The notes under the pieces: generated by a model
What the model was told of the DNA's origin: nothing
Databases searched by the model: none
Seen by the model: the letters and a program-made list of their open reading frames with translations, nothing else
Shown here: positions 1 through 60,266 of the stretch, piece after piece
Layout of the letters: each line of letters starts with the position of its first letter
Position numbering within the stretch: position 1 is the first letter of the stretch
From: an archaeon
GTDB lineage: Archaea > Nanobdellota > Nanobdellia > Woesearchaeales > GW2011-AR15
Length of the DNA: 60,266 bases
Direction of reading: 5' to 3'
Assembly (NCBI GenBank): GCA_018671515.1
Contig: JABHHN010000047.1
Location: 1-60,266 of the forward strand
Program-made: the position numbers and the translations under genes

Positions 1-140
1 AGTATCAAATCTAGACATCATAAAACTCAAAAAGTAGAATTTCTGACAAGAGTAATTGCATTTAATATAGATCGATTGATAAGATTGAACAAAAAAGTTA
101 TTCTGATAATAATCAGAATAACAAGGGTTTCATATTAGCC
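1..140 (+). mobile_element. 3' end of an IS5-like insertion sequence (DDE transposase C-terminus, stop at 136-138, probable right terminal inverted repeat ending ...TTTCATATTAGCC at 140)
   Basis: Frame 1 from base 1 reads SIKSRHHKTQKVEFLTRVIAFNIDRLIRL...RVSY*, resembling the R-x4-Q-x2-E...(Y/F)N C-terminus of IS5-family transposases. The stop lies inside a terminus ending in GCC, as in IS5/IS903-type ends. The left end is outside the window. Confidence 0.6.
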
Positions 141-816
141 AATAAATGAAATAAATTTTAATAGTTTAACTTACCAAGATAAAATAGATTTGCTTATTAA
201 AATTTCAGAAGTACTTGATGAAATGGATAATACAGATTCTAAAATATTAGACCATAATATTTTATTTGAAATATTTGATTTAGATAATGACAATATTAAT
301 AATCAAAAAGAATGTGAATATGGCACAAATCCATTTGAAATATTAATTGAAGTTGAAGATACTCCTATTGAAGTAACTGAACCAATAGACATAGAAACTA
401 TTGTAGAACCACTAAATGAAGCAGAACCTAAAGAGGAAGAAGATAAAATTGTAAATGAACTAAAAGTTGAAATTTTAAATAAACTTGAAATATCTGAAAG
501 TTGTTTCAATTATAATGAAGATTATTTATATAATGAAATTTTTTTACATAAATTTTTAGTTTGGTATATTAATACTCATGAATATCCTGACTATTTAACA
601 GAAATAAATGATTTGCAAATTATTGATGGAACAATGGATATTATTGAACAACTAGAAATAGAATTTAACAAAATTAATTTTCTAATAGGGGAAATTCAAA
701 CTAACGTAAATGAAAATCATTTTTTAAATTTAGATAATGATAAACATACCAATCTTGAAGAATGTACTTGTGCAACTAACCCTTTTGATCCAAATAAATT
801 TTGTGAAACTATATAA
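139..816 (+). pseudogene. 3' part of an acidic hypothetical protein, apparently decapitated by the IS insertion
   Basis: The frame of ORF 190..816 is open back to 139 (PINEINFNSLTYQDKIDLLIK...) with no ATG before the IS end. The product is very Glu/Asp/Asn-rich; no family recognised. Confidence 0.5.
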
Positions 817-880
817 TAAATTTTATTTTTAAAATATTTATATTTTTTCTTAATTTATTATTATTTTAAATCATACAATA

Positions 881-918
881 CGACTCTGTCGCATATGTAC
901 TTGCAAGCATTAGCTTGC
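881..918. repeat. GC-rich double-hairpin intergenic element (copy 1)
   Basis: CGAC-TCT-GTCG (881-891) then GCAAGC-ATTA-GCTTGC (903-918) in otherwise AT-rich DNA; same layout at 10902 and 44951. Confidence 0.55.
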
Positions 919-1053
919 CATATAATTAAAATTAATAATAAAAATTCACCAAATAATTTTTGTACATACTTTAAAATCATTCTCAAAATCAAAAGGTTTA
1001 TATATTCTTATTTTCTGTATTTTATTCATATTATATAATATTTTATCTGCATT

Positions 1054-1080
1054 TTCAGATATTTTTTCTGAATTTCAGAA
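1054..1080. promoter_or_regulatory. Overlapping inverted repeats upstream of the AbrB-family gene (candidate operator)
   Basis: TTCAGA-N7-TCTGAA (1054-1072) overlapping TTCTGAA-T-TTCAGAA (1066-1080), 16 bp before the ATG at 1097. Confidence 0.4.
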
Positions 1081-1096
1081 TTTAAACTAGCCAAAC

Positions 1097-1387
1097 ATGA
1101 AAAAATACCCAAAAGTAATCCAGCCCGATAGTCGTGGACAAATTGTCATTCCAAAAGACATACGCTCTGAGCTTGGAATTGATGAATCCACGGCATTCTG
1201 GATCTATTCTATAACTAACGAAGGTATTTTATTAAAAAAAGTTGATACACCAAATCTATCAAAAAATGATAAGATCATAAAAGAAATTTCTGATAAATCT
1301 AAAAAAATCAAAATTGATAAAAAAAATATCGATAAAACTATCAAACAATATAAGAAAACAAAAGATGGGAATCTGGATTTAATATGA
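1097..1387 (+). CDS. AbrB/MazE/SpoVT-family DNA-binding protein
   Basis: DSRGQIVIPKDIRSELGI...GILLKK swapped-hairpin signature; stop overlaps the next ATG (ATGA). Confidence 0.85.
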   Translation: MKKYPKVIQPDSRGQIVIPKDIRSELGIDESTAFWIYSITNEGILLKKVDTPNLSKNDKIIKEISDKSKKIKIDKKNIDKTIKQYKKTKDGNLDLI

Positions 1388-4300
1388 GATATAAAAAAAT
1401 TATAAGAAATATTGTAGCAACAATCCTTATCATCTCATTATTAGTCTTTGCTGTAAGAGCAGTACAGACACCTGCACTTTGGGGATTACCTACTGAAGTA
1501 AATAGCTCAACACAATATATAGTAGGATATTTCAATGAAACTGGAATGGTCAATGTTTCATTAAGAGGAAATGGTCAAGCAATACCATATTTTGAAGAAA
1601 ACCAAACTACACTACAAAATACAATTAGAGTTGCAACTTGTAGTGTTAAATTAGGAAGTGGAACTGGATTGGAAGGAACAAATGCTGCTCTTTTAGAAAA
1701 TTGTGATGATGCTAATAGTATAACTGCATCAACATTTGTAAAGTTCACAACACATAATAAAACTAATTTCTTTTATTATGATATTACTTCCACTTATGGT
1801 GGGGGGCTTAATGCAGTAAATATTAATATTCAAGACCCACTAGAAGCAGATTTATCTGAAGGAGAATTAGCTCACATATATAATTTAAAATATCCAAGAG
1901 GATTTTTCAATGTAAGTGTATCATTCAACCTAGGTGATTCATATGTGTCTGTATTTGCTGAAAACTCCACAGGAAGCCTTTCAGCAAATGAAGAATTTGG
2001 ACCTATCACCTATTCATCCCCAGTAAGTCTTAGTATTTATGATGATTCAGATTTAGGATCTGCTACTATTGCAAATAATACAATAAGATTCTATGGGAAT
2101 TATTCAAATACAACAGATGGAACAATCATTTCAGGATCAATATGTAATATTACATATTCTGATAATTTATCTGCTTTGATGAGCCAATCGTCAAATCTTT
2201 TCATATATGACAGACAATTTGAAGAAATTGGAACCTACACTTACAATATATCTTGCAATATAAATGATTTATATAATAAATCTGCATCAGGTTCAATTGA
2301 AATTTCAGCATCTCTTGCTCAACCAATTTTAGCAGAAATCCCATCAGTTGTAAATAATGAAAGTTTGAATGTATATGGTTTTGCAAATAGTTCATTAGTG
2401 ACATTTAGAATCTATTCTGGAACCTCTGAATCATCAACAAATGTTGGAAGTTCTACTGAAAACTCTATTGGTTCAAAAGTATATGAAGGAACAACTATTG
2501 GAACTACTACAATAAAACTTCCTCAATCTACAAATGGAAATGTAGCTATTGGAAAAAATCTACAATTCGATGACCACTTAAGAAGCAATGCATTAAGATA
2601 TAATATTACATCAGTATATGATCATCCTTCACAATATTATATTGAAGTAAATGTATCTCCTGCACTTGAACAAGTTATTTCAACTAATGAGAATGTTTTC
2701 ATCTTTGAGGATAATACACCACTTGGATGGTTAAATGCTTCCATTACTTTAGAAAATGAAGGGAATAATTCAATCTCAGGATATAATAATCAGACATCCA
2801 ATGGGCCTGCTACTGATGATCAAATTGTTTTCTTAGATACTACAAATCCAAATATATTAGGAAATACTACAGGTACATCAACAAATAGTTTCACTTTTAC
2901 CTACTATGCGTCAGACAATTATAACATAAATATTTCAAAATCATATGTGAATATATCAGGAACAATAAGTAATATGTCTGATGACTGTTCAAAAATTTCA
3001 GAAATATATATCTGTTCAAGACCTATAAATTTTGCAGATGGGACATATTCCGTTTTTTATAATATAATAGATTTTGTAAATAATACATTTACTGCAACAA
3101 CTACACTTATTGTTGATACATCTGCAACAAATATCACTGAAATAAATGATACAGGAGACATTATAACATCTAAATTTTTAAATGCAACTTGGACACCTTA
3201 TACTGATCCAGAAACAAGTCTTAATTATTATGAATATTATGTAGGAACTGCACAATATCCAAATATTGGATGGAATGCAACATATGGACCAATACAAACA
3301 ACTTATACAAATGCATCTGCAGGACCTTTGAATTTAATTCATGCAAATGTATATTATTTTAATGTCAGAGCTTATACAGATATTGAATCATACACAGGAT
3401 TCACAACAAGTGATGGTATTGTATATGTTGATGAAACAGCTCCAACTTTACCAACAATCAGCGATAATGGTGCTTATACCTATTCAAATTCACAACTATA
3501 TGCATCTTGGAATAGTACTGATAATGAAAGTGGAATTTCAAACTATGATATCTCCATTGGTACTGCACAATATCCAAATACTGGATGGAATGATTTATTA
3601 AATGAGAGTGTTGGACAAATAAGTTCTAAAACATTTTCTGTAACTCTAATCCAAAATGAAACATATTATTTCACAGTCAGAGCACAAAATAGTTGGGGAG
3701 CAGTCTCACAACGTACTTCATCAAATGGAATCAAAGTTGATACAACAGCACCAATTGATGGATCAATCAACTATACATTAGGAGATGCAACCTCAAATAA
3801 TGTAACTATATACATAAATGAAGGAGTAGATCCTGAAAGTGGAATCAAGAAGTCACAAATATATCTTGCAAAACTTGCATATCTGAGCGGTGAATGTTCA
3901 GGATTATACATATATGATGAATTCCTTGCAACTGTAACAGGATTAGAAACCTTAAATACAACAATAGATAATGGTTATTGTTATAAATTCAAATTGATAG
4001 TAGAAAATAATGCTGGTTTGAACAGTGAATATTATTATTATGATGATATTTTCAATCAAACATTAAATGTAGATATTTCTCCTCCTGAAGATTTTATCGT
4101 ACTAGATGATGGTGCAGTCACATATGATGGAACTATGCTTCATGCAGATTGGAATGAAACAAATGACAACGAATCAGGAATTGCAAATTATAAATATAGG
4201 ATTCAATATTCATTAAATAATGGTCCTCAACAGACATTAATAGATTGGACTAATAATGGAATAATAAGTGAATTTACTGAATATTTTTCATTAAATCATA

Positions 4301-7104
4301 CTAATATTTCACATCAATATAAATATTATTTTGAAGTCACTGCAACAAATGGTGTTGGATTAAATACAACTGCAACAAGTGATGGTATTATTTATCTTGA
4401 CATATATCCTCCATCTACAAATTTAATTAGTGTCGAAGATGATACAATTGCACCTTATAATGTAGTAACACTTGGAAATATATTAATAAATGTAAGTGGT
4501 GAAGAAAACATGAATTGTGTTTATTCACCCTACGATATAGATTATTCTGATAGCCAACCTAGTTGTATTACAATTGGCAATATTACTTCATGTAATTTGA
4601 ATGTGACACATGGAACCAATACATTTTATGTAATCTGTGAAGATTCTAATGGAAATGGACAAGACTATGATGAAAATATAAAAATTACATTCACTGCTTT
4701 TGTTCTTGAAGAAATTAATCAAATTGTTAATATTGATTCTATTGAACCATTAACAATAACATATCTAAATTCAACTGGAAATCAATTTGCTCAATATTCA
4801 TCAAATACCCAATTCAATGCAAGTGTTTTCACACCATATCTTTATTATGTATTAATTGAAAGTCAAAATGGATCTTTTTCCGGAACAGTGCTTGACACAA
4901 ATCTAAGTGTAACTCCTGAACTAAATATTAGTGCAACATATATTAATATTTCAGAAATATCTAATAATAACACAGAAGTTGGAAATTCAAGTTTCAGATA
5001 TGTTGTTAGAGATGCATATGGTATGCAAATCAATAGTACACACACTGGAAATTATCAAATTACATTTAATTATACAGGTGTAAGTGTTACAAATGAAAAT
5101 GCGCTTGAAATATTTGAATATGAATATGATTTTAATACAAATCAAATAGATTATACAAAATACACACATCATTCTAGTCCAACAAGAAATACAAATGCTA
5201 ATCTAGTTACTTCTACAACTAATGATTTTTCTGTCTTTGTCCTTGTCGAAGATTCACAAGAACAAGAAATTTGTGATGATAATATAGACAATGATGGTGA
5301 TGGTAGTACTGATGAAGGATGTACAGTAGTAAGTACTAGTAATTCAGGAGGAGGAGGAAGCAGTAATGATGATGATGATGACACACCATCAAGACGTGGA
5401 GGTGGATCAGGAGGTCCAGTAATTTCATTAAAACCTACATGTACAGACAAAAAAATGAACCAAGATGAATCAGATATTGATTGTGGAGGAACAAATTGTG
5501 ATGCATGTAATTTATCAAAATCATGTTCTACACACACTGATTGTTCAAGTGGTTATTGTAATGTTGAAACACTTATCTGTGAAGAAGCTACTTGTTTTGA
5601 TAATGTATTAAATCAAGATGAAGAAGAAATTGATTGTGGTGGAGAAACTTGTGAACAATGTATGCGTTGTGATGATGGTATAAAAAATTATGGAGAATTA
5701 GAAATTGATTGTGGTGGACCATGTAGATCTTGTGCTACTTGTTTTGATAATGTAAAAAATCAAGGTGAAATAGACACAGATTGTGGTGGACCCTGTAAAG
5801 TATGTGGCACATGTTATGATTTTAAGAAAAATAATGATGAAGAAGATATTGATTGTGGTGGAAGTTGTGATCCTTGTACCCCTATTAGTGAAGAAAGTCC
5901 AAAAGATACTCAATTCCCAATAATATCAATGATTGCTGCATTCTTAATAATAGGTGGACTTGCAATTATATATGCAATGAAATCTATGCACAAACATGAA
6001 GAAATTGTTCCTCAAGTGCTTATTCAAGAACCAATCATAGAACCTAAATTTGCACCAATAATCCACATACCTGAAATAATTGAAGTCACTGATGACACAA
6101 TACTTAAATTGCAAAGATATGTAAATTATTCCCTTGCAATGGAAAAAACAAAAGGTGAAATATTTGATTATCTTAAAAATCTATCATGGGATGAAGAAGT
6201 AATTGATAACCTAATAAAAGATGCAGGAGATCCAACAATCATAAAAGATATGTTGAATATGGAAAATTATATTGCTAATCTATATATGATGCACGTCACA
6301 TCTGAAAAAATTAAAAGAGAACTTTTAAAAAACGGATGGGACAAAATATTGATAGATGCATCAATGGCAAATATTGGACTTGTCTCTGACAAAGAAAAAT
6401 TAGATTCTTTTGTACATGAAGAATTAAAATCTGGAAAAGATAGTGAAGAAATCATAGAATTTTTAAAATCAATTGGTTGGCCAAAAAAAATTTTAACAAA
6501 ATCAATAATAGATTCACAAAATAGATTTAAAAAAGACAAAAATGAAATAGATAAGACAATAAAAAGAATGGTTGAAAAAGGAAAATCTATTGAAAAAATA
6601 AAAGAAAAATTAGAGGAGATGGGTTTTGAAGAAGATTTTATCAATCATCTTTTACAAAATTATAGTATTGAAAGAAATATTGAAGTAATAAAAGCATATG
6701 TTAATAATGAATTAAAAAAAGGAATATTAATTGGAGACATCAAAGACAGCTTAATAAAAAAAGGATGGGCTATAGATGTGATAAATAGTGTTATAGAATC
6801 TGAATTTTTGATGAAAGACATGTCTAAATTATTAGAACTTGAAAAATATATGGATGCTAAATTTGAGAAAGGAGAAACTAAAGAAGAAGTAACAAAAGAT
6901 CTTCTAAAAAAGAAATGGGCCGATGAATACATAGACATAGTCATGTTAAAAGTTCACATTATTGATGATAAGACTGACAAAATAAAACAATACGTAAATA
7001 TTAGATTGAAAAAAGGAGATGCAAAGAAAAAAATTGAAGATATTCTTGTATCAATTGGTTGGTCAAGAAGATTAATAAAAGACATATTAGAAAATAAAAT
7101 CTAA
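1384..7104 (+). CDS. Giant membrane-anchored cell-surface protein (signal peptide, Ig/FN3-like repeats, Cys-rich repeats, one TM helix, cytoplasmic helical repeats)
   Basis: N-terminal hydrophobic signal; many N-x-S/T sequons; three or more D(T/E)TAP...ESGI...YYFxVxA...SDGI modules; EICDDNIDNDGDGSTDEGC motif; Gly/Ser/Asp linker; five DCGG repeats; TM ISMIAAFLIIGGLAIIYAM; seven ...L..xGW...I repeats. Confidence 0.85.
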   Translation: MRYKKIIRNIVATILIISLLVFAVRAVQTPALWGLPTEVNSSTQYIVGYFNETGMVNVSLRGNGQAIPYFEENQTTLQNTIRVATCSVKLGSGTGLEGTNAALLENCDDANSITASTFVKFTTHNKTNFFYYDITSTYGGGLNAVNINIQDPLEADLSEGELAHIYNLKYPRGFFNVSVSFNLGDSYVSVFAENSTGSLSANEEFGPITYSSPVSLSIYDDSDLGSATIANNTIRFYGNYSNTTDGTIISGSICNITYSDNLSALMSQSSNLFIYDRQFEEIGTYTYNISCNINDLYNKSASGSIEISASLAQPILAEIPSVVNNESLNVYGFANSSLVTFRIYSGTSESSTNVGSSTENSIGSKVYEGTTIGTTTIKLPQSTNGNVAIGKNLQFDDHLRSNALRYNITSVYDHPSQYYIEVNVSPALEQVISTNENVFIFEDNTPLGWLNASITLENEGNNSISGYNNQTSNGPATDDQIVFLDTTNPNILGNTTGTSTNSFTFTYYASDNYNINISKSYVNISGTISNMSDDCSKISEIYICSRPINFADGTYSVFYNIIDFVNNTFTATTTLIVDTSATNITEINDTGDIITSKFLNATWTPYTDPETSLNYYEYYVGTAQYPNIGWNATYGPIQTTYTNASAGPLNLIHANVYYFNVRAYTDIESYTGFTTSDGIVYVDETAPTLPTISDNGAYTYSNSQLYASWNSTDNESGISNYDISIGTAQYPNTGWNDLLNESVGQISSKTFSVTLIQNETYYFTVRAQNSWGAVSQRTSSNGIKVDTTAPIDGSINYTLGDATSNNVTIYINEGVDPESGIKKSQIYLAKLAYLSGECSGLYIYDEFLATVTGLETLNTTIDNGYCYKFKLIVENNAGLNSEYYYYDDIFNQTLNVDISPPEDFIVLDDGAVTYDGTMLHADWNETNDNESGIANYKYRIQYSLNNGPQQTLIDWTNNGIISEFTEYFSLNHTNISHQYKYYFEVTATNGVGLNTTATSDGIIYLDIYPPSTNLISVEDDTIAPYNVVTLGNILINVSGEENMNCVYSPYDIDYSDSQPSCITIGNITSCNLNVTHGTNTFYVICEDSNGNGQDYDENIKITFTAFVLEEINQIVNIDSIEPLTITYLNSTGNQFAQYSSNTQFNASVFTPYLYYVLIESQNGSFSGTVLDTNLSVTPELNISATYINISEISNNNTEVGNSSFRYVVRDAYGMQINSTHTGNYQITFNYTGVSVTNENALEIFEYEYDFNTNQIDYTKYTHHSSPTRNTNANLVTSTTNDFSVFVLVEDSQEQEICDDNIDNDGDGSTDEGCTVVSTSNSGGGGSSNDDDDDTPSRRGGGSGGPVISLKPTCTDKKMNQDESDIDCGGTNCDACNLSKSCSTHTDCSSGYCNVETLICEEATCFDNVLNQDEEEIDCGGETCEQCMRCDDGIKNYGELEIDCGGPCRSCATCFDNVKNQGEIDTDCGGPCKVCGTCYDFKKNNDEEDIDCGGSCDPCTPISEESPKDTQFPIISMIAAFLIIGGLAIIYAMKSMHKHEEIVPQVLIQEPIIEPKFAPIIHIPEIIEVTDDTILKLQRYVNYSLAMEKTKGEIFDYLKNLSWDEEVIDNLIKDAGDPTIIKDMLNMENYIANLYMMHVTSEKIKRELLKNGWDKILIDASMANIGLVSDKEKLDSFVHEELKSGKDSEEIIEFLKSIGWPKKILTKSIIDSQNRFKKDKNEIDKTIKRMVEKGKSIEKIKEKLEEMGFEEDFINHLLQNYSIERNIEVIKAYVNNELKKGILIGDIKDSLIKKGWAIDVINSVIESEFLMKDMSKLLELEKYMDAKFEKGETKEEVTKDLLKKKWADEYIDIVMLKVHIIDDKTDKIKQYVNIRLKKGDAKKKIEDILVSIGWSRRLIKDILENKI
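5479..5862 (+). repeat. Five coding N-x-x-E-x-x-x-D-C-G-G-x(1-2)-C-x-x-C repeats
   Basis: DCGG codons start at 5479, 5632, 5707, 5779 and 5851 (spacing 153, 75, 72, 72 nt). Confidence 0.9.
6115..7089 (+). repeat. Seven ~34-aa helical repeats (Y/F-x...G-x-x-x-E-x-I...L-x-x-x-G-W...I) in the cytoplasmic tail
   Basis: RYVNY..LSWDEEVI, NYIAN..NGWDKILI, SFVHE..IGWPKKIL, KTIKR..MGFEEDFI, AYVNN..KGWAIDVI, KYMDA..KKWADEYI, QYVNI..IGWSRRLI. Confidence 0.85.
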
Positions 7105-7109
7105 AAAAA

Positions 7110-7640
7110 TTATATTAATACAGGTCTCATCCCATATGCTGGTTTTGGTTGCTCATGCCTAGGATGAAAAGTTGGTTTTAACTCTTTTAATCTTTCAGTT
7201 AATTCTTTATATCCCCATTTAAATGCATCTTTTGCATGAACATAATGATGAGTCATAGTCATTGTAGGAAAAAGATCTGTTATTCCTAAAGGCGCAATTT
7301 CTTCAACTGCTCCTATTGTTTTTATTATTTTTTTCTCTACAAAATTTAATTCTTCACCATATAATTTTTCTATTTGTCTATTCTGATATACTGCAAAACC
7401 TAAATCTGCTATAACTTCAGCAGCTACCATTTCAGGTCCTAGAAGATATAATGCTCCTGTTGCTGCACCTAAGCCATCTACATATAACGCTTTTGCAAAT
7501 CTTGGATCATTATAAGTATCATGACGATTTTTATCTACTGTTTCCCCATATACTTGAATTGCAGTAGCTATTCTTGGAAACTTCTCTTTTGTTTTTTCGT
7601 ATAATTTTTCTGTGATTTTAGTTAAGCCCATTTGTCTCAC
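7110..7640 (-). CDS. Hypothetical protein
   Basis: 176-aa ORF filling the gap, protein-like composition with a short hydrophobic segment; no family recognised. Confidence 0.6.
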   Translation of the reverse strand: MRQMGLTKITEKLYEKTKEKFPRIATAIQVYGETVDKNRHDTYNDPRFAKALYVDGLGAATGALYLLGPEMVAAEVIADLGFAVYQNRQIEKLYGEELNFVEKKIIKTIGAVEEIAPLGITDLFPTMTMTHHYVHAKDAFKWGYKELTERLKELKPTFHPRHEQPKPAYGMRPVLI

Positions 7641-7753
7641 CTTTTATTAATTATAATATATATAAAGACACCACAATATTAGAAAGTTTGTTACTAATTT
7701 TTATGATATTCAATAATTTTATATATTAATTATTAATATTTAATAAATATAAA

Positions 7754-8788
7754 ATGAATAATTACGGATTATTAGGAAGAATAGACGAGAATTTAGTAGA
7801 AAAAAGAAAAAAACTTGATATCAAAGATAAAAAAATATTATGTTATCTTTCTGAAGACTGTAGAATTCCTTTAACACATCTAAAAAAAGAGATTCAATTG
7901 TCCCGTGATGGAATTAATTATAGAATAAAAAATATGCTTAAACAAAAACTGATAATTCAATTTATACCAAGAATAAATTTTAGAAGTTTGAACTATTATG
8001 ATTTTCATGTCTTTTTTAACATACATGAAAAAAATATTGATGAAAAAAAAGAATTCATAAACTATCTTAAATCTAAAAATTACGTAAGAAAAATAATGGA
8101 ATATAGTGGTAGATATTCCATTGAGATTGTAATATTAGCACAAAATATAGTTGAATTTGACAAATATATTTCAGATTTAAGCGATAATAGTATAATTGCA
8201 CAAAAAGAAAAAATGCAGATAATAAAAGGGTATATTTCTAGTCACCTACCAAAACAAATTTTTAATGATGTAAAATTAAGACAAATTAGAAAATACAAAC
8301 CTTTTGAAATTCAAAAAATTGATTCAAAAGATATGAAAATATTAAAAATATTGTCATATGATGCAAGAATTCCCTATTATAATATTGCACAAAAAATCAA
8401 CTTAAGCGGAGAAGCAACAAAATACAGAATTGAAAAATTAAAAAAAAATACAATAAGAAAATTTTCATGTCTTGTAAATTTAAGTATGATGAATTACCAT
8501 TGGTTTACAGTTTTAATTAAAACAAAAAAATTCAATTCAGATTATGAAAAAAAATTACGAAAAATAATTGAATATAATCCAAATATACTAAAAGTTGTAA
8601 AAACATTAGGAAGTTGGGATTTTATATTATATATTGTAGCAAATAATCATAGACATTTTCATGAGACAATGAAAGAAATCATTCATGAATTATCTGAGAC
8701 TATATCAAACTATGAAACATTACTTGCTTACAAAGAACACATGTATAATCCAATGCCACAAATAATAAGTAAAGTATTTAATAAATGA
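7754..8788 (+). CDS. Tandem (two-unit) Lrp/AsnC-family transcriptional regulator
   Basis: Two LD.KD.KIL..L..D.RIP...I...I.LS.E...YRI HTH units, each followed by a RAM-like domain. Confidence 0.85.
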   Translation: MNNYGLLGRIDENLVEKRKKLDIKDKKILCYLSEDCRIPLTHLKKEIQLSRDGINYRIKNMLKQKLIIQFIPRINFRSLNYYDFHVFFNIHEKNIDEKKEFINYLKSKNYVRKIMEYSGRYSIEIVILAQNIVEFDKYISDLSDNSIIAQKEKMQIIKGYISSHLPKQIFNDVKLRQIRKYKPFEIQKIDSKDMKILKILSYDARIPYYNIAQKINLSGEATKYRIEKLKKNTIRKFSCLVNLSMMNYHWFTVLIKTKKFNSDYEKKLRKIIEYNPNILKVVKTLGSWDFILYIVANNHRHFHETMKEIIHELSETISNYETLLAYKEHMYNPMPQIISKVFNK

Positions 8789-8806
8789 TAAATTAAAATA
8801 TATAAA

Positions 8807-9538
8807 ATGAAAATCCTATATACAAAAAATAAAAAAAACAAGAAATATCTAATAAAAGATACAGAAAAAGATTATCATAGTCAATATGGACTTATCAAAT
8901 CTGAAGACATAAAAAAATCAAACCCAGGTGATATCCTAACAAGTAATATTAATGAAAAATTCACCATCCTTGATGCGGGATTTCTCGATAAATATTTTAA
9001 AATTAAAAGAGGACCACAAATTATCCCATTAAAAGATATTGGATCAATTATTACAATGACTGGAATAAATAAAAATTCAATTGTCCTTGAAGCAGGTGGA
9101 GGAAGCGGTGGATTGACATGTATTCTTGGTCACCTCTGCAAAAAAGTATACTCTTATGACATAAGAGATGATTTTCAAGAAATTGTCAAAAAAAATATAG
9201 AATTTCTTGGATTAAAAAACGTAAAAATTAAAAAAGGGAGCATCTATGAAAATATTAAAGAAAGAGAAATTGATATGATTTCTCTTGATTGTCCAGAACC
9301 TTGGAAAGCCATAAATACAGTCAATGATGCATTGAAAATTGGAGGATATATTGTATCTTATTCACCAACAATAATACAAACTGCTGATATGGTCAATAAT
9401 ATGATTGATAATTTTTTACACTTAAAAACAATTGAAATTATAGAAAGAGAATGGGAAGTAATTGATAGAAAAGTAAGACCTAAATCTGTTGGAATTGGTC
9501 ATAGTGGATTCCTATCATTTTTTAGAAAATTGTCCTAA
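8807..9538 (+). CDS. trmI: tRNA (adenine-N1)-methyltransferase, TrmI/GCD14 family
   Basis: KRGPQIIPLKD, VLEAGGGSGGLT, YDIRDDF, ISLDCPEPW, YSPTIIQ, REWEV...RP...GHSGFL. Confidence 0.9.
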   Translation: MKILYTKNKKNKKYLIKDTEKDYHSQYGLIKSEDIKKSNPGDILTSNINEKFTILDAGFLDKYFKIKRGPQIIPLKDIGSIITMTGINKNSIVLEAGGGSGGLTCILGHLCKKVYSYDIRDDFQEIVKKNIEFLGLKNVKIKKGSIYENIKEREIDMISLDCPEPWKAINTVNDALKIGGYIVSYSPTIIQTADMVNNMIDNFLHLKTIEIIEREWEVIDRKVRPKSVGIGHSGFLSFFRKLS

Positions 9539-9548
9539 AAAAAATAAA

Positions 9549-9737
9549 ATGACAAAAGACATAATTGAAGATAAACTTCAAAAAGATTTAACAAAAATGG
9601 AGAATAAAAAAGGCTCTCTAATAGAACATTTTACAGATTCATTTCTTAATACTTTCCTTGATAAAACTTTCTTTAGAATATTCTTTGTATTAGTTGCAAT
9701 ATTTTTATTATTGATATTTATATTATTGTTAAAATAA
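9549..9737 (+). CDS. Small membrane protein (C-terminal TM helix)
   Basis: ATG at 9549 just after trmI; charged N-terminus and hydrophobic C-terminus FFRIFFVLVAIFLLLIFILLL. Confidence 0.55.
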   Translation: MTKDIIEDKLQKDLTKMENKKGSLIEHFTDSFLNTFLDKTFFRIFFVLVAIFLLLIFILLLK

Positions 9738-10385
9738 GTTCTTTTTATTTTTCATATTTCCAATAATTAGACCTAATATTATCAAAATTGTCGAAATAAG
9801 AAATATTCTAAAAATAATAAAAAAAGCCATATCTGAAAAGTAACCTTGTGGAAAAAGATTGATCATATTTGAAGTTCTAACATCAAATAACCAATTATCA
9901 ACAAAAAAAGCTCTATGAAATTTATCAAAAATAAATTCAAAACCAATTATAGAATTAAATAAAATCAATAAAACAAATATTAAAAAAATAAATGACCCTG
10001 AAATAATCATTATTGATGGAAACAATAATTTAAACTCTTTTTTTTTTAACAATATAAAAATTATATAAATTAAAACAATTAGATTAATTAAAAATAAAAA
10101 TTTAATTTTTAAAAGTAATATTTTGACATCTTTTAGATGTGAAATTTCACTCTCATTAAAAAATCCTGAATCTAATTCTCCTTTTGAATGAAAATAATCA
10201 AAAATAGATTTAACTTTCATTTTTGCAAACCCAGTTTCAAATTTATTATAAACTACATACTTATCATACGATTTTTCATATAGTTCTAAATTTTCTATAT
10301 TTGTCAAAATTATTCCTAAAACTAATGATAAAATTAAAATTATTACACTTAATATAATGAAATATTGTCTCTTTTTATTCTTCAT
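9729..10385 (-). CDS. DUF1461/TIGR01906-type membrane protein (Lit lipoprotein intramolecular transacylase-like)
   Basis: E.SHLKDVK.L and F..IFDKFHRAFF..NWLFD...MINLFPQGYF motifs with both conserved His; four TM segments. Confidence 0.75.
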   Translation of the reverse strand: MKNKKRQYFIILSVIILILSLVLGIILTNIENLELYEKSYDKYVVYNKFETGFAKMKVKSIFDYFHSKGELDSGFFNESEISHLKDVKILLLKIKFLFLINLIVLIYIIFILLKKKEFKLLFPSIMIISGSFIFLIFVLLILFNSIIGFEFIFDKFHRAFFVDNWLFDVRTSNMINLFPQGYFSDMAFFIIFRIFLISTILIILGLIIGNMKNKKNLF

Positions 10386-10433
10386 AAAATGTTAGGATAA
10401 GCTTTAAATATTAAAAAATTAACCCTCTGTTTT

Positions 10434-10832
10434 ATGGGGGGCATCAAAACTTTGGTTTATTTTATGTTATTTGTGTTTATTTCTAATCCTGTTTTTGGTA
10501 TGAAAGTAAATTATATTGATTATTATGATTATCAACTTGGACCTGATTATGGATATAGACCATATTTTGAATATGATCTTGATGATGATAATGATGACAC
10601 ATATCTTGGTTATAGAGTTAAAGAAGAACCTATAGAATATTATTATTGCAAAACAAAAGATGGAGATGAAATTGGTTTTTGGCAGGAATGTACAAATCCG
10701 TTCTATACAGAAGGAATAAGATTATCAGAAACAAAAAAAACAAAAGGTTATAATGTAAATCCAGGAAAAAAATGGGATTATCTTGATAGCCTTAATCAAC
10801 CAGTAAAATCAATTAAAGTTTTGTTTAGATAA
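10434..10832 (+). CDS. Hypothetical secreted Tyr/Asp-rich protein
   Basis: Signal-peptide-like N-terminus, acidic/aromatic mature part. Confidence 0.6.
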   Translation: MGGIKTLVYFMLFVFISNPVFGMKVNYIDYYDYQLGPDYGYRPYFEYDLDDDNDDTYLGYRVKEEPIEYYYCKTKDGDEIGFWQECTNPFYTEGIRLSETKKTKGYNVNPGKKWDYLDSLNQPVKSIKVLFR

Positions 10833-10901
10833 TTTAAATTTTAGAATTATATCTAAATATTTTCTTCATAATTTTTTTATCATTAATCTAAATTTGTCAG
10901 A

Positions 10902-10950
10902 GCAAGGCATCCTGCCTCGCAAATTTCCTGCAGAATGCGAAGCAGACTGC
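10902..10950. repeat. GC-rich double-hairpin intergenic element (copy 2)
   Basis: GC-A-AGGCA-TCC-TGCCT-C-GC then GCAG-AA-TGC-GAA-GCA-GA-CTGC (contains GCGAAGC at 10937-10943), followed by TATGT. Confidence 0.55.
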
Positions 10951-11047
10951 TATGTTTAAAAAATAATGATAAATTAAGATTTAAAAAACCATTAATAAAT
11001 CTTGAAAAACAAAAACATTAAAAGCACATTTATTCTAAATATCATTT

Positions 11048-11233
11048 ATGCACAATAAAGATGAAGTTTTAAAGAAACATATTTCTAGAAAAATCAAAAA
11101 TATACATAAAAAACATCACATTGTAAAAAAGCATCATAAAAAACATCATTACATAAGAACTCTTTTTACAATTTTAATTACTTTACTTCCCATCATAACA
11201 ATAATATATGTACTAATAAAATATCACGCATGA
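11048..11233 (+). CDS. Small His/Lys-rich membrane protein
   Basis: KKHISRKIKNIHKKHHIVKKHHKKHHY followed by one TM helix. Confidence 0.55.
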   Translation: MHNKDEVLKKHISRKIKNIHKKHHIVKKHHKKHHYIRTLFTILITLLPIITIIYVLIKYHA

Positions 11234-11264
11234 TTTATAAATTATAATCTCTTTCTAAAAAAAC

Positions 11265-12476
11265 ATGGACTTGTGGGCATTAAAATACGCACCTTCTAAA
11301 TCTAGTGAGATAAAAGGTAGAGGAGAAAACACATTAAATATCCTAATTGATTTTGTAAAAAATTATAAAAAACAAAAAAAAAAAGCAATGATTTTATATG
11401 GTCCAGCAGGAACTGGAAAGACTTCTTCTGTTGTTGCAATTGCAAAAGAACTTGATTTAGAACTAATTGAAATAAATGCAAGTGACCAAAGAAATAAAGA
11501 TCAAATTACATCAAGAATTGGTTCAGCAATTAATCAAATGTCTTTATTTTCAAAAGGAAAAATAATTTTAATTGATGAAGTTGATGGTGTTGCTGGAAAT
11601 TCAGATAGAGGTGGAATAAGTGCCCTATCAGCTGTAATCAAGAAAAGTTCATTTCCAATAATTATGACTGCAAATGATCCTTTTCATAAAAAATTCTCTA
11701 GTTTAAGAAAATCATCACAGATGATTGAATTTTCAACATTGCCTTATACAGTAATCAAATCAATTTTGATGGAAATATGCAAAAAAGAAGAAATTGAATA
11801 TGATGAAACTGCACTTACAATGCTTGCACGTTATGCAAATGGTGATTTACGAGCAGGTATTACTGATCTACAAGCATTATGTGAATCTACAAAAAAACTA
11901 GAAAAAAAAGATTTAGAAGATGTGTTTGATCGAGAAAAAACTGAAACTATGATTGATGCTTTGATGAGAATTTTCAAATCTACGAAAGCTAGTGTGATTT
12001 TGCCTGCACTTGATAATGTAGATGAAGATATGGATCAATTCTTTTTCTGGATTGACGAAAATCTTCCAAAAGAATATACCAAAATAAAAGATCTTGCTGC
12101 TGCATATGATAATATAAGTTTAGCAGATGTGTTCAAAGGAAGAATAAGAAAATGGCAATATTGGAGATATCTTGTCTATGTGAAATTATTGCTAACTGCT
12201 GGAGTTGGCCTTGCAAAAGAAGAAAAATATCCCGGATTCAATAAGTATACAAAAACTACAAGAATTCTAAAGATGTGGCAAGCTAATATGAAAAATATGA
12301 AAAAAAAATCCATATCTGAAAAAATTTCAGATGTATCTCACACTTCTACAAAAAGAGCAATGCACGATATTTATCCGTATTTGAAATTGATCTTTCAAAA
12401 TAGCAAAGAAATGGCAATAACAATAGCTGATGATTTGGAATTAGATGATGGTGAAATTGCATATTTGAAAAGATGA
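11265..12476 (+). CDS. rfcL: Replication factor C large subunit
   Basis: W..KYAP, GPAGTGKT, IEINASDQR, IDEVDG, GDLRAGITDLQ, W..WRY motifs of archaeal RFC-L. Confidence 0.9.
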   Translation: MDLWALKYAPSKSSEIKGRGENTLNILIDFVKNYKKQKKKAMILYGPAGTGKTSSVVAIAKELDLELIEINASDQRNKDQITSRIGSAINQMSLFSKGKIILIDEVDGVAGNSDRGGISALSAVIKKSSFPIIMTANDPFHKKFSSLRKSSQMIEFSTLPYTVIKSILMEICKKEEIEYDETALTMLARYANGDLRAGITDLQALCESTKKLEKKDLEDVFDREKTETMIDALMRIFKSTKASVILPALDNVDEDMDQFFFWIDENLPKEYTKIKDLAAAYDNISLADVFKGRIRKWQYWRYLVYVKLLLTAGVGLAKEEKYPGFNKYTKTTRILKMWQANMKNMKKKSISEKISDVSHTSTKRAMHDIYPYLKLIFQNSKEMAITIADDLELDDGEIAYLKR

Positions 12477-12502
12477 AATCTATAAAATGAAAAATTCCTT
12501 CT

Positions 12503-13273
12503 TTAAGTTCTTTGAAACCAAATATCTATATTATTAAATACTTTTGACCTATATCCCTCATTAAGTTGAATTTCATAAGGTATGCGAACATTTTCTATTT
12601 TTATATAACCTGAAGCCAATAATTTTGCATTTTTAACCAATAATTTTTCTTTAATAAGTTTAAATCTTGTTGGAGCTGCAGTAGTACCTATAAGATAATT
12701 TTCTCCTGGTCTAATATCCATATATCTTCTAAAATCAGTTCGGCACAAGTTTATATCATCACGTTCTTCTTCATTTATTCTAAAAGATAAAATAAAATGT
12801 ATTTCAGAATTATTTGTTATTTTATCTCCATTGCTATGAATTAATAGATTATAATTACATGAACCATCAGGATTAAAGGTCAAGTCAATTATTGAAAAAT
12901 CAGGATCATATGAATTAGGTACAGAAATATTATGAATTTGTTCATTTATTTCATAAATAACTCCTGCTATTGGAAAAGAATATGCACCTATAATATTTAT
13001 CAATAAAGAAACTCTCATTACTGTTTTCACATCTAATTTTGATGTTTTAAATAATTTACTAAAAAAATTAAAAAGAATCCTTGTAATAAACAATCCAATT
13101 TTCCACAAAAAAAAAGATACAAATAAATAATAAAATCCTATTACCATCATATCACGACCTGAAAAAAATACAATTCTCATAGGTAATAATCCAATAAAAA
13201 ATAATGAAAGACAAGATAAAATAACCAAAAGAATAATTCCTGATCTATTTTTAAGGTATTCAAATAATTCCAT
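12503..13273 (-). CDS. Hypothetical membrane protein (N-terminal TMs, C-terminal soluble domain)
   Basis: About three hydrophobic segments then a polar beta-rich region. Confidence 0.6.
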   Translation of the reverse strand: MELFEYLKNRSGIILLVILSCLSLFFIGLLPMRIVFFSGRDMMVIGFYYLFVSFFLWKIGLFITRILFNFFSKLFKTSKLDVKTVMRVSLLINIIGAYSFPIAGVIYEINEQIHNISVPNSYDPDFSIIDLTFNPDGSCNYNLLIHSNGDKITNNSEIHFILSFRINEEERDDINLCRTDFRRYMDIRPGENYLIGTTAAPTRFKLIKEKLLVKNAKLLASGYIKIENVRIPYEIQLNEGYRSKVFNNIDIWFQRT

Positions 13274-13513
13274 GTATAAAATTAATTATAAATATAATTT
13301 ATAAATTTTATTCAAAATTAATTATTAATTCTGAAATGAAACTGAAATTTTCAATTAATTATAATATTAACACACATACTACTGAATATTATGAAAAAAT
13401 ATACACAATTCTCATTCCTATTAGGAAATGCCTGTTGGATTGTAAACTAAATAATTAACAATAAACATTTTATATTATATTTGTTTTCAGATTAAACTAT
13501 ACAGGTGAATAAT

Positions 13514-15010
13514 ATGACAATTACTATTGAAGATATATCAACATTTTGTAAAAAAAAAGGATTCGTGTTCCAAAGCGCAGAAATTTATGGTGGATCATCA
13601 GGATTTTTTGACTATGGCCCATTAGGAGTAGAATTAAAAAATAATATCAAGAATCATTGGTGGAAACGTTTCGTTCAATCAAGACCAGATGTTGTTGGAA
13701 TAGATGGGTCCCTAATTTCAAATGAAAAAATTTGGGAAGCTTCAGGACATCTAACAGGTTTCTCAGACTTATTAGTTGAATGTGTAAAATGCGGAAAGAA
13801 TCATAGAGCTGACCATTTAGTAGAAGATGCAATTAAAAAACCAATGGACGGAATTGAAGCAGAAGAAATAAATAATCTAATCAAAAAACATCAGATTAAA
13901 TGTCCAAATTGCAAAGGTGACTTTAAAGAATCAAAATCATTCAACCTAATGTTTCCTGTTCAGGTTGGAGCTGACAAAACAAAAGATTCAACATATTATC
14001 TTAGAGGAGAGACTGCACAAATGATTTTTAGTATTTACAAAAATATAATAGACACTGCTAGAGTTAAATTACCATTTGGTATTGCACAAATTGGAAAAGC
14101 ATTTAGAAATGAAATTTCACCTAGAGATTTTATATTTAGAGTCAGAGAATTTGAACAAATGGAAATTGAATTTTTTATTAAACCTGAAGAAACCAAATGT
14201 CAATTCTTAGAAAGTAAACATAAAAACTTCAAATTTAATTTTTTATCTGAAAGTAATCAAAATCAAAATGTTGAAGAAAAAGAAGTAAAAATGTCAGATT
14301 TGATATCTGATAAATTACTTGGAGAGTGGCATGCTTATTGGTTAACTGAAAGTTTCCAATGGTTTTTAGATATTGGTATAAAAAAAGAAAATCTTAGAAT
14401 TAGACAACATATGGCTGATGAATTATCTCATTACTCATCTGTAACATTTGATATTGAATATCATTATCCATTTGGATGGAAAGAAATTCATGGAAATGCA
14501 AACAGAGGTCAGTTTGATTTGAAACAACATATGGAACATTCTAAAAAATCTATGGAAATCCATGACCAGGAAACAAATACTAAAATGATTCCTAGAGTAA
14601 TAGAACCTTCATGGGGAGTTGAGAGAACTTTCTTAACTGCAATAATTGATTCATATGTTGATGATGAAAAAAGAGGAAATATTGTTTTAAAACTAAATCC
14701 AAAAATTGCACCTATCAAATTAGCAGTATTTCCACTTGTCAATAAATTAAATGATAATGCAAAAGAAGTATATGATTTATTAAAAGAGGATTTTGTCTCC
14801 ACATTTGATAAAGGCGGAAGTGTAGGACGTAGATATGCAAGAGCAGATGAACAAGGAATTCCTTATTGTATAACATTTGATTTTGATTCTTTGGAAGATA
14901 AATCAGTAACTATTAGAGATAGAGATACAACAGAACAGATAAGAGTCAAAATTGAAGATTTAACAATAAAAATTAGTAATTTGTTAAAAGGCACTGAAAA
15001 ATTTGAATAA
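13514..15010 (+). CDS. glyS: Glycine--tRNA ligase, homodimeric (archaeal/eukaryotic) type
   Basis: FDYGPLGVELK, YLRGETAQ, QIGKAFRNEISPR, RVREFEQMEIE, IEPSWGVER, anticodon domain GSVGRRYARADEQG. GGTGA SD at 13504-13508 favours ATG 13514 over GTG 13505. Confidence 0.95.
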   Translation: MTITIEDISTFCKKKGFVFQSAEIYGGSSGFFDYGPLGVELKNNIKNHWWKRFVQSRPDVVGIDGSLISNEKIWEASGHLTGFSDLLVECVKCGKNHRADHLVEDAIKKPMDGIEAEEINNLIKKHQIKCPNCKGDFKESKSFNLMFPVQVGADKTKDSTYYLRGETAQMIFSIYKNIIDTARVKLPFGIAQIGKAFRNEISPRDFIFRVREFEQMEIEFFIKPEETKCQFLESKHKNFKFNFLSESNQNQNVEEKEVKMSDLISDKLLGEWHAYWLTESFQWFLDIGIKKENLRIRQHMADELSHYSSVTFDIEYHYPFGWKEIHGNANRGQFDLKQHMEHSKKSMEIHDQETNTKMIPRVIEPSWGVERTFLTAIIDSYVDDEKRGNIVLKLNPKIAPIKLAVFPLVNKLNDNAKEVYDLLKEDFVSTFDKGGSVGRRYARADEQGIPYCITFDFDSLEDKSVTIRDRDTTEQIRVKIEDLTIKISNLLKGTEKFE

Positions 15011-15036
15011 ATAAATTTTATTTTTTTATTTGTTTT

Positions 15037-15876
15037 CTAATTATTAAAGAAATTCACAATATGATTTGATAATCTATTTCCTTGTGTAAATGCAAAGTCG
15101 TGCTGACCATTAGAAAATATTGCATATTCTGCATTTGGTAGAATATTTTTTGCAAGAATTTTACAATTTTCTGGAACAATTAAATTGTCTTTTTCTCCGG
15201 CTACAACCAATGTTTTATTTTGTATGGTTTTAAATTCATCATCAAAATCTGAATTTAATAAATCATAGACTAATTCCATCATTGATCTGTTATCCATATA
15301 AGATATTTCTTTATACATTTTTTCTACTATATTATTATCAACGGTTCTTAATTTTGGATATCTAATATATTTATAATATGTTAAAATAGCCCTGTTTTTC
15401 AACAAATCCAAAAACCAAGGATTTGTTTTATTTTTAGATATAAATGAAAAAAGTTTTCTCCTATATTTCCTTCTTATTCCTTTATTTTCATAATCTGAAT
15501 TGAAATAAGCTGGAGACATTACCATAATTTTATCTATTTTTTGTGGATATACTTTAGCATATTTTAATGATAATAACCCACCCATTGAATGACCAAGAAG
15601 ATTTGTTTTTTCAATATTCATTGCTTTAACAAATTCATCTATAAATTTAACATAAAATTCTATCGAATGCTCTTTACTTGAACTATCAGTTTTCCCTGCA
15701 AAACCAGGTAAATCAAGACAATAAACAGAATTTGTCTTTGAAAGAATAGGTTCAATGTAATGCCACATTGTAAGTGAAAAAGGAAGTCCTGGAATTGCTA
15801 AAACTGGAAAACCAACTCCAGATTTAGTATATCTTGTTTTTATCCCTTGTATTTGAATATATTTCTCTTCCATCAA
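15037..15876 (-). CDS. Alpha/beta hydrolase
   Basis: LDLPGF, nucleophile elbow GHSMGG, acid AGEKD, His in NGQH. Confidence 0.85.
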   Translation of the reverse strand: MMEEKYIQIQGIKTRYTKSGVGFPVLAIPGLPFSLTMWHYIEPILSKTNSVYCLDLPGFAGKTDSSSKEHSIEFYVKFIDEFVKAMNIEKTNLLGHSMGGLLSLKYAKVYPQKIDKIMVMSPAYFNSDYENKGIRRKYRRKLFSFISKNKTNPWFLDLLKNRAILTYYKYIRYPKLRTVDNNIVEKMYKEISYMDNRSMMELVYDLLNSDFDDEFKTIQNKTLVVAGEKDNLIVPENCKILAKNILPNAEYAIFSNGQHDFAFTQGNRLSNHIVNFFNN

Positions 15877-15959
15877 AAGATTCTAATTTAGATTTAATTA
15901 ATAAATTTAATTATGGATTCCAATAAACTTTAATAATAAACATTTCTTCCAAAAAGAAC

Positions 15960-17159
15960 ATGTTTATAGGATTATGTGGTAAACCATCCGCTGGAAAAAG
16001 TACTTTTTTCAAAGCATCTACTCTAATGGACGTAGCAACAGCTAATTATCCATTCACAACAATAAAACCTAACGAAGGTGTGACTCATATTAGAGTTGAG
16101 AGAATTGATAAGTTTTTCAATGTTGAAAGTACACCAAGAGTAGGTTTTAAAAAAGGTAATTATAGATTTGTCCCTGTAAAACTTCTTGATGTTGCAGGTT
16201 TAGTTCCTGGTGCACATGAAGGAAAAGGTATGGGCAATCAATTTCTTGATGATTTGCGTCAAGCAGATGTATTAATTCATGTAATAGACGTCTCTGGAAG
16301 TCTTAATGAAAATGGTGAACCTATTGAAGTCGGAAGCTATGACCCAATAAAAGATGTAAAATTTTTAGAAAATGAACTGGATATGTGGTATTATAATATT
16401 TTTCAGAGAGTATGGCCAAAATTTTCAAATACTGTAAACCAAGCTAAAGAAAATGTAGTGAAAGCAATAGCTACACAATTTTCAGGACTTAAAGTTGATG
16501 AAGATATGGTTAAAAATAAAGTCCATAAATTAGACTTATCTGACAAAATAATCATCAAATGGACAGATGAAGATATAAAAAATCTTGCAATTGAATTCAG
16601 AAAAGAAACAAAACCAATTATAATTGCAGCAAATAAAGTTGATATGCCTGGTGCACATGAAAAATTTGAAGATCTAAAAAAAGAATTCCCTAATCTTTTA
16701 GTAATTCCTTGTTCAGCTGAATCTGAACTTGCTCTAAAAGAAGCAGATAAACATGAGCTAATAGACTATACTCCTGGTGAAAATGACTTTAAGATGTTAC
16801 AAGCTGAAAAACTAAGTGATAAACAAAAAAAAGCATTAGAATTCATAAAAGTAAACATTCTTGATAAATATGGAAGTACAGGTGTGCAACAAGTCCTAGA
16901 TTATGCAGTTTTCAATTTATTAAAATATATAGCATTATTTCCTGGTGGAGTTGGTAACCTAACTGATAGCGAAGGAAGAGTAATCCCTGATTGTTTCTTA
17001 CTTCCACCAAAAACCACTGCACTTGATTTTGCATTCCATTTACATACTGATCTTGGTACAAATTTTATTAGAGCAATCAATGTCAAGACAAAAATGGGAA
17101 TGAAAAAAGACCAAGAATTAACTCATAGAGATATAATTGAAATAGTGCATAATAAATAA
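15960..17159 (+). CDS. ychF: YchF/OLA1-family (Obg-related) ATPase/GTPase, archaeal type, with C-terminal TGS domain
   Basis: GKPSAGKST, ANYPFTT, DVAGLVPGAHEGKGMGNQFLDDLR, ANKVD, TALDFAFHLHTDLG. Confidence 0.9.
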   Translation: MFIGLCGKPSAGKSTFFKASTLMDVATANYPFTTIKPNEGVTHIRVERIDKFFNVESTPRVGFKKGNYRFVPVKLLDVAGLVPGAHEGKGMGNQFLDDLRQADVLIHVIDVSGSLNENGEPIEVGSYDPIKDVKFLENELDMWYYNIFQRVWPKFSNTVNQAKENVVKAIATQFSGLKVDEDMVKNKVHKLDLSDKIIIKWTDEDIKNLAIEFRKETKPIIIAANKVDMPGAHEKFEDLKKEFPNLLVIPCSAESELALKEADKHELIDYTPGENDFKMLQAEKLSDKQKKALEFIKVNILDKYGSTGVQQVLDYAVFNLLKYIALFPGGVGNLTDSEGRVIPDCFLLPPKTTALDFAFHLHTDLGTNFIRAINVKTKMGMKKDQELTHRDIIEIVHNK

Positions 17160-17310
17160 TTCTAAGTTTTTTAGATATGTTTTTAATGTGTTTTATTTTA
17201 TTCTTGTCCAACATATAATAAATTTCAATCATTAATTTTTAGCACTTTGTGCTAAAATATATATATTGAGCCTTTGGCTCAAAAATAACAAAAATAAAGA
17301 AAAAAACAAA

Positions 17311-17850
17311 ATGATATTAGATGATTTAAAAGAATTAGAAAAAAAATCAATTACAGTTGGTATTCCTATTATTGGTCCTAATAAAGGTAAATGGTTATAT
17401 GATAAAATTGTAGAATTAAAACCAAAAAATATTCTTGAAATTGGAACTGCAACAGGTTATAGTGGAATAATTCTTGGACATCTAGGTGCAAATTTGACTA
17501 CAATTGACCAGGATAAAAAGGCTCAAGCTGAAGCTAAGAAAAATTTTGATGAATTTAAAATAAATTCAGAAATCATTAATGGTAATGGTGTAGAAGAAGT
17601 AAAAAAATTATCTAAAGAAAAATCAAATGTTTTTGATTTGATTTTTATTGATTTTGCAAAAAAAAGATATATTGATGTTTTAGAATATTGTATTGATTTA
17701 GTCAAAGTTAATGGATATATCATTGCTGATAATATTGATCTTGATGGATGTCAGAATTTCAAGACGGCAGTAATGAATCATCCTAAGTTAAATACTGAAA
17801 TAATTGATATTGAAGATGAATTGAGTTGTAGTGAAAAAATAAAAGATTGA
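17311..17850 (+). CDS. SAM-dependent O-methyltransferase (TrmR/caffeoyl-CoA OMT-like family)
   Basis: IPIIG, ILEIGTATGYSG, FDLIFIDFAK, GYIIADN. ATG at 17311 preferred to the TTG at 17266. Confidence 0.8.
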   Translation: MILDDLKELEKKSITVGIPIIGPNKGKWLYDKIVELKPKNILEIGTATGYSGIILGHLGANLTTIDQDKKAQAEAKKNFDEFKINSEIINGNGVEEVKKLSKEKSNVFDLIFIDFAKKRYIDVLEYCIDLVKVNGYIIADNIDLDGCQNFKTAVMNHPKLNTEIIDIEDELSCSEKIKD

Positions 17851-17899
17851 CAATTATAAGTTAACAATATAAAATATTAGTCAATTCCTTTTTATTAAA

Positions 17900-18556
17900 A
17901 TGATACATGCAGTTATATTTGATATGGATGGAGTTATAGTTCTATCTGAAAGCATCTACACAAAAATATTTGTAGATATGATAAATAGAGATCTTGGCTT
18001 AAAAATTAAAAGTACAGATTTTGAAAAATACAATGGAATAAGATTTGAAAAAAGAATAGAAAATATCTGCTCTGATAATGGAATAAATCTTGAAGATGAA
18101 AAATACATTGAAATGGCAAATAAAGGACGTCATGAATATGCAACAAATTCTATGCAATCATTAAAATTAAACATAGGAATTTTAGATTTCCTAAAAGAAT
18201 TAAAATCAAGAGGAATGCATATAGGTGTTGGATCAAATGGTTCAAAAAAAATTGTAGAAGAATTATTAGTTTCTTTAGGTATCAGAGATTATTTTGAAAG
18301 TGTAATTGCTTTTGAAGATGTTGATCATCCAAAACCTCAACCAGATATTTATTTAGAAAATGCAAACAACCTTTTTGTTGATACACAAGATTGTCTTGTA
18401 TTTGAAGATTCTATAAGTGGAATAACAGCAGCAAAAAGAGCAGGTATGAAATGTGTTGCATTAACTACTACAATGGACCGAATGCAACTAATTGATGCTG
18501 ATCTAATCATTGATAATTTTACAGAAATAGATGTAGATAAACTTGATGAAATTTAA
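17900..18556 (+). CDS. HAD-superfamily phosphatase (beta-PGM-like, subfamily IA)
   Basis: AVIFDMDGV, VGSN, KPQPDIY, VFEDSISGITAA. Confidence 0.9.
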   Translation: MIHAVIFDMDGVIVLSESIYTKIFVDMINRDLGLKIKSTDFEKYNGIRFEKRIENICSDNGINLEDEKYIEMANKGRHEYATNSMQSLKLNIGILDFLKELKSRGMHIGVGSNGSKKIVEELLVSLGIRDYFESVIAFEDVDHPKPQPDIYLENANNLFVDTQDCLVFEDSISGITAAKRAGMKCVALTTTMDRMQLIDADLIIDNFTEIDVDKLDEI

Positions 18557-18626
18557 ATTCTAATATGATAAAATAAGTTATAAATCATAGATAAATATTT
18601 ATATTAAAATTATAATTTATAATAAA

Positions 18627-19949
18627 ATGAAAAAAAGAATAATACTATTTTTTATGATTTTAATTACAATAATTTCTGCTTGTGCTCCTAAAGCTAAAAG
18701 CCCTGAAGCTGCACAAGAAAATGATGGAAAAGAAGAAGCCGCCTTAGGTGTTGGTGAATCTGCACAAGTGACAACAGGTATTAATGATGATGAAATTGAT
18801 CCTGAATTAAAGACTTGTTATGATAAAAGTAAACAAGAACTAAATGAAAAATTAATTAATTTAGATATTACACCAAATGTTGATTTTCAAAGTATGAAAA
18901 TAAACACTTTAATGTCTATGCATAATTGTTATTTAGAGAGCTGTAATAAAATTGAAAATGAAATTAAAAAATTAGATTGCATATCTTCCAATAAAGAATG
19001 GTGTGAAAATATTTTGTGTAATGAACAAGGAGATATTTGCAAATATAGATGCCTTTTATGTAATGGAAAATTTCAATATTTAGCACAAAAATTACCTAAA
19101 ATATGTAACTTTGATAATTTAAATTTTGATATGACTCTTGAAAAAGAATTTTATATCAAAGTAGATGATTTAAAATTATATGATATTTATGATGATTTAA
19201 ACGCTGTTCTAAATAGAAATTTACAATCTGAAGCACTAGCTTATGTAGCAAATTTATTACAACTTAATTATGGTTCTCAGTTTGCGTATCAAAATACATT
19301 AGATTTACTTCAAAAAATAAATCTGGTATATACTTTATTTTCATATAGTGGTGGTGATACTAGTTCTGATGGCGAAGTAATTGTAACAAATTTTGGTGAT
19401 GATGTCGATAAAATAAATGAATTTTTAGATGCTACTGCTAGTGACACGGATTTAAAAACTATACTTGATGTAGGTGTTGGTGGTGCATTTTCACAACCTC
19501 ATGAAAACGAATTAATATTTGGTATTGATCCAATTATTGACTCAGAAATAGAATTACAACGATATTTTGAAGGAACTAATATAGGTTCAAATAAAATTTC
19601 TGAAGGAAATGTGTTACCTGTCATTTTATTTTCTGTTCCTGTAGAAAATATTGAAGATGGAACATTATTTGATACCGTACGAGTTATAAATCCAAAGCCT
19701 ACAGATGTTAAATTAGAAGATTTAATAACAATATCATATAATCTTGCAGGTGATGAATTATTAATTATTTTAGCAGGAGATAATGATCCTAGTTATTATA
19801 CTGATATATTAGATATAAAAGATGAAAATATTGTAAGAAAAACTGCTGAAAATGTATTTAAAGAATATGGTATAAGAAGTTATCATCCTTTAATACCCTG
19901 TTCAGATTCTCAAGTAGGTTGTTTTGATATAATTACGATTAAAAAATAA
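18627..19949 (+). CDS. Putative lipoprotein with Cys-rich N-terminal domain
   Basis: MKKR + hydrophobic core + ISA-C lipobox; about nine further Cys in the following ~140 aa; acidic C-terminal domain. Confidence 0.65.
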   Translation: MKKRIILFFMILITIISACAPKAKSPEAAQENDGKEEAALGVGESAQVTTGINDDEIDPELKTCYDKSKQELNEKLINLDITPNVDFQSMKINTLMSMHNCYLESCNKIENEIKKLDCISSNKEWCENILCNEQGDICKYRCLLCNGKFQYLAQKLPKICNFDNLNFDMTLEKEFYIKVDDLKLYDIYDDLNAVLNRNLQSEALAYVANLLQLNYGSQFAYQNTLDLLQKINLVYTLFSYSGGDTSSDGEVIVTNFGDDVDKINEFLDATASDTDLKTILDVGVGGAFSQPHENELIFGIDPIIDSEIELQRYFEGTNIGSNKISEGNVLPVILFSVPVENIEDGTLFDTVRVINPKPTDVKLEDLITISYNLAGDELLIILAGDNDPSYYTDILDIKDENIVRKTAENVFKEYGIRSYHPLIPCSDSQVGCFDIITIKK

Positions 19950-19987
19950 AACATACTTTTTTTAATATTATTATATTTTGATGAATT

Positions 19988-20052
19988 ATGATTAAAGGAA
20001 TTATTTTTGATAACAGAGCGAAGCGTGTTTTCAAATATCTGGAGTTTTATCT
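19988..20052 (+). repeat. 65-nt hairpin unit / 22-codon upstream ORF copying the start of the HAD gene at 20053
   Basis: ATG ATT AAA GGA ATT ATT TTT GAT (MIKGIIFD) + AACAGAGCGAAGCGTGTT + inverted copy TTCAAATATC-TGGAG-TTTTATC-T. Mini-ORF 19988..20056 stops in ATGA with the gene start. Confidence 0.85.
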
Positions 20053-20697
20053 ATGATAAAAGGAGTGATATTTGATATGGATGGTGTTATTATTGATTCT
20101 GCTAATCTTCATTTAAAAGCATGGCAAATATTTCTAAAAAAACATGGAAAAGAGCATACCAAAGAAGAATTTCAAAAATATTTTGGTATGGCTAATAAAG
20201 AATTATTTCAAATACTACTCCCTGAAGCAAAAAAAGAAGATTATAGAAAACTTGATGATGAAAAAGAAGCAATATATAGAGATTTAGCAAATATTGAATT
20301 AAATGAACTTTCTGGTGCAAAAAAATTAATAAAAAAATTATATGATAATGGATTTAAATTAATTGTAGGTTCTTCTGGTCATCCCGAAAATATAGAATTT
20401 AATTTAAATAAACTAAATTTATCAAAATATTTCCAAGGATATGTCAGTAATCATGAAGTTGAAAAAGGAAAACCAGCACCTGATATATTTTTAAAATGTG
20501 CACAAAAATTAAAATTAAATCCTAATGAATGTATTGTAATTGAAGATGCACATCATGGAATTGATGCGGCTAATAATGCTGAAATGAAATGTATCGCAAT
20601 AACTTCTACACATGATAAAGAAAAATTAAAAGATGCAGACTTAATTGTTGATACACTAAATGAAATCACAATACAAAAAATAAAAGAACTAGAATGA
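20053..20697 (+). CDS. HAD-superfamily phosphatase (beta-PGM-like)
   Basis: GVIFDMDGV, VGSSG, GKPAPDIF, VIEDAHHG. Confidence 0.9.
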   Translation: MIKGVIFDMDGVIIDSANLHLKAWQIFLKKHGKEHTKEEFQKYFGMANKELFQILLPEAKKEDYRKLDDEKEAIYRDLANIELNELSGAKKLIKKLYDNGFKLIVGSSGHPENIEFNLNKLNLSKYFQGYVSNHEVEKGKPAPDIFLKCAQKLKLNPNECIVIEDAHHGIDAANNAEMKCIAITSTHDKEKLKDADLIVDTLNEITIQKIKELE

Positions 20698-20823
20698 TAA
20701 TAAGAATAATATTTGATACCGTAATGAAGTTCGTTTTCAAAAATCAAGGTGAGAATCTTTGATTCGAGGCGTTATTTTCGATAACAGAGCGAAGCGAGTT
20801 TTCAAATATCAGGAGTTTTATCT
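20694..20823 (+). repeat. Two tandem 65-nt units (one degenerate, one conserved) upstream of the HAD gene at 20824
   Basis: 20694-20758 encodes MIIRIIFDTVMKFVFKNQGENL*; 20759-20823 (TTG start) encodes (M)IRGVIFDNRAKRVFKYQEFYL*. 20009-20099 and 20780-20870 are identical except for 4 of 91 nt. Confidence 0.85.
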
Positions 20824-21501
20824 ATGATAAAAGGAGTGATATTTGATATGGATGGAGTAATTATTGATTCAAATCATATCATTTTTGAAAACTGGAGTGT
20901 TATTTTTAAAAAAAAGTTCAATAAAATAATTGATAAAAAAGAATTTGCAATGCACTTGGGAGAAAGTGCAAAACATTTTTTGGAATTTTTTGTTGAAAAA
21001 TTTGAACTAAATGTTTCAAATGAAAATTTATTATTAGAATTAAAAAATAATTATAGGCAAAATTTGGAACATAAAATAATCTTAAAAAAAAGTGTCATAA
21101 AAACACTAAAAATGTTAAAAGAAAATAACTATAAAACTGCTCTTGCAACTGGAGCAAATAAAGATACTGCATTAAGAGTTATAAAAAAATTTGAAATTGA
21201 AAAATATTTTGATTATATAATTGGTGGAGATGAAGTAAAAAGAGCTAAACCAAATCCTGAAATTTTCCTAAAGGCAGCACAAGGTCTAAAATTAAAACCT
21301 AATGAATGTATAGTAATCGAAGATGCAAAAAAAGGAATAATTGCTGCAAACTCTGCAAATATCAAAGTTATTTCAATTCCTGATGATATAACAAAATATC
21401 AAGATCATAGTATTGCAGATTTCCATCTAAAATCTATGAATGAATTAAATTTTGAATTTATAATGAGTATAATTCAACACAAAAAGAGTAAAAATTCATG
21501 A
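20824..21501 (+). CDS. HAD-superfamily phosphatase (beta-PGM-like)
   Basis: GVIFDMDGV, LATGA, AKPNPEIF, VIEDAKKG. Confidence 0.9.
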   Translation: MIKGVIFDMDGVIIDSNHIIFENWSVIFKKKFNKIIDKKEFAMHLGESAKHFLEFFVEKFELNVSNENLLLELKNNYRQNLEHKIILKKSVIKTLKMLKENNYKTALATGANKDTALRVIKKFEIEKYFDYIIGGDEVKRAKPNPEIFLKAAQGLKLKPNECIVIEDAKKGIIAANSANIKVISIPDDITKYQDHSIADFHLKSMNELNFEFIMSIIQHKKSKNS

Positions 21502-21546
21502 TTTTTAGTACAATAATTTAATAAATAAGAACATATTTATGTATAC

Positions 21547-22224
21547 ATGACCATTGAAAATAAACAAATTCTAAAATATCAAAGACAAATAATTAAAACT
21601 GATGATTCCTATACCCATAAAATACCTTGCTTTTCAAAAACATATGAATTTAAACACCAATCAATATTAAGTAAAGATGATGAATTTAATGACATTTTTA
21701 CTACTTGTTCAAATTATTTATTAGATTCAGAACATTCAATAAGAGTCAGTGTCTTAATTGAAAAATTTTCCGAATTATTAAATCTCCCAAATAACTTATG
21801 TTTGGATTTTAAAAAATTCTCACTTATCCACGATGTTGGAAAATTATTAATTAACCCAGACATATTAAATAAACCAGGTAAATTATCTGAAGAAGAATAT
21901 GAAATTGTTAAAAAACACTCAGAATTAGGCGCTGAAATAATTGGAGATGATCCTTTTTTCAAAACAGGTAAAGATATTTCTCTTTATCACCATGAAAGAT
22001 ATGATGGACAAGGTTATCCAAGAAAAATAAATGGAAATAGTATTCCAATTTCTGCTAGAATTTTATCTATTATTGATGTATATGATGGACTTACTTCTGA
22101 TAGAGTTTATAGAAAAGCTTTACCATTATCAGAAGCAATTAACATAATGAAAGAAATGACTGGAAAGTTTGACCCTATATTTTTTAAAATATTTTTAACA
22201 AATATTCAAAATTTAATAGAATGA
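21547..22224 (+). CDS. Stand-alone HD-GYP domain phosphodiesterase
   Basis: EHSIRV, IHDVGK, LNKPGKL, KKHSELG, HHERYDGQGYP, IPISARILSIIDVYDGLTSDRVYRKA: all metal ligands present. Confidence 0.9.
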   Translation: MTIENKQILKYQRQIIKTDDSYTHKIPCFSKTYEFKHQSILSKDDEFNDIFTTCSNYLLDSEHSIRVSVLIEKFSELLNLPNNLCLDFKKFSLIHDVGKLLINPDILNKPGKLSEEEYEIVKKHSELGAEIIGDDPFFKTGKDISLYHHERYDGQGYPRKINGNSIPISARILSIIDVYDGLTSDRVYRKALPLSEAINIMKEMTGKFDPIFFKIFLTNIQNLIE

Positions 22225-22748
22225 AAAAGAAACAAAAACAAAAAAAATTACGTTTATATTTATTAGTGCTAATAAGCATAATATCACTTTTAATTGCTCT
22301 AAAACATCTTGATTCAATTTTAATAATTTTAATTTGTATTTTAGTGACAGGAATTAATACTTTTCTTGCTTTTTTGAGTTCAAAAATAAGAGGTCTTAAT
22401 CTTGAAGTTTTTGGACTTTCTTGTGCTTTAATTTTATTTACAAACAAAACAATCAAACTTATTTTTCTTGTTAAATTATTAATCTCATATGTTGTTTTTC
22501 AAGGATTTGACATATGGGCTTTCCCATACCTATTTGGTACTATTTTAACATATATTTTATTTTCATTCATAAGTCTACCATTTACTCTTAATATATTAAT
22601 AATTATTATTATAGTAAATAATCTTATTACCTATCTTTTTTTTGCATTGATTCATGGAAACCCACTAAGACCTATAAAAGATACAGTTATTTCAACGTTC
22701 CTTAATTTTATTGTAATGCAAATTGTCACTCTTTTATTATTTTTTTAA
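22221..22748 (+). CDS. Integral membrane protein (5-6 TM), distant paralogue of 29023..29535
   Basis: Highly hydrophobic; IRGLNLEVF matches IRNVGIELA at the same relative position in 29023..29535; ATGA-coupled to HD-GYP. Confidence 0.6.
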   Translation: MKKKQKQKKLRLYLLVLISIISLLIALKHLDSILIILICILVTGINTFLAFLSSKIRGLNLEVFGLSCALILFTNKTIKLIFLVKLLISYVVFQGFDIWAFPYLFGTILTYILFSFISLPFTLNILIIIIIVNNLITYLFFALIHGNPLRPIKDTVISTFLNFIVMQIVTLLLFF

Positions 22749-23061
22749 TTTTATTTTTTAATGTAGGAATTTTCTCTTTTACAACTTCCCACACTCTTTT
22801 TATATCCATTTCAGAATAAGCGTGAATTAAAATATCTCTTAGTCCACAAATTTTTTTCCATTCTATTTCATTATTTTCAATTTTTATAAATTCAGGTAAA
22901 TTTTTTGATGCTTCCCCTATTATCTCTAAATTTCTTATAACTCCATCTTTAACTAAGTCATTTTCAAGAAAGTTACTTTCACCCATATTTTTGGTATATT
23001 TTTCTATTTTTTTTATACATTCTAAAATATCATTTAGATATACTCTATAATCCTTTGACAT
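22726..23061 (-). CDS. HEPN (DUF86/HepT-like) RNase toxin
   Basis: MSKDYRVYLNDIL, AVIRNLEIIGEA-like segment (GVIRNLEIIGEA), W..I.GLRDILIHAY (R-x4-H-x-Y). Confidence 0.9.
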   Translation of the reverse strand: MSKDYRVYLNDILECIKKIEKYTKNMGESNFLENDLVKDGVIRNLEIIGEASKNLPEFIKIENNEIEWKKICGLRDILIHAYSEMDIKRVWEVVKEKIPTLKNKIKKIIKE

Positions 23062-23497
23062 ATTTTGCTTCCTCTTTCACATATTCAACTCCTTTTTTTA
23101 ATGCCTTAATTTCAACAAGATCTACTCTCTTTTTTAATAAATCCTCTAAATAAAATTTAGTTTCCATATAAAAATCAAATTTTGAACTATTAAGTTCAAC
23201 TAATAAATCAATATCACTATCTTTTTTTTGCTCTCCTCTAAGATATGAACCAAAAAGACCTATTTTTTTTATACCTAATTTTTGTAATTTTATTTTGTTT
23301 TTTTGTAATTTTTTTAAAATTTTTTCAGCTGTTAAATCATTTTTCAAATGATCATATAGTGATTTTTTTTCTAATTCAATATATTTTTCAACAATAAATT
23401 CTATTGTTTCCCCTTTATCATTAAAATCATTTATAGCTTTAATTACATTAAGTATTTTATTTGTTCTTAGATTTAATTTTATTAGTGCGTTGACCAT
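23045..23497 (-). CDS. MNT nucleotidyltransferase antitoxin with an extra N-terminal DUF2683-like domain
   Basis: GLFGSYLRGEQKKDSDIDLLV (GS-x10-DxD), KRVDLV. The first ~45 aa align with the antitoxin at 54831. Confidence 0.85.
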   Translation of the reverse strand: MVNALIKLNLRTNKILNVIKAINDFNDKGETIEFIVEKYIELEKKSLYDHLKNDLTAEKILKKLQKNKIKLQKLGIKKIGLFGSYLRGEQKKDSDIDLLVELNSSKFDFYMETKFYLEDLLKKRVDLVEIKALKKGVEYVKEEAKYVKGL

Positions 23498-23508
23498 TGT
23501 TTTTTATT

Positions 23509-23527
23509 AACTAAGTTAACCTTAGTT
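23509..23527. promoter_or_regulatory. Inverted repeat AACTAAG-TTAAC-CTTAGTT just upstream of the MNT-HEPN operon
   Basis: Perfect 7-bp arms 12 bp upstream of the ATG at 23497, next to a TATA-like TTATATAA. Confidence 0.45.
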
Positions 23528-23584
23528 TAAATAAGTTATAAGTTATATAAAAATATATTGAAAATAGAAATAAATATTAAGAAA

Positions 23585-24010
23585 TTAAATCTCTTCTTTC
23601 AGATTTATTGTTCCAACCATTGTATGGGTCTCAATTACTGATGGCATGTTTCTTAATTCCAGAACAAAATCATTAAATTCTTCAATTGACTTGAACCTGC
23701 ATTTGAATAGAAGATCGTATTGCCCAGTTACACCAAATACTTCTTTGACATATTGATTTTCAAAAAATGAATTCGGAATGTTTTTAGTTGTCTTTACAAG
23801 TATAAATACTACAAAATTATTTCCTAATTTTTTATTATTAAGATTTATTGTAAATTTGTCAATTACCTCATTTTTGATTAATTTTTGTATTCTTGTGTGA
23901 ACAGTGCTAGGTCTTAATTTAGTTTTTTTAGCAATATCTCTTACAGATTGTCTTGAATTTATTTTTAATTGGTTAATTATTTTTTCATCCTTTTGATCTA
24001 ATTTAGTCAT
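23585..24010 (-). CDS. Lrp/AsnC-family transcriptional regulator (divergent from ahcY)
   Basis: LDQKDEKII..L..NSRQSVRDIAK...STVHTRIQKL, VTGQYDLL. Confidence 0.9.
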   Translation of the reverse strand: MTKLDQKDEKIINQLKINSRQSVRDIAKKTKLRPSTVHTRIQKLIKNEVIDKFTINLNNKKLGNNFVVFILVKTTKNIPNSFFENQYVKEVFGVTGQYDLLFKCRFKSIEEFNDFVLELRNMPSVIETHTMVGTINLKEEI

Positions 24011-24183
24011 AAAAATAGACAAATTCCACTAATATTTATATTTTTTCATAAATTTTGTATAAATAAACCAATATTAATACAATATTTTTAATAATTTCAA
24101 ACATAAATATATAAAATGTCCCATAATTCATTAAAAAATAATTTAATTTTAATAGAATGACAAATGTATTAGGTGAATAAAAA

Positions 24184-25596
24184 ATGGATGTAACAGAAAA
24201 TTATGTTGTTAAAGATATCAGCTTAGCTGAAATGGGTAGAAAAGAAATTGTCCTAGCAGAAAAAGAAATGCCTGGTTTGATGAGCCTTAGAACTAAATAC
24301 GGTGCAGAAAAACCATTTATAGGTGCAAAAATAATGGGAAGTCTTCATATGACTCTGCAGACAGCAGTACTAATTGAAACATTAGTTGAACTTGGAGCAA
24401 CAGTTCGATGGGTTTCATGTAATATTTATTCAACTCACGATCCTGCTGCTGCTGCAATTGCAAAAACTGGCGTTCCTGTATTTGCTTACAAAGGTGAATC
24501 ACTTAAAGAATACTGGCAATTCACTTCAAAAGCTCTTGATTTTGGAAATGGAGCAGGTCCTGATTTAATTGTTGATGATGGTGGAGATGCAACTATGATG
24601 ATCCATAAAGGTCTAGAAGTTGAAAAAGATCCAAGTTTACTACAAAAAGATTATTCTAATGAAGGAGAAGATTTCAGAGAACTTATGATAGAATTAAAAA
24701 AAATCTATGATAAAACACCAACCAGATGGACTACGGTTTCAAAACATGTAAAAGGAGTAAGTGAAGAAACAACAACAGGTGTTCATAGACTATATCAAAT
24801 GATGGAAAAAGGAGAATTATTATTCCCAGCAATAAATGTAAATGACTCAGTTACAAAGTCTAAATTCGACAATTTATATGGTTGCCGTGAATCTTTAGCT
24901 GATGGAATTAAAAGAGGAACAGATGTCATGATTGCAGGAAAAGTTGTAGTTGTATGTGGTTATGGTGATGTTGGAAAAGGCTGTGCCCAATCAATGAATG
25001 GATTTGGTGCAAGAGTAATTGTAACTGAAATAGATCCAATTTGTGCACTACAAGCAGCAATGGAAGGATTCCAAGTCTCAACTCTTGAAGATGTTGTAGA
25101 TCAAGGAGATATTTTTGTAACTACAACAGGTAATAAAGATATCATCAAAATTGAACATATGGAAAAAATGAAAGATCATGCAATTGTCTGCAATATAGGA
25201 CATTTTGATAATGAAATCCAGATGGAGAAATTAGAAAACTATGAAGGAATTAAAGAAATAAATATAAAACCTCAAGTAGATAAATTTGTTTTCCCAGATG
25301 GACATGCACTAATTGTTTTGTCTCGTGGAAGACTAGTTAATTTAGGGAACGCAAAAGGACATCCAAGTTTTGTAATGAGTAATTCATTTACAAATCAAGT
25401 ATTGGCCCAAATGGAACTATGGAAAAAAGATTATGAACTTGGTGTATATATGCTTCCAAAAGAACTTGATGAAGAAGTAGCTAGACTTCATTTAGATCAA
25501 TTAGGAATTAAGTTAACCAAACTTACTGATGAACAAGCAGATTATATCAATGTTCCAGTTAATGGACCATATAAACCAAAATATTATAGATATTAA
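24184..25596 (+). CDS. ahcY: Adenosylhomocysteinase (long form with catalytic-domain insertion)
   Basis: [60 protein letters not shown]; GGTGA SD. Confidence 0.95.
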
Positions 25597-25618
25597 TTTG
25601 TTTTTTTTTATTTTAGTT

Positions 25619-26449
25619 TTAATTAGAATCAAAATTAGTTGTATACTCTAATTCATAATATGGTTTTTTTGTAAACCTATACTGTCCTAAAGGTTCCAAC
25701 TTTAATCTTAAATCTATATTATATATTTTTGATTCTTCAACATCTATTTCATTACATACATAAAAAACATTTATTCTTAAATCACCATTTGTATCAAAAA
25801 ACGGAGTTAAGTTAATTGAATCAGGAAATATTGCATCAATTCTATTTTCAATAACCTGTCCATTTTCATAATAAATATTAGCATCAATGTCATACATAAT
25901 ATCACTTGAATTAATTTTAATACTTAATTCCCCTTTTGAATTACCAATATATTGTGATGGAATCACTATTATGAATGTAGTTTTATAATATTTATAATAT
26001 TGTGGAACTTTTTCAATAATAAAATTTTCAATACGTAATTCTTTGTTAAATTCTATTTCTGTAATTTTTTGTTGTATTTTATATTGATTAAGTTTATTTG
26101 TATACATAACTTTTTTTACTATTTGTGTTGTAACCCCAGCAGTATAAATCAACAATATAATAATTAAAAATGTCAGTGCAATTTTTTTATATTTGTGCCC
26201 TAATATTTTTATTATTTTATTCAAATATATTAATGCAGCAAAATATGGTATTAATGGGATAAGCGAAAATCCAAGAGTAAACCCTGCACCATCTACAAGT
26301 AAAATAGGAAGTGACATATACAAACCATAAAATCCACTTAATATATATGACATACCACCTATAAAAAGATCGAGAAAAACAGGAATAATAATTATCCAAA
26401 ATTTAAATTTGCAATGTTTTTGTTCAATGAATTTATTATTTTTATCCAT
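25619..26449 (-). CDS. Hypothetical membrane protein
   Basis: Three N-terminal TM segments plus a polar C-terminal domain. Confidence 0.6.
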   Translation of the reverse strand: MDKNNKFIEQKHCKFKFWIIIIPVFLDLFIGGMSYILSGFYGLYMSLPILLVDGAGFTLGFSLIPLIPYFAALIYLNKIIKILGHKYKKIALTFLIIILLIYTAGVTTQIVKKVMYTNKLNQYKIQQKITEIEFNKELRIENFIIEKVPQYYKYYKTTFIIVIPSQYIGNSKGELSIKINSSDIMYDIDANIYYENGQVIENRIDAIFPDSINLTPFFDTNGDLRINVFYVCNEIDVEESKIYNIDLRLKLEPLGQYRFTKKPYYELEYTTNFDSN

Positions 26450-26536
26450 GATAATTATATCTATTTTTTATTTAATATGTATAATATAAATATTTATCTA
26501 TCCTAATAAACCAAAATATTATAGATATTTATTTAT

Positions 26537-26929
26537 TTATTTTAGAATATTTTTTATATTACTATTTCCAAAATCATAATCCTTAAATTCTTCTTTTTTT
26601 ATCCATTTATAATTAATAATATTTTCTGTTGCTGGATTATTATTTAAATCAATTTTATTATCATTTGATGTACATAAAAAAGTATTACAAATTATTTTTA
26701 CGCTATCGCTTTTTCTATAAAACCAATAAACACCTATTGGTTTAATTATTTTTATTTCTAACGATACTTCTTCTTTAACTTCTCTATGCAATGCTTCTAT
26801 TTTAGATTCATTGATTTTTATTTTTCCACCAGGTAAATCCCAAATAAAATTATTTCCAATTTTTTGATTTAGAATAAGGTATTTATTATCATAAAAAATT
26901 AAAGATTTAACTGCTCGAAACTCAACCAT
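26537..26929 (-). CDS. NUDIX hydrolase
   Basis: WDLPGGKIKINESKIEALHREVKEEVSL Nudix box. Confidence 0.9.
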   Translation of the reverse strand: MVEFRAVKSLIFYDNKYLILNQKIGNNFIWDLPGGKIKINESKIEALHREVKEEVSLEIKIIKPIGVYWFYRKSDSVKIICNTFLCTSNDNKIDLNNNPATENIINYKWIKKEEFKDYDFGNSNIKNILK

Positions 26930-26966
26930 ATAAAAAATAAAATAAGAAAGATATTAAAAAATTTAT

Positions 26967-28241
26967 TTACTGTCTTGATATTTTTGCAATACCTGCAAAA
27001 ACACCTGTCACTATCAATAATACAACAAGACCAATCAAACCCATTTCTAATGTTCCAGTTAGGTTTTCGACATTTCCCAAAAGACCTTTACTATCTTCTT
27101 CTTTTGGTAATTCACCAATTACATTTGCTGTTAATACTACACTTTGAAGCTCATCTCTTGTTGAGACATCAATAACAAATATCTTTTCTCCAGGTTCTGC
27201 ATCTTTATCTGCAATAAGGTAAAGATATAATGTCACCATCTGTCTTGGTTCAATCATAATTAATGAACCCCCATCAATAAATGCTGTTCCAAATTTTTCA
27301 TAGCCTGAAAGCTTTAATGAATAAGATTTTTTTGTAGGTCCATTATTTGTAATCTGAATTGGATATACTTGACCAGTAGTTCCTTTTATCACATCAACTA
27401 TCCTTGGTAGTGCTAAAGTTGATTGTACATTTCCTACAACACCTCCAGTATTTGAATTTCCATTTCCTTGATATGACCCAGTACATGAAGGGTTATCTAA
27501 AACTTCAATTTCTGTTTCTCTTTCTACATCATCATAATCATCATTAAAATCTAATCTTACTAAAACTTCATACGTTCCAGGTTTTGTACATGTTGGAAGT
27601 CTCAAAAATAAATCTTCAGTAGTAAGTGATTCATCTATTTCTAGAGAATCCACATAGTCACTATCCTCAATTCCTAAATCTGGAATTGATATTTTTACTC
27701 TTATTGAATCTTCTTCTTTTTGTCCATAATTTTTTAATCTTGCTGAAACGATAAGTCCTCTTCCAGCAACTACTTCTTTTGATGGATTAAGCAATATATC
27801 TTTTATAGCAACACTATGCCTATCTGCGTCAAATGTCAAATCATAATCATATCTTCCTGTAGAACCATCTCTATCCATTACTAGAATTCTTAATTTATAA
27901 TCTCCTTCATTATCTTCAAATACTTCTAAATCATATGGTATTTCAAGATCTAAATATTTTCTATATGTTGAGTTTGCTTTCAGATCAAATGTTTCACTTA
28001 TATCTGATATAATTCCATGTTCATATCCAGTAATCATTGCCTTTACCTGAACTGCTTCCATTTCTTCATCAGCTCTTAATTTAACTTTTACTTCTATATC
28101 TCTTCCTTTTTCAAGTGCAAGTCTTATTCCATCTTCAAAGTCAATTTCATCTCCATCTACTTCAACTTCAACATATGTGTCTGCCAGAGCAGAGGTAAGA
28201 CTAATTAAGAATACCATCAATATGAACATTATTTTCTTCAT
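26967..28241 (-). CDS. Acidic membrane-anchored surface (S-layer/CARDB-like Ig-domain) protein
   Basis: Signal peptide; repeated Ig-like units (V.L.N.G.K.E..I.V.I.IP.LGI, PG.Y.V.VRL); C-terminal TM followed by basic residues. Confidence 0.7.
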   Translation of the reverse strand: MKKIMFILMVFLISLTSALADTYVEVEVDGDEIDFEDGIRLALEKGRDIEVKVKLRADEEMEAVQVKAMITGYEHGIISDISETFDLKANSTYRKYLDLEIPYDLEVFEDNEGDYKLRILVMDRDGSTGRYDYDLTFDADRHSVAIKDILLNPSKEVVAGRGLIVSARLKNYGQKEEDSIRVKISIPDLGIEDSDYVDSLEIDESLTTEDLFLRLPTCTKPGTYEVLVRLDFNDDYDDVERETEIEVLDNPSCTGSYQGNGNSNTGGVVGNVQSTLALPRIVDVIKGTTGQVYPIQITNNGPTKKSYSLKLSGYEKFGTAFIDGGSLIMIEPRQMVTLYLYLIADKDAEPGEKIFVIDVSTRDELQSVVLTANVIGELPKEEDSKGLLGNVENLTGTLEMGLIGLVVLLIVTGVFAGIAKISRQ

Positions 28242-28382
28242 TTTAGTTCCTCTTTTACTATTTTTAGTACTGTAAAGTAGTGTTTATTTAAAAACATTGT
28301 TGTATTTTAGTATATTTTATTTATTAATTACTCATTTTTGTTAAACCTAACATTTTTAAGTAATTAATTATTCTTTTTTATT

Positions 28383-29036
28383 ATGGTTAGTGAATTTGAA
28401 TTGCTTCTCAAAATTGCAGACATATCTAAATTCAAAAGAATGAAATTCACTACAATTCAACTTTCAAATCTTCTTGATGTATCTCAACAAACTATATCTC
28501 GTAAGTTAAGATTATTAGAAGATAAAAAATGGATTTCTAGAGATTCAAAATTTGAAGGTATACATATTCAGATCACTCAAGAAGGAAAAACTATCCTACA
28601 TGAAAAATTCAATTTGCTAAAAGAATTATTTACCAAATTAAGATATGAGCTTCATGGAAAAATTTCTTCTGGATTGGGAGAAGGTAAATATTATATGGGT
28701 CTTAAAGGATATCAAGAAAGTATACAAAAAGCTCTTGGATTCGTGCCATATGAAGGAACATTAAATCTAAAAGTTGATGAAAGTCTAATTTCTAGTTTTT
28801 TATTTCATATGACAAAAATTGAAATTCCAGGTTTTTTTGATGGAGAAAGAACATATGGTGGAATAAATGCATATAAAATTATGATTGAAAATAAAATTTT
28901 TGGTGCAATTATAATTCCTGAAAGAACACATCATAGAAAAAATATCATTGAAATCATTTCTGAAAAAAACCTTCGGAATGAATTAGCTCTAAAAGATGAT
29001 GATGAACTTGTTGTGAAACCTGATGAAAAAAATTAA
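28383..29036 (+). CDS. ribK: CTP-dependent riboflavin kinase with N-terminal winged HTH (RbkR-like)
   Basis: SQQTISRKLRLLE HTH; SGLGEGKYY, LGFVPYEGTLNL, PERTHH, EIIS..NLR..L.LKD. Confidence 0.9.
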   Translation: MVSEFELLLKIADISKFKRMKFTTIQLSNLLDVSQQTISRKLRLLEDKKWISRDSKFEGIHIQITQEGKTILHEKFNLLKELFTKLRYELHGKISSGLGEGKYYMGLKGYQESIQKALGFVPYEGTLNLKVDESLISSFLFHMTKIEIPGFFDGERTYGGINAYKIMIENKIFGAIIIPERTHHRKNIIEIISEKNLRNELALKDDDELVVKPDEKN

Positions 29037-29535
29037 TCCTAAGCTAATAATATTATTTGTTCTATTGTTATTATTAATGATTTTATTAAGAGGAGCAATA
29101 ATAATTCCTATCCTTATTATTATAAGTTTTTCTCTTAGTTTTTTAATAAATAATTTTCCTATAAGAAATGTAGGAATAGAACTTGCAACTTTCATTGGAA
29201 TAATAATTGGAAGAATTTACGGGCCGTTATGGGGGTTTATTTCATGTGGTTCATTAATTCTTATCCACATATTGGCAGGGGGTTTTTTTGGAATCTATGC
29301 ATTATGGGTTATTCCCACTTATGCAATTGCAGGAGCATTGAGTGGATTTATCAAAGGAGATATTGTTTCAATTGGAATAGGTCTTTCAGTTTTCATAAAT
29401 GTAGTAGAAGGAATATTTACATCGATTTTTTCACCTGCATTTCTTGTAAAACATATCCCATATGCAATAACTAATGTGATATTTAATGTAATATTATTTA
29501 CTTTGTTTGGAAATGTTGTGTTGTTCTTTATTTAA
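29023..29535 (+). CDS. Membrane protein resembling an ECF-transporter S-component
   Basis: Six hydrophobic segments; IELATFIGIIIGRIYGPLWG resembles the a..l.g...GP..G S-component signature; overlaps ribK. Confidence 0.5.
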   Translation: MKKINPKLIILFVLLLLLMILLRGAIIIPILIIISFSLSFLINNFPIRNVGIELATFIGIIIGRIYGPLWGFISCGSLILIHILAGGFFGIYALWVIPTYAIAGALSGFIKGDIVSIGIGLSVFINVVEGIFTSIFSPAFLVKHIPYAITNVIFNVILFTLFGNVVLFFI

Positions 29536-29550
29536 AAAAAAGTAAAAAAA

Positions 29551-30900
29551 TTAGTTACCATAATTTCCATGGAAAACTTTTATCTTCTCCACAACTTCCC
29601 TTAACTTTTCTTCAGGTGGAAGTATAGTCGTTCTAAAATGATGTGTTCCTTCTTTTTGACCAAAACCACTACCTGGAACAATGCAAATTCCAGTTTCAAC
29701 AAGTAATTTCATACAATAATCAAAATCATTTTTTCCTTGAGGTATTGTAATATTTGGAAATGCATACATTGCTCCAATTATAGGGTTACAAGTTATTCCC
29801 TCAATACTATTTAGCCCATTTGAAAGTATTTTTGCCTTTTTTTTTAAAGAAGATAATATTCCATCTCTTTCTTCTATAAATAATGGAAATGATTCATCTC
29901 CTTCTTTTGGTGGATTGACTAAAAGATATATTACAATTTGTCCTGGATGATTTGAACACAATCCAACAGCCTGCATTTTCAGAAGTTGGTTTATTACATC
30001 ATCAGGTATATTTCTGTATTCAACATAACCACTACGATGTCCACATTCACCTAAATATCCTTTTGAAACACTATGGTATGAAAAAAGTGTTACATCATTT
30101 ATTTCTAAATTATTCAAAACTTTTGCAAAAGAAACAAAATCTTGTTTAATGTATATATTATCCTGGTATACTTCATCAGCCATAATAGCAATGTTTTTTT
30201 CTTTAGCAAATTCAATTATCATCTTGATATTATCATAATCTAAAACTCCACCTGTTGGATTACTTGGATTAATTACTACAATTGCTTTTATATCAATTCC
30301 ATCTGCTACTGCTTTTTTATATGATTTTTCCATATATTCATGAGATAATCCCCAATTATTTCCTTCATCTAATTCATAGAATATTTTTGATCCGCCTAAA
30401 AGTTCAATTGTTGCAGAATATAATGGATATTGAGGTAATGGCAACATGATTCCATCTGTCTCTTTTGATATTAATGCAGTCAATACATTCTGAATTCCTT
30501 TTGATGCTCCATCTGTGAGATGTATCATATTTGGATCTGACTTTATACCATCTCTTTTTTCAATAAATTTTGCAATAGCTTTTCTTACAAATAATAATCC
30601 TGCACTCTGTGTATATGTACCAAGACCATTAGGATCTTCATCTATAATTTTTTTTGCAGTGTTAATTATATCTTGTGGATAACCAATATCTTTAGATATT
30701 AAATCAGGATTTTCTAAAAGCGATAAAACTTGTCTGACAAAAGTCAATGGTTTTTGACCAAGAGATTGTGGATTACCATTATTACAATAAATTATTTCCT
30801 TTCCATTCGCTTCAAGTTCCACTGCCTTTTGAACTATAGGTCCACGAACTGCATAATGTGTATTTATTAGTTTTTTATTTATGTCTTTTATTGTTATCAT
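29551..30900 (-). CDS. Alanine aminotransferase (GPT-like, fold-type I PLP enzyme)
   Basis: HYAVRGP, GNPQSLGQ.P.TF.RQV, TDGAS, PQYPLYSA, INPSNPTG, ADEVYQ, HSVSKGYLGECG.R.GY, VPGSGFGQKEGTHHFRTTILP. Confidence 0.9.
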   Translation of the reverse strand: MITIKDINKKLINTHYAVRGPIVQKAVELEANGKEIIYCNNGNPQSLGQKPLTFVRQVLSLLENPDLISKDIGYPQDIINTAKKIIDEDPNGLGTYTQSAGLLFVRKAIAKFIEKRDGIKSDPNMIHLTDGASKGIQNVLTALISKETDGIMLPLPQYPLYSATIELLGGSKIFYELDEGNNWGLSHEYMEKSYKKAVADGIDIKAIVVINPSNPTGGVLDYDNIKMIIEFAKEKNIAIMADEVYQDNIYIKQDFVSFAKVLNNLEINDVTLFSYHSVSKGYLGECGHRSGYVEYRNIPDDVINQLLKMQAVGLCSNHPGQIVIYLLVNPPKEGDESFPLFIEERDGILSSLKKKAKILSNGLNSIEGITCNPIIGAMYAFPNITIPQGKNDFDYCMKLLVETGICIVPGSGFGQKEGTHHFRTTILPPEEKLREVVEKIKVFHGNYGN

Positions 30901-30972
30901 TTTCCCACCCATTAAAAATGTTAATTCAAATAGATAATAATAATAATAATAATAAATAGTTTATGAAAAAAC

Positions 30973-32724
30973 TCAACTATAATAAAAATTTCCAGAATTT
31001 TTTTGTTCTCTATCTTTTACAGATTCTAATTTATTTATTCTCGGTCTGTGAGTCATTTCATCTCGCCTCAATGTGATTTGAAGCATTCGCAGAAGATCAT
31101 TCATTCCTTTTTCCATTTCAAATGGTCCATTTACAACACCCTGAATTGATGGTTCTCCTGAAAAAACTAAAAGCTTATCTGAAAGATAGTCTAAAAATAA
31201 TAAATCATGATCAACTACTAAAACTGAAATTCCTCTTTGTTCGATTATATCTGAAATTACTTTTGATACAATCAATCTCTGTTCTACATCTAGATATGCT
31301 GAAGGTTCATCTAATAAAACAATGTCTGCCTTTTGTGAAAGTGCAAGACAAATTGCAACTCTTTGTAACTCTCCACCTGATAACTCATTTATTTTTTTTA
31401 ATAAAAGTGGTTTTATATTAAGAGGTCTAATCAATTGTATATCGTAATCTTGTAAAGCATCTTGAAGCAAGACCATGACTAGCTCTTCATTTTCATTATC
31501 TAGATATTGTGGTTTATATGCAACTTTAATCTTCAGGTCAATTTTTTTATCATCTGGTTCAACTACACCTGCAAGTATTTTTGTAAATGTTGTCTTTCCA
31601 ATTCCATTTTCACCAAGGATTCCAATCTTATCTTTAGAAAATATTTCTCCGTTATTTGCTATCAATGAAAAATTACCTAATTTTTTTGAAAACTCTGGCC
31701 ACTGCGTAAGTACATTACTATTATCTGATTTTGTAGGTGGTCTAACATCAAATTTAATTTTATTATTTCTAAATCTTACATTTTCTTCTTTTAGATACCC
31801 TTCCAAAAATGTATTTATTCCATTCTTTACAGGTTTTATTGAAGACACTACACCAAATACACCTTCTTTACCATACATAATATGTATCTGATCTGCCATA
31901 TAATCAAGTGCAATCAAATCGTGCTCTATAACTATTACAGATGTATTTTCATCTGCTAAATTTCTTATAAATTGAGATATTTTTAGTCTTTGCTTTATAT
32001 CAAGATATGAAGTTATTTCATCAAATATGTACAGATTTGCATCTTTTAGAACTGTTGCACAAACTGCAACTCTTTGTAACTCCCCACCTGAAATATCTTT
32101 TACATTTCTATCCAATATTTTTTCTAATTCAAATGTAACTGCATATTCTTCAAGCATATTTTTCTCATCAACTTTAATTAATAATTCTCTTACTTTCCCA
32201 TCAAATTGTCTTGGAATCATATCAACATGCTGTGGTTTATATGCTGTTTTTATTTCTCCTTTTCTTACTTTTTCAAAAAAAAATTGTGCTTCTGTACCTC
32301 TAAAATAATCTATGATATCTTGGTGTGTTGCATCTTCACCAATAATTCCTAAATTTGGTTTTAATATTCCTGCCAAAACTTTTATTGCTGTAGATTTACC
32401 AATTCCATTTACTCCTAAAAGTCCAACAACTTTACCAAATACAGGTGTTGGAAGATTGTATAATGCAAATGCATTTTGGCCATATCTATGGATTGGTTCT
32501 TTATTAAGTGCTTCTGGTAAATTGATTATTTTAATTGCTTCAGGTGCTGTATTTGAACAAATCCCACAACCAATGCATGAAGTCTCATCAATATACAAAC
32601 TTGAACCTTCTAAATACATACATTCTGTCCCTGCTCGATTTATTGGACAAAGTGATTGGATATGTTTTTTCTTTTCCATATCCTTGAGCTTCTCATTGTT
32701 TACTACAGCGATACGTTTAACCAT
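30973..32724 (-). CDS. rli: Ribosome recycling ATPase ABCE1/RLI
   Basis: CIGCGIC, HRYGQNAFALY, two Walker A/signature sets (GIGKST/SGGELQR twice), RDEMTHRPRINK. Confidence 0.95.
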   Translation of the reverse strand: MVKRIAVVNNEKLKDMEKKKHIQSLCPINRAGTECMYLEGSSLYIDETSCIGCGICSNTAPEAIKIINLPEALNKEPIHRYGQNAFALYNLPTPVFGKVVGLLGVNGIGKSTAIKVLAGILKPNLGIIGEDATHQDIIDYFRGTEAQFFFEKVRKGEIKTAYKPQHVDMIPRQFDGKVRELLIKVDEKNMLEEYAVTFELEKILDRNVKDISGGELQRVAVCATVLKDANLYIFDEITSYLDIKQRLKISQFIRNLADENTSVIVIEHDLIALDYMADQIHIMYGKEGVFGVVSSIKPVKNGINTFLEGYLKEENVRFRNNKIKFDVRPPTKSDNSNVLTQWPEFSKKLGNFSLIANNGEIFSKDKIGILGENGIGKTTFTKILAGVVEPDDKKIDLKIKVAYKPQYLDNENEELVMVLLQDALQDYDIQLIRPLNIKPLLLKKINELSGGELQRVAICLALSQKADIVLLDEPSAYLDVEQRLIVSKVISDIIEQRGISVLVVDHDLLFLDYLSDKLLVFSGEPSIQGVVNGPFEMEKGMNDLLRMLQITLRRDEMTHRPRINKLESVKDREQKNSGNFYYS

Positions 32725-32785
32725 GGTCTAAAGAAAAAATGAATATAATATAAATGTTTAGGGATTTAATAGAAATAAAAATTTA

Positions 32786-33973
32786 TTATATTATTGAATC
32801 TGGATACATAATAAAATTAGAAATCATTTCTCCAATATCTTTCACTGTATCTCTTGTTTTTGCATATTTTACTTCACCTTCTTCATGACAATCCATCGCC
32901 ATTACTGAATATACAAATTTACCCTTATTTGTATAAATATATCCCATATCATCATAAATAAAATGATTCCAATCTGAAGGAGAAATAATATTCTTTAAAT
33001 TATTATAAATACCATATAAAAAATTGTGATTTTCACTAGCAACAAAATAACCATATTTACTGAAATACTGTGGTTCTAATAACTCATCAAAAGTCCCGAC
33101 AAACCCATATTCATCTGTCTGTCCCTCCCTATTCATAAATCCCATAATCTTTGTTTTTACTTCTTTGCTTAGTAAAGTTGGAATATCAGATTCTGTCAAC
33201 ACAAGCAAATCATCATACAATCTTGTCAAAAATACACCCATATCTTTTGCAGTGGATATCTGATTACAATCTATGCAAAAATCACAATTTCCTCCTGATT
33301 CAATCCTTGGAGGTTCATATCCTTCATCAGAAGGCAAACCTTTGTCATCAATATAGAAATTCCACAAATTAATTTCCGAATTTTTCATTCCATTTACACG
33401 CATAAATTCATTAAATTTCATCAATACTAAATCACCATAATATTTTTCACCAAGAAATTTAAATATCCTTGTGGCAGCAAAATTATCACTATCTACTATC
33501 ATATTCCTATTTTGTTCTTCATAATATTCCCAGTCATGATCCCCTTCCAAATTAATAGGTTCTATAGTCCCAACTGTCATATAATAAAATGCTGAAAGTA
33601 TTGGTTTATAAGTACTCATTGGATGAAGTTTCCAATCAGGATACACATTTAAATTCAAGGAATTTTGATCATCAAGTGATGTGAAATAAATTGAAATAAG
33701 ACATTCATTAGAAGATATCGCTTCTGAAATTTCAGATCTAAGGCTTGACAATTCATCGGATGAAAACCACTGAACATTAGAAGTAGACGATGCCAAAACA
33801 GGAACTGCCTCTAGAGATATATCATTGATTGTACTTTCAGACAAACTATAATCTGCAGTACATACTTCATTAGAATCAATTTCCGAATGAACTACATTTG
33901 AAGTTCCATCACCTTCACTACAAGAAGTTATCAAAATCAAAAGTACAATAACAATCACTATATTACTACGCAT
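32786..33973 (-). CDS. Lipoprotein with class A beta-lactamase-like (penicillin-recognising serine hydrolase) domain
   Basis: LITS-C lipobox; S120-T-Y-K, S162-D-N, K306-Y-G; STAKDMG..L..LY segment typical of this fold. Confidence 0.75.
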   Translation of the reverse strand: MRSNIVIVIVLLILITSCSEGDGTSNVVHSEIDSNEVCTADYSLSESTINDISLEAVPVLASSTSNVQWFSSDELSSLRSEISEAISSNECLISIYFTSLDDQNSLNLNVYPDWKLHPMSTYKPILSAFYYMTVGTIEPINLEGDHDWEYYEEQNRNMIVDSDNFAATRIFKFLGEKYYGDLVLMKFNEFMRVNGMKNSEINLWNFYIDDKGLPSDEGYEPPRIESGGNCDFCIDCNQISTAKDMGVFLTRLYDDLLVLTESDIPTLLSKEVKTKIMGFMNREGQTDEYGFVGTFDELLEPQYFSKYGYFVASENHNFLYGIYNNLKNIISPSDWNHFIYDDMGYIYTNKGKFVYSVMAMDCHEEGEVKYAKTRDTVKDIGEMISNFIMYPDSII

Positions 33974-34102
33974 CGCTGATGTTATAATTATTTTTTTATT
34001 TTATAAATGTATGCAATATTTGTATGTTTAACTTTACTTATTTTTAAAAATTTAAAAAAATAAAATAGAATCTTTAAATATAAACTCACCTTCACTCACT
34101 CT

Positions 34103-36445
34103 ATGAATGGTTTTATTGTATATCCTACATTTCGAGTAATAGATGGCAAAGCATATGTAAAGCTTTATGGTAAACTAGAAAATGGTGAATCATTTTTGAC
34201 AATAAATGAATTTAAACCATATTTTTTCATAAAAAAAACTGACGTTGAAAAAACAAAAAATGTTGGTGTGATTCAATCTGAAAGATTTGGAAATATTACT
34301 TATGAAATAGAAGATTCTAATTTCAAAAATTTTAATGATGATATTTTATCTAAAGTCATTACTTCCATCCCTGGAACTGTTGCTGAAATAAGAAATGAAT
34401 TTCAAAAATCTGAAATAACAACTTATGAAGCAGATATAAGATTTGTTTATAGATTCCTAATTGACAATGATATCCGTGGTTCAATGAAAATTGATGGAGA
34501 TTATGAAAAAGGTGAATATGTAGATAGAGTATACACTGAACCAAAATTATCATCATCTGAATTTTTTCCAAAATTAAAGACACTTGCATTTGATATTGAA
34601 ACCAATATGAAAGCAGAGGAAATATTTTCTATTTCTATGTATACAGATGATTATGAAGATGTGCTTATTGTAAGTGATAAAAAACTAAAAAACGCAACAT
34701 CATTTCCTGATGAAAAATCAATGCTTATTGCGTTCAAAAAAAAAATACATGAAATTGATCCAGATATAATCACAGGTTGGAATGTTATTGACTTTGATTT
34801 TAATGTAATAGAAAAAGCTTTTAGAAAACATAAAATTGATTTTGTAATTGGACGTGATCAAGACAAAGGGCGAATAAGATTAAATAGTTCATTTTTCAAA
34901 GATTCAACCGCAAATATTGTTGGTCGACAAATACTTGATGGAATTACACTTCTAAAGATTTCATTCATCTCTTTTGAAGATTATAAATTAAATACTGCTG
35001 CTCATCACATCTTAGGAGATGAAAAAGATGATATTTTTGGAACTAATGATAAAGGAGCAGAAATTGAAAGAATCTTCAAGGAAGAACCACAAAAATTAGC
35101 AGATTATAATCTTAAAGATTCTAAATTAGTTTATGATATATTAGAAAAGAAAAAATTAATTCAATTAACAATTCAAAGATCACTTCTGACAGGAATGCAA
35201 CTTGATAGAGTAAAAGGATCTATTGCGTCCCTTGATAATCTATATATTAGAGAAACAAAAAAATTAGGATATGTATGTAACAACTCTTCATTTAGTGATA
35301 GAGAAGAAAGGATAAAAGGTGGATTTGTACAAGATTCAATCCCTGGAATTTATGATTACATAAATGTTCTTGATTTCAAAAGTCTATACCCTTCAATAAT
35401 TCGAACATTTAATATTGATCCAATTTCATTTGCTAAGGCAAAAGGAAAAGATGTTATTATTGCACCAAATGACGCAAAGTTTTCTAAGGTTGAAGGAATC
35501 CTTCCAGGAATCATCCAAGAATTATGGAAACAGAGAGATGATGCAAAAAAAAGAGAAAATATGGAAGAAAGTTTTGCTGTAAAAATTACAATGAACTCCT
35601 TTTTTGGAGTCATGGCAAACCCAATGTGCAGATTCTATTCATTAGATATGGCAAATGCAATAACATCTTTTGCAAGATATATAATACAAGAAACTGCTAG
35701 ATTAATCGAAAAAAAAGGATTCAAAGTTATATATTGTGATACTGATTCAACATTTGTAGTAAGCAATGCTAAAGATTCCAAAGAAGCAAAGAAAAATGGA
35801 GAAATGATTTCAATATATGTTAATAAACATTGGGCAAAATATGCAAAAGAAAAATCAGATAGGAAAAGTTACCTTGAATTACAATTTGAAAAAACATTTG
35901 TCCGATTTTTAATGCCTTATGGGCGTGGCTCTACATCTGGAGCAAAAAAAAGATATGCAGGAACCATAATAAAAGATGGAAAAGAAGAAATAAAATTCAA
36001 AGGTCTTGAATTTGTAAGAAGAGATTGGACAGCTGTGTCAAAAAAATTTCAACTTGAACTCCTTGATCGAATATTCCATAAAAAAGAAGTAGTTGGATAT
36101 GTTAAAAAATTCGTAGATGAAATAAAAAATAGCAAATATGATGATTTACTTGTTTATAGAAAAGCTCTTAGAAAAAATTTAAAAGAATATACAAAAACAA
36201 CGCCACCACATGTAAAAGCTGCAAGAAAATTGAAAGAAGGTGAATTGAAATCAAATATAATTGCTTATTTAATGACAACAGAAGGACCAGAAGCTCTACA
36301 AAAATTAGAACATAATATTGATTATGACCATTATATACAAAAACAAATAAAACCAATTGCTGATTCTGTACTTGTATTTTTTGATACTAACTTTGATGAT
36401 CTTATGGAAGGAAGTAAACAAAAAAGTTTATTTAGTTTCGGATGA
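34103..36445 (+). CDS. polB: Family B DNA polymerase of the bacterial Pol II type
   Basis: Exo FDIET, GWNVIDFD, YNLKDS; pol DFKSLYPSIIRTFNIDP, KITMNSFFG, YCDTDS, KKRYAG, KGLEFVRRDW; C-terminal QKSLFSF. Confidence 0.92.
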   Translation: MNGFIVYPTFRVIDGKAYVKLYGKLENGESFLTINEFKPYFFIKKTDVEKTKNVGVIQSERFGNITYEIEDSNFKNFNDDILSKVITSIPGTVAEIRNEFQKSEITTYEADIRFVYRFLIDNDIRGSMKIDGDYEKGEYVDRVYTEPKLSSSEFFPKLKTLAFDIETNMKAEEIFSISMYTDDYEDVLIVSDKKLKNATSFPDEKSMLIAFKKKIHEIDPDIITGWNVIDFDFNVIEKAFRKHKIDFVIGRDQDKGRIRLNSSFFKDSTANIVGRQILDGITLLKISFISFEDYKLNTAAHHILGDEKDDIFGTNDKGAEIERIFKEEPQKLADYNLKDSKLVYDILEKKKLIQLTIQRSLLTGMQLDRVKGSIASLDNLYIRETKKLGYVCNNSSFSDREERIKGGFVQDSIPGIYDYINVLDFKSLYPSIIRTFNIDPISFAKAKGKDVIIAPNDAKFSKVEGILPGIIQELWKQRDDAKKRENMEESFAVKITMNSFFGVMANPMCRFYSLDMANAITSFARYIIQETARLIEKKGFKVIYCDTDSTFVVSNAKDSKEAKKNGEMISIYVNKHWAKYAKEKSDRKSYLELQFEKTFVRFLMPYGRGSTSGAKKRYAGTIIKDGKEEIKFKGLEFVRRDWTAVSKKFQLELLDRIFHKKEVVGYVKKFVDEIKNSKYDDLLVYRKALRKNLKEYTKTTPPHVKAARKLKEGELKSNIIAYLMTTEGPEALQKLEHNIDYDHYIQKQIKPIADSVLVFFDTNFDDLMEGSKQKSLFSFG

Positions 36446-36452
36446 ATTTAAT

Positions 36453-36701
36453 ATGGAAAAAAAAACTAATGCATTTGATGAAAGTTTTGGATGGTATGGG
36501 ACTATTGCAGTTATGTCTGCATATTTCCTTGTTAGTTTTTATCCTTCATTTGCAAAGAATTTCTGGTTTCAATTATTGAATTTAACAGGTGCATTAGGTA
36601 TTATGTGGATATCTAATAAAAAAAAAGTGTATCAATCTGTTGTGCTTAATGTAATATGGGCAATGATTGCGTTAGTTTCTATTGCTAAAATGTTTTTATA
36701 A
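36453..36701 (+). CDS. Small 3-TM membrane protein (CBU_0592-like)
   Basis: GWYG...AYFL, FQLLNL.GA, YQS..LN..W pattern; ATG at 36453. Confidence 0.65.
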   Translation: MEKKTNAFDESFGWYGTIAVMSAYFLVSFYPSFAKNFWFQLLNLTGALGIMWISNKKKVYQSVVLNVIWAMIALVSIAKMFL

Positions 36702-36770
36702 AAATATAAAATTAATTTCAAAAAGTAAATTTCTTAAAACAAAGTAAAAAATACCTGAATGTTAAATACA

Positions 36771-37208
36771 CTAATATTGACCATGTACAAAACCTCTTGA
36801 TTGTCTTCCAAATAAATTATAATTACTACATGGAACAATTAAATCAGTCTCTAAAATTAAATCATATTCTCTATCTTCTAAATTATATTTCAAGAGTGTT
36901 TCCTCTGAATCTATTTTTTTATTATCTACAAATATTATTAAAGATGAATTATTTAATTCACCAACATTCATTTTAATTCTTATGTTTTGATTGTTCTTAT
37001 TGAAATCATTAATTTGTTTTTCTAATCTTCTCAAATAAATAATATAACTACTATCTTGATATGTGTCTCGTAATATATCTAATTTCTTCAAATTTCTTTT
37101 CAATTCTTCAATATATTTAATGAGATTTTCTTTCTTAACCATAGTTATTCCTTTTATAATTAGTATGACACCACATAATATAAAATATCTCATGAAATTT
37201 TTTATCAA
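36771..37208 (-). CDS. Hypothetical protein
   Basis: 145-aa ORF with coiled-coil-like middle; start uncertain. Confidence 0.5.
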   Translation of the reverse strand: MIKNFMRYFILCGVILIIKGITMVKKENLIKYIEELKRNLKKLDILRDTYQDSSYIIYLRRLEKQINDFNKNNQNIRIKMNVGELNNSSLIIFVDNKKIDSEETLLKYNLEDREYDLILETDLIVPCSNYNLFGRQSRGFVHGQY

Positions 37209-37298
37209 TTAAGATAATTTAAACCTAAAATTTATTATTTATTGTAAAAAATAAAAAATAAAAAAACTATACGCGAAAAATGAGAAATAATAATTAAC

Positions 37299-38396
37299 TT
37301 AAATCATTTCATTCTCAACTTTTATTTCTCCATGCATGTTTTCAAGCATCTTCAATTTTATATTGTCATAACTCAAATTCTGAGCAAGAAGATTTCCAAG
37401 CTTTGTTACCATAGACTCCATACTCATATCATGTGCTGGAATCGCTAAATCATGCTGAGCTAGATATTGACCAGTCTCATTTACTTGAAAACTTGATACT
37501 CCACTTGGAGCCTGAGTTGTTACAATAATTGGTATTTTCTTCTTTTTTAAATACTTAAATGCAGGGAAAAGGTGAGAACTTGGATCCCCAGCACCAAAAG
37601 CTCTGAATATGAATGCTTTTATTCCAACATTCTCAACTAAATTTTGAAATATATCTGCTGACATACCTGGAAATTCAGTTATATTAGCTATGCTTTTTGT
37701 ATCAAAATCCTTTTTAACACTAAGTACTCTTGATTGTATAGCTAGAGGTCTGACTTTAGATAAATATTTTACATGTTCATGCATTGCATTCTCATCTATT
37801 CTAAGAAACCTTCCAATTTGTCCCAAAGCACCAGTCTGGAAACTTCTAAATGGATCATAATCAAAATCAGTACCTTTCTTCACCCTTGTACCTGAAATTA
37901 TTTTACTACCAAATACCGCCATAACCCCTTTTACTTCATGATAACCCCAGACAGCAAGTCTAAGTGCATTCACAAGGTTTGTAGTAGCATCTGTTCCCAA
38001 ATACCCCAAAGGTACTTGTGCTCCAGTTAATATAACTGGTTTATTGATATTCTCAAATGCAAAAGACAAAGCCGCAGCAGTATATCCCATAGTATTTGTT
38101 CCATGTAAGATAATGAATGAATCAAATTCATCATATCTTTTTGCTATTGTCTCCACTAATGTTGTCCAATTTTCAGGCTGCATATTTGAACTATCTATAT
38201 TAAAAAGATCAAGTGTCTTTGCATTTATCTCTGTATTCCAATTAAGCTTCACTATATCAATTGATGCATTCAATATCGATAAAAAACTATTCGGATCTGA
38301 TTTTACATGCTGAGATACTTTACTTTTTGCAACATTACCAGCAACAGTTCCACCTGTAAAAATTACTAATATTCTTTTAGTTGTATACGATGTCAT
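37299..38396 (-). CDS. ansA: Type I L-asparaginase/glutaminase family protein
   Basis: TGGTVAG, DSSNM, HGTNTMGY (canonical HGTDT), PVILTGAQ.P, G.R..K, AFGAGD; no GatD N-terminal domain. Confidence 0.85.
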   Translation of the reverse strand: MTSYTTKRILVIFTGGTVAGNVAKSKVSQHVKSDPNSFLSILNASIDIVKLNWNTEINAKTLDLFNIDSSNMQPENWTTLVETIAKRYDEFDSFIILHGTNTMGYTAAALSFAFENINKPVILTGAQVPLGYLGTDATTNLVNALRLAVWGYHEVKGVMAVFGSKIISGTRVKKGTDFDYDPFRSFQTGALGQIGRFLRIDENAMHEHVKYLSKVRPLAIQSRVLSVKKDFDTKSIANITEFPGMSADIFQNLVENVGIKAFIFRAFGAGDPSSHLFPAFKYLKKKKIPIIVTTQAPSGVSSFQVNETGQYLAQHDLAIPAHDMSMESMVTKLGNLLAQNLSYDNIKLKMLENMHGEIKVENEMI

Positions 38397-38402
38397 TTTT
38401 TT

Positions 38403-39202
38403 TCACCTTATTTTTTTTAAATTTTTTATATTTTTTTGTACCATATTAATTATCAACAAATATATTGTAGCAATGACAAATGAAATAACTGTTCCAATAT
38501 ATATTCCAAATATTGGGTACGTTATTGAAACCCCCATTGAATATAATATAAGTGATCCTATTCCATAAGGGATATTTTGATGATTGAGTGAACATGTTTT
38601 GTTCCATAACTTATTTGGACTATCAACATCAAAGGAAATGTAGTTGTTGGGAATGCTGAAAATAATCCTGCCCATTTAGGACCTACAAAATTAGCCATAC
38701 CAATAACAGATAATATTATTGTAGCTGCAAATACACCTCTTATGAAAATTACAAAAAAATCTAATTTTATTTTTTTCTGAATTTTAGTATTCTTTATGTC
38801 TCTAAATAAATAGATAAATAATATCATTGAGACGAAAGGAATAATCATTGAAACTATTTTACTAAAAGATACTAGATGTAATATCCATATAATTGCAAAA
38901 TATCCCATAAATCCAAAAAATGATGCCCAAACCAAAGTAAGCTTTTTTATGACTGAAGATGATAGATAATAAAAATAGAAAAACATCAACTGTGCAAAAA
39001 GTCCAACCATATTATACACTGCACTATTTGCAGCATATACTTTTCCTTGTTCTAAACCAAAAAAGAAAAGACTAATAGCTGATCCTGTAGGGTAGCCAGC
39101 AAGTATTCCAGCAATCATCGGACTTACTTTTTCAGTGACTATTGATAAGGTCACAACTACCCCAATTGCAATAATCAATTTTATCAACAATATATTTAAC
39201 AT
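38403..39202 (-). pseudogene. Multi-pass membrane protein split by a 1-nt frameshift
   Basis: ORFs 38558..39202 and 38403..38675 join as ...HSIIK-NIPYGIG... if one A is added to the A4 run (plus-strand T at 38575-38578). Internally duplicated AG.PTG / SAFPTT halves. Confidence 0.7.
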
Positions 39203-39322
39203 TTTAATTTATTCACCTTTGTTTTTACTACTGTTCAATAACACAAATCATTATATAAATTATTCCATGAATTTTTTTATCAAATAATAAAATATATATA
39301 GTTGAATACGTATTCAGTAAAT

Positions 39323-40312
39323 ATGAGAAATTCACCAAACATTGACTTAAAAGATAAACGTATTTTAAGAGAGATTTTCTCAAATGGAAGAATGCCATAT
39401 TCTGAAATAGGTAAAAAGGTACGTTTAAGCAAAGAAGTTGTAAGATATAGAATAGAAAAATTAAAAGAAAAAGGACTACTATTAGGTTTTAATACTGTTT
39501 ACAATGTCAGAAAAATAAAATGGCATATTTTTTTAGTATATATCAAATTAAAAGATATAAATAATGAAAAAGAAAATGAAATAATAAAGTACCTCATTGA
39601 CCACCCAAATATTGCATGGTGTGTAAAATGCATTGGAAATTATGATTTTGTTCTAAAAATTTTTGTCAAAGATAGAATCCATTTAGGAAATATACTAAAA
39701 GAAATGGAAAAAAAATACAATAATTTTGATGAATTCATTGTTGACAATACTATCAAAGAAATGCCGATTCCAAACGCTTATCTTTATGAACCATTAAAAC
39801 CAGATAGAATAATTGATATTGATAATAAAACCATAGATGTTGATTATCTTGATATAGAAATCATGAAATTAATATCAATAAATTCAAGAATACAACTCTC
39901 TGAAATGTCTCAAATTCTAAATACACCAAGAGATACTATAAAATATCGTCTTAAAAAATTAGAAAAAGAAAAAGTAATAATTACATATAGACCTAGTGCT
40001 TGGTCAGGTACAAAATCTTTAGGTTTTAGTTGGTATCTAGTATTGCTTAAATTCAAACAACTTGATTCTAAATCAAGATCAACTTTAATGGAATTCTTAA
40101 CCACACACACTAATCTTGCTTATGTGTATGAACTATTAGGAGAACATGATTTAGGATTTGAAATCAGGTTAAAAACTGGAGATCAATTAAATGAAATATT
40201 AATGGAAATAAGAGCCATTTTAGGTTCAGATTTTAAAAGAAATGAATTGTCATTAATATTAAAAGAATACAAATACACCTATTTTCCAGAATGTGTTAAA
40301 GAAATTATTTAA
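39323..40312 (+). CDS. Tandem (two-unit) Lrp/AsnC-family regulator
   Basis: Two HTH + RAM units; divergent from the membrane protein/ansA pair. Confidence 0.85.
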   Translation: MRNSPNIDLKDKRILREIFSNGRMPYSEIGKKVRLSKEVVRYRIEKLKEKGLLLGFNTVYNVRKIKWHIFLVYIKLKDINNEKENEIIKYLIDHPNIAWCVKCIGNYDFVLKIFVKDRIHLGNILKEMEKKYNNFDEFIVDNTIKEMPIPNAYLYEPLKPDRIIDIDNKTIDVDYLDIEIMKLISINSRIQLSEMSQILNTPRDTIKYRLKKLEKEKVIITYRPSAWSGTKSLGFSWYLVLLKFKQLDSKSRSTLMEFLTTHTNLAYVYELLGEHDLGFEIRLKTGDQLNEILMEIRAILGSDFKRNELSLILKEYKYTYFPECVKEII

Positions 40313-40326
40313 AAAATATAAAAAAA

Positions 40327-41904
40327 TTACATTGTTAATTCTTCATCGTGAATCAAGAATCTACCTTCATTTAATTGTTTCCAAACATTTGATGAAGGTG
40401 TAATCCAACTATGCATAGAAACTAATGAGTTATCTTCCTGAATTTTTTCCCAATCTTTATTAGTATAATCATGTATTTCAAATTTCCCTTTTGTTTTTTC
40501 ATATATTTCTCTTGGTTTGCCAATTAATCTACTTTCATGACCAAATACATAAAGAGTTGAATTATCACCTTTTTTTTCTCTTTCTTTTGCATGTGACAAA
40601 GCAATATCTACTTTTACAAGTGTTTCAAAAATTTCTCCTAAAAACCTTGTATCTTCAGTAATAGATCCTTCTTTTTTGCTTGTAGAAACAAAATCAGTAA
40701 AAGAAGACCTTAATTTCAATTCTTGACCAAAAAAATTATATTCAGATTTTTTTACTTCTTCTTTTACTTCTTCAATAAAACCTGCAATGGTTTCTATTGC
40801 ACTTAAATAATCTTGTTTAATATTTTTAAATGGAACAGCTATTATTGTCTCATCTCCACCAACTGTTGCAATATAACTATCTTCTCCATCTTTACCATCT
40901 TCACCAAATTTTTCATTTAATCTTTGTCTTATCATTTGATTATAATTTTCAATATGTTCATCTACATCCCTAAGAAGATTTACTAATAAAGCATTTATAT
41001 TTTTTTTATCTGGTCCTTCATCTTTCTTTTTTCTATATTCATTTGATAATTTAAGCATGGTATCTTCCATACTTATCCTATTCATTATATTCAATCCTAT
41101 CGCATCAAACATCATAAGCATGTAATCTCCTTGTTCTGTTAATTTAAGATTGAAAAAAGGTCTTGTAAGATATCCTTCGTGTTTAGAATCTAACATTGAA
41201 AAATCTAAAACATCTGTTATAAAATCAGGATTTATTTCCATATTTGGATTATCTATATACTTTGTAATAAGGTCTTTTTTTCTCTCAAAATTTTTTTTTG
41301 CTTCTTTTCTTGCAGGACTATTCTGAAATGAATCTAATACATTTAAACCATTGTAATAAAAATCAATTGCATGCCTTGTATTTCTTTTATTATCATTTTC
41401 ATTATTATTAAAACCTAATTTTTTTAATTTTTCATTTGATATTCCTTCTTTTAAAGTATAAATAGAGTTTTCATTTTCTCTATATAATTTCATCAATTTA
41501 GGATTGAATCTAGAAACACCATCTTTATTTATTTCTTCAAATATATTTATTATATCTCCATTATAAATAACTGATATATCTTCTTCAATTATATAATCTC
41601 GAATATTTCTTAATTTTAATATATGATTTTTAAACTTTTTTTCATCAAAACCAACAACAGGTTCATCTAAAAAAGCAGCCATGTTTTTTGCAATAGTTGC
41701 CTTTGCACGATTTAATAAATAAAGATAATCTAAATCTGTAGACTCTGAAAAATCTACTTTTGAAAAACCACCAAATACATATGGATGGACAAGGGAAGCA
41801 ATAGAATCTCCTTCAAGTTTAAAATACCAATCTTGAGATCGAGATTTAGTTATGATCTCATTCATTGTAGATTCTACTACTGTTTCTAAATCAATTTTTC
41901 CCAT
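40327..41904 (-). CDS. Protein with a C-terminal GGDEF-like / nucleotide-cyclase palm domain
   Basis: MLMMFD267AIGLNIMN275, YIATVG349GDET, LVKVDIALSHAKEREKKGDN match the D...N, GGDEF and AD.ALY.AK..GRN elements. N-terminal ~250 aa unrecognised. Confidence 0.55.
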   Translation of the reverse strand: MGKIDLETVVESTMNEIITKSRSQDWYFKLEGDSIASLVHPYVFGGFSKVDFSESTDLDYLYLLNRAKATIAKNMAAFLDEPVVGFDEKKFKNHILKLRNIRDYIIEEDISVIYNGDIINIFEEINKDGVSRFNPKLMKLYRENENSIYTLKEGISNEKLKKLGFNNNENDNKRNTRHAIDFYYNGLNVLDSFQNSPARKEAKKNFERKKDLITKYIDNPNMEINPDFITDVLDFSMLDSKHEGYLTRPFFNLKLTEQGDYMLMMFDAIGLNIMNRISMEDTMLKLSNEYRKKKDEGPDKKNINALLVNLLRDVDEHIENYNQMIRQRLNEKFGEDGKDGEDSYIATVGGDETIIAVPFKNIKQDYLSAIETIAGFIEEVKEEVKKSEYNFFGQELKLRSSFTDFVSTSKKEGSITEDTRFLGEIFETLVKVDIALSHAKEREKKGDNSTLYVFGHESRLIGKPREIYEKTKGKFEIHDYTNKDWEKIQEDNSLVSMHSWITPSSNVWKQLNEGRFLIHDEELTM

Positions 41905-42070
41905 TTTTTAATGTATTTTTACTCTTATAAGTTCTAATCTTTTATAAATATTATGTATATTTACCACTTATTAGTAATTATTAGTGAATATTTACAATTA
42001 ATCTCAAAATTAATGAGATTTTTTGAAATTTTAGAGAATTTATAAAAATGTGCATAAATTCCAAAATTGC

Positions 42071-44002
42071 ATGAAATTCGAGTTATCATCAACATTTAAA
42101 CCAACTGGAGACCAACCACAAGCAATTAAAAAGCTCTCTGCAGGATATGGGAAAAACCCTATGCAGACACTTCTTGGTATTACAGGATCAGGGAAGACTT
42201 TTTCCATGGCAAATATTATTCAGAAAGTTCAAAAGCCTACATTAATTTTATCTCATAACAAAACTCTTGCTGCACAATTATACAGTGAATTCTCATCATT
42301 CTTCCCTAAAAACAGGGTCGAATATTTCGTATCATATTTTGATTATTATCAACCTGAAAGCTACCTTCCAACATCTGACACATACATAGAAAAAGATTCT
42401 AAAGTAAATGAAAAAATTGAAAAATTGAGATTAAGAGCAACTGCATCCCTTATGTCAAGAAAAGATGTGATTATTGTTTCATCTGTCTCTTGCATCTATG
42501 GTATTGGAAGCCCTGATAATTTCAAGAATATGAGTTTTGAAATAAAAAAAGGACTAAATATTGATAGATTATCAATTCTAAAAAAACTTATTTCAATACA
42601 ATATGAAAGAAATGATACTGAATTAAAACCTGGAAATTTCAGAGTAAGAGGAGATATAATTGATGTAATTTTAGGATATGAAGAAGATATCTTGCGTATT
42701 GAATTATTTGGTGATGAAATAGAAACAATCAAAATTCTTGATCCTCTTAATATGAATGAAAAGGAAAACATAGATGAAATCACAATATATCCTGCAAGAC
42801 ATTTCGTAGTCCCACAAAATATAATCCAAGGTGCAGTTGATACTATAACTGATGAACTAGAAGAAACACTTCCAAATCTTGAAATGCTTGAAGCACATAG
42901 ATTGAAACAGAGAACAAATCACGATATAGAAATGATACAAGAACTTGGGTATTGTTCTGGAATTGAGAATTATTCAAGACATTTTGATAGTAGACAGGCA
43001 GGGCAACCACCTTTTACATTACTTGATTTCTTTCCAGATGATTTTTTATTTTTCATTGATGAAAGTCATGTTACAATCCCTCAACTTCATGGAATGTACA
43101 AAGGAGATTATTCAAGGAAAAAAAATCTTATTGACCATGGATTCAGACTTCCAAGTGCATTTGACAATAGACCACTTAAATTTGAAGAATCTAAAAAATA
43201 TTTCAAAAACGCAATATTTGTTTCTGCAACACCTGGAGATTGGGAATTAGGTCAATCCAAAAATAATGTTGTTAAACAAATCATCAGACCAACAGGATTA
43301 CTTGATCCTGAAATTACTGTCAAAAAATCAGAAGGACAAATTGATGATTTAATAAATGAAATACAAAAGACTATTGAAAAAAATAATAGAATTCTTGTAA
43401 CTACACTTACAAAAAAAATGGCTGAATATCTCTCTGATTATTTAGCAAAAGCAGGAATCAAAGTAAGATATCTTCATTCTGAAATTGACACACTTGAGCG
43501 AACAGAAATAATAAGACAATTGCGTCTTGGAGAATTTGATGTACTTGTTGGAATAAATCTATTACGTGAAGGAATTGATATACCTGAAGTTGAACTTGTT
43601 ACAATTCTTGATGCTGATAAAGAAGGATTTTTAAGAAATGATAAAAGTCTGATTCAGACTATTGGACGAGCAGCAAGAAATTCAAAAGGTAGAGTCATAA
43701 TGTATGCAGATAAAATGACTGATTCAATGAAACGAGCAATCAAAATTACTCATGACAGAAGAAAAAAACAGATTGCATATAATGAAAAAAATGGAATCAC
43801 TCCACAGACAATCATAAAATCTGTTCCTGAGAAAAAAATTGATATAAAAACTACAAAACATATCCCTAAATCAGAAATACCTAATCATCTAATTGAACTT
43901 GAAACTCAGATGAAGATAGCAGCTGAAAGTCTGGAATTTGAAAAAGCAATTCAGATAAGAGATGTGATGAATGATTTACGAAAAAAACAAGGTGAAAAAT
44001 AA
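42071..44002 (+). CDS. uvrB: Excinuclease ABC subunit B
   Basis: [69 protein letters not shown] domain. Confidence 0.97.
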
Positions 44003-44003
44003 A

Positions 44004-44894
44004 ATGAAATTACAAATTGGATTCATTGGTCTTGGTACTATGGGAAAAGGTATGGTAAAGAATCTTCTAAAAAATGATTATAAAGTTGTTTGCTATAATC
44101 GTACAAAAGAAAAAGGAAACGATATAACACATGAAAATTTTTCAATGGTAGATAATCCTTCTGAAGTATGTCCTGGTTCAGCAATGATTTTTACTTGTGT
44201 CACAAATGATGAAGCGCTAAATGAAATATTATTTGAAAAAAATGGTATTTTTCAAACTTTAAATTCAGATAATATTTTGGTTGATTCTTCTACAACATCT
44301 ATTGAATTTACTCAAAAAATCTATGAAGAATGTGATAAAAGATATGTATCTTTTTTTGATGCACCAATAACTGGAAGTAAATTAGGAGCAGAAAATGGTA
44401 CATTAATGTTCATGTATGGTGGAGACAAAAATCTATTTGAAAAATGTAAAAAAGTGTTTGTTGCGATGGGACAAAGATTTGTTCATTGTGGTAAAAATAC
44501 ATATGGCCAAAGAGCAAAAATTTCTTTGAATCTTGTTCAATCTCTTATCATGCAATCATATTATGAAAGCGTTATTTTAGCATTAAAAAATGGAGTTCCA
44601 TTGAATGCAATATTAGAAATATTTGATAATTCAGGTGCAAAAAATGTAGTTGCTTCTGTTAAGAATCCAAGTCTTAGAAATAGAGATTTCTCTGTTAACT
44701 TTAAATTAGAATTAATGAGAAAAGATCTTCATTTAGCTGATAATGAAATTAAAAAATTAGATTTGAATCTTCCTTTATCAAAACAAATATCTAAAGTATA
44801 TGATAAAGCTTATGATATGGGCCTAGGACAAGAAGATTTCTTAGCAACAATTAAATTATTAGAAAAAGAAAGTGGTAAGGAGATAAGAGAATAG
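44004..44894 (+). CDS. 3-hydroxyisobutyrate/2-hydroxy-3-oxopropionate dehydrogenase family NAD(P)-dependent oxidoreductase
   Basis: IGFIGLGTMG, YNRT, DAPITGS..GAENGTL, catalytic K in AKISLN, F.LELMRKDL; GGTGA SD before ATG 44004. Confidence 0.9.
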   Translation: MKLQIGFIGLGTMGKGMVKNLLKNDYKVVCYNRTKEKGNDITHENFSMVDNPSEVCPGSAMIFTCVTNDEALNEILFEKNGIFQTLNSDNILVDSSTTSIEFTQKIYEECDKRYVSFFDAPITGSKLGAENGTLMFMYGGDKNLFEKCKKVFVAMGQRFVHCGKNTYGQRAKISLNLVQSLIMQSYYESVILALKNGVPLNAILEIFDNSGAKNVVASVKNPSLRNRDFSVNFKLELMRKDLHLADNEIKKLDLNLPLSKQISKVYDKAYDMGLGQEDFLATIKLLEKESGKEIRE

Positions 44895-44950
44895 TATTTT
44901 TTGTTTTAGACATCGTCTTTCTTTTTCATCATTACTTTAGTATCCCATAT

Positions 44951-44994
44951 CAAGCCTCTGGCTTGCAATTGTGCAAGGCGCTTTTGCGCATTGC
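44951..44994. repeat. GC-rich double-hairpin intergenic element (copy 3)
   Basis: CAAGCC-TCT-GGCTTG then GCAA-G-GCGC-TTTT-GCGC-A-TTGC, followed by TATGT. Confidence 0.55.
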
Positions 44995-45103
44995 TATGTC
45001 AAAAAATAATAATTAAATAAAAAATAATATTGTAAAAAATTTCTAAATTCTGACATAATACCTCCAAAACTAATTTATATCTATTTTTTATCCAAGTATT
45101 CTA

Positions 45104-47251
45104 ATGTCAAATAAATTCAAAGCTCATATTTCAGTTCTTGGTCTAATAAAAGAATCTCAGATAGGACTTGGACGGCAACTCCTAGCAGATGTAATTACTG
45201 GGGATGAATCTGCAAGAATAAAAAAATTAAGATTAGATAAATTAATTCATTTCTCAACACTTCCACTTTATGATAAGAAAGATGTTTTTGAATTACTTGA
45301 TTTGCTTTTATATAAAAAATTCATAGAATATAAACCAATTCCAAATAATAAATTTATAAAAGTTTTATCAGTCACAGCAAAAGGTGAAGAAGAATTAAAA
45401 AATCCAAGTGAAGAATTAAAACTTACAAAATCATTTGAGGGATATTATTCAACATTTGAAAAAATTACAGATGAAGATAAAATTAAATTTGAAAAATTAG
45501 GAAATATTCTAACTGGACTTTCCGATGAGCAAAAAAAGGCAGTAATCCACAGTAATAAAAATATTCTTTGTATAGCTGGTGCTGGAAGTGGTAAGACGAG
45601 AGTTCTTACAAAAAGAGCATGGTATCTAGCACAATACAAATCAATTCCACAAGACAAAATCTTAGCAGTAACATTTACAAGAAAAGCAAGAAAAGAAATG
45701 CAAAATAGATTAGAAGATATGATTCCTGGAAACCTTATTCAGATTGAAACATTCAATTCATTTTGTGAAAAATATCTAAGAAAATATGAAGATCTGATTT
45801 ATAATAAAAAAGTAAACGTGATGAGTTATAGAAAAAGACTAGAGATATTTGTTAAAATTTTAAAAGAATTAAATCTGACAACTGATGCAGTATTAAATAA
45901 ATATTATTCAAAAAATAAAATTTATTCAAATGATAAAAAAACATTATTTTTTGGTCTAATAAATGACATGTTCTCAGTCTTAGATTATCAAAGAAATAAT
46001 GATATCTCTTTTAATGAATTGATGGATCTTATTTCAGGACATTATGATTATCAAATGGCATCAACAATCAAAGATATAATCAGAAAAATTGTCCAAAAAA
46101 AAGATGAAGATTCATTACGTGACTATACTGATCAGATTGTTCATACTATTGAATTTTTCAAAAAAAATCAAGAAATGATTCCTAGATTCGATCATGTATT
46201 AATTGATGAGTATCAAGATGTAAATTCTCTTCAATTTGAATTTATACAATTATTAAAACCAAATAATTTATTTTCTGTTGGTGACCCAAGACAATCAATT
46301 TATGGATGGCGTGGCTCACGTATTGATTATATTTTAGATTTTGAAAAATTATTTCCTGGTTCGTCAATATTGCAATTAAGCACAAATTATAGATCTAATA
46401 AAGAAATTGTTGAATTATGTAATAATGTAATTGGTGACATGAAATTACCTGATTTAAAATCATTTAAAGAAAATGGTGAAAAAACAATTAATTTTGTAAA
46501 ACACAAAAATGATGATATTGAAAATGCTTTTGTTGCACAGAGTATTTTAAGTCAAAATTGTAAAAGAAATGAAATTTTCGTTCTTGCTAGAACCAATAAA
46601 CAAATAGAAAAATTATCTTTAGAACTTAATAAATTAAAAATAAGATATCTAAAAAGAACAATAGAAGAGAAGAAAACAAATCTTGAACCTACACAAGATG
46701 AAATTACACTCTCAACAATACATGCAATAAAAGGACTTGAAGCTTCAGTTGTTTATTTTATTGGTGCAGGTGCAAAGAATCATCCTTGCAAAGCAAATGA
46801 ACATCCAGTTTTAGAGGCAGTAAAAATCAATGATACATATGATAAATATGCAGAAGAATTAAGATTATTCTATGTTGCAATATCACGTCCTCAGGAAAAA
46901 TTAATTATTAGTTATACTGGAACTCTTGCATCATATGTAAAAAAAGAAATTTTTGATAAATTCAATAAAAATTCTAAAATTAAATTTGATAAATCATCTA
47001 AAAAAGAAGTTGTCTATAAAACTAATAATAGTTCTTCAGGATTATATCATGAATTAAAATCATGGAGATTATCTGAATCACAAAGACTTAACTGTCCACC
47101 ATATTATGTTTTTAATGATAGAACCCTTGATGAATTATGTTCTGTATTACCTTCTAACTTTGAAGAACTACAAGAAGTCAGTGGATTCGGTCCTGTGAAA
47201 GTGAAAAGATTCGGGAAGGATATTGTTAGGATTGTAATGGAGAATTGTTAG
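45104..47251 (+). CDS. UvrD/PcrA-like SF1 helicase with N-terminal RQC-like and C-terminal HRDC domains
   Basis: AGAGSGKT, DEYQD, VGDPRQSIYGWRG, NYRS, STIHAIKGLE, LFYVAISR; N-terminal GLGRQLLADVITG...LDKL...LSVTAKG; C-terminal ELKSWR...PPYYVFNDRTL.EL...GFGP.K..RFG. Confidence 0.88.
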   Translation: MSNKFKAHISVLGLIKESQIGLGRQLLADVITGDESARIKKLRLDKLIHFSTLPLYDKKDVFELLDLLLYKKFIEYKPIPNNKFIKVLSVTAKGEEELKNPSEELKLTKSFEGYYSTFEKITDEDKIKFEKLGNILTGLSDEQKKAVIHSNKNILCIAGAGSGKTRVLTKRAWYLAQYKSIPQDKILAVTFTRKARKEMQNRLEDMIPGNLIQIETFNSFCEKYLRKYEDLIYNKKVNVMSYRKRLEIFVKILKELNLTTDAVLNKYYSKNKIYSNDKKTLFFGLINDMFSVLDYQRNNDISFNELMDLISGHYDYQMASTIKDIIRKIVQKKDEDSLRDYTDQIVHTIEFFKKNQEMIPRFDHVLIDEYQDVNSLQFEFIQLLKPNNLFSVGDPRQSIYGWRGSRIDYILDFEKLFPGSSILQLSTNYRSNKEIVELCNNVIGDMKLPDLKSFKENGEKTINFVKHKNDDIENAFVAQSILSQNCKRNEIFVLARTNKQIEKLSLELNKLKIRYLKRTIEEKKTNLEPTQDEITLSTIHAIKGLEASVVYFIGAGAKNHPCKANEHPVLEAVKINDTYDKYAEELRLFYVAISRPQEKLIISYTGTLASYVKKEIFDKFNKNSKIKFDKSSKKEVVYKTNNSSSGLYHELKSWRLSESQRLNCPPYYVFNDRTLDELCSVLPSNFEELQEVSGFGPVKVKRFGKDIVRIVMENC

Positions 47252-48255
47252 ATTAAGAAATTATTCCAATAATTTATTATTAATTCATCTCCTAAAAAAT
47301 GAATTATTTTATAGAATGATTTATTATCCATTTTTGTTAAAGAAATATTATCTCCTTCTGACAATGAAGATAAATAATCTACTCTTTTCTTTTTTCTAAC
47401 TATTATTGGTGGGTAATTATGATTCATTAATATGATATTTACTAACATCCGTCCTGTACGTCCATTTCCATCTGAAAATGGATGAACTTTTTCAAATTTC
47501 TGATGAAAAATAGATGCTAAAACAAATGGATGCAATTCTTTTTTAATTTTTTTATACCAATTTAAAAGTATATCCATATCTGACTTTACATATTTTCCAG
47601 GAGTTGTATTGAATTTTGATCTAAATACTCTTACATCATGAAATCTATATCCAGTTCTATTATCAATATTTTCTAGTAAATTATCGTGAATTTCAATTAT
47701 TGATTTATGATTGATATTTTTCTTTTTTTCTAATAAATTAAAAAAAACTTTTTTAGTGTTTTGAAGATCATATATTTCTCTTAATGTTTTATTTTTTGGT
47801 GTAATATTTTCATTAAGTAATTTTACTGCTTCCTGTAAATTTATAGTATTCCCTTCAATTGATGTGGTATTATATGCAAATTCAATCAAATAGTTATTGT
47901 ATATTTCTCTGATTGTTAATTCATTTTCTTTTAAAAAATAATTATTGAAATGATATTTTACGGATTCAATTTCTTCAAGTAAATTTTTTTCTAAGTAAAC
48001 ATTAGATTTAATTTTTTGTTCCTTTATTTTATTTAATATATATTCAGAAGTTATGAATTTCTTAATATTTCTATATGCTTTTCTAATTTCCTTTTTATAT
48101 ATTTTTTCAATTGATTCTAATTTTTTTTCTATTTTTTGTGGATCATTTCCTAAATATGCAATATCTTTAGTCACAGATTTATTATTTATTTTCTTTGACA
48201 TCCTTAAATAATAATATGGCTTTCCTGAAATGATTTTTTTGTATATGTATACCAT
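47248..48255 (-). CDS. Fic-domain protein with N-terminal extension
   Basis: HPFSDGNGRTGR catalytic motif and TTSIEGN autoinhibitory motif. Confidence 0.9.
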   Translation of the reverse strand: MVYIYKKIISGKPYYYLRMSKKINNKSVTKDIAYLGNDPQKIEKKLESIEKIYKKEIRKAYRNIKKFITSEYILNKIKEQKIKSNVYLEKNLLEEIESVKYHFNNYFLKENELTIREIYNNYLIEFAYNTTSIEGNTINLQEAVKLLNENITPKNKTLREIYDLQNTKKVFFNLLEKKKNINHKSIIEIHDNLLENIDNRTGYRFHDVRVFRSKFNTTPGKYVKSDMDILLNWYKKIKKELHPFVLASIFHQKFEKVHPFSDGNGRTGRMLVNIILMNHNYPPIIVRKKKRVDYLSSLSEGDNISLTKMDNKSFYKIIHFLGDELIINYWNNFLI

Positions 48256-48370
48256 GATAAAATTATATTATGAACATATTTAAATAATTTACCCTTTATT
48301 TTTTGTTTTTGAGAAATAAAGGGTAATTAAATATTAAAAACAACTTATTAATCTATAAATCTCAAAATAC

Positions 48371-49840
48371 TTATCGTTTAATAAAATCTTGATAAATCTG
48401 TTCAAATGAATATTTCTGTAGATTAGAAACACCATTAAATATCCTCTTGGATGTGTTAGGCAATAATCTAATTATTTTATCGCTTATATTTTCACCTTCT
48501 TCAAGTTTTACTGCATATCCACTTGCAATTGCATTATCCATGTTCTTTACTTCATTATACCCACCAGGTTCAACTACAATTGATGGAAGTCCAAATACTG
48601 CACCTACATCTGGTTGTTCCCCAGGCATACAAATCATGACATGAGCATCATCCATCATCCTATATGACTGCATAATTTTTTTCTGTCTATTACCTTTACC
48701 TTCAGGAATATGTACTATTTGGATACCATCCATATTTAGATCATATTCTTCACTCACACTATTTCCTGATACTAAATCCAACATGTAACTTTGAGTTGCA
48801 AATATACTCAAATTAATACGACCATCATCTACATATGGTTGCATCTGACCAATATACTCTTTCATAGCTTCAGGATTCATTCCTGATCCTGATGGCATAA
48901 ATGTAACTTTGATAGGTGTTCCTTTAAATGTTCCAGTCTCATTACTATAATTTTGTATAATTTTTTCTATTTCTTTTTTTCTTCTTTGTCTTGATTCTTG
49001 TATATCAAAAGCATCTGCCAAAAGTGTTTTATTAGGTAAAGGTGTTCCATCATACCTAACCCCTCCTTCTTTAGACAAATAAGTAAAAAGCTCTTCTTTA
49101 TTTACTGGAAATTTTTTAAACCTTTCATTTTTTCCATAATCGTGATTCCCTTCAAAAGTAGATGAGAATATGACAAAATCAAAATTATTTTTCAACCTTA
49201 TTAATCCTGGTTTAGGAATTGTATCAGGTACATAAAGTCCTTTTTTTACTTTTTTATTCTGACCTGTTGAAATCAACATATTTTTTAATGCAATCATAGG
49301 TCTTTCATGAGCACCTAATACAGTTACAGGCAACCCGATTGCAGACATATAAGCTATTTTTGCTGCATAACTTCCTTCAATTAATATTTGCTCACCCATA
49401 TTTTGTATTTCTGACCATAACTTACCATCTTCTGCTCTTCCAGATAAAAATTTCAAGACATCATTTATTGACTTTACTTTTGAATCTTTTGATTTTTTAT
49501 GTGGTCCTCTTATCATCTTTTCTGAAATTGCATCTGTAATTGGATTCTGCCTATCACTAAATTCGGCAAAGACTAAAGTATTTTCATCTCCATTTTCTTC
49601 TAAAACTGCTTCAAGACCATCAGCTAAAGAATAAGCTGATTTAAGGTTTCCCAATCCAGTATCTATTGTTGGTATTGATACTATATTTGGTAATTCATCT
49701 AAATTTTTTTCACCAGAAATATATTTTTCAAGAAGGGAAACAGTCCTTTCTCCAGCATACAATATTCTATCTTCTTCTATTGCAAGCTTGTAATTTTCAA
49801 GGATTTTTTTAGTAAGAATCCTATTTACTAAGTTAGTCAT
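48371..49840 (-). CDS. Divergent GT-B glycosyltransferase (GT28 MurG/UgtP/MGDG-synthase-like)
   Basis: N-terminal DTGLGNLKSAYSL (cf. G.GH..AA.AL); C-terminal HVMICMPG...GLPSIVVEPGGYNEVKN..AIASG.A. Confidence 0.55.
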   Translation of the reverse strand: MTNLVNRILTKKILENYKLAIEEDRILYAGERTVSLLEKYISGEKNLDELPNIVSIPTIDTGLGNLKSAYSLADGLEAVLEENGDENTLVFAEFSDRQNPITDAISEKMIRGPHKKSKDSKVKSINDVLKFLSGRAEDGKLWSEIQNMGEQILIEGSYAAKIAYMSAIGLPVTVLGAHERPMIALKNMLISTGQNKKVKKGLYVPDTIPKPGLIRLKNNFDFVIFSSTFEGNHDYGKNERFKKFPVNKEELFTYLSKEGGVRYDGTPLPNKTLLADAFDIQESRQRRKKEIEKIIQNYSNETGTFKGTPIKVTFMPSGSGMNPEAMKEYIGQMQPYVDDGRINLSIFATQSYMLDLVSGNSVSEEYDLNMDGIQIVHIPEGKGNRQKKIMQSYRMMDDAHVMICMPGEQPDVGAVFGLPSIVVEPGGYNEVKNMDNAIASGYAVKLEEGENISDKIIRLLPNTSKRIFNGVSNLQKYSFEQIYQDFIKR

Positions 49841-49945
49841 ATTTTAAAAAAAGAAGGAGTTATTTATAATTATTACTATTTAGTAGTATATACTGTATTA
49901 TATTATTAAGAGATAACAGTTTTGGATGAGAGATTGTTATAAAAA

Positions 49946-50800
49946 TTATGCTTGTTCTAATTTAGGTTGATACGCATGTGCAATATATGCACCATTTGCT
50001 AAAATTGTTTTTGAAAACCCACCAATTTCTTGCATTTTTTCATTTTTTGTATCTTTTTGAAAATATGTATTAAAATGATCATGTAAATTACCTAATATTG
50101 TATGTTGTCTCCCATCTCCTGCTCCTACATAATCTGCAACTGCTAATGCCATAATATATCTTTCTCTTAATTCGCTTTTCGAACCAAAAAAGTCCTCTAC
50201 ATCCCTTGTATTAAAAAAATCAGGTTTTATTCTATCTTTTAACCAGTCTCTTGAATTTCTTTTCTCTACATATTCTTGTGTAAATATTGCTAATGCTGCT
50301 GCTGTAGCATATCTTGCAATTCTATTTGGTAAGACTTCTCCTTTTTGCCTTTGCCTCATATAACTATTTTTAGGATCTTCTTGTGCAAAATTATCAATAC
50401 AATTGTAAAATTTAGCCATATCATCTACATCAACACCTATAGCTACTCCAAGAGATATTGTTGCTGCCATTAAATCTTCATCATATGAAACTTTATGTGC
50501 ATTTGCATAAGAAGATAGTTTATTTCCATTATCTCTTACATGATTAAATTTTTCATATAAAAAAGTAAATAACTCGTCATCTATTTCTCCAAGTATACCT
50601 GTATTTTGATTAAATTCTGGAAGTACACTTTTAGCAAACATATACCCCATAGCCATTGTTGCTGCAACTTCATCTATACTCTCTACAGGAATTTCATTAT
50701 TTAATAAACCTGCAATTCTTTTTGATTCTTCAAAAAGTTCCAAAACTTTTGGTTCTAATGTTTTTATTTCATCTTCTAAAGGAGATATAGATGTATTCAT
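49946..50800 (-). CDS. Hypothetical all-helical protein
   Basis: 284-aa ATG ORF; no family recognised. Confidence 0.6.
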   Translation of the reverse strand: MNTSISPLEDEIKTLEPKVLELFEESKRIAGLLNNEIPVESIDEVAATMAMGYMFAKSVLPEFNQNTGILGEIDDELFTFLYEKFNHVRDNGNKLSSYANAHKVSYDEDLMAATISLGVAIGVDVDDMAKFYNCIDNFAQEDPKNSYMRQRQKGEVLPNRIARYATAAALAIFTQEYVEKRNSRDWLKDRIKPDFFNTRDVEDFFGSKSELRERYIMALAVADYVGAGDGRQHTILGNLHDHFNTYFQKDTKNEKMQEIGGFSKTILANGAYIAHAYQPKLEQA

Positions 50801-50938
50801 ATGACATAGTAATTTGAACCAATATTTAAATATTTGTTTAATTTAATTTCTAAATAGTAGTTACATACGTATTTTTCATCTCCACTGGACAACCTTACAC
50901 CATATATTTAAAAAAGAAATTTTCTTTCCATATGCTCT

Positions 50939-53749
50939 ATGCAAAATAATATCGTTATTAAAGGTGCTCGTGAACATAATTTAAAGAACATAAATATAAC
51001 TTTACCTAGAAATAAATTCATTGTAATAACTGGATTATCAGGTTCTGGTAAATCATCACTTGCTTTTGACACAATTTATGCAGAAGGTCAGAGAAGATAT
51101 GTTGAATCATTATCAGCTTATGCAAGACAGTTTCTTGAACTTATGGAAAAACCAGATGTTGATTCTATTGAAGGACTTTCCCCTGCAATATCAATTGAGC
51201 AAAAAACAACTTCAAGAAATCCAAGATCAACTGTTGGAACTGTTACAGAAATATATGATTATTTTAGACTTTTATTTGCAAGGATTGGAATTCCTCATTG
51301 TCCTAAATGTGATAAACAAATAAAACCACAGACATCTCAAGATATTGTAAAAAGTATAATTGAAAAGTTTGATGGAGAAAAAATAGTAGTTCTTGCACCA
51401 TTAGTTAGAGCAAAAAAAGGAACTTATGAAAAATTATACGAAGAATACCATAATAAAGGATATGCAAGGATGTGGACTAATGAAAATATTCATGACATAA
51501 AAGAAATTCCAACTCTTGAAAGATATAAAAAACATGATATCTCAGTTGTAATTGATAGATTAAAAGTGTCTGATAAAGAAATCAGCAGATTAACTGAATC
51601 TATTGAAAATGCACTAAAAGAATCCGAAGAAAAACTTGTACAAGTCTTAATAAAAGATACTGATAAAATTTCTATGTATTCTGCATCATATAGTTGTCCA
51701 GATCATCCTGAAATTAATATGGGTAATCTTGAACCAAGAATGTTTTCTTTCAATTCACCACATGGTGCATGTCCTGAATGCCATGGAATTGGTACAAAAA
51801 TGGAAATTGATCCTGATTTAGTAATTCCTGACAAATCTAAATCCATTTTTGAAGGAGCTATTGAAATCTATGGAAAAATGGATTTAACATGGAGATCACA
51901 ACAACTAAAAATAGTTGGGCGACGTCATGGATTTGAACTACACGAAGCTATTGAAGATTTTACAGAAAACCAATTAAATATTGTATTATATGGTTCTGAT
52001 GAACCTCTTCGTGGTGTGTGGAGTAATGGAGCAAATATGAATTTCGAAAATGGTTTTGAAGGTGTCATTCCACAAACTCTAAGATTATACAAACAAACTG
52101 ATTCAGAATATAGACGTCAAGTCATTGAAAAATTCATGAGAGAAAGATCTTGTGAAACTTGTAAAGGACTTAGATTAAAACCAATTACACTCTCTGTAAG
52201 AGTTTATGGGAAAAACATAACTGATGTCACTTCAATGTCAATAAGAAAAGCATTACTTTGGTTTTCTATGTTAAAATTAAATGAAACTGAAACTCAGATT
52301 GCAAGACAGGTTATGAAAGAAATCATTGAAAGATTAAGTTTCTTAAATTCCGTTGGTGTTGAATATCTTACACTTGATAGACGTGCTGGAACATTATCTG
52401 GTGGAGAAGCACAAAGAATAAGACTTGCAACTCAAATTGGATCAAATCTTACAGGAGTATTATATATTTTAGATGAACCATCAATTGGATTACATCAAAG
52501 AGATAATGATAAACTAATTGCAACATTAAAAAGACTAAGAGATCTTGGAAATACAATAATTGTTGTTGAACATGATGAAGAAACCATGGCAAAAGCAGAT
52601 CATATTGTTGATTTAGGTCCTGCTGCAGGTGTTCATGGTGGAGAAATTGTTGCACAAGGTAATATAAAAGATATAATGAAAAGCAAAAAGTCTCTTACAG
52701 GACAATATCTTTCTGGAAAATTAAAAATTGACACTCCAAAAGAAAGAAGAACTTCTGACAAATTCATTAATATTTACGGAGCAGAAGAAAATAATCTTAA
52801 AAATATTGATGTAAAAATACCACAAAATATACTAACATTAATTACAGGAGTATCTGGTTCAGGTAAATCTACTTTGATAAATGATACTTTATTTCAGACA
52901 CTTCACACTAGATTATACAGATCTCGTGAAAAACCAGGAAAATGTAAAGATATAACTTCTGACATCCCAATAGATAATGCAATTATTCTTGACCAGACAC
53001 CTATTGGTAAAACACCAAGAAGTAATCCTGCTACTTACACTAAATTATTTGATCCAATAAGACAACTATTTACCATGACTGAAGATTCAAAACTATTAGG
53101 ATTCAAAGCAGGACGATTTTCATTCAATGTTCCTGGAGGACGATGTGAAAATTGTAAAGGAGATGGATTGATTAAAATTGAAATGAATTTCCTTCCTGAT
53201 GTATATGTAAAATGTGAAGATTGCAAAGGTAAAAGGTATAATGCTCAGACATTAAAAATAAAGTACAAAGGAAAAAATATTGCAGATGTCCTTGATATGT
53301 CAATTGAAGAAGGATCTAAATTCTTTGAAAATATTCCTTCAATTAATAGAAAATTAAAAACACTTAATGATGTTGGATTAGGATATATGAAACTTGGACA
53401 ATCATCAACAACTCTTTCAGGTGGAGAAGCTCAAAGAATAAAAATTACACGTGAATTATCAAAAAAACAAAGTGGGCAGACTGTATATATTCTTGATGAA
53501 CCAACTACAGGTCTTCATTTTGAAGATATCAAAAAACTTCTTAATGTATTAAATAGATTAGTTGATAAAAATAATACAGTAATTCTAATTGAACATAATC
53601 TTGATGTTATAAAATCTGCAGATCATATAATCGATCTTGGACCAGAAGGTGGTGACGGTGGTGGAACAATAATCGCAGAAGGTTCGCCAAGTGATATTGC
53701 AAATGTAAAAGAAAGTTATACTGGGCAATATTTAAAGAAAGTTTTGTAG
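50939..53749 (+). CDS. uvrA: Excinuclease ABC subunit A
   Basis: GAREHNLKN, two GSGKSS/T plus LSGGEAQR sets, Zn-finger CPECHG...CETCKG, CENCKG...CEDCKG. Confidence 0.97.
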   Translation: MQNNIVIKGAREHNLKNINITLPRNKFIVITGLSGSGKSSLAFDTIYAEGQRRYVESLSAYARQFLELMEKPDVDSIEGLSPAISIEQKTTSRNPRSTVGTVTEIYDYFRLLFARIGIPHCPKCDKQIKPQTSQDIVKSIIEKFDGEKIVVLAPLVRAKKGTYEKLYEEYHNKGYARMWTNENIHDIKEIPTLERYKKHDISVVIDRLKVSDKEISRLTESIENALKESEEKLVQVLIKDTDKISMYSASYSCPDHPEINMGNLEPRMFSFNSPHGACPECHGIGTKMEIDPDLVIPDKSKSIFEGAIEIYGKMDLTWRSQQLKIVGRRHGFELHEAIEDFTENQLNIVLYGSDEPLRGVWSNGANMNFENGFEGVIPQTLRLYKQTDSEYRRQVIEKFMRERSCETCKGLRLKPITLSVRVYGKNITDVTSMSIRKALLWFSMLKLNETETQIARQVMKEIIERLSFLNSVGVEYLTLDRRAGTLSGGEAQRIRLATQIGSNLTGVLYILDEPSIGLHQRDNDKLIATLKRLRDLGNTIIVVEHDEETMAKADHIVDLGPAAGVHGGEIVAQGNIKDIMKSKKSLTGQYLSGKLKIDTPKERRTSDKFINIYGAEENNLKNIDVKIPQNILTLITGVSGSGKSTLINDTLFQTLHTRLYRSREKPGKCKDITSDIPIDNAIILDQTPIGKTPRSNPATYTKLFDPIRQLFTMTEDSKLLGFKAGRFSFNVPGGRCENCKGDGLIKIEMNFLPDVYVKCEDCKGKRYNAQTLKIKYKGKNIADVLDMSIEEGSKFFENIPSINRKLKTLNDVGLGYMKLGQSSTTLSGGEAQRIKITRELSKKQSGQTVYILDEPTTGLHFEDIKKLLNVLNRLVDKNNTVILIEHNLDVIKSADHIIDLGPEGGDGGGTIIAEGSPSDIANVKESYTGQYLKKVL

Positions 53750-53788
53750 AAAAAATATATAAACTAAAGTTTATTCCTATAAATTAAA

Positions 53789-54316
53789 ATGAACACACAT
53801 AAACTAAAATTTACATTACTTCAACAAGAAATCATTAATTTATTATCAATTAAAACTGGTACAAAATTAAACCAGAGAAGAATTTCTATCCTTCTAAAAG
53901 TTTCTCCTACTGCTGTATCAAAATCATTAATAAAATTAAAAAATCATAAAATAATTCAATTAGAAAAAGATAAATTTTCCAAAATTCTTTCAATATCTCT
54001 AAATTTTGAGAATCCCAAAGTTCAATATTTAAAAAGAATTGAAAATATAAAAATGATATATGAATCAGAATTAGCAGAATTTTTATATGAATCATTTCCG
54101 GGTTCAAGAATAATACTTTTTGGAAGCTATTCAAGAGGAGAAGACACTATAACTTCAGATGTTGATATTGCTATAGTTAAAAGCAAAGAAAAAAATATAA
54201 ATTTAATAAAATATGAAGAAATGTTAGAAAGAAAAATAAATTTAAATTTTTATAAAGATTTAAACAAACTAGACATAAATCTTAAAGCTAATATTGAAAG
54301 AGGAATTGATTTATGA
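53789..54316 (+). CDS. HTH + MNT-type nucleotidyltransferase (putative antitoxin)
   Basis: N-terminal HTH (NQRRISILLKVSPTAVSK); LFGSYSRGEDTITSDVDIAI. Confidence 0.85.
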   Translation: MNTHKLKFTLLQQEIINLLSIKTGTKLNQRRISILLKVSPTAVSKSLIKLKNHKIIQLEKDKFSKILSISLNFENPKVQYLKRIENIKMIYESELAEFLYESFPGSRIILFGSYSRGEDTITSDVDIAIVKSKEKNINLIKYEEMLERKINLNFYKDLNKLDINLKANIERGIDL

Positions 54317-54753
54317 TTCATATAAAAAAATTTGAAGATTATGTTAATGAAGGTATAATTAGAAAAGTAACATCTGATACTTTTAGATCAAAATCACTTA
54401 TTATTGATTCAAATAAAAGAAAAATATTTTTAGATGAAATAGAAAACAAAATAGGTGTTAAAGATGAAAATTCGAATTATTTTATTGAAAATTGTTATGA
54501 TATAATCATTCAATTATTAAGATCAAAACTTATTTTAAATGGGTATAAAGCATCAGGTCAAGGAGCTCATATTGCAGAAGTATCATATATGAAAAAGATA
54601 GGTTTTTTAGATGAAGATATGTATTTTATGAATGAATTAAGACATTTTAGAAATGGAATTAAATATTATGGCAAAAGATTTGATAAGGAATATGCTAATA
54701 AGACAATTAAATTCATGAAAAAATGTTCCAAATTTCTAGAAAATCAAAAATAA
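54313..54753 (+). CDS. HEPN-like partner protein (putative toxin)
   Basis: ATGA-coupled to the MNT gene; CYD.I..L...GY...GQGAH, ELRHFRNGIKYYG segments typical of archaeal MNT-associated HEPN-like proteins. Confidence 0.6.
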   Translation: MIHIKKFEDYVNEGIIRKVTSDTFRSKSLIIDSNKRKIFLDEIENKIGVKDENSNYFIENCYDIIIQLLRSKLILNGYKASGQGAHIAEVSYMKKIGFLDEDMYFMNELRHFRNGIKYYGKRFDKEYANKTIKFMKKCSKFLENQK

Positions 54754-54780
54754 TTAAACTTTCTAAGAAAAATTTATAAA

Positions 54781-54818
54781 TACACTTAATGTACACTTGA
54801 TATACACATCAAATACAC
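54781..54818 (+). promoter_or_regulatory. Four TACAC direct repeats at exact 11-bp spacing (candidate antitoxin operator)
   Basis: TACAC at 54781, 54792, 54803 and 54814, between a TTTATAAA TATA-like box and the GGTGA SD at 54821. Confidence 0.7.
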
Positions 54819-54830
54819 TAGGTGATAATT

Positions 54831-55082
54831 ATGATAAGTGCAAGAGTTAAATTAAATGATTATACAAACAAAGTACTAAATATGATTAAAATAAAGTATG
54901 ATTTGGACGACAAATCTCAGGCATTAAACAAGTTTGCAGATCTTTATGGTGAAGAAATTGTTGAAAAACAACCTAAAGATGAATATGTAAAAAAAATACT
55001 AAAAATTTGTGATGATGATATGAAAAAATATGGAAATAAAACTATGACTCTAAAAGAACTTGATGAATTATTTGAGGTCTAA
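54831..55082 (+). CDS. DUF2683-like antitoxin
   Basis: MISARVKLNDYTNKVLNMIK.KY.L.DKSQAL; upstream of a RelE-like gene; GGTGA SD favours ATG 54831. Confidence 0.7.
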   Translation: MISARVKLNDYTNKVLNMIKIKYDLDDKSQALNKFADLYGEEIVEKQPKDEYVKKILKICDDDMKKYGNKTMTLKELDELFEV

Positions 55083-55083
55083 A

Positions 55084-55356
55084 ATGTATGATTTTAGGCT
55101 AACCGATGAATTAAAAGTTAAAATTAGAAAATTAATTAAAAAAGACAAAAAAAAAGTTGAAATAATAAACAAAAAAATTAAAGAAATTATTAATAATGAT
55201 TCCATAACAATTAATAGATATAAAAATTTGAAATATGAATTAAAAGATTTAAAAAGAGTCCATATTGACAAACATTTTGTATTGGTTTTCAATGTTGAAA
55301 ATAAAAATAATCTTATAAGATTCATCAATTTTGATCATCATGATAATATTTATTAA
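55084..55356 (+). CDS. RelE/ParE/YafQ-like toxin
   Basis: Basic ~90-aa protein, YKNLKYELKDLKRVHID.HFVLVF...FINFDHHDNIY. Confidence 0.8.
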   Translation: MYDFRLTDELKVKIRKLIKKDKKKVEIINKKIKEIINNDSITINRYKNLKYELKDLKRVHIDKHFVLVFNVENKNNLIRFINFDHHDNIY

Positions 55357-55359
55357 AAA

Positions 55360-55861
55360 CTAATTCTTTAATGGATTCAATAAATCTATATTATCAATTA
55401 CATAAATTGAATTTATTTTGTCAAAATGATTTTTATATTTTATAGTATTTAATTCATCTTCCATTTTAACATCTGGTTTTCTATACCATACTGCATTCAT
55501 TCCTTTATCTGCTGCTGCAAGAACGTATCTTAATCTATCATCTACGTATAATATTTGAGAAGGTTTAAAATCTCTGTAAGGATCCTGATCCCAAAGATGA
55601 CCATCAGCTCTTGCAATTTCACTAGCTGGAAAATCATTGAAAGATTTGTATGCCGTTTTTTTATCACTCATATTTTGCAAGCCAAGTCCTAATTTATCAG
55701 GATCAACTTTTCTCATATATTCTTCTTTCATGAATTCATCTAAAGATAATCTAAGAGAATCAGTCTCCACAAGAACATCATCAATATCAAAATATACAAA
55801 TCTAATTCCTAATTTTTCAAAATCAATAGGAGCTGAAATTTATAGATTTGTATTTATTCAT
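55360..55861 (-). pseudogene. Short HAD-like protein with a 5' frameshift
   Basis: The frame upstream of the GTG at 55770 reads ISAPIDFEKLGIRFVYFDIDDVL (motif I) up to a TAA at 55842. The ATG at 55861 is one base out of frame. Motif IV ILYVDD present. Confidence 0.55.
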
Positions 55862-55995
55862 GCAATATTTTCTAAACCTAATATTTAAATACAAAAAAAG
55901 ATAGTAAATATATCTCTTTTTTTCAAAGAAATATTTAATATTCTCGGTCCATAAAATGAAAAGTTTTATAAACCAAAAACAAAATATGTTTACCT

Positions 55996-58900
55996 ATGAA
56001 ATACAACAAACCAATTCTTGGAATTTTTATGACAATGCTTTTATTAATCTCTGCATGTGGTGGTGATGGAACACCTGAAGAAATAATTGAAGAAAATGCT
56101 GCTAAAATAATTTCTACCTCTAATAAATTAATATCTATTGATGTAGGTACCGGATTTCAATTTCAAAGTCCAAGACCTGATTCAGAACAATATTGTAAAA
56201 ATTTTAGAGATAAATTAGAGATTATAGAAAATGAAAATATTAAAGATAATATGAATACATTCTATAATGATTTAGAAATACTTGATGCTTTTGTTGAAAA
56301 TAGTCCATATAATTCTATTGCTGCAAGATTTGGATCAATGGGTCTATTATCAAACGTCCCATTAGATGATACTGGTTATAAAATCATGCGTGATTTAATA
56401 ACTAATATGAAAAATGTAAATCCAGATTATCTTAAATTACAAGAAAATGGCAAGAGTGTTGGATTAGTTGTATGTGGTGATTCTAGAGTAAATTGTGTTA
56501 ATAATTTTATTCATAATGGTGAACAATGGATAATTTCTGAACAAAGAGCAATAGGTTCTCCAGGTGTTCTTTTCCCAGCTGAAGTAGATATTTCAATTAT
56601 CATGACTCATGGAAATACTTGTGCTGATACAGGTGGTTGTGGTGCACAAACAGCGTATGGTCAATTACGAGATAATGGTGCACAATTTTTAATAGATCAT
56701 GGTGTTCCTGACGTCACAGTAGACTGGCTTAGTGCTAATTTAGTAACTGATAACCCCTTTGATCAATCTGTACATTCAGCTATTATTTCTTCTAATGTAA
56801 ATAGTTTAGTACATGGTGGCGACAAAATTTCATTTTTCACATTTAATGAACATGGTACAAATAATATAATAATAAAAGGTGCTGCTTTTGCCGGAGATTT
56901 TGATAGAACAATACCTGGAGTAAATCAGTTACATCAAAATACAATAGTTGCTATGTTTAATACTGTTATTGATGCTACTGATGATATCAAAGCAATGGAT
57001 GCAATGGATGAATTATTTCGTTTATTAGAATCAGGTGAAGTATTATTAGATGAAGGTAGTAATATTTTAAAAACAAAAGATGGAAGAAAACTTATAAGTT
57101 TTTTAACACCTAAATATGATAGTTCAGTAGCTGGAAAAATGACTATTCATACTGTTGAATCATTAAAATCAGACCAAGCTTTTCTAAATGGAGTAAAACA
57201 ATTTAAAAATTTATTAATTGGTGAAGAAAAAATTGGAAGTATTATTAATTCTTTTAGACTTACACAAATGGGAGAACGTGTAAATTTTTTTAATAATGGA
57301 CTTGCTGTTATAAATAAAATGGCTGTTGCAGGACAAGCACCACTTCAAAACATTATTTATGCTACAAAAACTGGAAGACCTATTGGAGGTTCAGGAGGTA
57401 TTTTTGGTTCATACGCGGGAGAAAGTGGAAATTTTTTTAAAATAAGTATAAATTTAAATGGTTTAATACAATCAAATAGCGAAGGTTCTTATGCTTTGAA
57501 AACTGCTAGAATAGATACTATTAGAGCAGGTATACGTCAAGATCTTTATAACTATCTTAGTGCACATAATAAATGGTCAGATGTAACTTATCTTTTATCA
57601 GAAGATGCTGAAATATTAGGACTTTTAGTTGAAGAACATTTTAGCAATAAAAATATAATTGATTTTATAAATAATAAAGATAATTTTTACACCGTCATCG
57701 GACTTGTAGATGAACAAACTGGATTAATAAAAAACGCAAAAATAGTCCAAGTTATAGCTGATGGAGAAGATGCTCAAAAAATAGCCAAACAAGTTGGTGG
57801 AATTGTAAAAATTATTGAAGGTACTGAATTAGTTGAAAGTGAAATAAAATTAAATGGAATTGCCAAATTATTTGAATATTTCCCTGATGGAACTGTTAAA
57901 GCAATATATAGAATAAGAACATCACCTCTAGGAAAAGGTGTTTCTAACATTTTATCTATAATTTCAAAAAGCAAAATTGGAAATTTTGGAAAAGGTGTTT
58001 TTAATGGTTTTATAAAATTACAACCACTCTGGGATACTATGTTTGCACTACATTTAGATCATATATATACCGAAGGGAAAGATTATATTCATTTATATGA
58101 TGAATCTAAAATTTGGAATGCACAAAATATAAACCTTGAATTAGAAGTAAATAATGAAAATAATAGAAAATTCCCTAAATATTATAGTTCAGATGAATAT
58201 ATGGATATTTTAAAAAATTCTCCAAATGGTGCCCTTGATCCATACATGTATAATGGAAAATTTCATCAAGCAATTTCAAATGACATCTTATTTGAATCAT
58301 ATGTAAATGGTGCTTATAGTTTACTTTCAAGACTTGACTTAACTAATTTTCAAATTACCATAGAGAATTATTGGTCTTGGGTAGGATGTATAGTTCCAAA
58401 TAGTGAATGTTTAAAAATTGAAGGAAATACTTTTGATAGTTGTGTTCAAAGTTGTATGGATACTCTTATTTCTAAAGGACCTACAGTATTATCAAAAGAA
58501 ATTGTATTGAGTTATATTGATGGAAGTATATATAATAAAAATGAAGGTGAAAAACCCTATGAAAGAAGAAAATTTGCAACACCTTTAATTTTTTTACCTA
58601 CTGATTATGAACATAATAAATTCTATGAAATCTCATTACCTAGTGATGATTCTGATTTTATAAATGAAAAACAAAGAGTTAGAAATATATTTGCAAGTGG
58701 TGATGAGGCTGCACCTATGATTGTTTTTAACAAAATGAATGGAGAGTATGTAATGCCTTGTACTGATAGTCAAATGATTGTTCCAATAAGAGCAGTAAAT
58801 CCAGCTATAAACTTTGTTGATAATGAAGGTAAAAAAAATGCAAATGGAGTAATTTATTATATATCTGTTTTTTCTAGTGAAAATGATGACAGAATTCATT

Positions 58901-59670
58901 TTAAATATTTAGATAATCAAGAACTAAAATATGAATTTATTAATGAGAATGTAATCCCATCATATTCTGGATTAACTGATTTTACTCGATATATCCTAAA
59001 TGAAAAAAAATTTGATAACACACCTTTCGATTTATGTTATGATATAGATGATTCTTTTGATTATACTCACATACAAAAAATGACAAATATTGATTATGAT
59101 GAATGGATTATAGATGATTATTATCAAGGTAAAGAAACACCTATTTTAGGAATCGAACCTAAAAAAATAAGATTTAGTGAAATATTAAAAGACGAAACTA
59201 CTGCAATTGAAAACAGTATGAGAATCTATTGGAAAAAAGGAAATAAATTGTATGTTCCAAAAAATTCTAAAAACGGATGTTGTCCTGATATGGGTGGATT
59301 ATGTGAAAAACCAACTAGTTCTCCAAATGAGGATGCTACAGTAGAAACTTTACCTTCTGTACCTACAGCTACACCTGTTTCAGCACCAACAACAGGAGAA
59401 CCATTACCCCCACCATCACCAAACACAGACATAAGTTTTATACCTGAAAAAACATCTGTATGTTATCAAATTGAAGAGGGATATGAATATGGACCTTATA
59501 GTAATTATAATGTATGGGAAAGAAGAGATGTAAATTATTTAATAAATAATAATTTAGGTTCAAATGAATATTGGTACAATAGAAATCATATAACTATGGA
59601 TCAAATGAAAATAGAACTTAATGATCCAGAAAAAGATGCATATATATACGCTTTCTATTATTGCCAATAA
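55996..59670 (+). CDS. 1224-aa lipoprotein with beta-carbonic-anhydrase-like domain(s)
   Basis: ISA-C lipobox; LVVCGDSRV...EQRAIG...MTHGNTCADTGGCGA; later degenerate GQAP...GNFFK...SYAL; Pro/Thr linker near the C-terminus. Confidence 0.7.
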   Translation: MKYNKPILGIFMTMLLLISACGGDGTPEEIIEENAAKIISTSNKLISIDVGTGFQFQSPRPDSEQYCKNFRDKLEIIENENIKDNMNTFYNDLEILDAFVENSPYNSIAARFGSMGLLSNVPLDDTGYKIMRDLITNMKNVNPDYLKLQENGKSVGLVVCGDSRVNCVNNFIHNGEQWIISEQRAIGSPGVLFPAEVDISIIMTHGNTCADTGGCGAQTAYGQLRDNGAQFLIDHGVPDVTVDWLSANLVTDNPFDQSVHSAIISSNVNSLVHGGDKISFFTFNEHGTNNIIIKGAAFAGDFDRTIPGVNQLHQNTIVAMFNTVIDATDDIKAMDAMDELFRLLESGEVLLDEGSNILKTKDGRKLISFLTPKYDSSVAGKMTIHTVESLKSDQAFLNGVKQFKNLLIGEEKIGSIINSFRLTQMGERVNFFNNGLAVINKMAVAGQAPLQNIIYATKTGRPIGGSGGIFGSYAGESGNFFKISINLNGLIQSNSEGSYALKTARIDTIRAGIRQDLYNYLSAHNKWSDVTYLLSEDAEILGLLVEEHFSNKNIIDFINNKDNFYTVIGLVDEQTGLIKNAKIVQVIADGEDAQKIAKQVGGIVKIIEGTELVESEIKLNGIAKLFEYFPDGTVKAIYRIRTSPLGKGVSNILSIISKSKIGNFGKGVFNGFIKLQPLWDTMFALHLDHIYTEGKDYIHLYDESKIWNAQNINLELEVNNENNRKFPKYYSSDEYMDILKNSPNGALDPYMYNGKFHQAISNDILFESYVNGAYSLLSRLDLTNFQITIENYWSWVGCIVPNSECLKIEGNTFDSCVQSCMDTLISKGPTVLSKEIVLSYIDGSIYNKNEGEKPYERRKFATPLIFLPTDYEHNKFYEISLPSDDSDFINEKQRVRNIFASGDEAAPMIVFNKMNGEYVMPCTDSQMIVPIRAVNPAINFVDNEGKKNANGVIYYISVFSSENDDRIHFKYLDNQELKYEFINENVIPSYSGLTDFTRYILNEKKFDNTPFDLCYDIDDSFDYTHIQKMTNIDYDEWIIDDYYQGKETPILGIEPKKIRFSEILKDETTAIENSMRIYWKKGNKLYVPKNSKNGCCPDMGGLCEKPTSSPNEDATVETLPSVPTATPVSAPTTGEPLPPPSPNTDISFIPEKTSVCYQIEEGYEYGPYSNYNVWERRDVNYLINNNLGSNEYWYNRNHITMDQMKIELNDPEKDAYIYAFYYCQ

Positions 59671-59741
59671 ACAATAATTTTTTTCTTTTTATTTTTTTCA
59701 ACCTAACTTATTAATACACCATTCCATTTCTTCTTGTCTAT

Positions 59742-59897
59742 ATGAAATATAATCCGCCTAAAAACCCCGGCGTTTACTTAATAAAAGACAAAGATGAATC
59801 AATCATCTATGTTGGAAAGGCAAAAAATATCAAGAAAAGAAATGCTTTAAATCCTTGTACAATAAGATACTTCAACAACAATTTACAAAATATTTAG
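59742..59897 (+). pseudogene. uvrC: UvrC N-terminal (GIY-YIG) remnant
   Basis: MKYNPPKNPGVYLIKDKDESIIYVGKAKNIKKR, then unrelated sequence and a stop at 59895-59897 (51 aa). Confidence 0.75.
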
Positions 59898-59925
59898 AAC
59901 TAAATTAATCATATTAATTTATATC

Positions 59926-60222
59926 ATGAAATTAACAGCAGATAAAATAATTGGAATAATAAATGAAAACAAAAAATAAAAAAAAAAATTTAATGTAAAA
60001 AAAATTGGTTTATTTGGTTCATATATTAAAAATAAGCAAAAAAAAGACAGTGATCTAGATTTTATTGATACCTTTGAAAAAAATACATTTGATAATTATA
60101 TGGATCTTAAATTTCTTTTAGAAAAATTATTCAATAAAAATGTTGATTTAATAATTGAAAAAAGTTTAAAACCTAGACTTAAATATGTAAAAAAAGAGAC
60201 AATCTATCTCAAGAGATTATAA
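59926..60222 (+). pseudogene. MNT nucleotidyltransferase with premature TAA
   Basis: MKLTADKII...NKK*KKKFNVKKIGLFGSYIKNKQKKDSDLDF...NVDL...KYVKKETIYLKRL*; in-frame stop at 59977-59979. Confidence 0.8.
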
Positions 60223-60266
60223 ATTATATGTTGATGATATTGATTTTATAATAACTGATAATGAAG
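60206..60266 (+). pseudogene. HEPN (DUF86) 5' remnant lacking its start codon; runs to the window end
   Basis: ATC TCA AGA GAT TAT AAA TTA TAT GTT GAT GAT ATT = (I)SRDYKLYVDDI, versus MSKDYRVYLNDI at 23061, with the same overlap geometry with the MNT stop. Confidence 0.6.

Follow-up and report, generated by a model that had tools for sequence, protein, structure and literature searches.

A lipobox-bearing protein of a DPANN archaeon with two divergent beta-carbonic anhydrase-like domains and a predicted composite active site

The window analysed here, the whole 60,266-nt stretch of archaeal DNA, contains a 1224-aa open reading frame whose product is probably a lipid-anchored extracytoplasmic enzyme of the beta-carbonic anhydrase (beta-CA) superfamily, built as a pseudo-dimer within a single chain and having one composite active site. 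Domain 1 would hold one catalytic zinc via C160, H205 and C215, with D162-R164 acting as the gate-keeper dyad. Domain 2 would have arisen by duplication of the beta-CA fold and no longer have a zinc site of its own; it may pack on domain 1 like the second subunit in ordinary beta-CA dimers, contributing Q447, F481, Y520 and H524 as residues of the substrate pocket and the proton path in the composite site. At the cell surface, the most likely reaction would be CO2 + H2O <-> HCO3- + H+.

The reading frame (55996..59670, + strand) was confirmed in the archaeal contig. Its neighbors there were uvrA, genes resembling toxin-antitoxin systems and the remnant of a uvrC gene, with no sign of a carboxysome or of Rubisco around it. 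In the archaeal sister protein P0008 (28-32% identity) the 15 N-terminal residues were identical, supporting M1 as the start. Archaeal TATA boxes have an established spacing, and on this basis the position of a TATA-like box, centered about 28 nt 5' of the ATG, suggests a leaderless or near-leaderless transcript. The N-terminus, MKYNKPILGIFMTMLLLISAC, carries the lipobox ISA followed by C21, the predicted lipid-attachment residue; LLLIS-A-C21 conforms to the pattern [LVI][ASTVI][GAS]C and comes after a lysine-containing n-region and a hydrophobic core. A lipobox was present in 17 of the 20 family members and an RR (twin-arginine) motif in at least nine, a combination that fits the export of a folded metalloprotein. 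The lipoprotein anchor proposed in the sequence-only reading was upheld by the lipobox here and in those relatives. The features at this end of the gene are as follows.

55964..55972, + strand: TATA-like box TTTTATAAA, read from the sequence
55996..56058, + strand: signal peptide and lipobox, aa 1-21, MKYNKPILGIFMTMLLLIS-A-C21, from the sequence and the family-wide lipobox
56059..56400, + strand: N-terminal linker and helical region, aa 22-135, from the alignments and the AF2 helices before strand beta1

An exhaustive HMMER (phmmer) search recovered about 20 distant relatives, in which the motif region was the best-conserved stretch. One of them was the archaeal sister P0008; the others were bacterial-type, and the only named one came from Candidatus Roizmanbacteria. 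Word-indexed homolog searches retrieved no more than P0008 and a few of the bacterial members besides the protein itself, and so left the alignment no deeper. In 20 sequences with a mean identity of about 20%, C160-x-D162-x-R164, H205 and C215-G216 of domain 1 were invariant, as was N137, whose helix leads into the domain.

56401..56895, + strand: domain 1, predicted catalytic domain of divergent beta-CA fold, aa ~136-300, from invariance, hhalign, AF2 and Foldseek
56473-56475, + strand: C160, predicted zinc ligand, within VVCGDSRV
56479-56481, + strand: D162, dyad Asp, invariant
56485-56487, + strand: R164, dyad Arg, invariant
56608-56610, + strand: H205, predicted zinc ligand, invariant in the 20 sequences
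56638-56640, + strand: C215, predicted zinc ligand, invariant, with G216 next

Every residue named in the sequence-only reading was located at its coordinates, including R184-AIG and C209 (56620), and the beta-CA Cys/Asp/Arg...His/Cys set that it had described, with residues inserted between the His and the Cys, gained strength from the invariance of these five residues in the relatives. Of the two cysteines it had offered as the second one, C215 (56638) was invariant and C209 was not conserved. The Cys-His-Cys triad of the beta-CA superfamily is present at the sequence level as C160, H205 and C215, and the residue map aligned C160 and C215 with canonical beta-CA ligands. The dyad motif, CGDSR in the window protein, is CADAR in the most divergent member, so that the minimal conserved motif is CxDxR. 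The H-x-x-C spacing of beta-CAs was absent, H-x9-C being found in 17 members and H-x10-C in three. When hhalign aligned the region without a gap, the canonical His position fell on T212 and not on H205; the prediction of H205 as a zinc ligand therefore rests on its invariance, its strand position and the analogy with CsoSCA, the alpha-carboxysomal carbonic anhydrase (PDB 2FGY, 8THM; Sawaya et al.). The pattern C.D.R-x25-75-H-x2-11-CG occurred in 4 of 20,000 shuffles of the window protein and in only 3 of the genome's 2390 ORFs that are 100 aa or longer, one of which was the canonical beta-CA.

Both domains are homologous to beta-CAs at the profile level. When compared by hhalign with 10 canonical beta-CAs, domain 1 scored 44.9 (88.6%, P=2.6e-6; null 13.0+-2.7) and domain 2 scored 34.0 (53.9%, P=1.3e-4; null 12.2+-1.8), with the motifs in register in both alignments. 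Column-shuffled nulls reached at most 19.3 for domain 1 and 16.8 for domain 2, placing both domains about 12 SD above them, and controls with one side reversed gave P=0.15-0.43. Searches with the whole protein and five pieces against Pfam, NCBIfam and PDB sequences returned nothing meaningful. The gathering score of PF00484 (Pro_CA) was not reached by any family member (best E=0.08). Below that threshold, Pro_CA was the only Pfam family matched by two or more members, which points weakly to beta-CA, as does the single-stretch match of the domain-1 profile to 3vqj described below. Among PDB sequences, neither the full-length nor the domain-1 profile had a significant beta-CA match, and a BLASTP alignment with the genome's own beta-CA covered no more than 13 residues around CxDSRV (E=0.046). 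A closer relation of domain 1 to Pro_CA_2 than to Pro_CA was considered and rejected; neither domain showed any detectable profile similarity to Pro_CA_2.

The two domains are separated by an insertion that was missing from the bacterial-type homologs and modeled with low confidence. The second domain and its mapped residues are listed with it.

56896..57285, + strand: lineage-specific insertion between the domains, aa ~301-430, from the alignment (columns 730-860) and the AF2 model (pLDDT <50)
57286..57795, + strand: domain 2, ligand-less beta-CA-like repeat, aa ~431-600, from hhalign and the residue map
57334-57336, + strand: Q447, invariant
57436-57438, + strand: F481, invariant
57553-57555, + strand: Y520, invariant
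57565-57567, + strand: H524, kept in domain 2

In domain 2 the Cys, Asp, Arg and His positions are occupied by A456, K458, G464 and E536. In Coccomyxa beta-CA, Gln38', Phe66', Tyr88' and His92' are donated to the active site by the second monomer (PMC3230598). The residue map aligned Q447, F481, Y520 and H524 of domain 2 to these four residues, so that by alignment the Gln/Phe/Tyr set and the His that complete the site in trans are all present, while domain 1 has K153, S181, I199 and M203 at the same positions. The pattern is complementary: zinc-site and dyad residues occur in domain 1 only and the in-trans equivalents in domain 2 only, which supports the prediction of a pseudo-dimeric chain whose two domains together form a single composite site. 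P449 of domain 2 was also invariant in the family alignment. The sequence-only reading had taken the motifs GQAP (starting at 57331), LQNIIYA (57343), GNFFK (57427) and SYAL (57487) as a second beta-CA repeat that lacks the ligands and makes the chain a pseudo-dimer, and the hhalign result and the kept in-trans residues agree with it. The SYAL stretch was not conserved, and the informative residues are Q447, F481, Y520 and H524. No direct repeat signal between domains 1 and 2 was detected by self-BLAST or hhalign, and the duplication is therefore deduced through beta-CA alone.

The AF2 models were built on shallow alignments of 15-20 sequences. The model of the window protein had a mean pLDDT of 56, and that of the compact member P0012 had a pLDDT of 80-96 across both domains. 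Each P0012 domain runs beta1, beta2, (alpha), beta3, helices, beta4, beta5, an order that fits beta-CA. When the P0012 model was searched with Foldseek, the beta-CA 3ucj_A ranked first of 350,542 PDB chains, with a target TM-score of 0.34 and an E-value (0.043) that was not significant. With the window-protein model, beta-CAs had the highest probability (0.41; target TM-score 0.46; E-value not significant), and the leading rows were sugar-binding proteins. No match at E<=1e-3 was obtained with either model against the PDB or with one against viral structures. A fold other than beta-CA had been named as the outcome that would overturn the idea; the Foldseek comparison did not overturn it, beta-CA standing at the top for the confident model at an E-value short of significance.

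Among known enzymes the closest parallel in plan is CsoSCA, with the zinc ligands C173/H242/C253 and a domain plan described in PMC12646314. At the level of sequence and model the window protein has the same plan: a helical N-region, a catalytic beta-CA domain, then a beta-CA-like domain free of zinc ligands, with one site per chain. The two also share a long His-Cys spacing (H242/C253 in CsoSCA, against HxxC in ordinary beta-CAs), and both are too divergent for the Pro_CA model. No Pfam or sequence link to the CsoSCA family was found for any member. They differ in that the window protein has an export signal and is predicted to be lipid-anchored, whereas CsoSCA is encapsulated in the carboxysome; in the additional C-terminal module of about 620 aa; and in distribution, CPR-type bacteria and a DPANN archaeon for this family and autotrophs for CsoSCA. 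Plant-type beta-CAs (Coccomyxa 3UCJ, pea, H. influenzae 2A8C; PF00484) resemble the window protein in CxDxR, the His, the Cys-Gly opening a helix, the Gln (GQxP), Phe and Tyr pocket residues and the His of the proton path. However, identical chains in canonical beta-CAs each give both residue sets, making two sites per dimer, whereas here the sets appear to be split between two diverged domains with one site, and seven extra residues stand between the His and the Cys. The canonical beta-CAs encoded by these genomes are also cytoplasmic and about 210 aa in length. The beta-CA of Porphyridium purpureum has two tandem beta-CA repeats per chain, forming a pseudo-dimer, and both repeats keep their zinc sites; in the window protein zinc is predicted in the first domain only.

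Carbonyl sulfide (COS) and CS2 hydrolases are enzymes of the beta-CA family with the same Cys2His/Asp-Arg site, and the same fold and metal site could serve one of these reactions instead of CO2 hydration, which we consider unlikely. The predicted ligand and dyad chemistry is the same as in these enzymes, and the catalytic residues do not discriminate CO2 from COS/CS2 activity. COS hydrolase (3VQJ) gave the only single-stretch PDB sequence match of the domain-1 profile (3vqj, E=1.4), a weak match that was not significant. A genome-wide PF00484 scan found the canonical beta-CA gene only, and with an ordinary, cytoplasmic beta-CA already encoded, a different specificity would be less redundant. 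By contrast, the Gln/Phe/Tyr triad by which the plant-type CO2 pocket is defined is retained in domain 2, and no sulfur-metabolism context was seen in the window. COS and CS2 hydrolases also differ from the window protein in being cytoplasmic homo-oligomers with HxxC spacing.

Beyond domain 2 the protein is unrelated to carbonic anhydrases, Cys-rich and, at aa ~601-1224, longer than the rest of the chain.

57796..58875, + strand: family-conserved C-terminal region, aa ~601-960, from the alignments and the P0012 AF2 model
58876..59304, + strand: extension, aa ~961-1103, from the alignment, common to the archaeal sister P0008 only
59305..59460, + strand: Pro/Thr/Ser-rich linker, aa ~1104-1155, from the sequence
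59461..59670, + strand: terminal Tyr/Asn-rich domain of ~68 aa plus stop codon, flanked by C1156 and C1223

The conserved region consists of a long helical segment and then a beta-rich domain, with the motifs PLIF.P, TGEF and MIVPV and an invariant G916; in the P0012 AF2 model the equivalent domain had a pLDDT of 80-88. It gave no significant Foldseek, Pfam or PDB match. Foldseek matches of the C-terminal half to START-like, PsbP-like and other proteins were discarded as noise (E>0.2), as were structural matches to phage proteins (rmsd about 19 A). Four cysteines, C798, C805, C816 and C820, form an insert specific to the window protein (P0001), and the extension terminates in a CC...C cluster (C1095, C1096, C1103). 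For the terminal domain no homolog was found anywhere, its own genome included. A probable role of the conserved C-terminal half is to position or tether the enzyme, perhaps facing a partner cell.

The same half of the protein could also be read as the main part of a surface adhesin, with a catalytically silent scaffold derived from beta-CA at its base, holding structural zinc or sensing or binding CO2/bicarbonate. The size and Cys-richness of this half, the adhesin-like end formed by the Pro/Thr linker and the small terminal domain, and the confinement of the family to episymbiont-type lineages all speak for it. Some beta-CAs are known in an inactive, closed form in which the fourth ligand is Asp (PMC13514724), which also counts for this reading. 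However, a purely structural site would need neither the Asp-Arg dyad nor the in-trans Gln/Phe/Tyr/His residues, and both sets are invariant or nearly so at about 20% identity, leaving this explanation quite improbable. Convergence or chance, in which an unrelated alpha/beta (flavodoxin- or Rossmann-like) fold, such as that of a periplasmic-binding-protein-like protein or another hydrolase, had come to show CxDxR and H...CG, would agree with the lack of conventional significance against curated libraries and with the sugar-binding proteins heading the first model's Foldseek rows, but is very hard to reconcile with two domains aligning in register to beta-CA far above shuffled nulls, with the exact complementarity of retained and lost residues, with the first rank of beta-CA in the PDB for the confident model and with the rarity of the motif in shuffled sequences.

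If the enzymatic pseudo-dimer is confirmed, it would be the second known beta-CA, after CsoSCA, to give up one of the two dimer sites, and the first case in which sequence conservation directly assigns parts of the site to each half, so that the composite active site of beta-CAs would have been dissected naturally. Beyond that, it would represent an exported, lipid-anchored beta-CA family that has no annotation in current libraries. Members occur only in genome-reduced CPR-type and DPANN organisms, for which surface proteins are the main clue to life on other cells; an extracellular enzyme handling inorganic carbon or pH would be a piece of the cell-cell interface. The patchy distribution, with the archaeal pair nested in bacterial diversity, would then point to transfer across domains between groups of ultra-small prokaryotes. 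The physiological role of a surface carbonic anhydrase is not obvious, given the canonical cytoplasmic beta-CA and the failure to find a SulP-type bicarbonate transporter in the genome. The fuller picture, in which the enzyme sits on the outer face of ultra-small episymbiotic cells, was exchanged between CPR bacteria and a DPANN archaeon, was fused to a partner-contact module and controls CO2/bicarbonate or pH in the gap that separates the symbiont from its host, is speculative and rather doubtful as a whole.

Judged by sequence, the protein belongs to a small unannotated family otherwise found in ultra-small (CPR-type) bacteria. A profile scan of the genome contigs with a 7-sequence alignment found one locus, and no paralog turned up anywhere in the genome when eight segments were searched by tblastn. 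Among 60 relatives and 300 same-class genomes, the family was detected in its own genome only. The distribution was similarly sparse around the bacterial genome G061, which alone carried the family among 401 genomes of its class; with its 60 close relatives included, a family match was seen in 5 of 61. A 585-aa ORF on C115 was considered as a CsoSCA-like solved protein and rejected, having no PDB or Pfam match. No Pro_CA_2 partner was found in the window protein's genome. In three of eight bacterial-type neighborhoods, a small CxDxR...HxxC protein adjoined the gene; in two of these contigs it belonged to Pfam Pro_CA_2 (PF20393), which comprises small 'putative carbonic anhydrase' proteins with CxDFR...HEDCGA.

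The ORF at window positions 55996-59670 (+) was open for 1224 codons, and the N-terminus of its product, P0001, consisted of a signal peptide and lipobox (MKYNKPILGIFMTMLLLIS-A-C21); a TATA-like TTTTATAAA preceded the ATG by ~28 nt. The first 15 residues (MKYNKPILGIFMTML) were the same in P0001 and its archaeal sister P0008, the rest being only 28-32% identical, which supports translation from Met1 (55996). In the public gene calls P0002 and P0007 (1213 aa) translation begins at Met12, so that the signal peptide loses its positively charged n-region (window 55996-56028). The residues named in the sequence-only reading were located as described: C160 (56473, in VVCGDSRV), R184-AIG, H205 (56608), C209 (56620) and C215 (56638), together with the domain-2 stretches GQAP (57331) and GNFFK (57427). 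The pattern C.D.R-x25-75-H-x2-11-CG occurred in 4 of 20,000 shuffles of P0001 and in 3 of the genome's 2390 ORFs, the canonical beta-carbonic anhydrase (beta-CA) being among the three.

P0001, whole or in pieces, had no match in Pfam, NCBIfam or PDB sequences, and the word-indexed homolog search returned P0001 alone, its cluster members being ~100% identical. When the genome was scanned with PF00484, the sole match was another gene, on contig C115, which encodes a canonical beta-CA of 218 aa. Exhaustive phmmer against 1.84 billion representatives retrieved 17 proteins at E<=1e-3, and additional members were added from genome searches. The phmmer matches included P0002 (the cluster of P0001 itself), P0009 (a fragment of P0002), P0008 (1220 aa, same signal peptide), thirteen relatives of 724-1064 aa and a 320-aa fragment (P0015); P0019 was a spurious repeat protein. 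Their strongest common stretch, residues 135-296, was exactly the proposed zinc-site region. The only member with a name was a hypothetical protein from Candidatus Roizmanbacteria, a CPR lineage, 38% identical to the compact bacterial-type member P0012. No Pfam family was matched when all members were scanned; Pro_CA was the sole one touched by more than one member, weakly (best E=0.08). No description of such a family was found in the searchable literature.

In an alignment of 20 sequences (mean column identity 20%, P0001 numbering), N137, C160, D162, R164, S200, H205, C215, G216, Q447, P449, F481, Y520 and G916 were invariant. S163 was substituted in one member, which reads CADAR, so that the minimal beta-CA motif CxDxR was what was strictly kept. 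Two cysteines had been proposed for the second ligand position; C215 was invariant but C209 was variable, leaving C215 as the candidate zinc ligand. The insertion read between His and Cys was borne out, with a spacing of x9 in 17 members and x10 in 3, which is non-canonical for beta-CA.

Two half-profiles of the family were compared by hhalign with a profile built on ten canonical beta-CAs of the same archaeal order. Domain 1 (aa 128-296) aligned with a probability of 88.6% (P=2.6e-6) and a score of 44.9, against 13.0 ± 2.7 (mean ± SD, n=24; maximum 19.3) for the column-shuffled null; domain 2 (aa 428-600) aligned with a probability of 53.9% (P=1.3e-4) and a score of 34.0, against 12.2 ± 1.8 (n=24; maximum 16.8). 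The signal was gone when one partner was reversed (P=0.15-0.43). Two weaker, independent signals also pointed to beta-CA, namely the Pro_CA matches of more than one member and the match of the domain-1 profile to COS hydrolase 3vqj. The domain-1 result and the invariant residues together upheld the proposed beta-CA Cys/Asp/Arg...His/Cys set.

The AF2 model of P0001 residues 96-640 had a mean pLDDT of 56 (70-87 in the motif core). Foldseek returned no significant match for it, although beta-CAs recurred among the weak ones, with 2a8c_A at the top by probability (0.41) and target TM-score (0.46). P0012, which is without the ~130-aa insertion of P0001, was modeled with pLDDT 80-96 across both domains, each with the predicted strand order beta1, beta2, (alpha), beta3, helices, beta4, beta5. 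In this model CxDxR followed beta1, the His lay at the end of beta3 and CG opened the next helix, which is the beta-CA placement. The proposed structural check did not refute the reading: among 350,542 PDB chains the P0012 model matched a beta-CA first (Coccomyxa 3ucj_A, probability 0.63), but E=0.043 was alone not significant.

In the Coccomyxa beta-CA, one monomer gives the zinc ligands C47, H103 and C106 and the D49/R51 dyad, and the other gives Gln38', Phe66', Tyr88' and His92' (PMC3230598). Each domain of P0001 was mapped onto these positions.

Residue map of P0001 from the hhalign alignment of each domain (Coccomyxa numbering)
Zn ligand C47: domain 1, C160; domain 2, A456
Dyad D49: domain 1, D162; domain 2, K458
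Dyad R51: domain 1, R164; domain 2, G464
Zn ligand H103: domain 1, T212 (ungapped alignment; invariant H205 lies 7 residues upstream); domain 2, E536
Zn ligand C106: domain 1, C215; domain 2, gap
G107: domain 1, G216; domain 2, gap
In-trans Gln38': domain 1, K153; domain 2, Q447
In-trans Phe66': domain 1, S181; domain 2, F481
In-trans Tyr88': domain 1, I199; domain 2, Y520
In-trans His92': domain 1, M203; domain 2, H524

Taken together, the family-invariant residues thus make up two half-sites, one contributed by each domain. Such a combination would be expected of a pseudo-dimer with a single composite active site and, as a sequence pattern, argues for retained catalysis over a merely structural metal site. 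With the hhalign result for domain 2, this complementarity backs the earlier proposal of a ligand-less second beta-CA repeat in one chain. The carboxysomal CsoSCA offers a parallel design, in which an N-domain is followed by a catalytic domain (ligands C173, H242, C253) and a non-catalytic beta-CA-like C-domain (PMC12646314, citing Sawaya et al. 2006). Formal membership tests placed P0001 neither in CsoSCA nor in Pfam Pro_CA and, the His-Cys spacing also being non-canonical, P0001 is not a member of any annotated family. The original observation was confirmed and its interpretation supported as a whole: P0001 is probably a beta-CA superfamily enzyme, anchored by lipid, that forms a pseudo-dimer within one chain and has a single composite zinc site. 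By default it would be predicted to hydrate CO2. Hydrolysis of COS or CS2 instead is the main functional rival; the sole single-stretch PDB sequence match of the domain-1 profile, a weak one (E=1.4), was to COS hydrolase 3vqj, a beta-CA-family enzyme.

The predicted lipoprotein anchor recurred in the family, with a lipobox cysteine in 17 of the 20 members. A twin-arginine type RR motif preceded the lipobox in at least 9 of the 20; in bacterial members this combination would fit export of a pre-folded metalloprotein. The archaeal pair P0001/P0008 carried a Sec-type lipobox signal. Paired or clustered cysteines in the C-terminal half of P0001 (C798/C805/C816/C820, C922/C1014, C1095/C1096/C1103, C1156/C1223) are consistent with an oxidising extracytoplasmic location. 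Residues ~601-960, a helical stretch and then a beta-rich domain (PLIF.P, TGEF, MIVPV, G916), were conserved family-wide and confidently modeled in P0012 (pLDDT 80-88), and no significant sequence or structural relative of them was found. Residues ~961-1103 were common to P0001 and P0008 only, the Pro/Thr linker and last ~68 residues had no relative, and no segment of P0001 had a paralog in its own genome. We regard the C-terminal half as a putative tether or contact module.

The assembly comprised 1.88 Mb in 120 contigs (89.6% complete). The window (G+C ~27%) encoded archaeal replication proteins (family-B DNA polymerase, RFC-like AAA+) as well as UvrA, UvrB and a UvrD-like helicase. The P0001 gene lay between uvrA and a uvrC remnant, amid toxin-antitoxin-like genes, a setting that resembles an island.

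Features around the P0001 gene
53789-54316: nucleotidyltransferase (PF01909), between uvrA and the P0001 ORF
54313-54753: 146-aa ORF, overlapping the nucleotidyltransferase
54822-55082 and 55060-55356: two small, mutually overlapping ORFs, no Pfam match
55360-55770 (-): 136-aa ORF, no Pfam match
Start near 59990: further NTase-like ORF, downstream of the P0001 ORF

The first two genes form a typical NTase/HEPN-like toxin-antitoxin layout, and the whole stretch (53789-55770 plus the NTase-like ORF at ~59990) looks like a variable island. Just 3' of the P0001 ORF, a 33-codon uvrC stub (59742-59841) was 94% identical to the first 100 nt of an intact uvrC (565 aa, L003:11495-13193) ~1.75 kb beyond it; the two flank two small minus-strand genes, both without Pfam match. 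Contig L003 matches window 53700-60266 at 100% identity and runs on past the end of the window's contig. Because of this intact copy, uvrC is still present in the strain, and the window contig stops short of it.

The gene was not found in 60 related genomes, nor in 300 genomes sampled across the class. The bacterial genome G061 was the only one of 401 in its class with the gene; among G061 and 60 close relatives a match was found in 5 of 61, one just weak and N-terminal (E=6e-4). P0001 and P0008 were sisters (support 100/99). Under a midpoint root, the sister group of this pair was a bacterial-type clade of 12 members, and another clade, of 6 members, branched outside. This topology suggests that the archaeal lineage acquired the gene from CPR-type bacteria, provided that the root is correct and that the unnamed members are bacterial.

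A small CxDxR...HxxC(G/A) protein adjoined the gene in 3 of 8 bacterial-type neighborhoods (L015:3182-3547, L025:3845-4231, L020:1-678). Two of the three belonged to PF20393 (Pro_CA_2; E=3.4e-14 for that of L015), and the L020 neighbor (TCVDGR...DSHIGCAA) had no Pfam match. Exported and cytoplasmic CA-like proteins may thus be functionally paired. Neither Pro_CA_2 nor a SulP-type transporter was found in the window's genome.

That genome also carried, 1.6 kb from the canonical beta-CA, a 585-aa ORF without signal peptide (C115:1243-2997 (-), locus L026). It reads ...MCSDSRAII...NHFGCG, with canonical HxxCG spacing, and then a KKGQNP-strand, GFGITV, YYAISHY and FIDNGGQVYGLVV. The family domain-2 profile aligned collinearly with it over 111 columns (P=6e-4). 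The product may be a cytoplasmic, beta-CA-like cousin with one catalytic and one degenerate domain. The ORF had no Pfam or PDB match and was not found in 60 relatives.

L014 (CAYITZ010000074.1) carries one family member. In two bacterial-type contigs, L014 (2490-3101 (-)) and L016 (3113-3724 (-)), the family member was directly followed by an oppositely oriented 203-aa ORF without Pfam match, whose equal length and position suggest a conserved neighbor.
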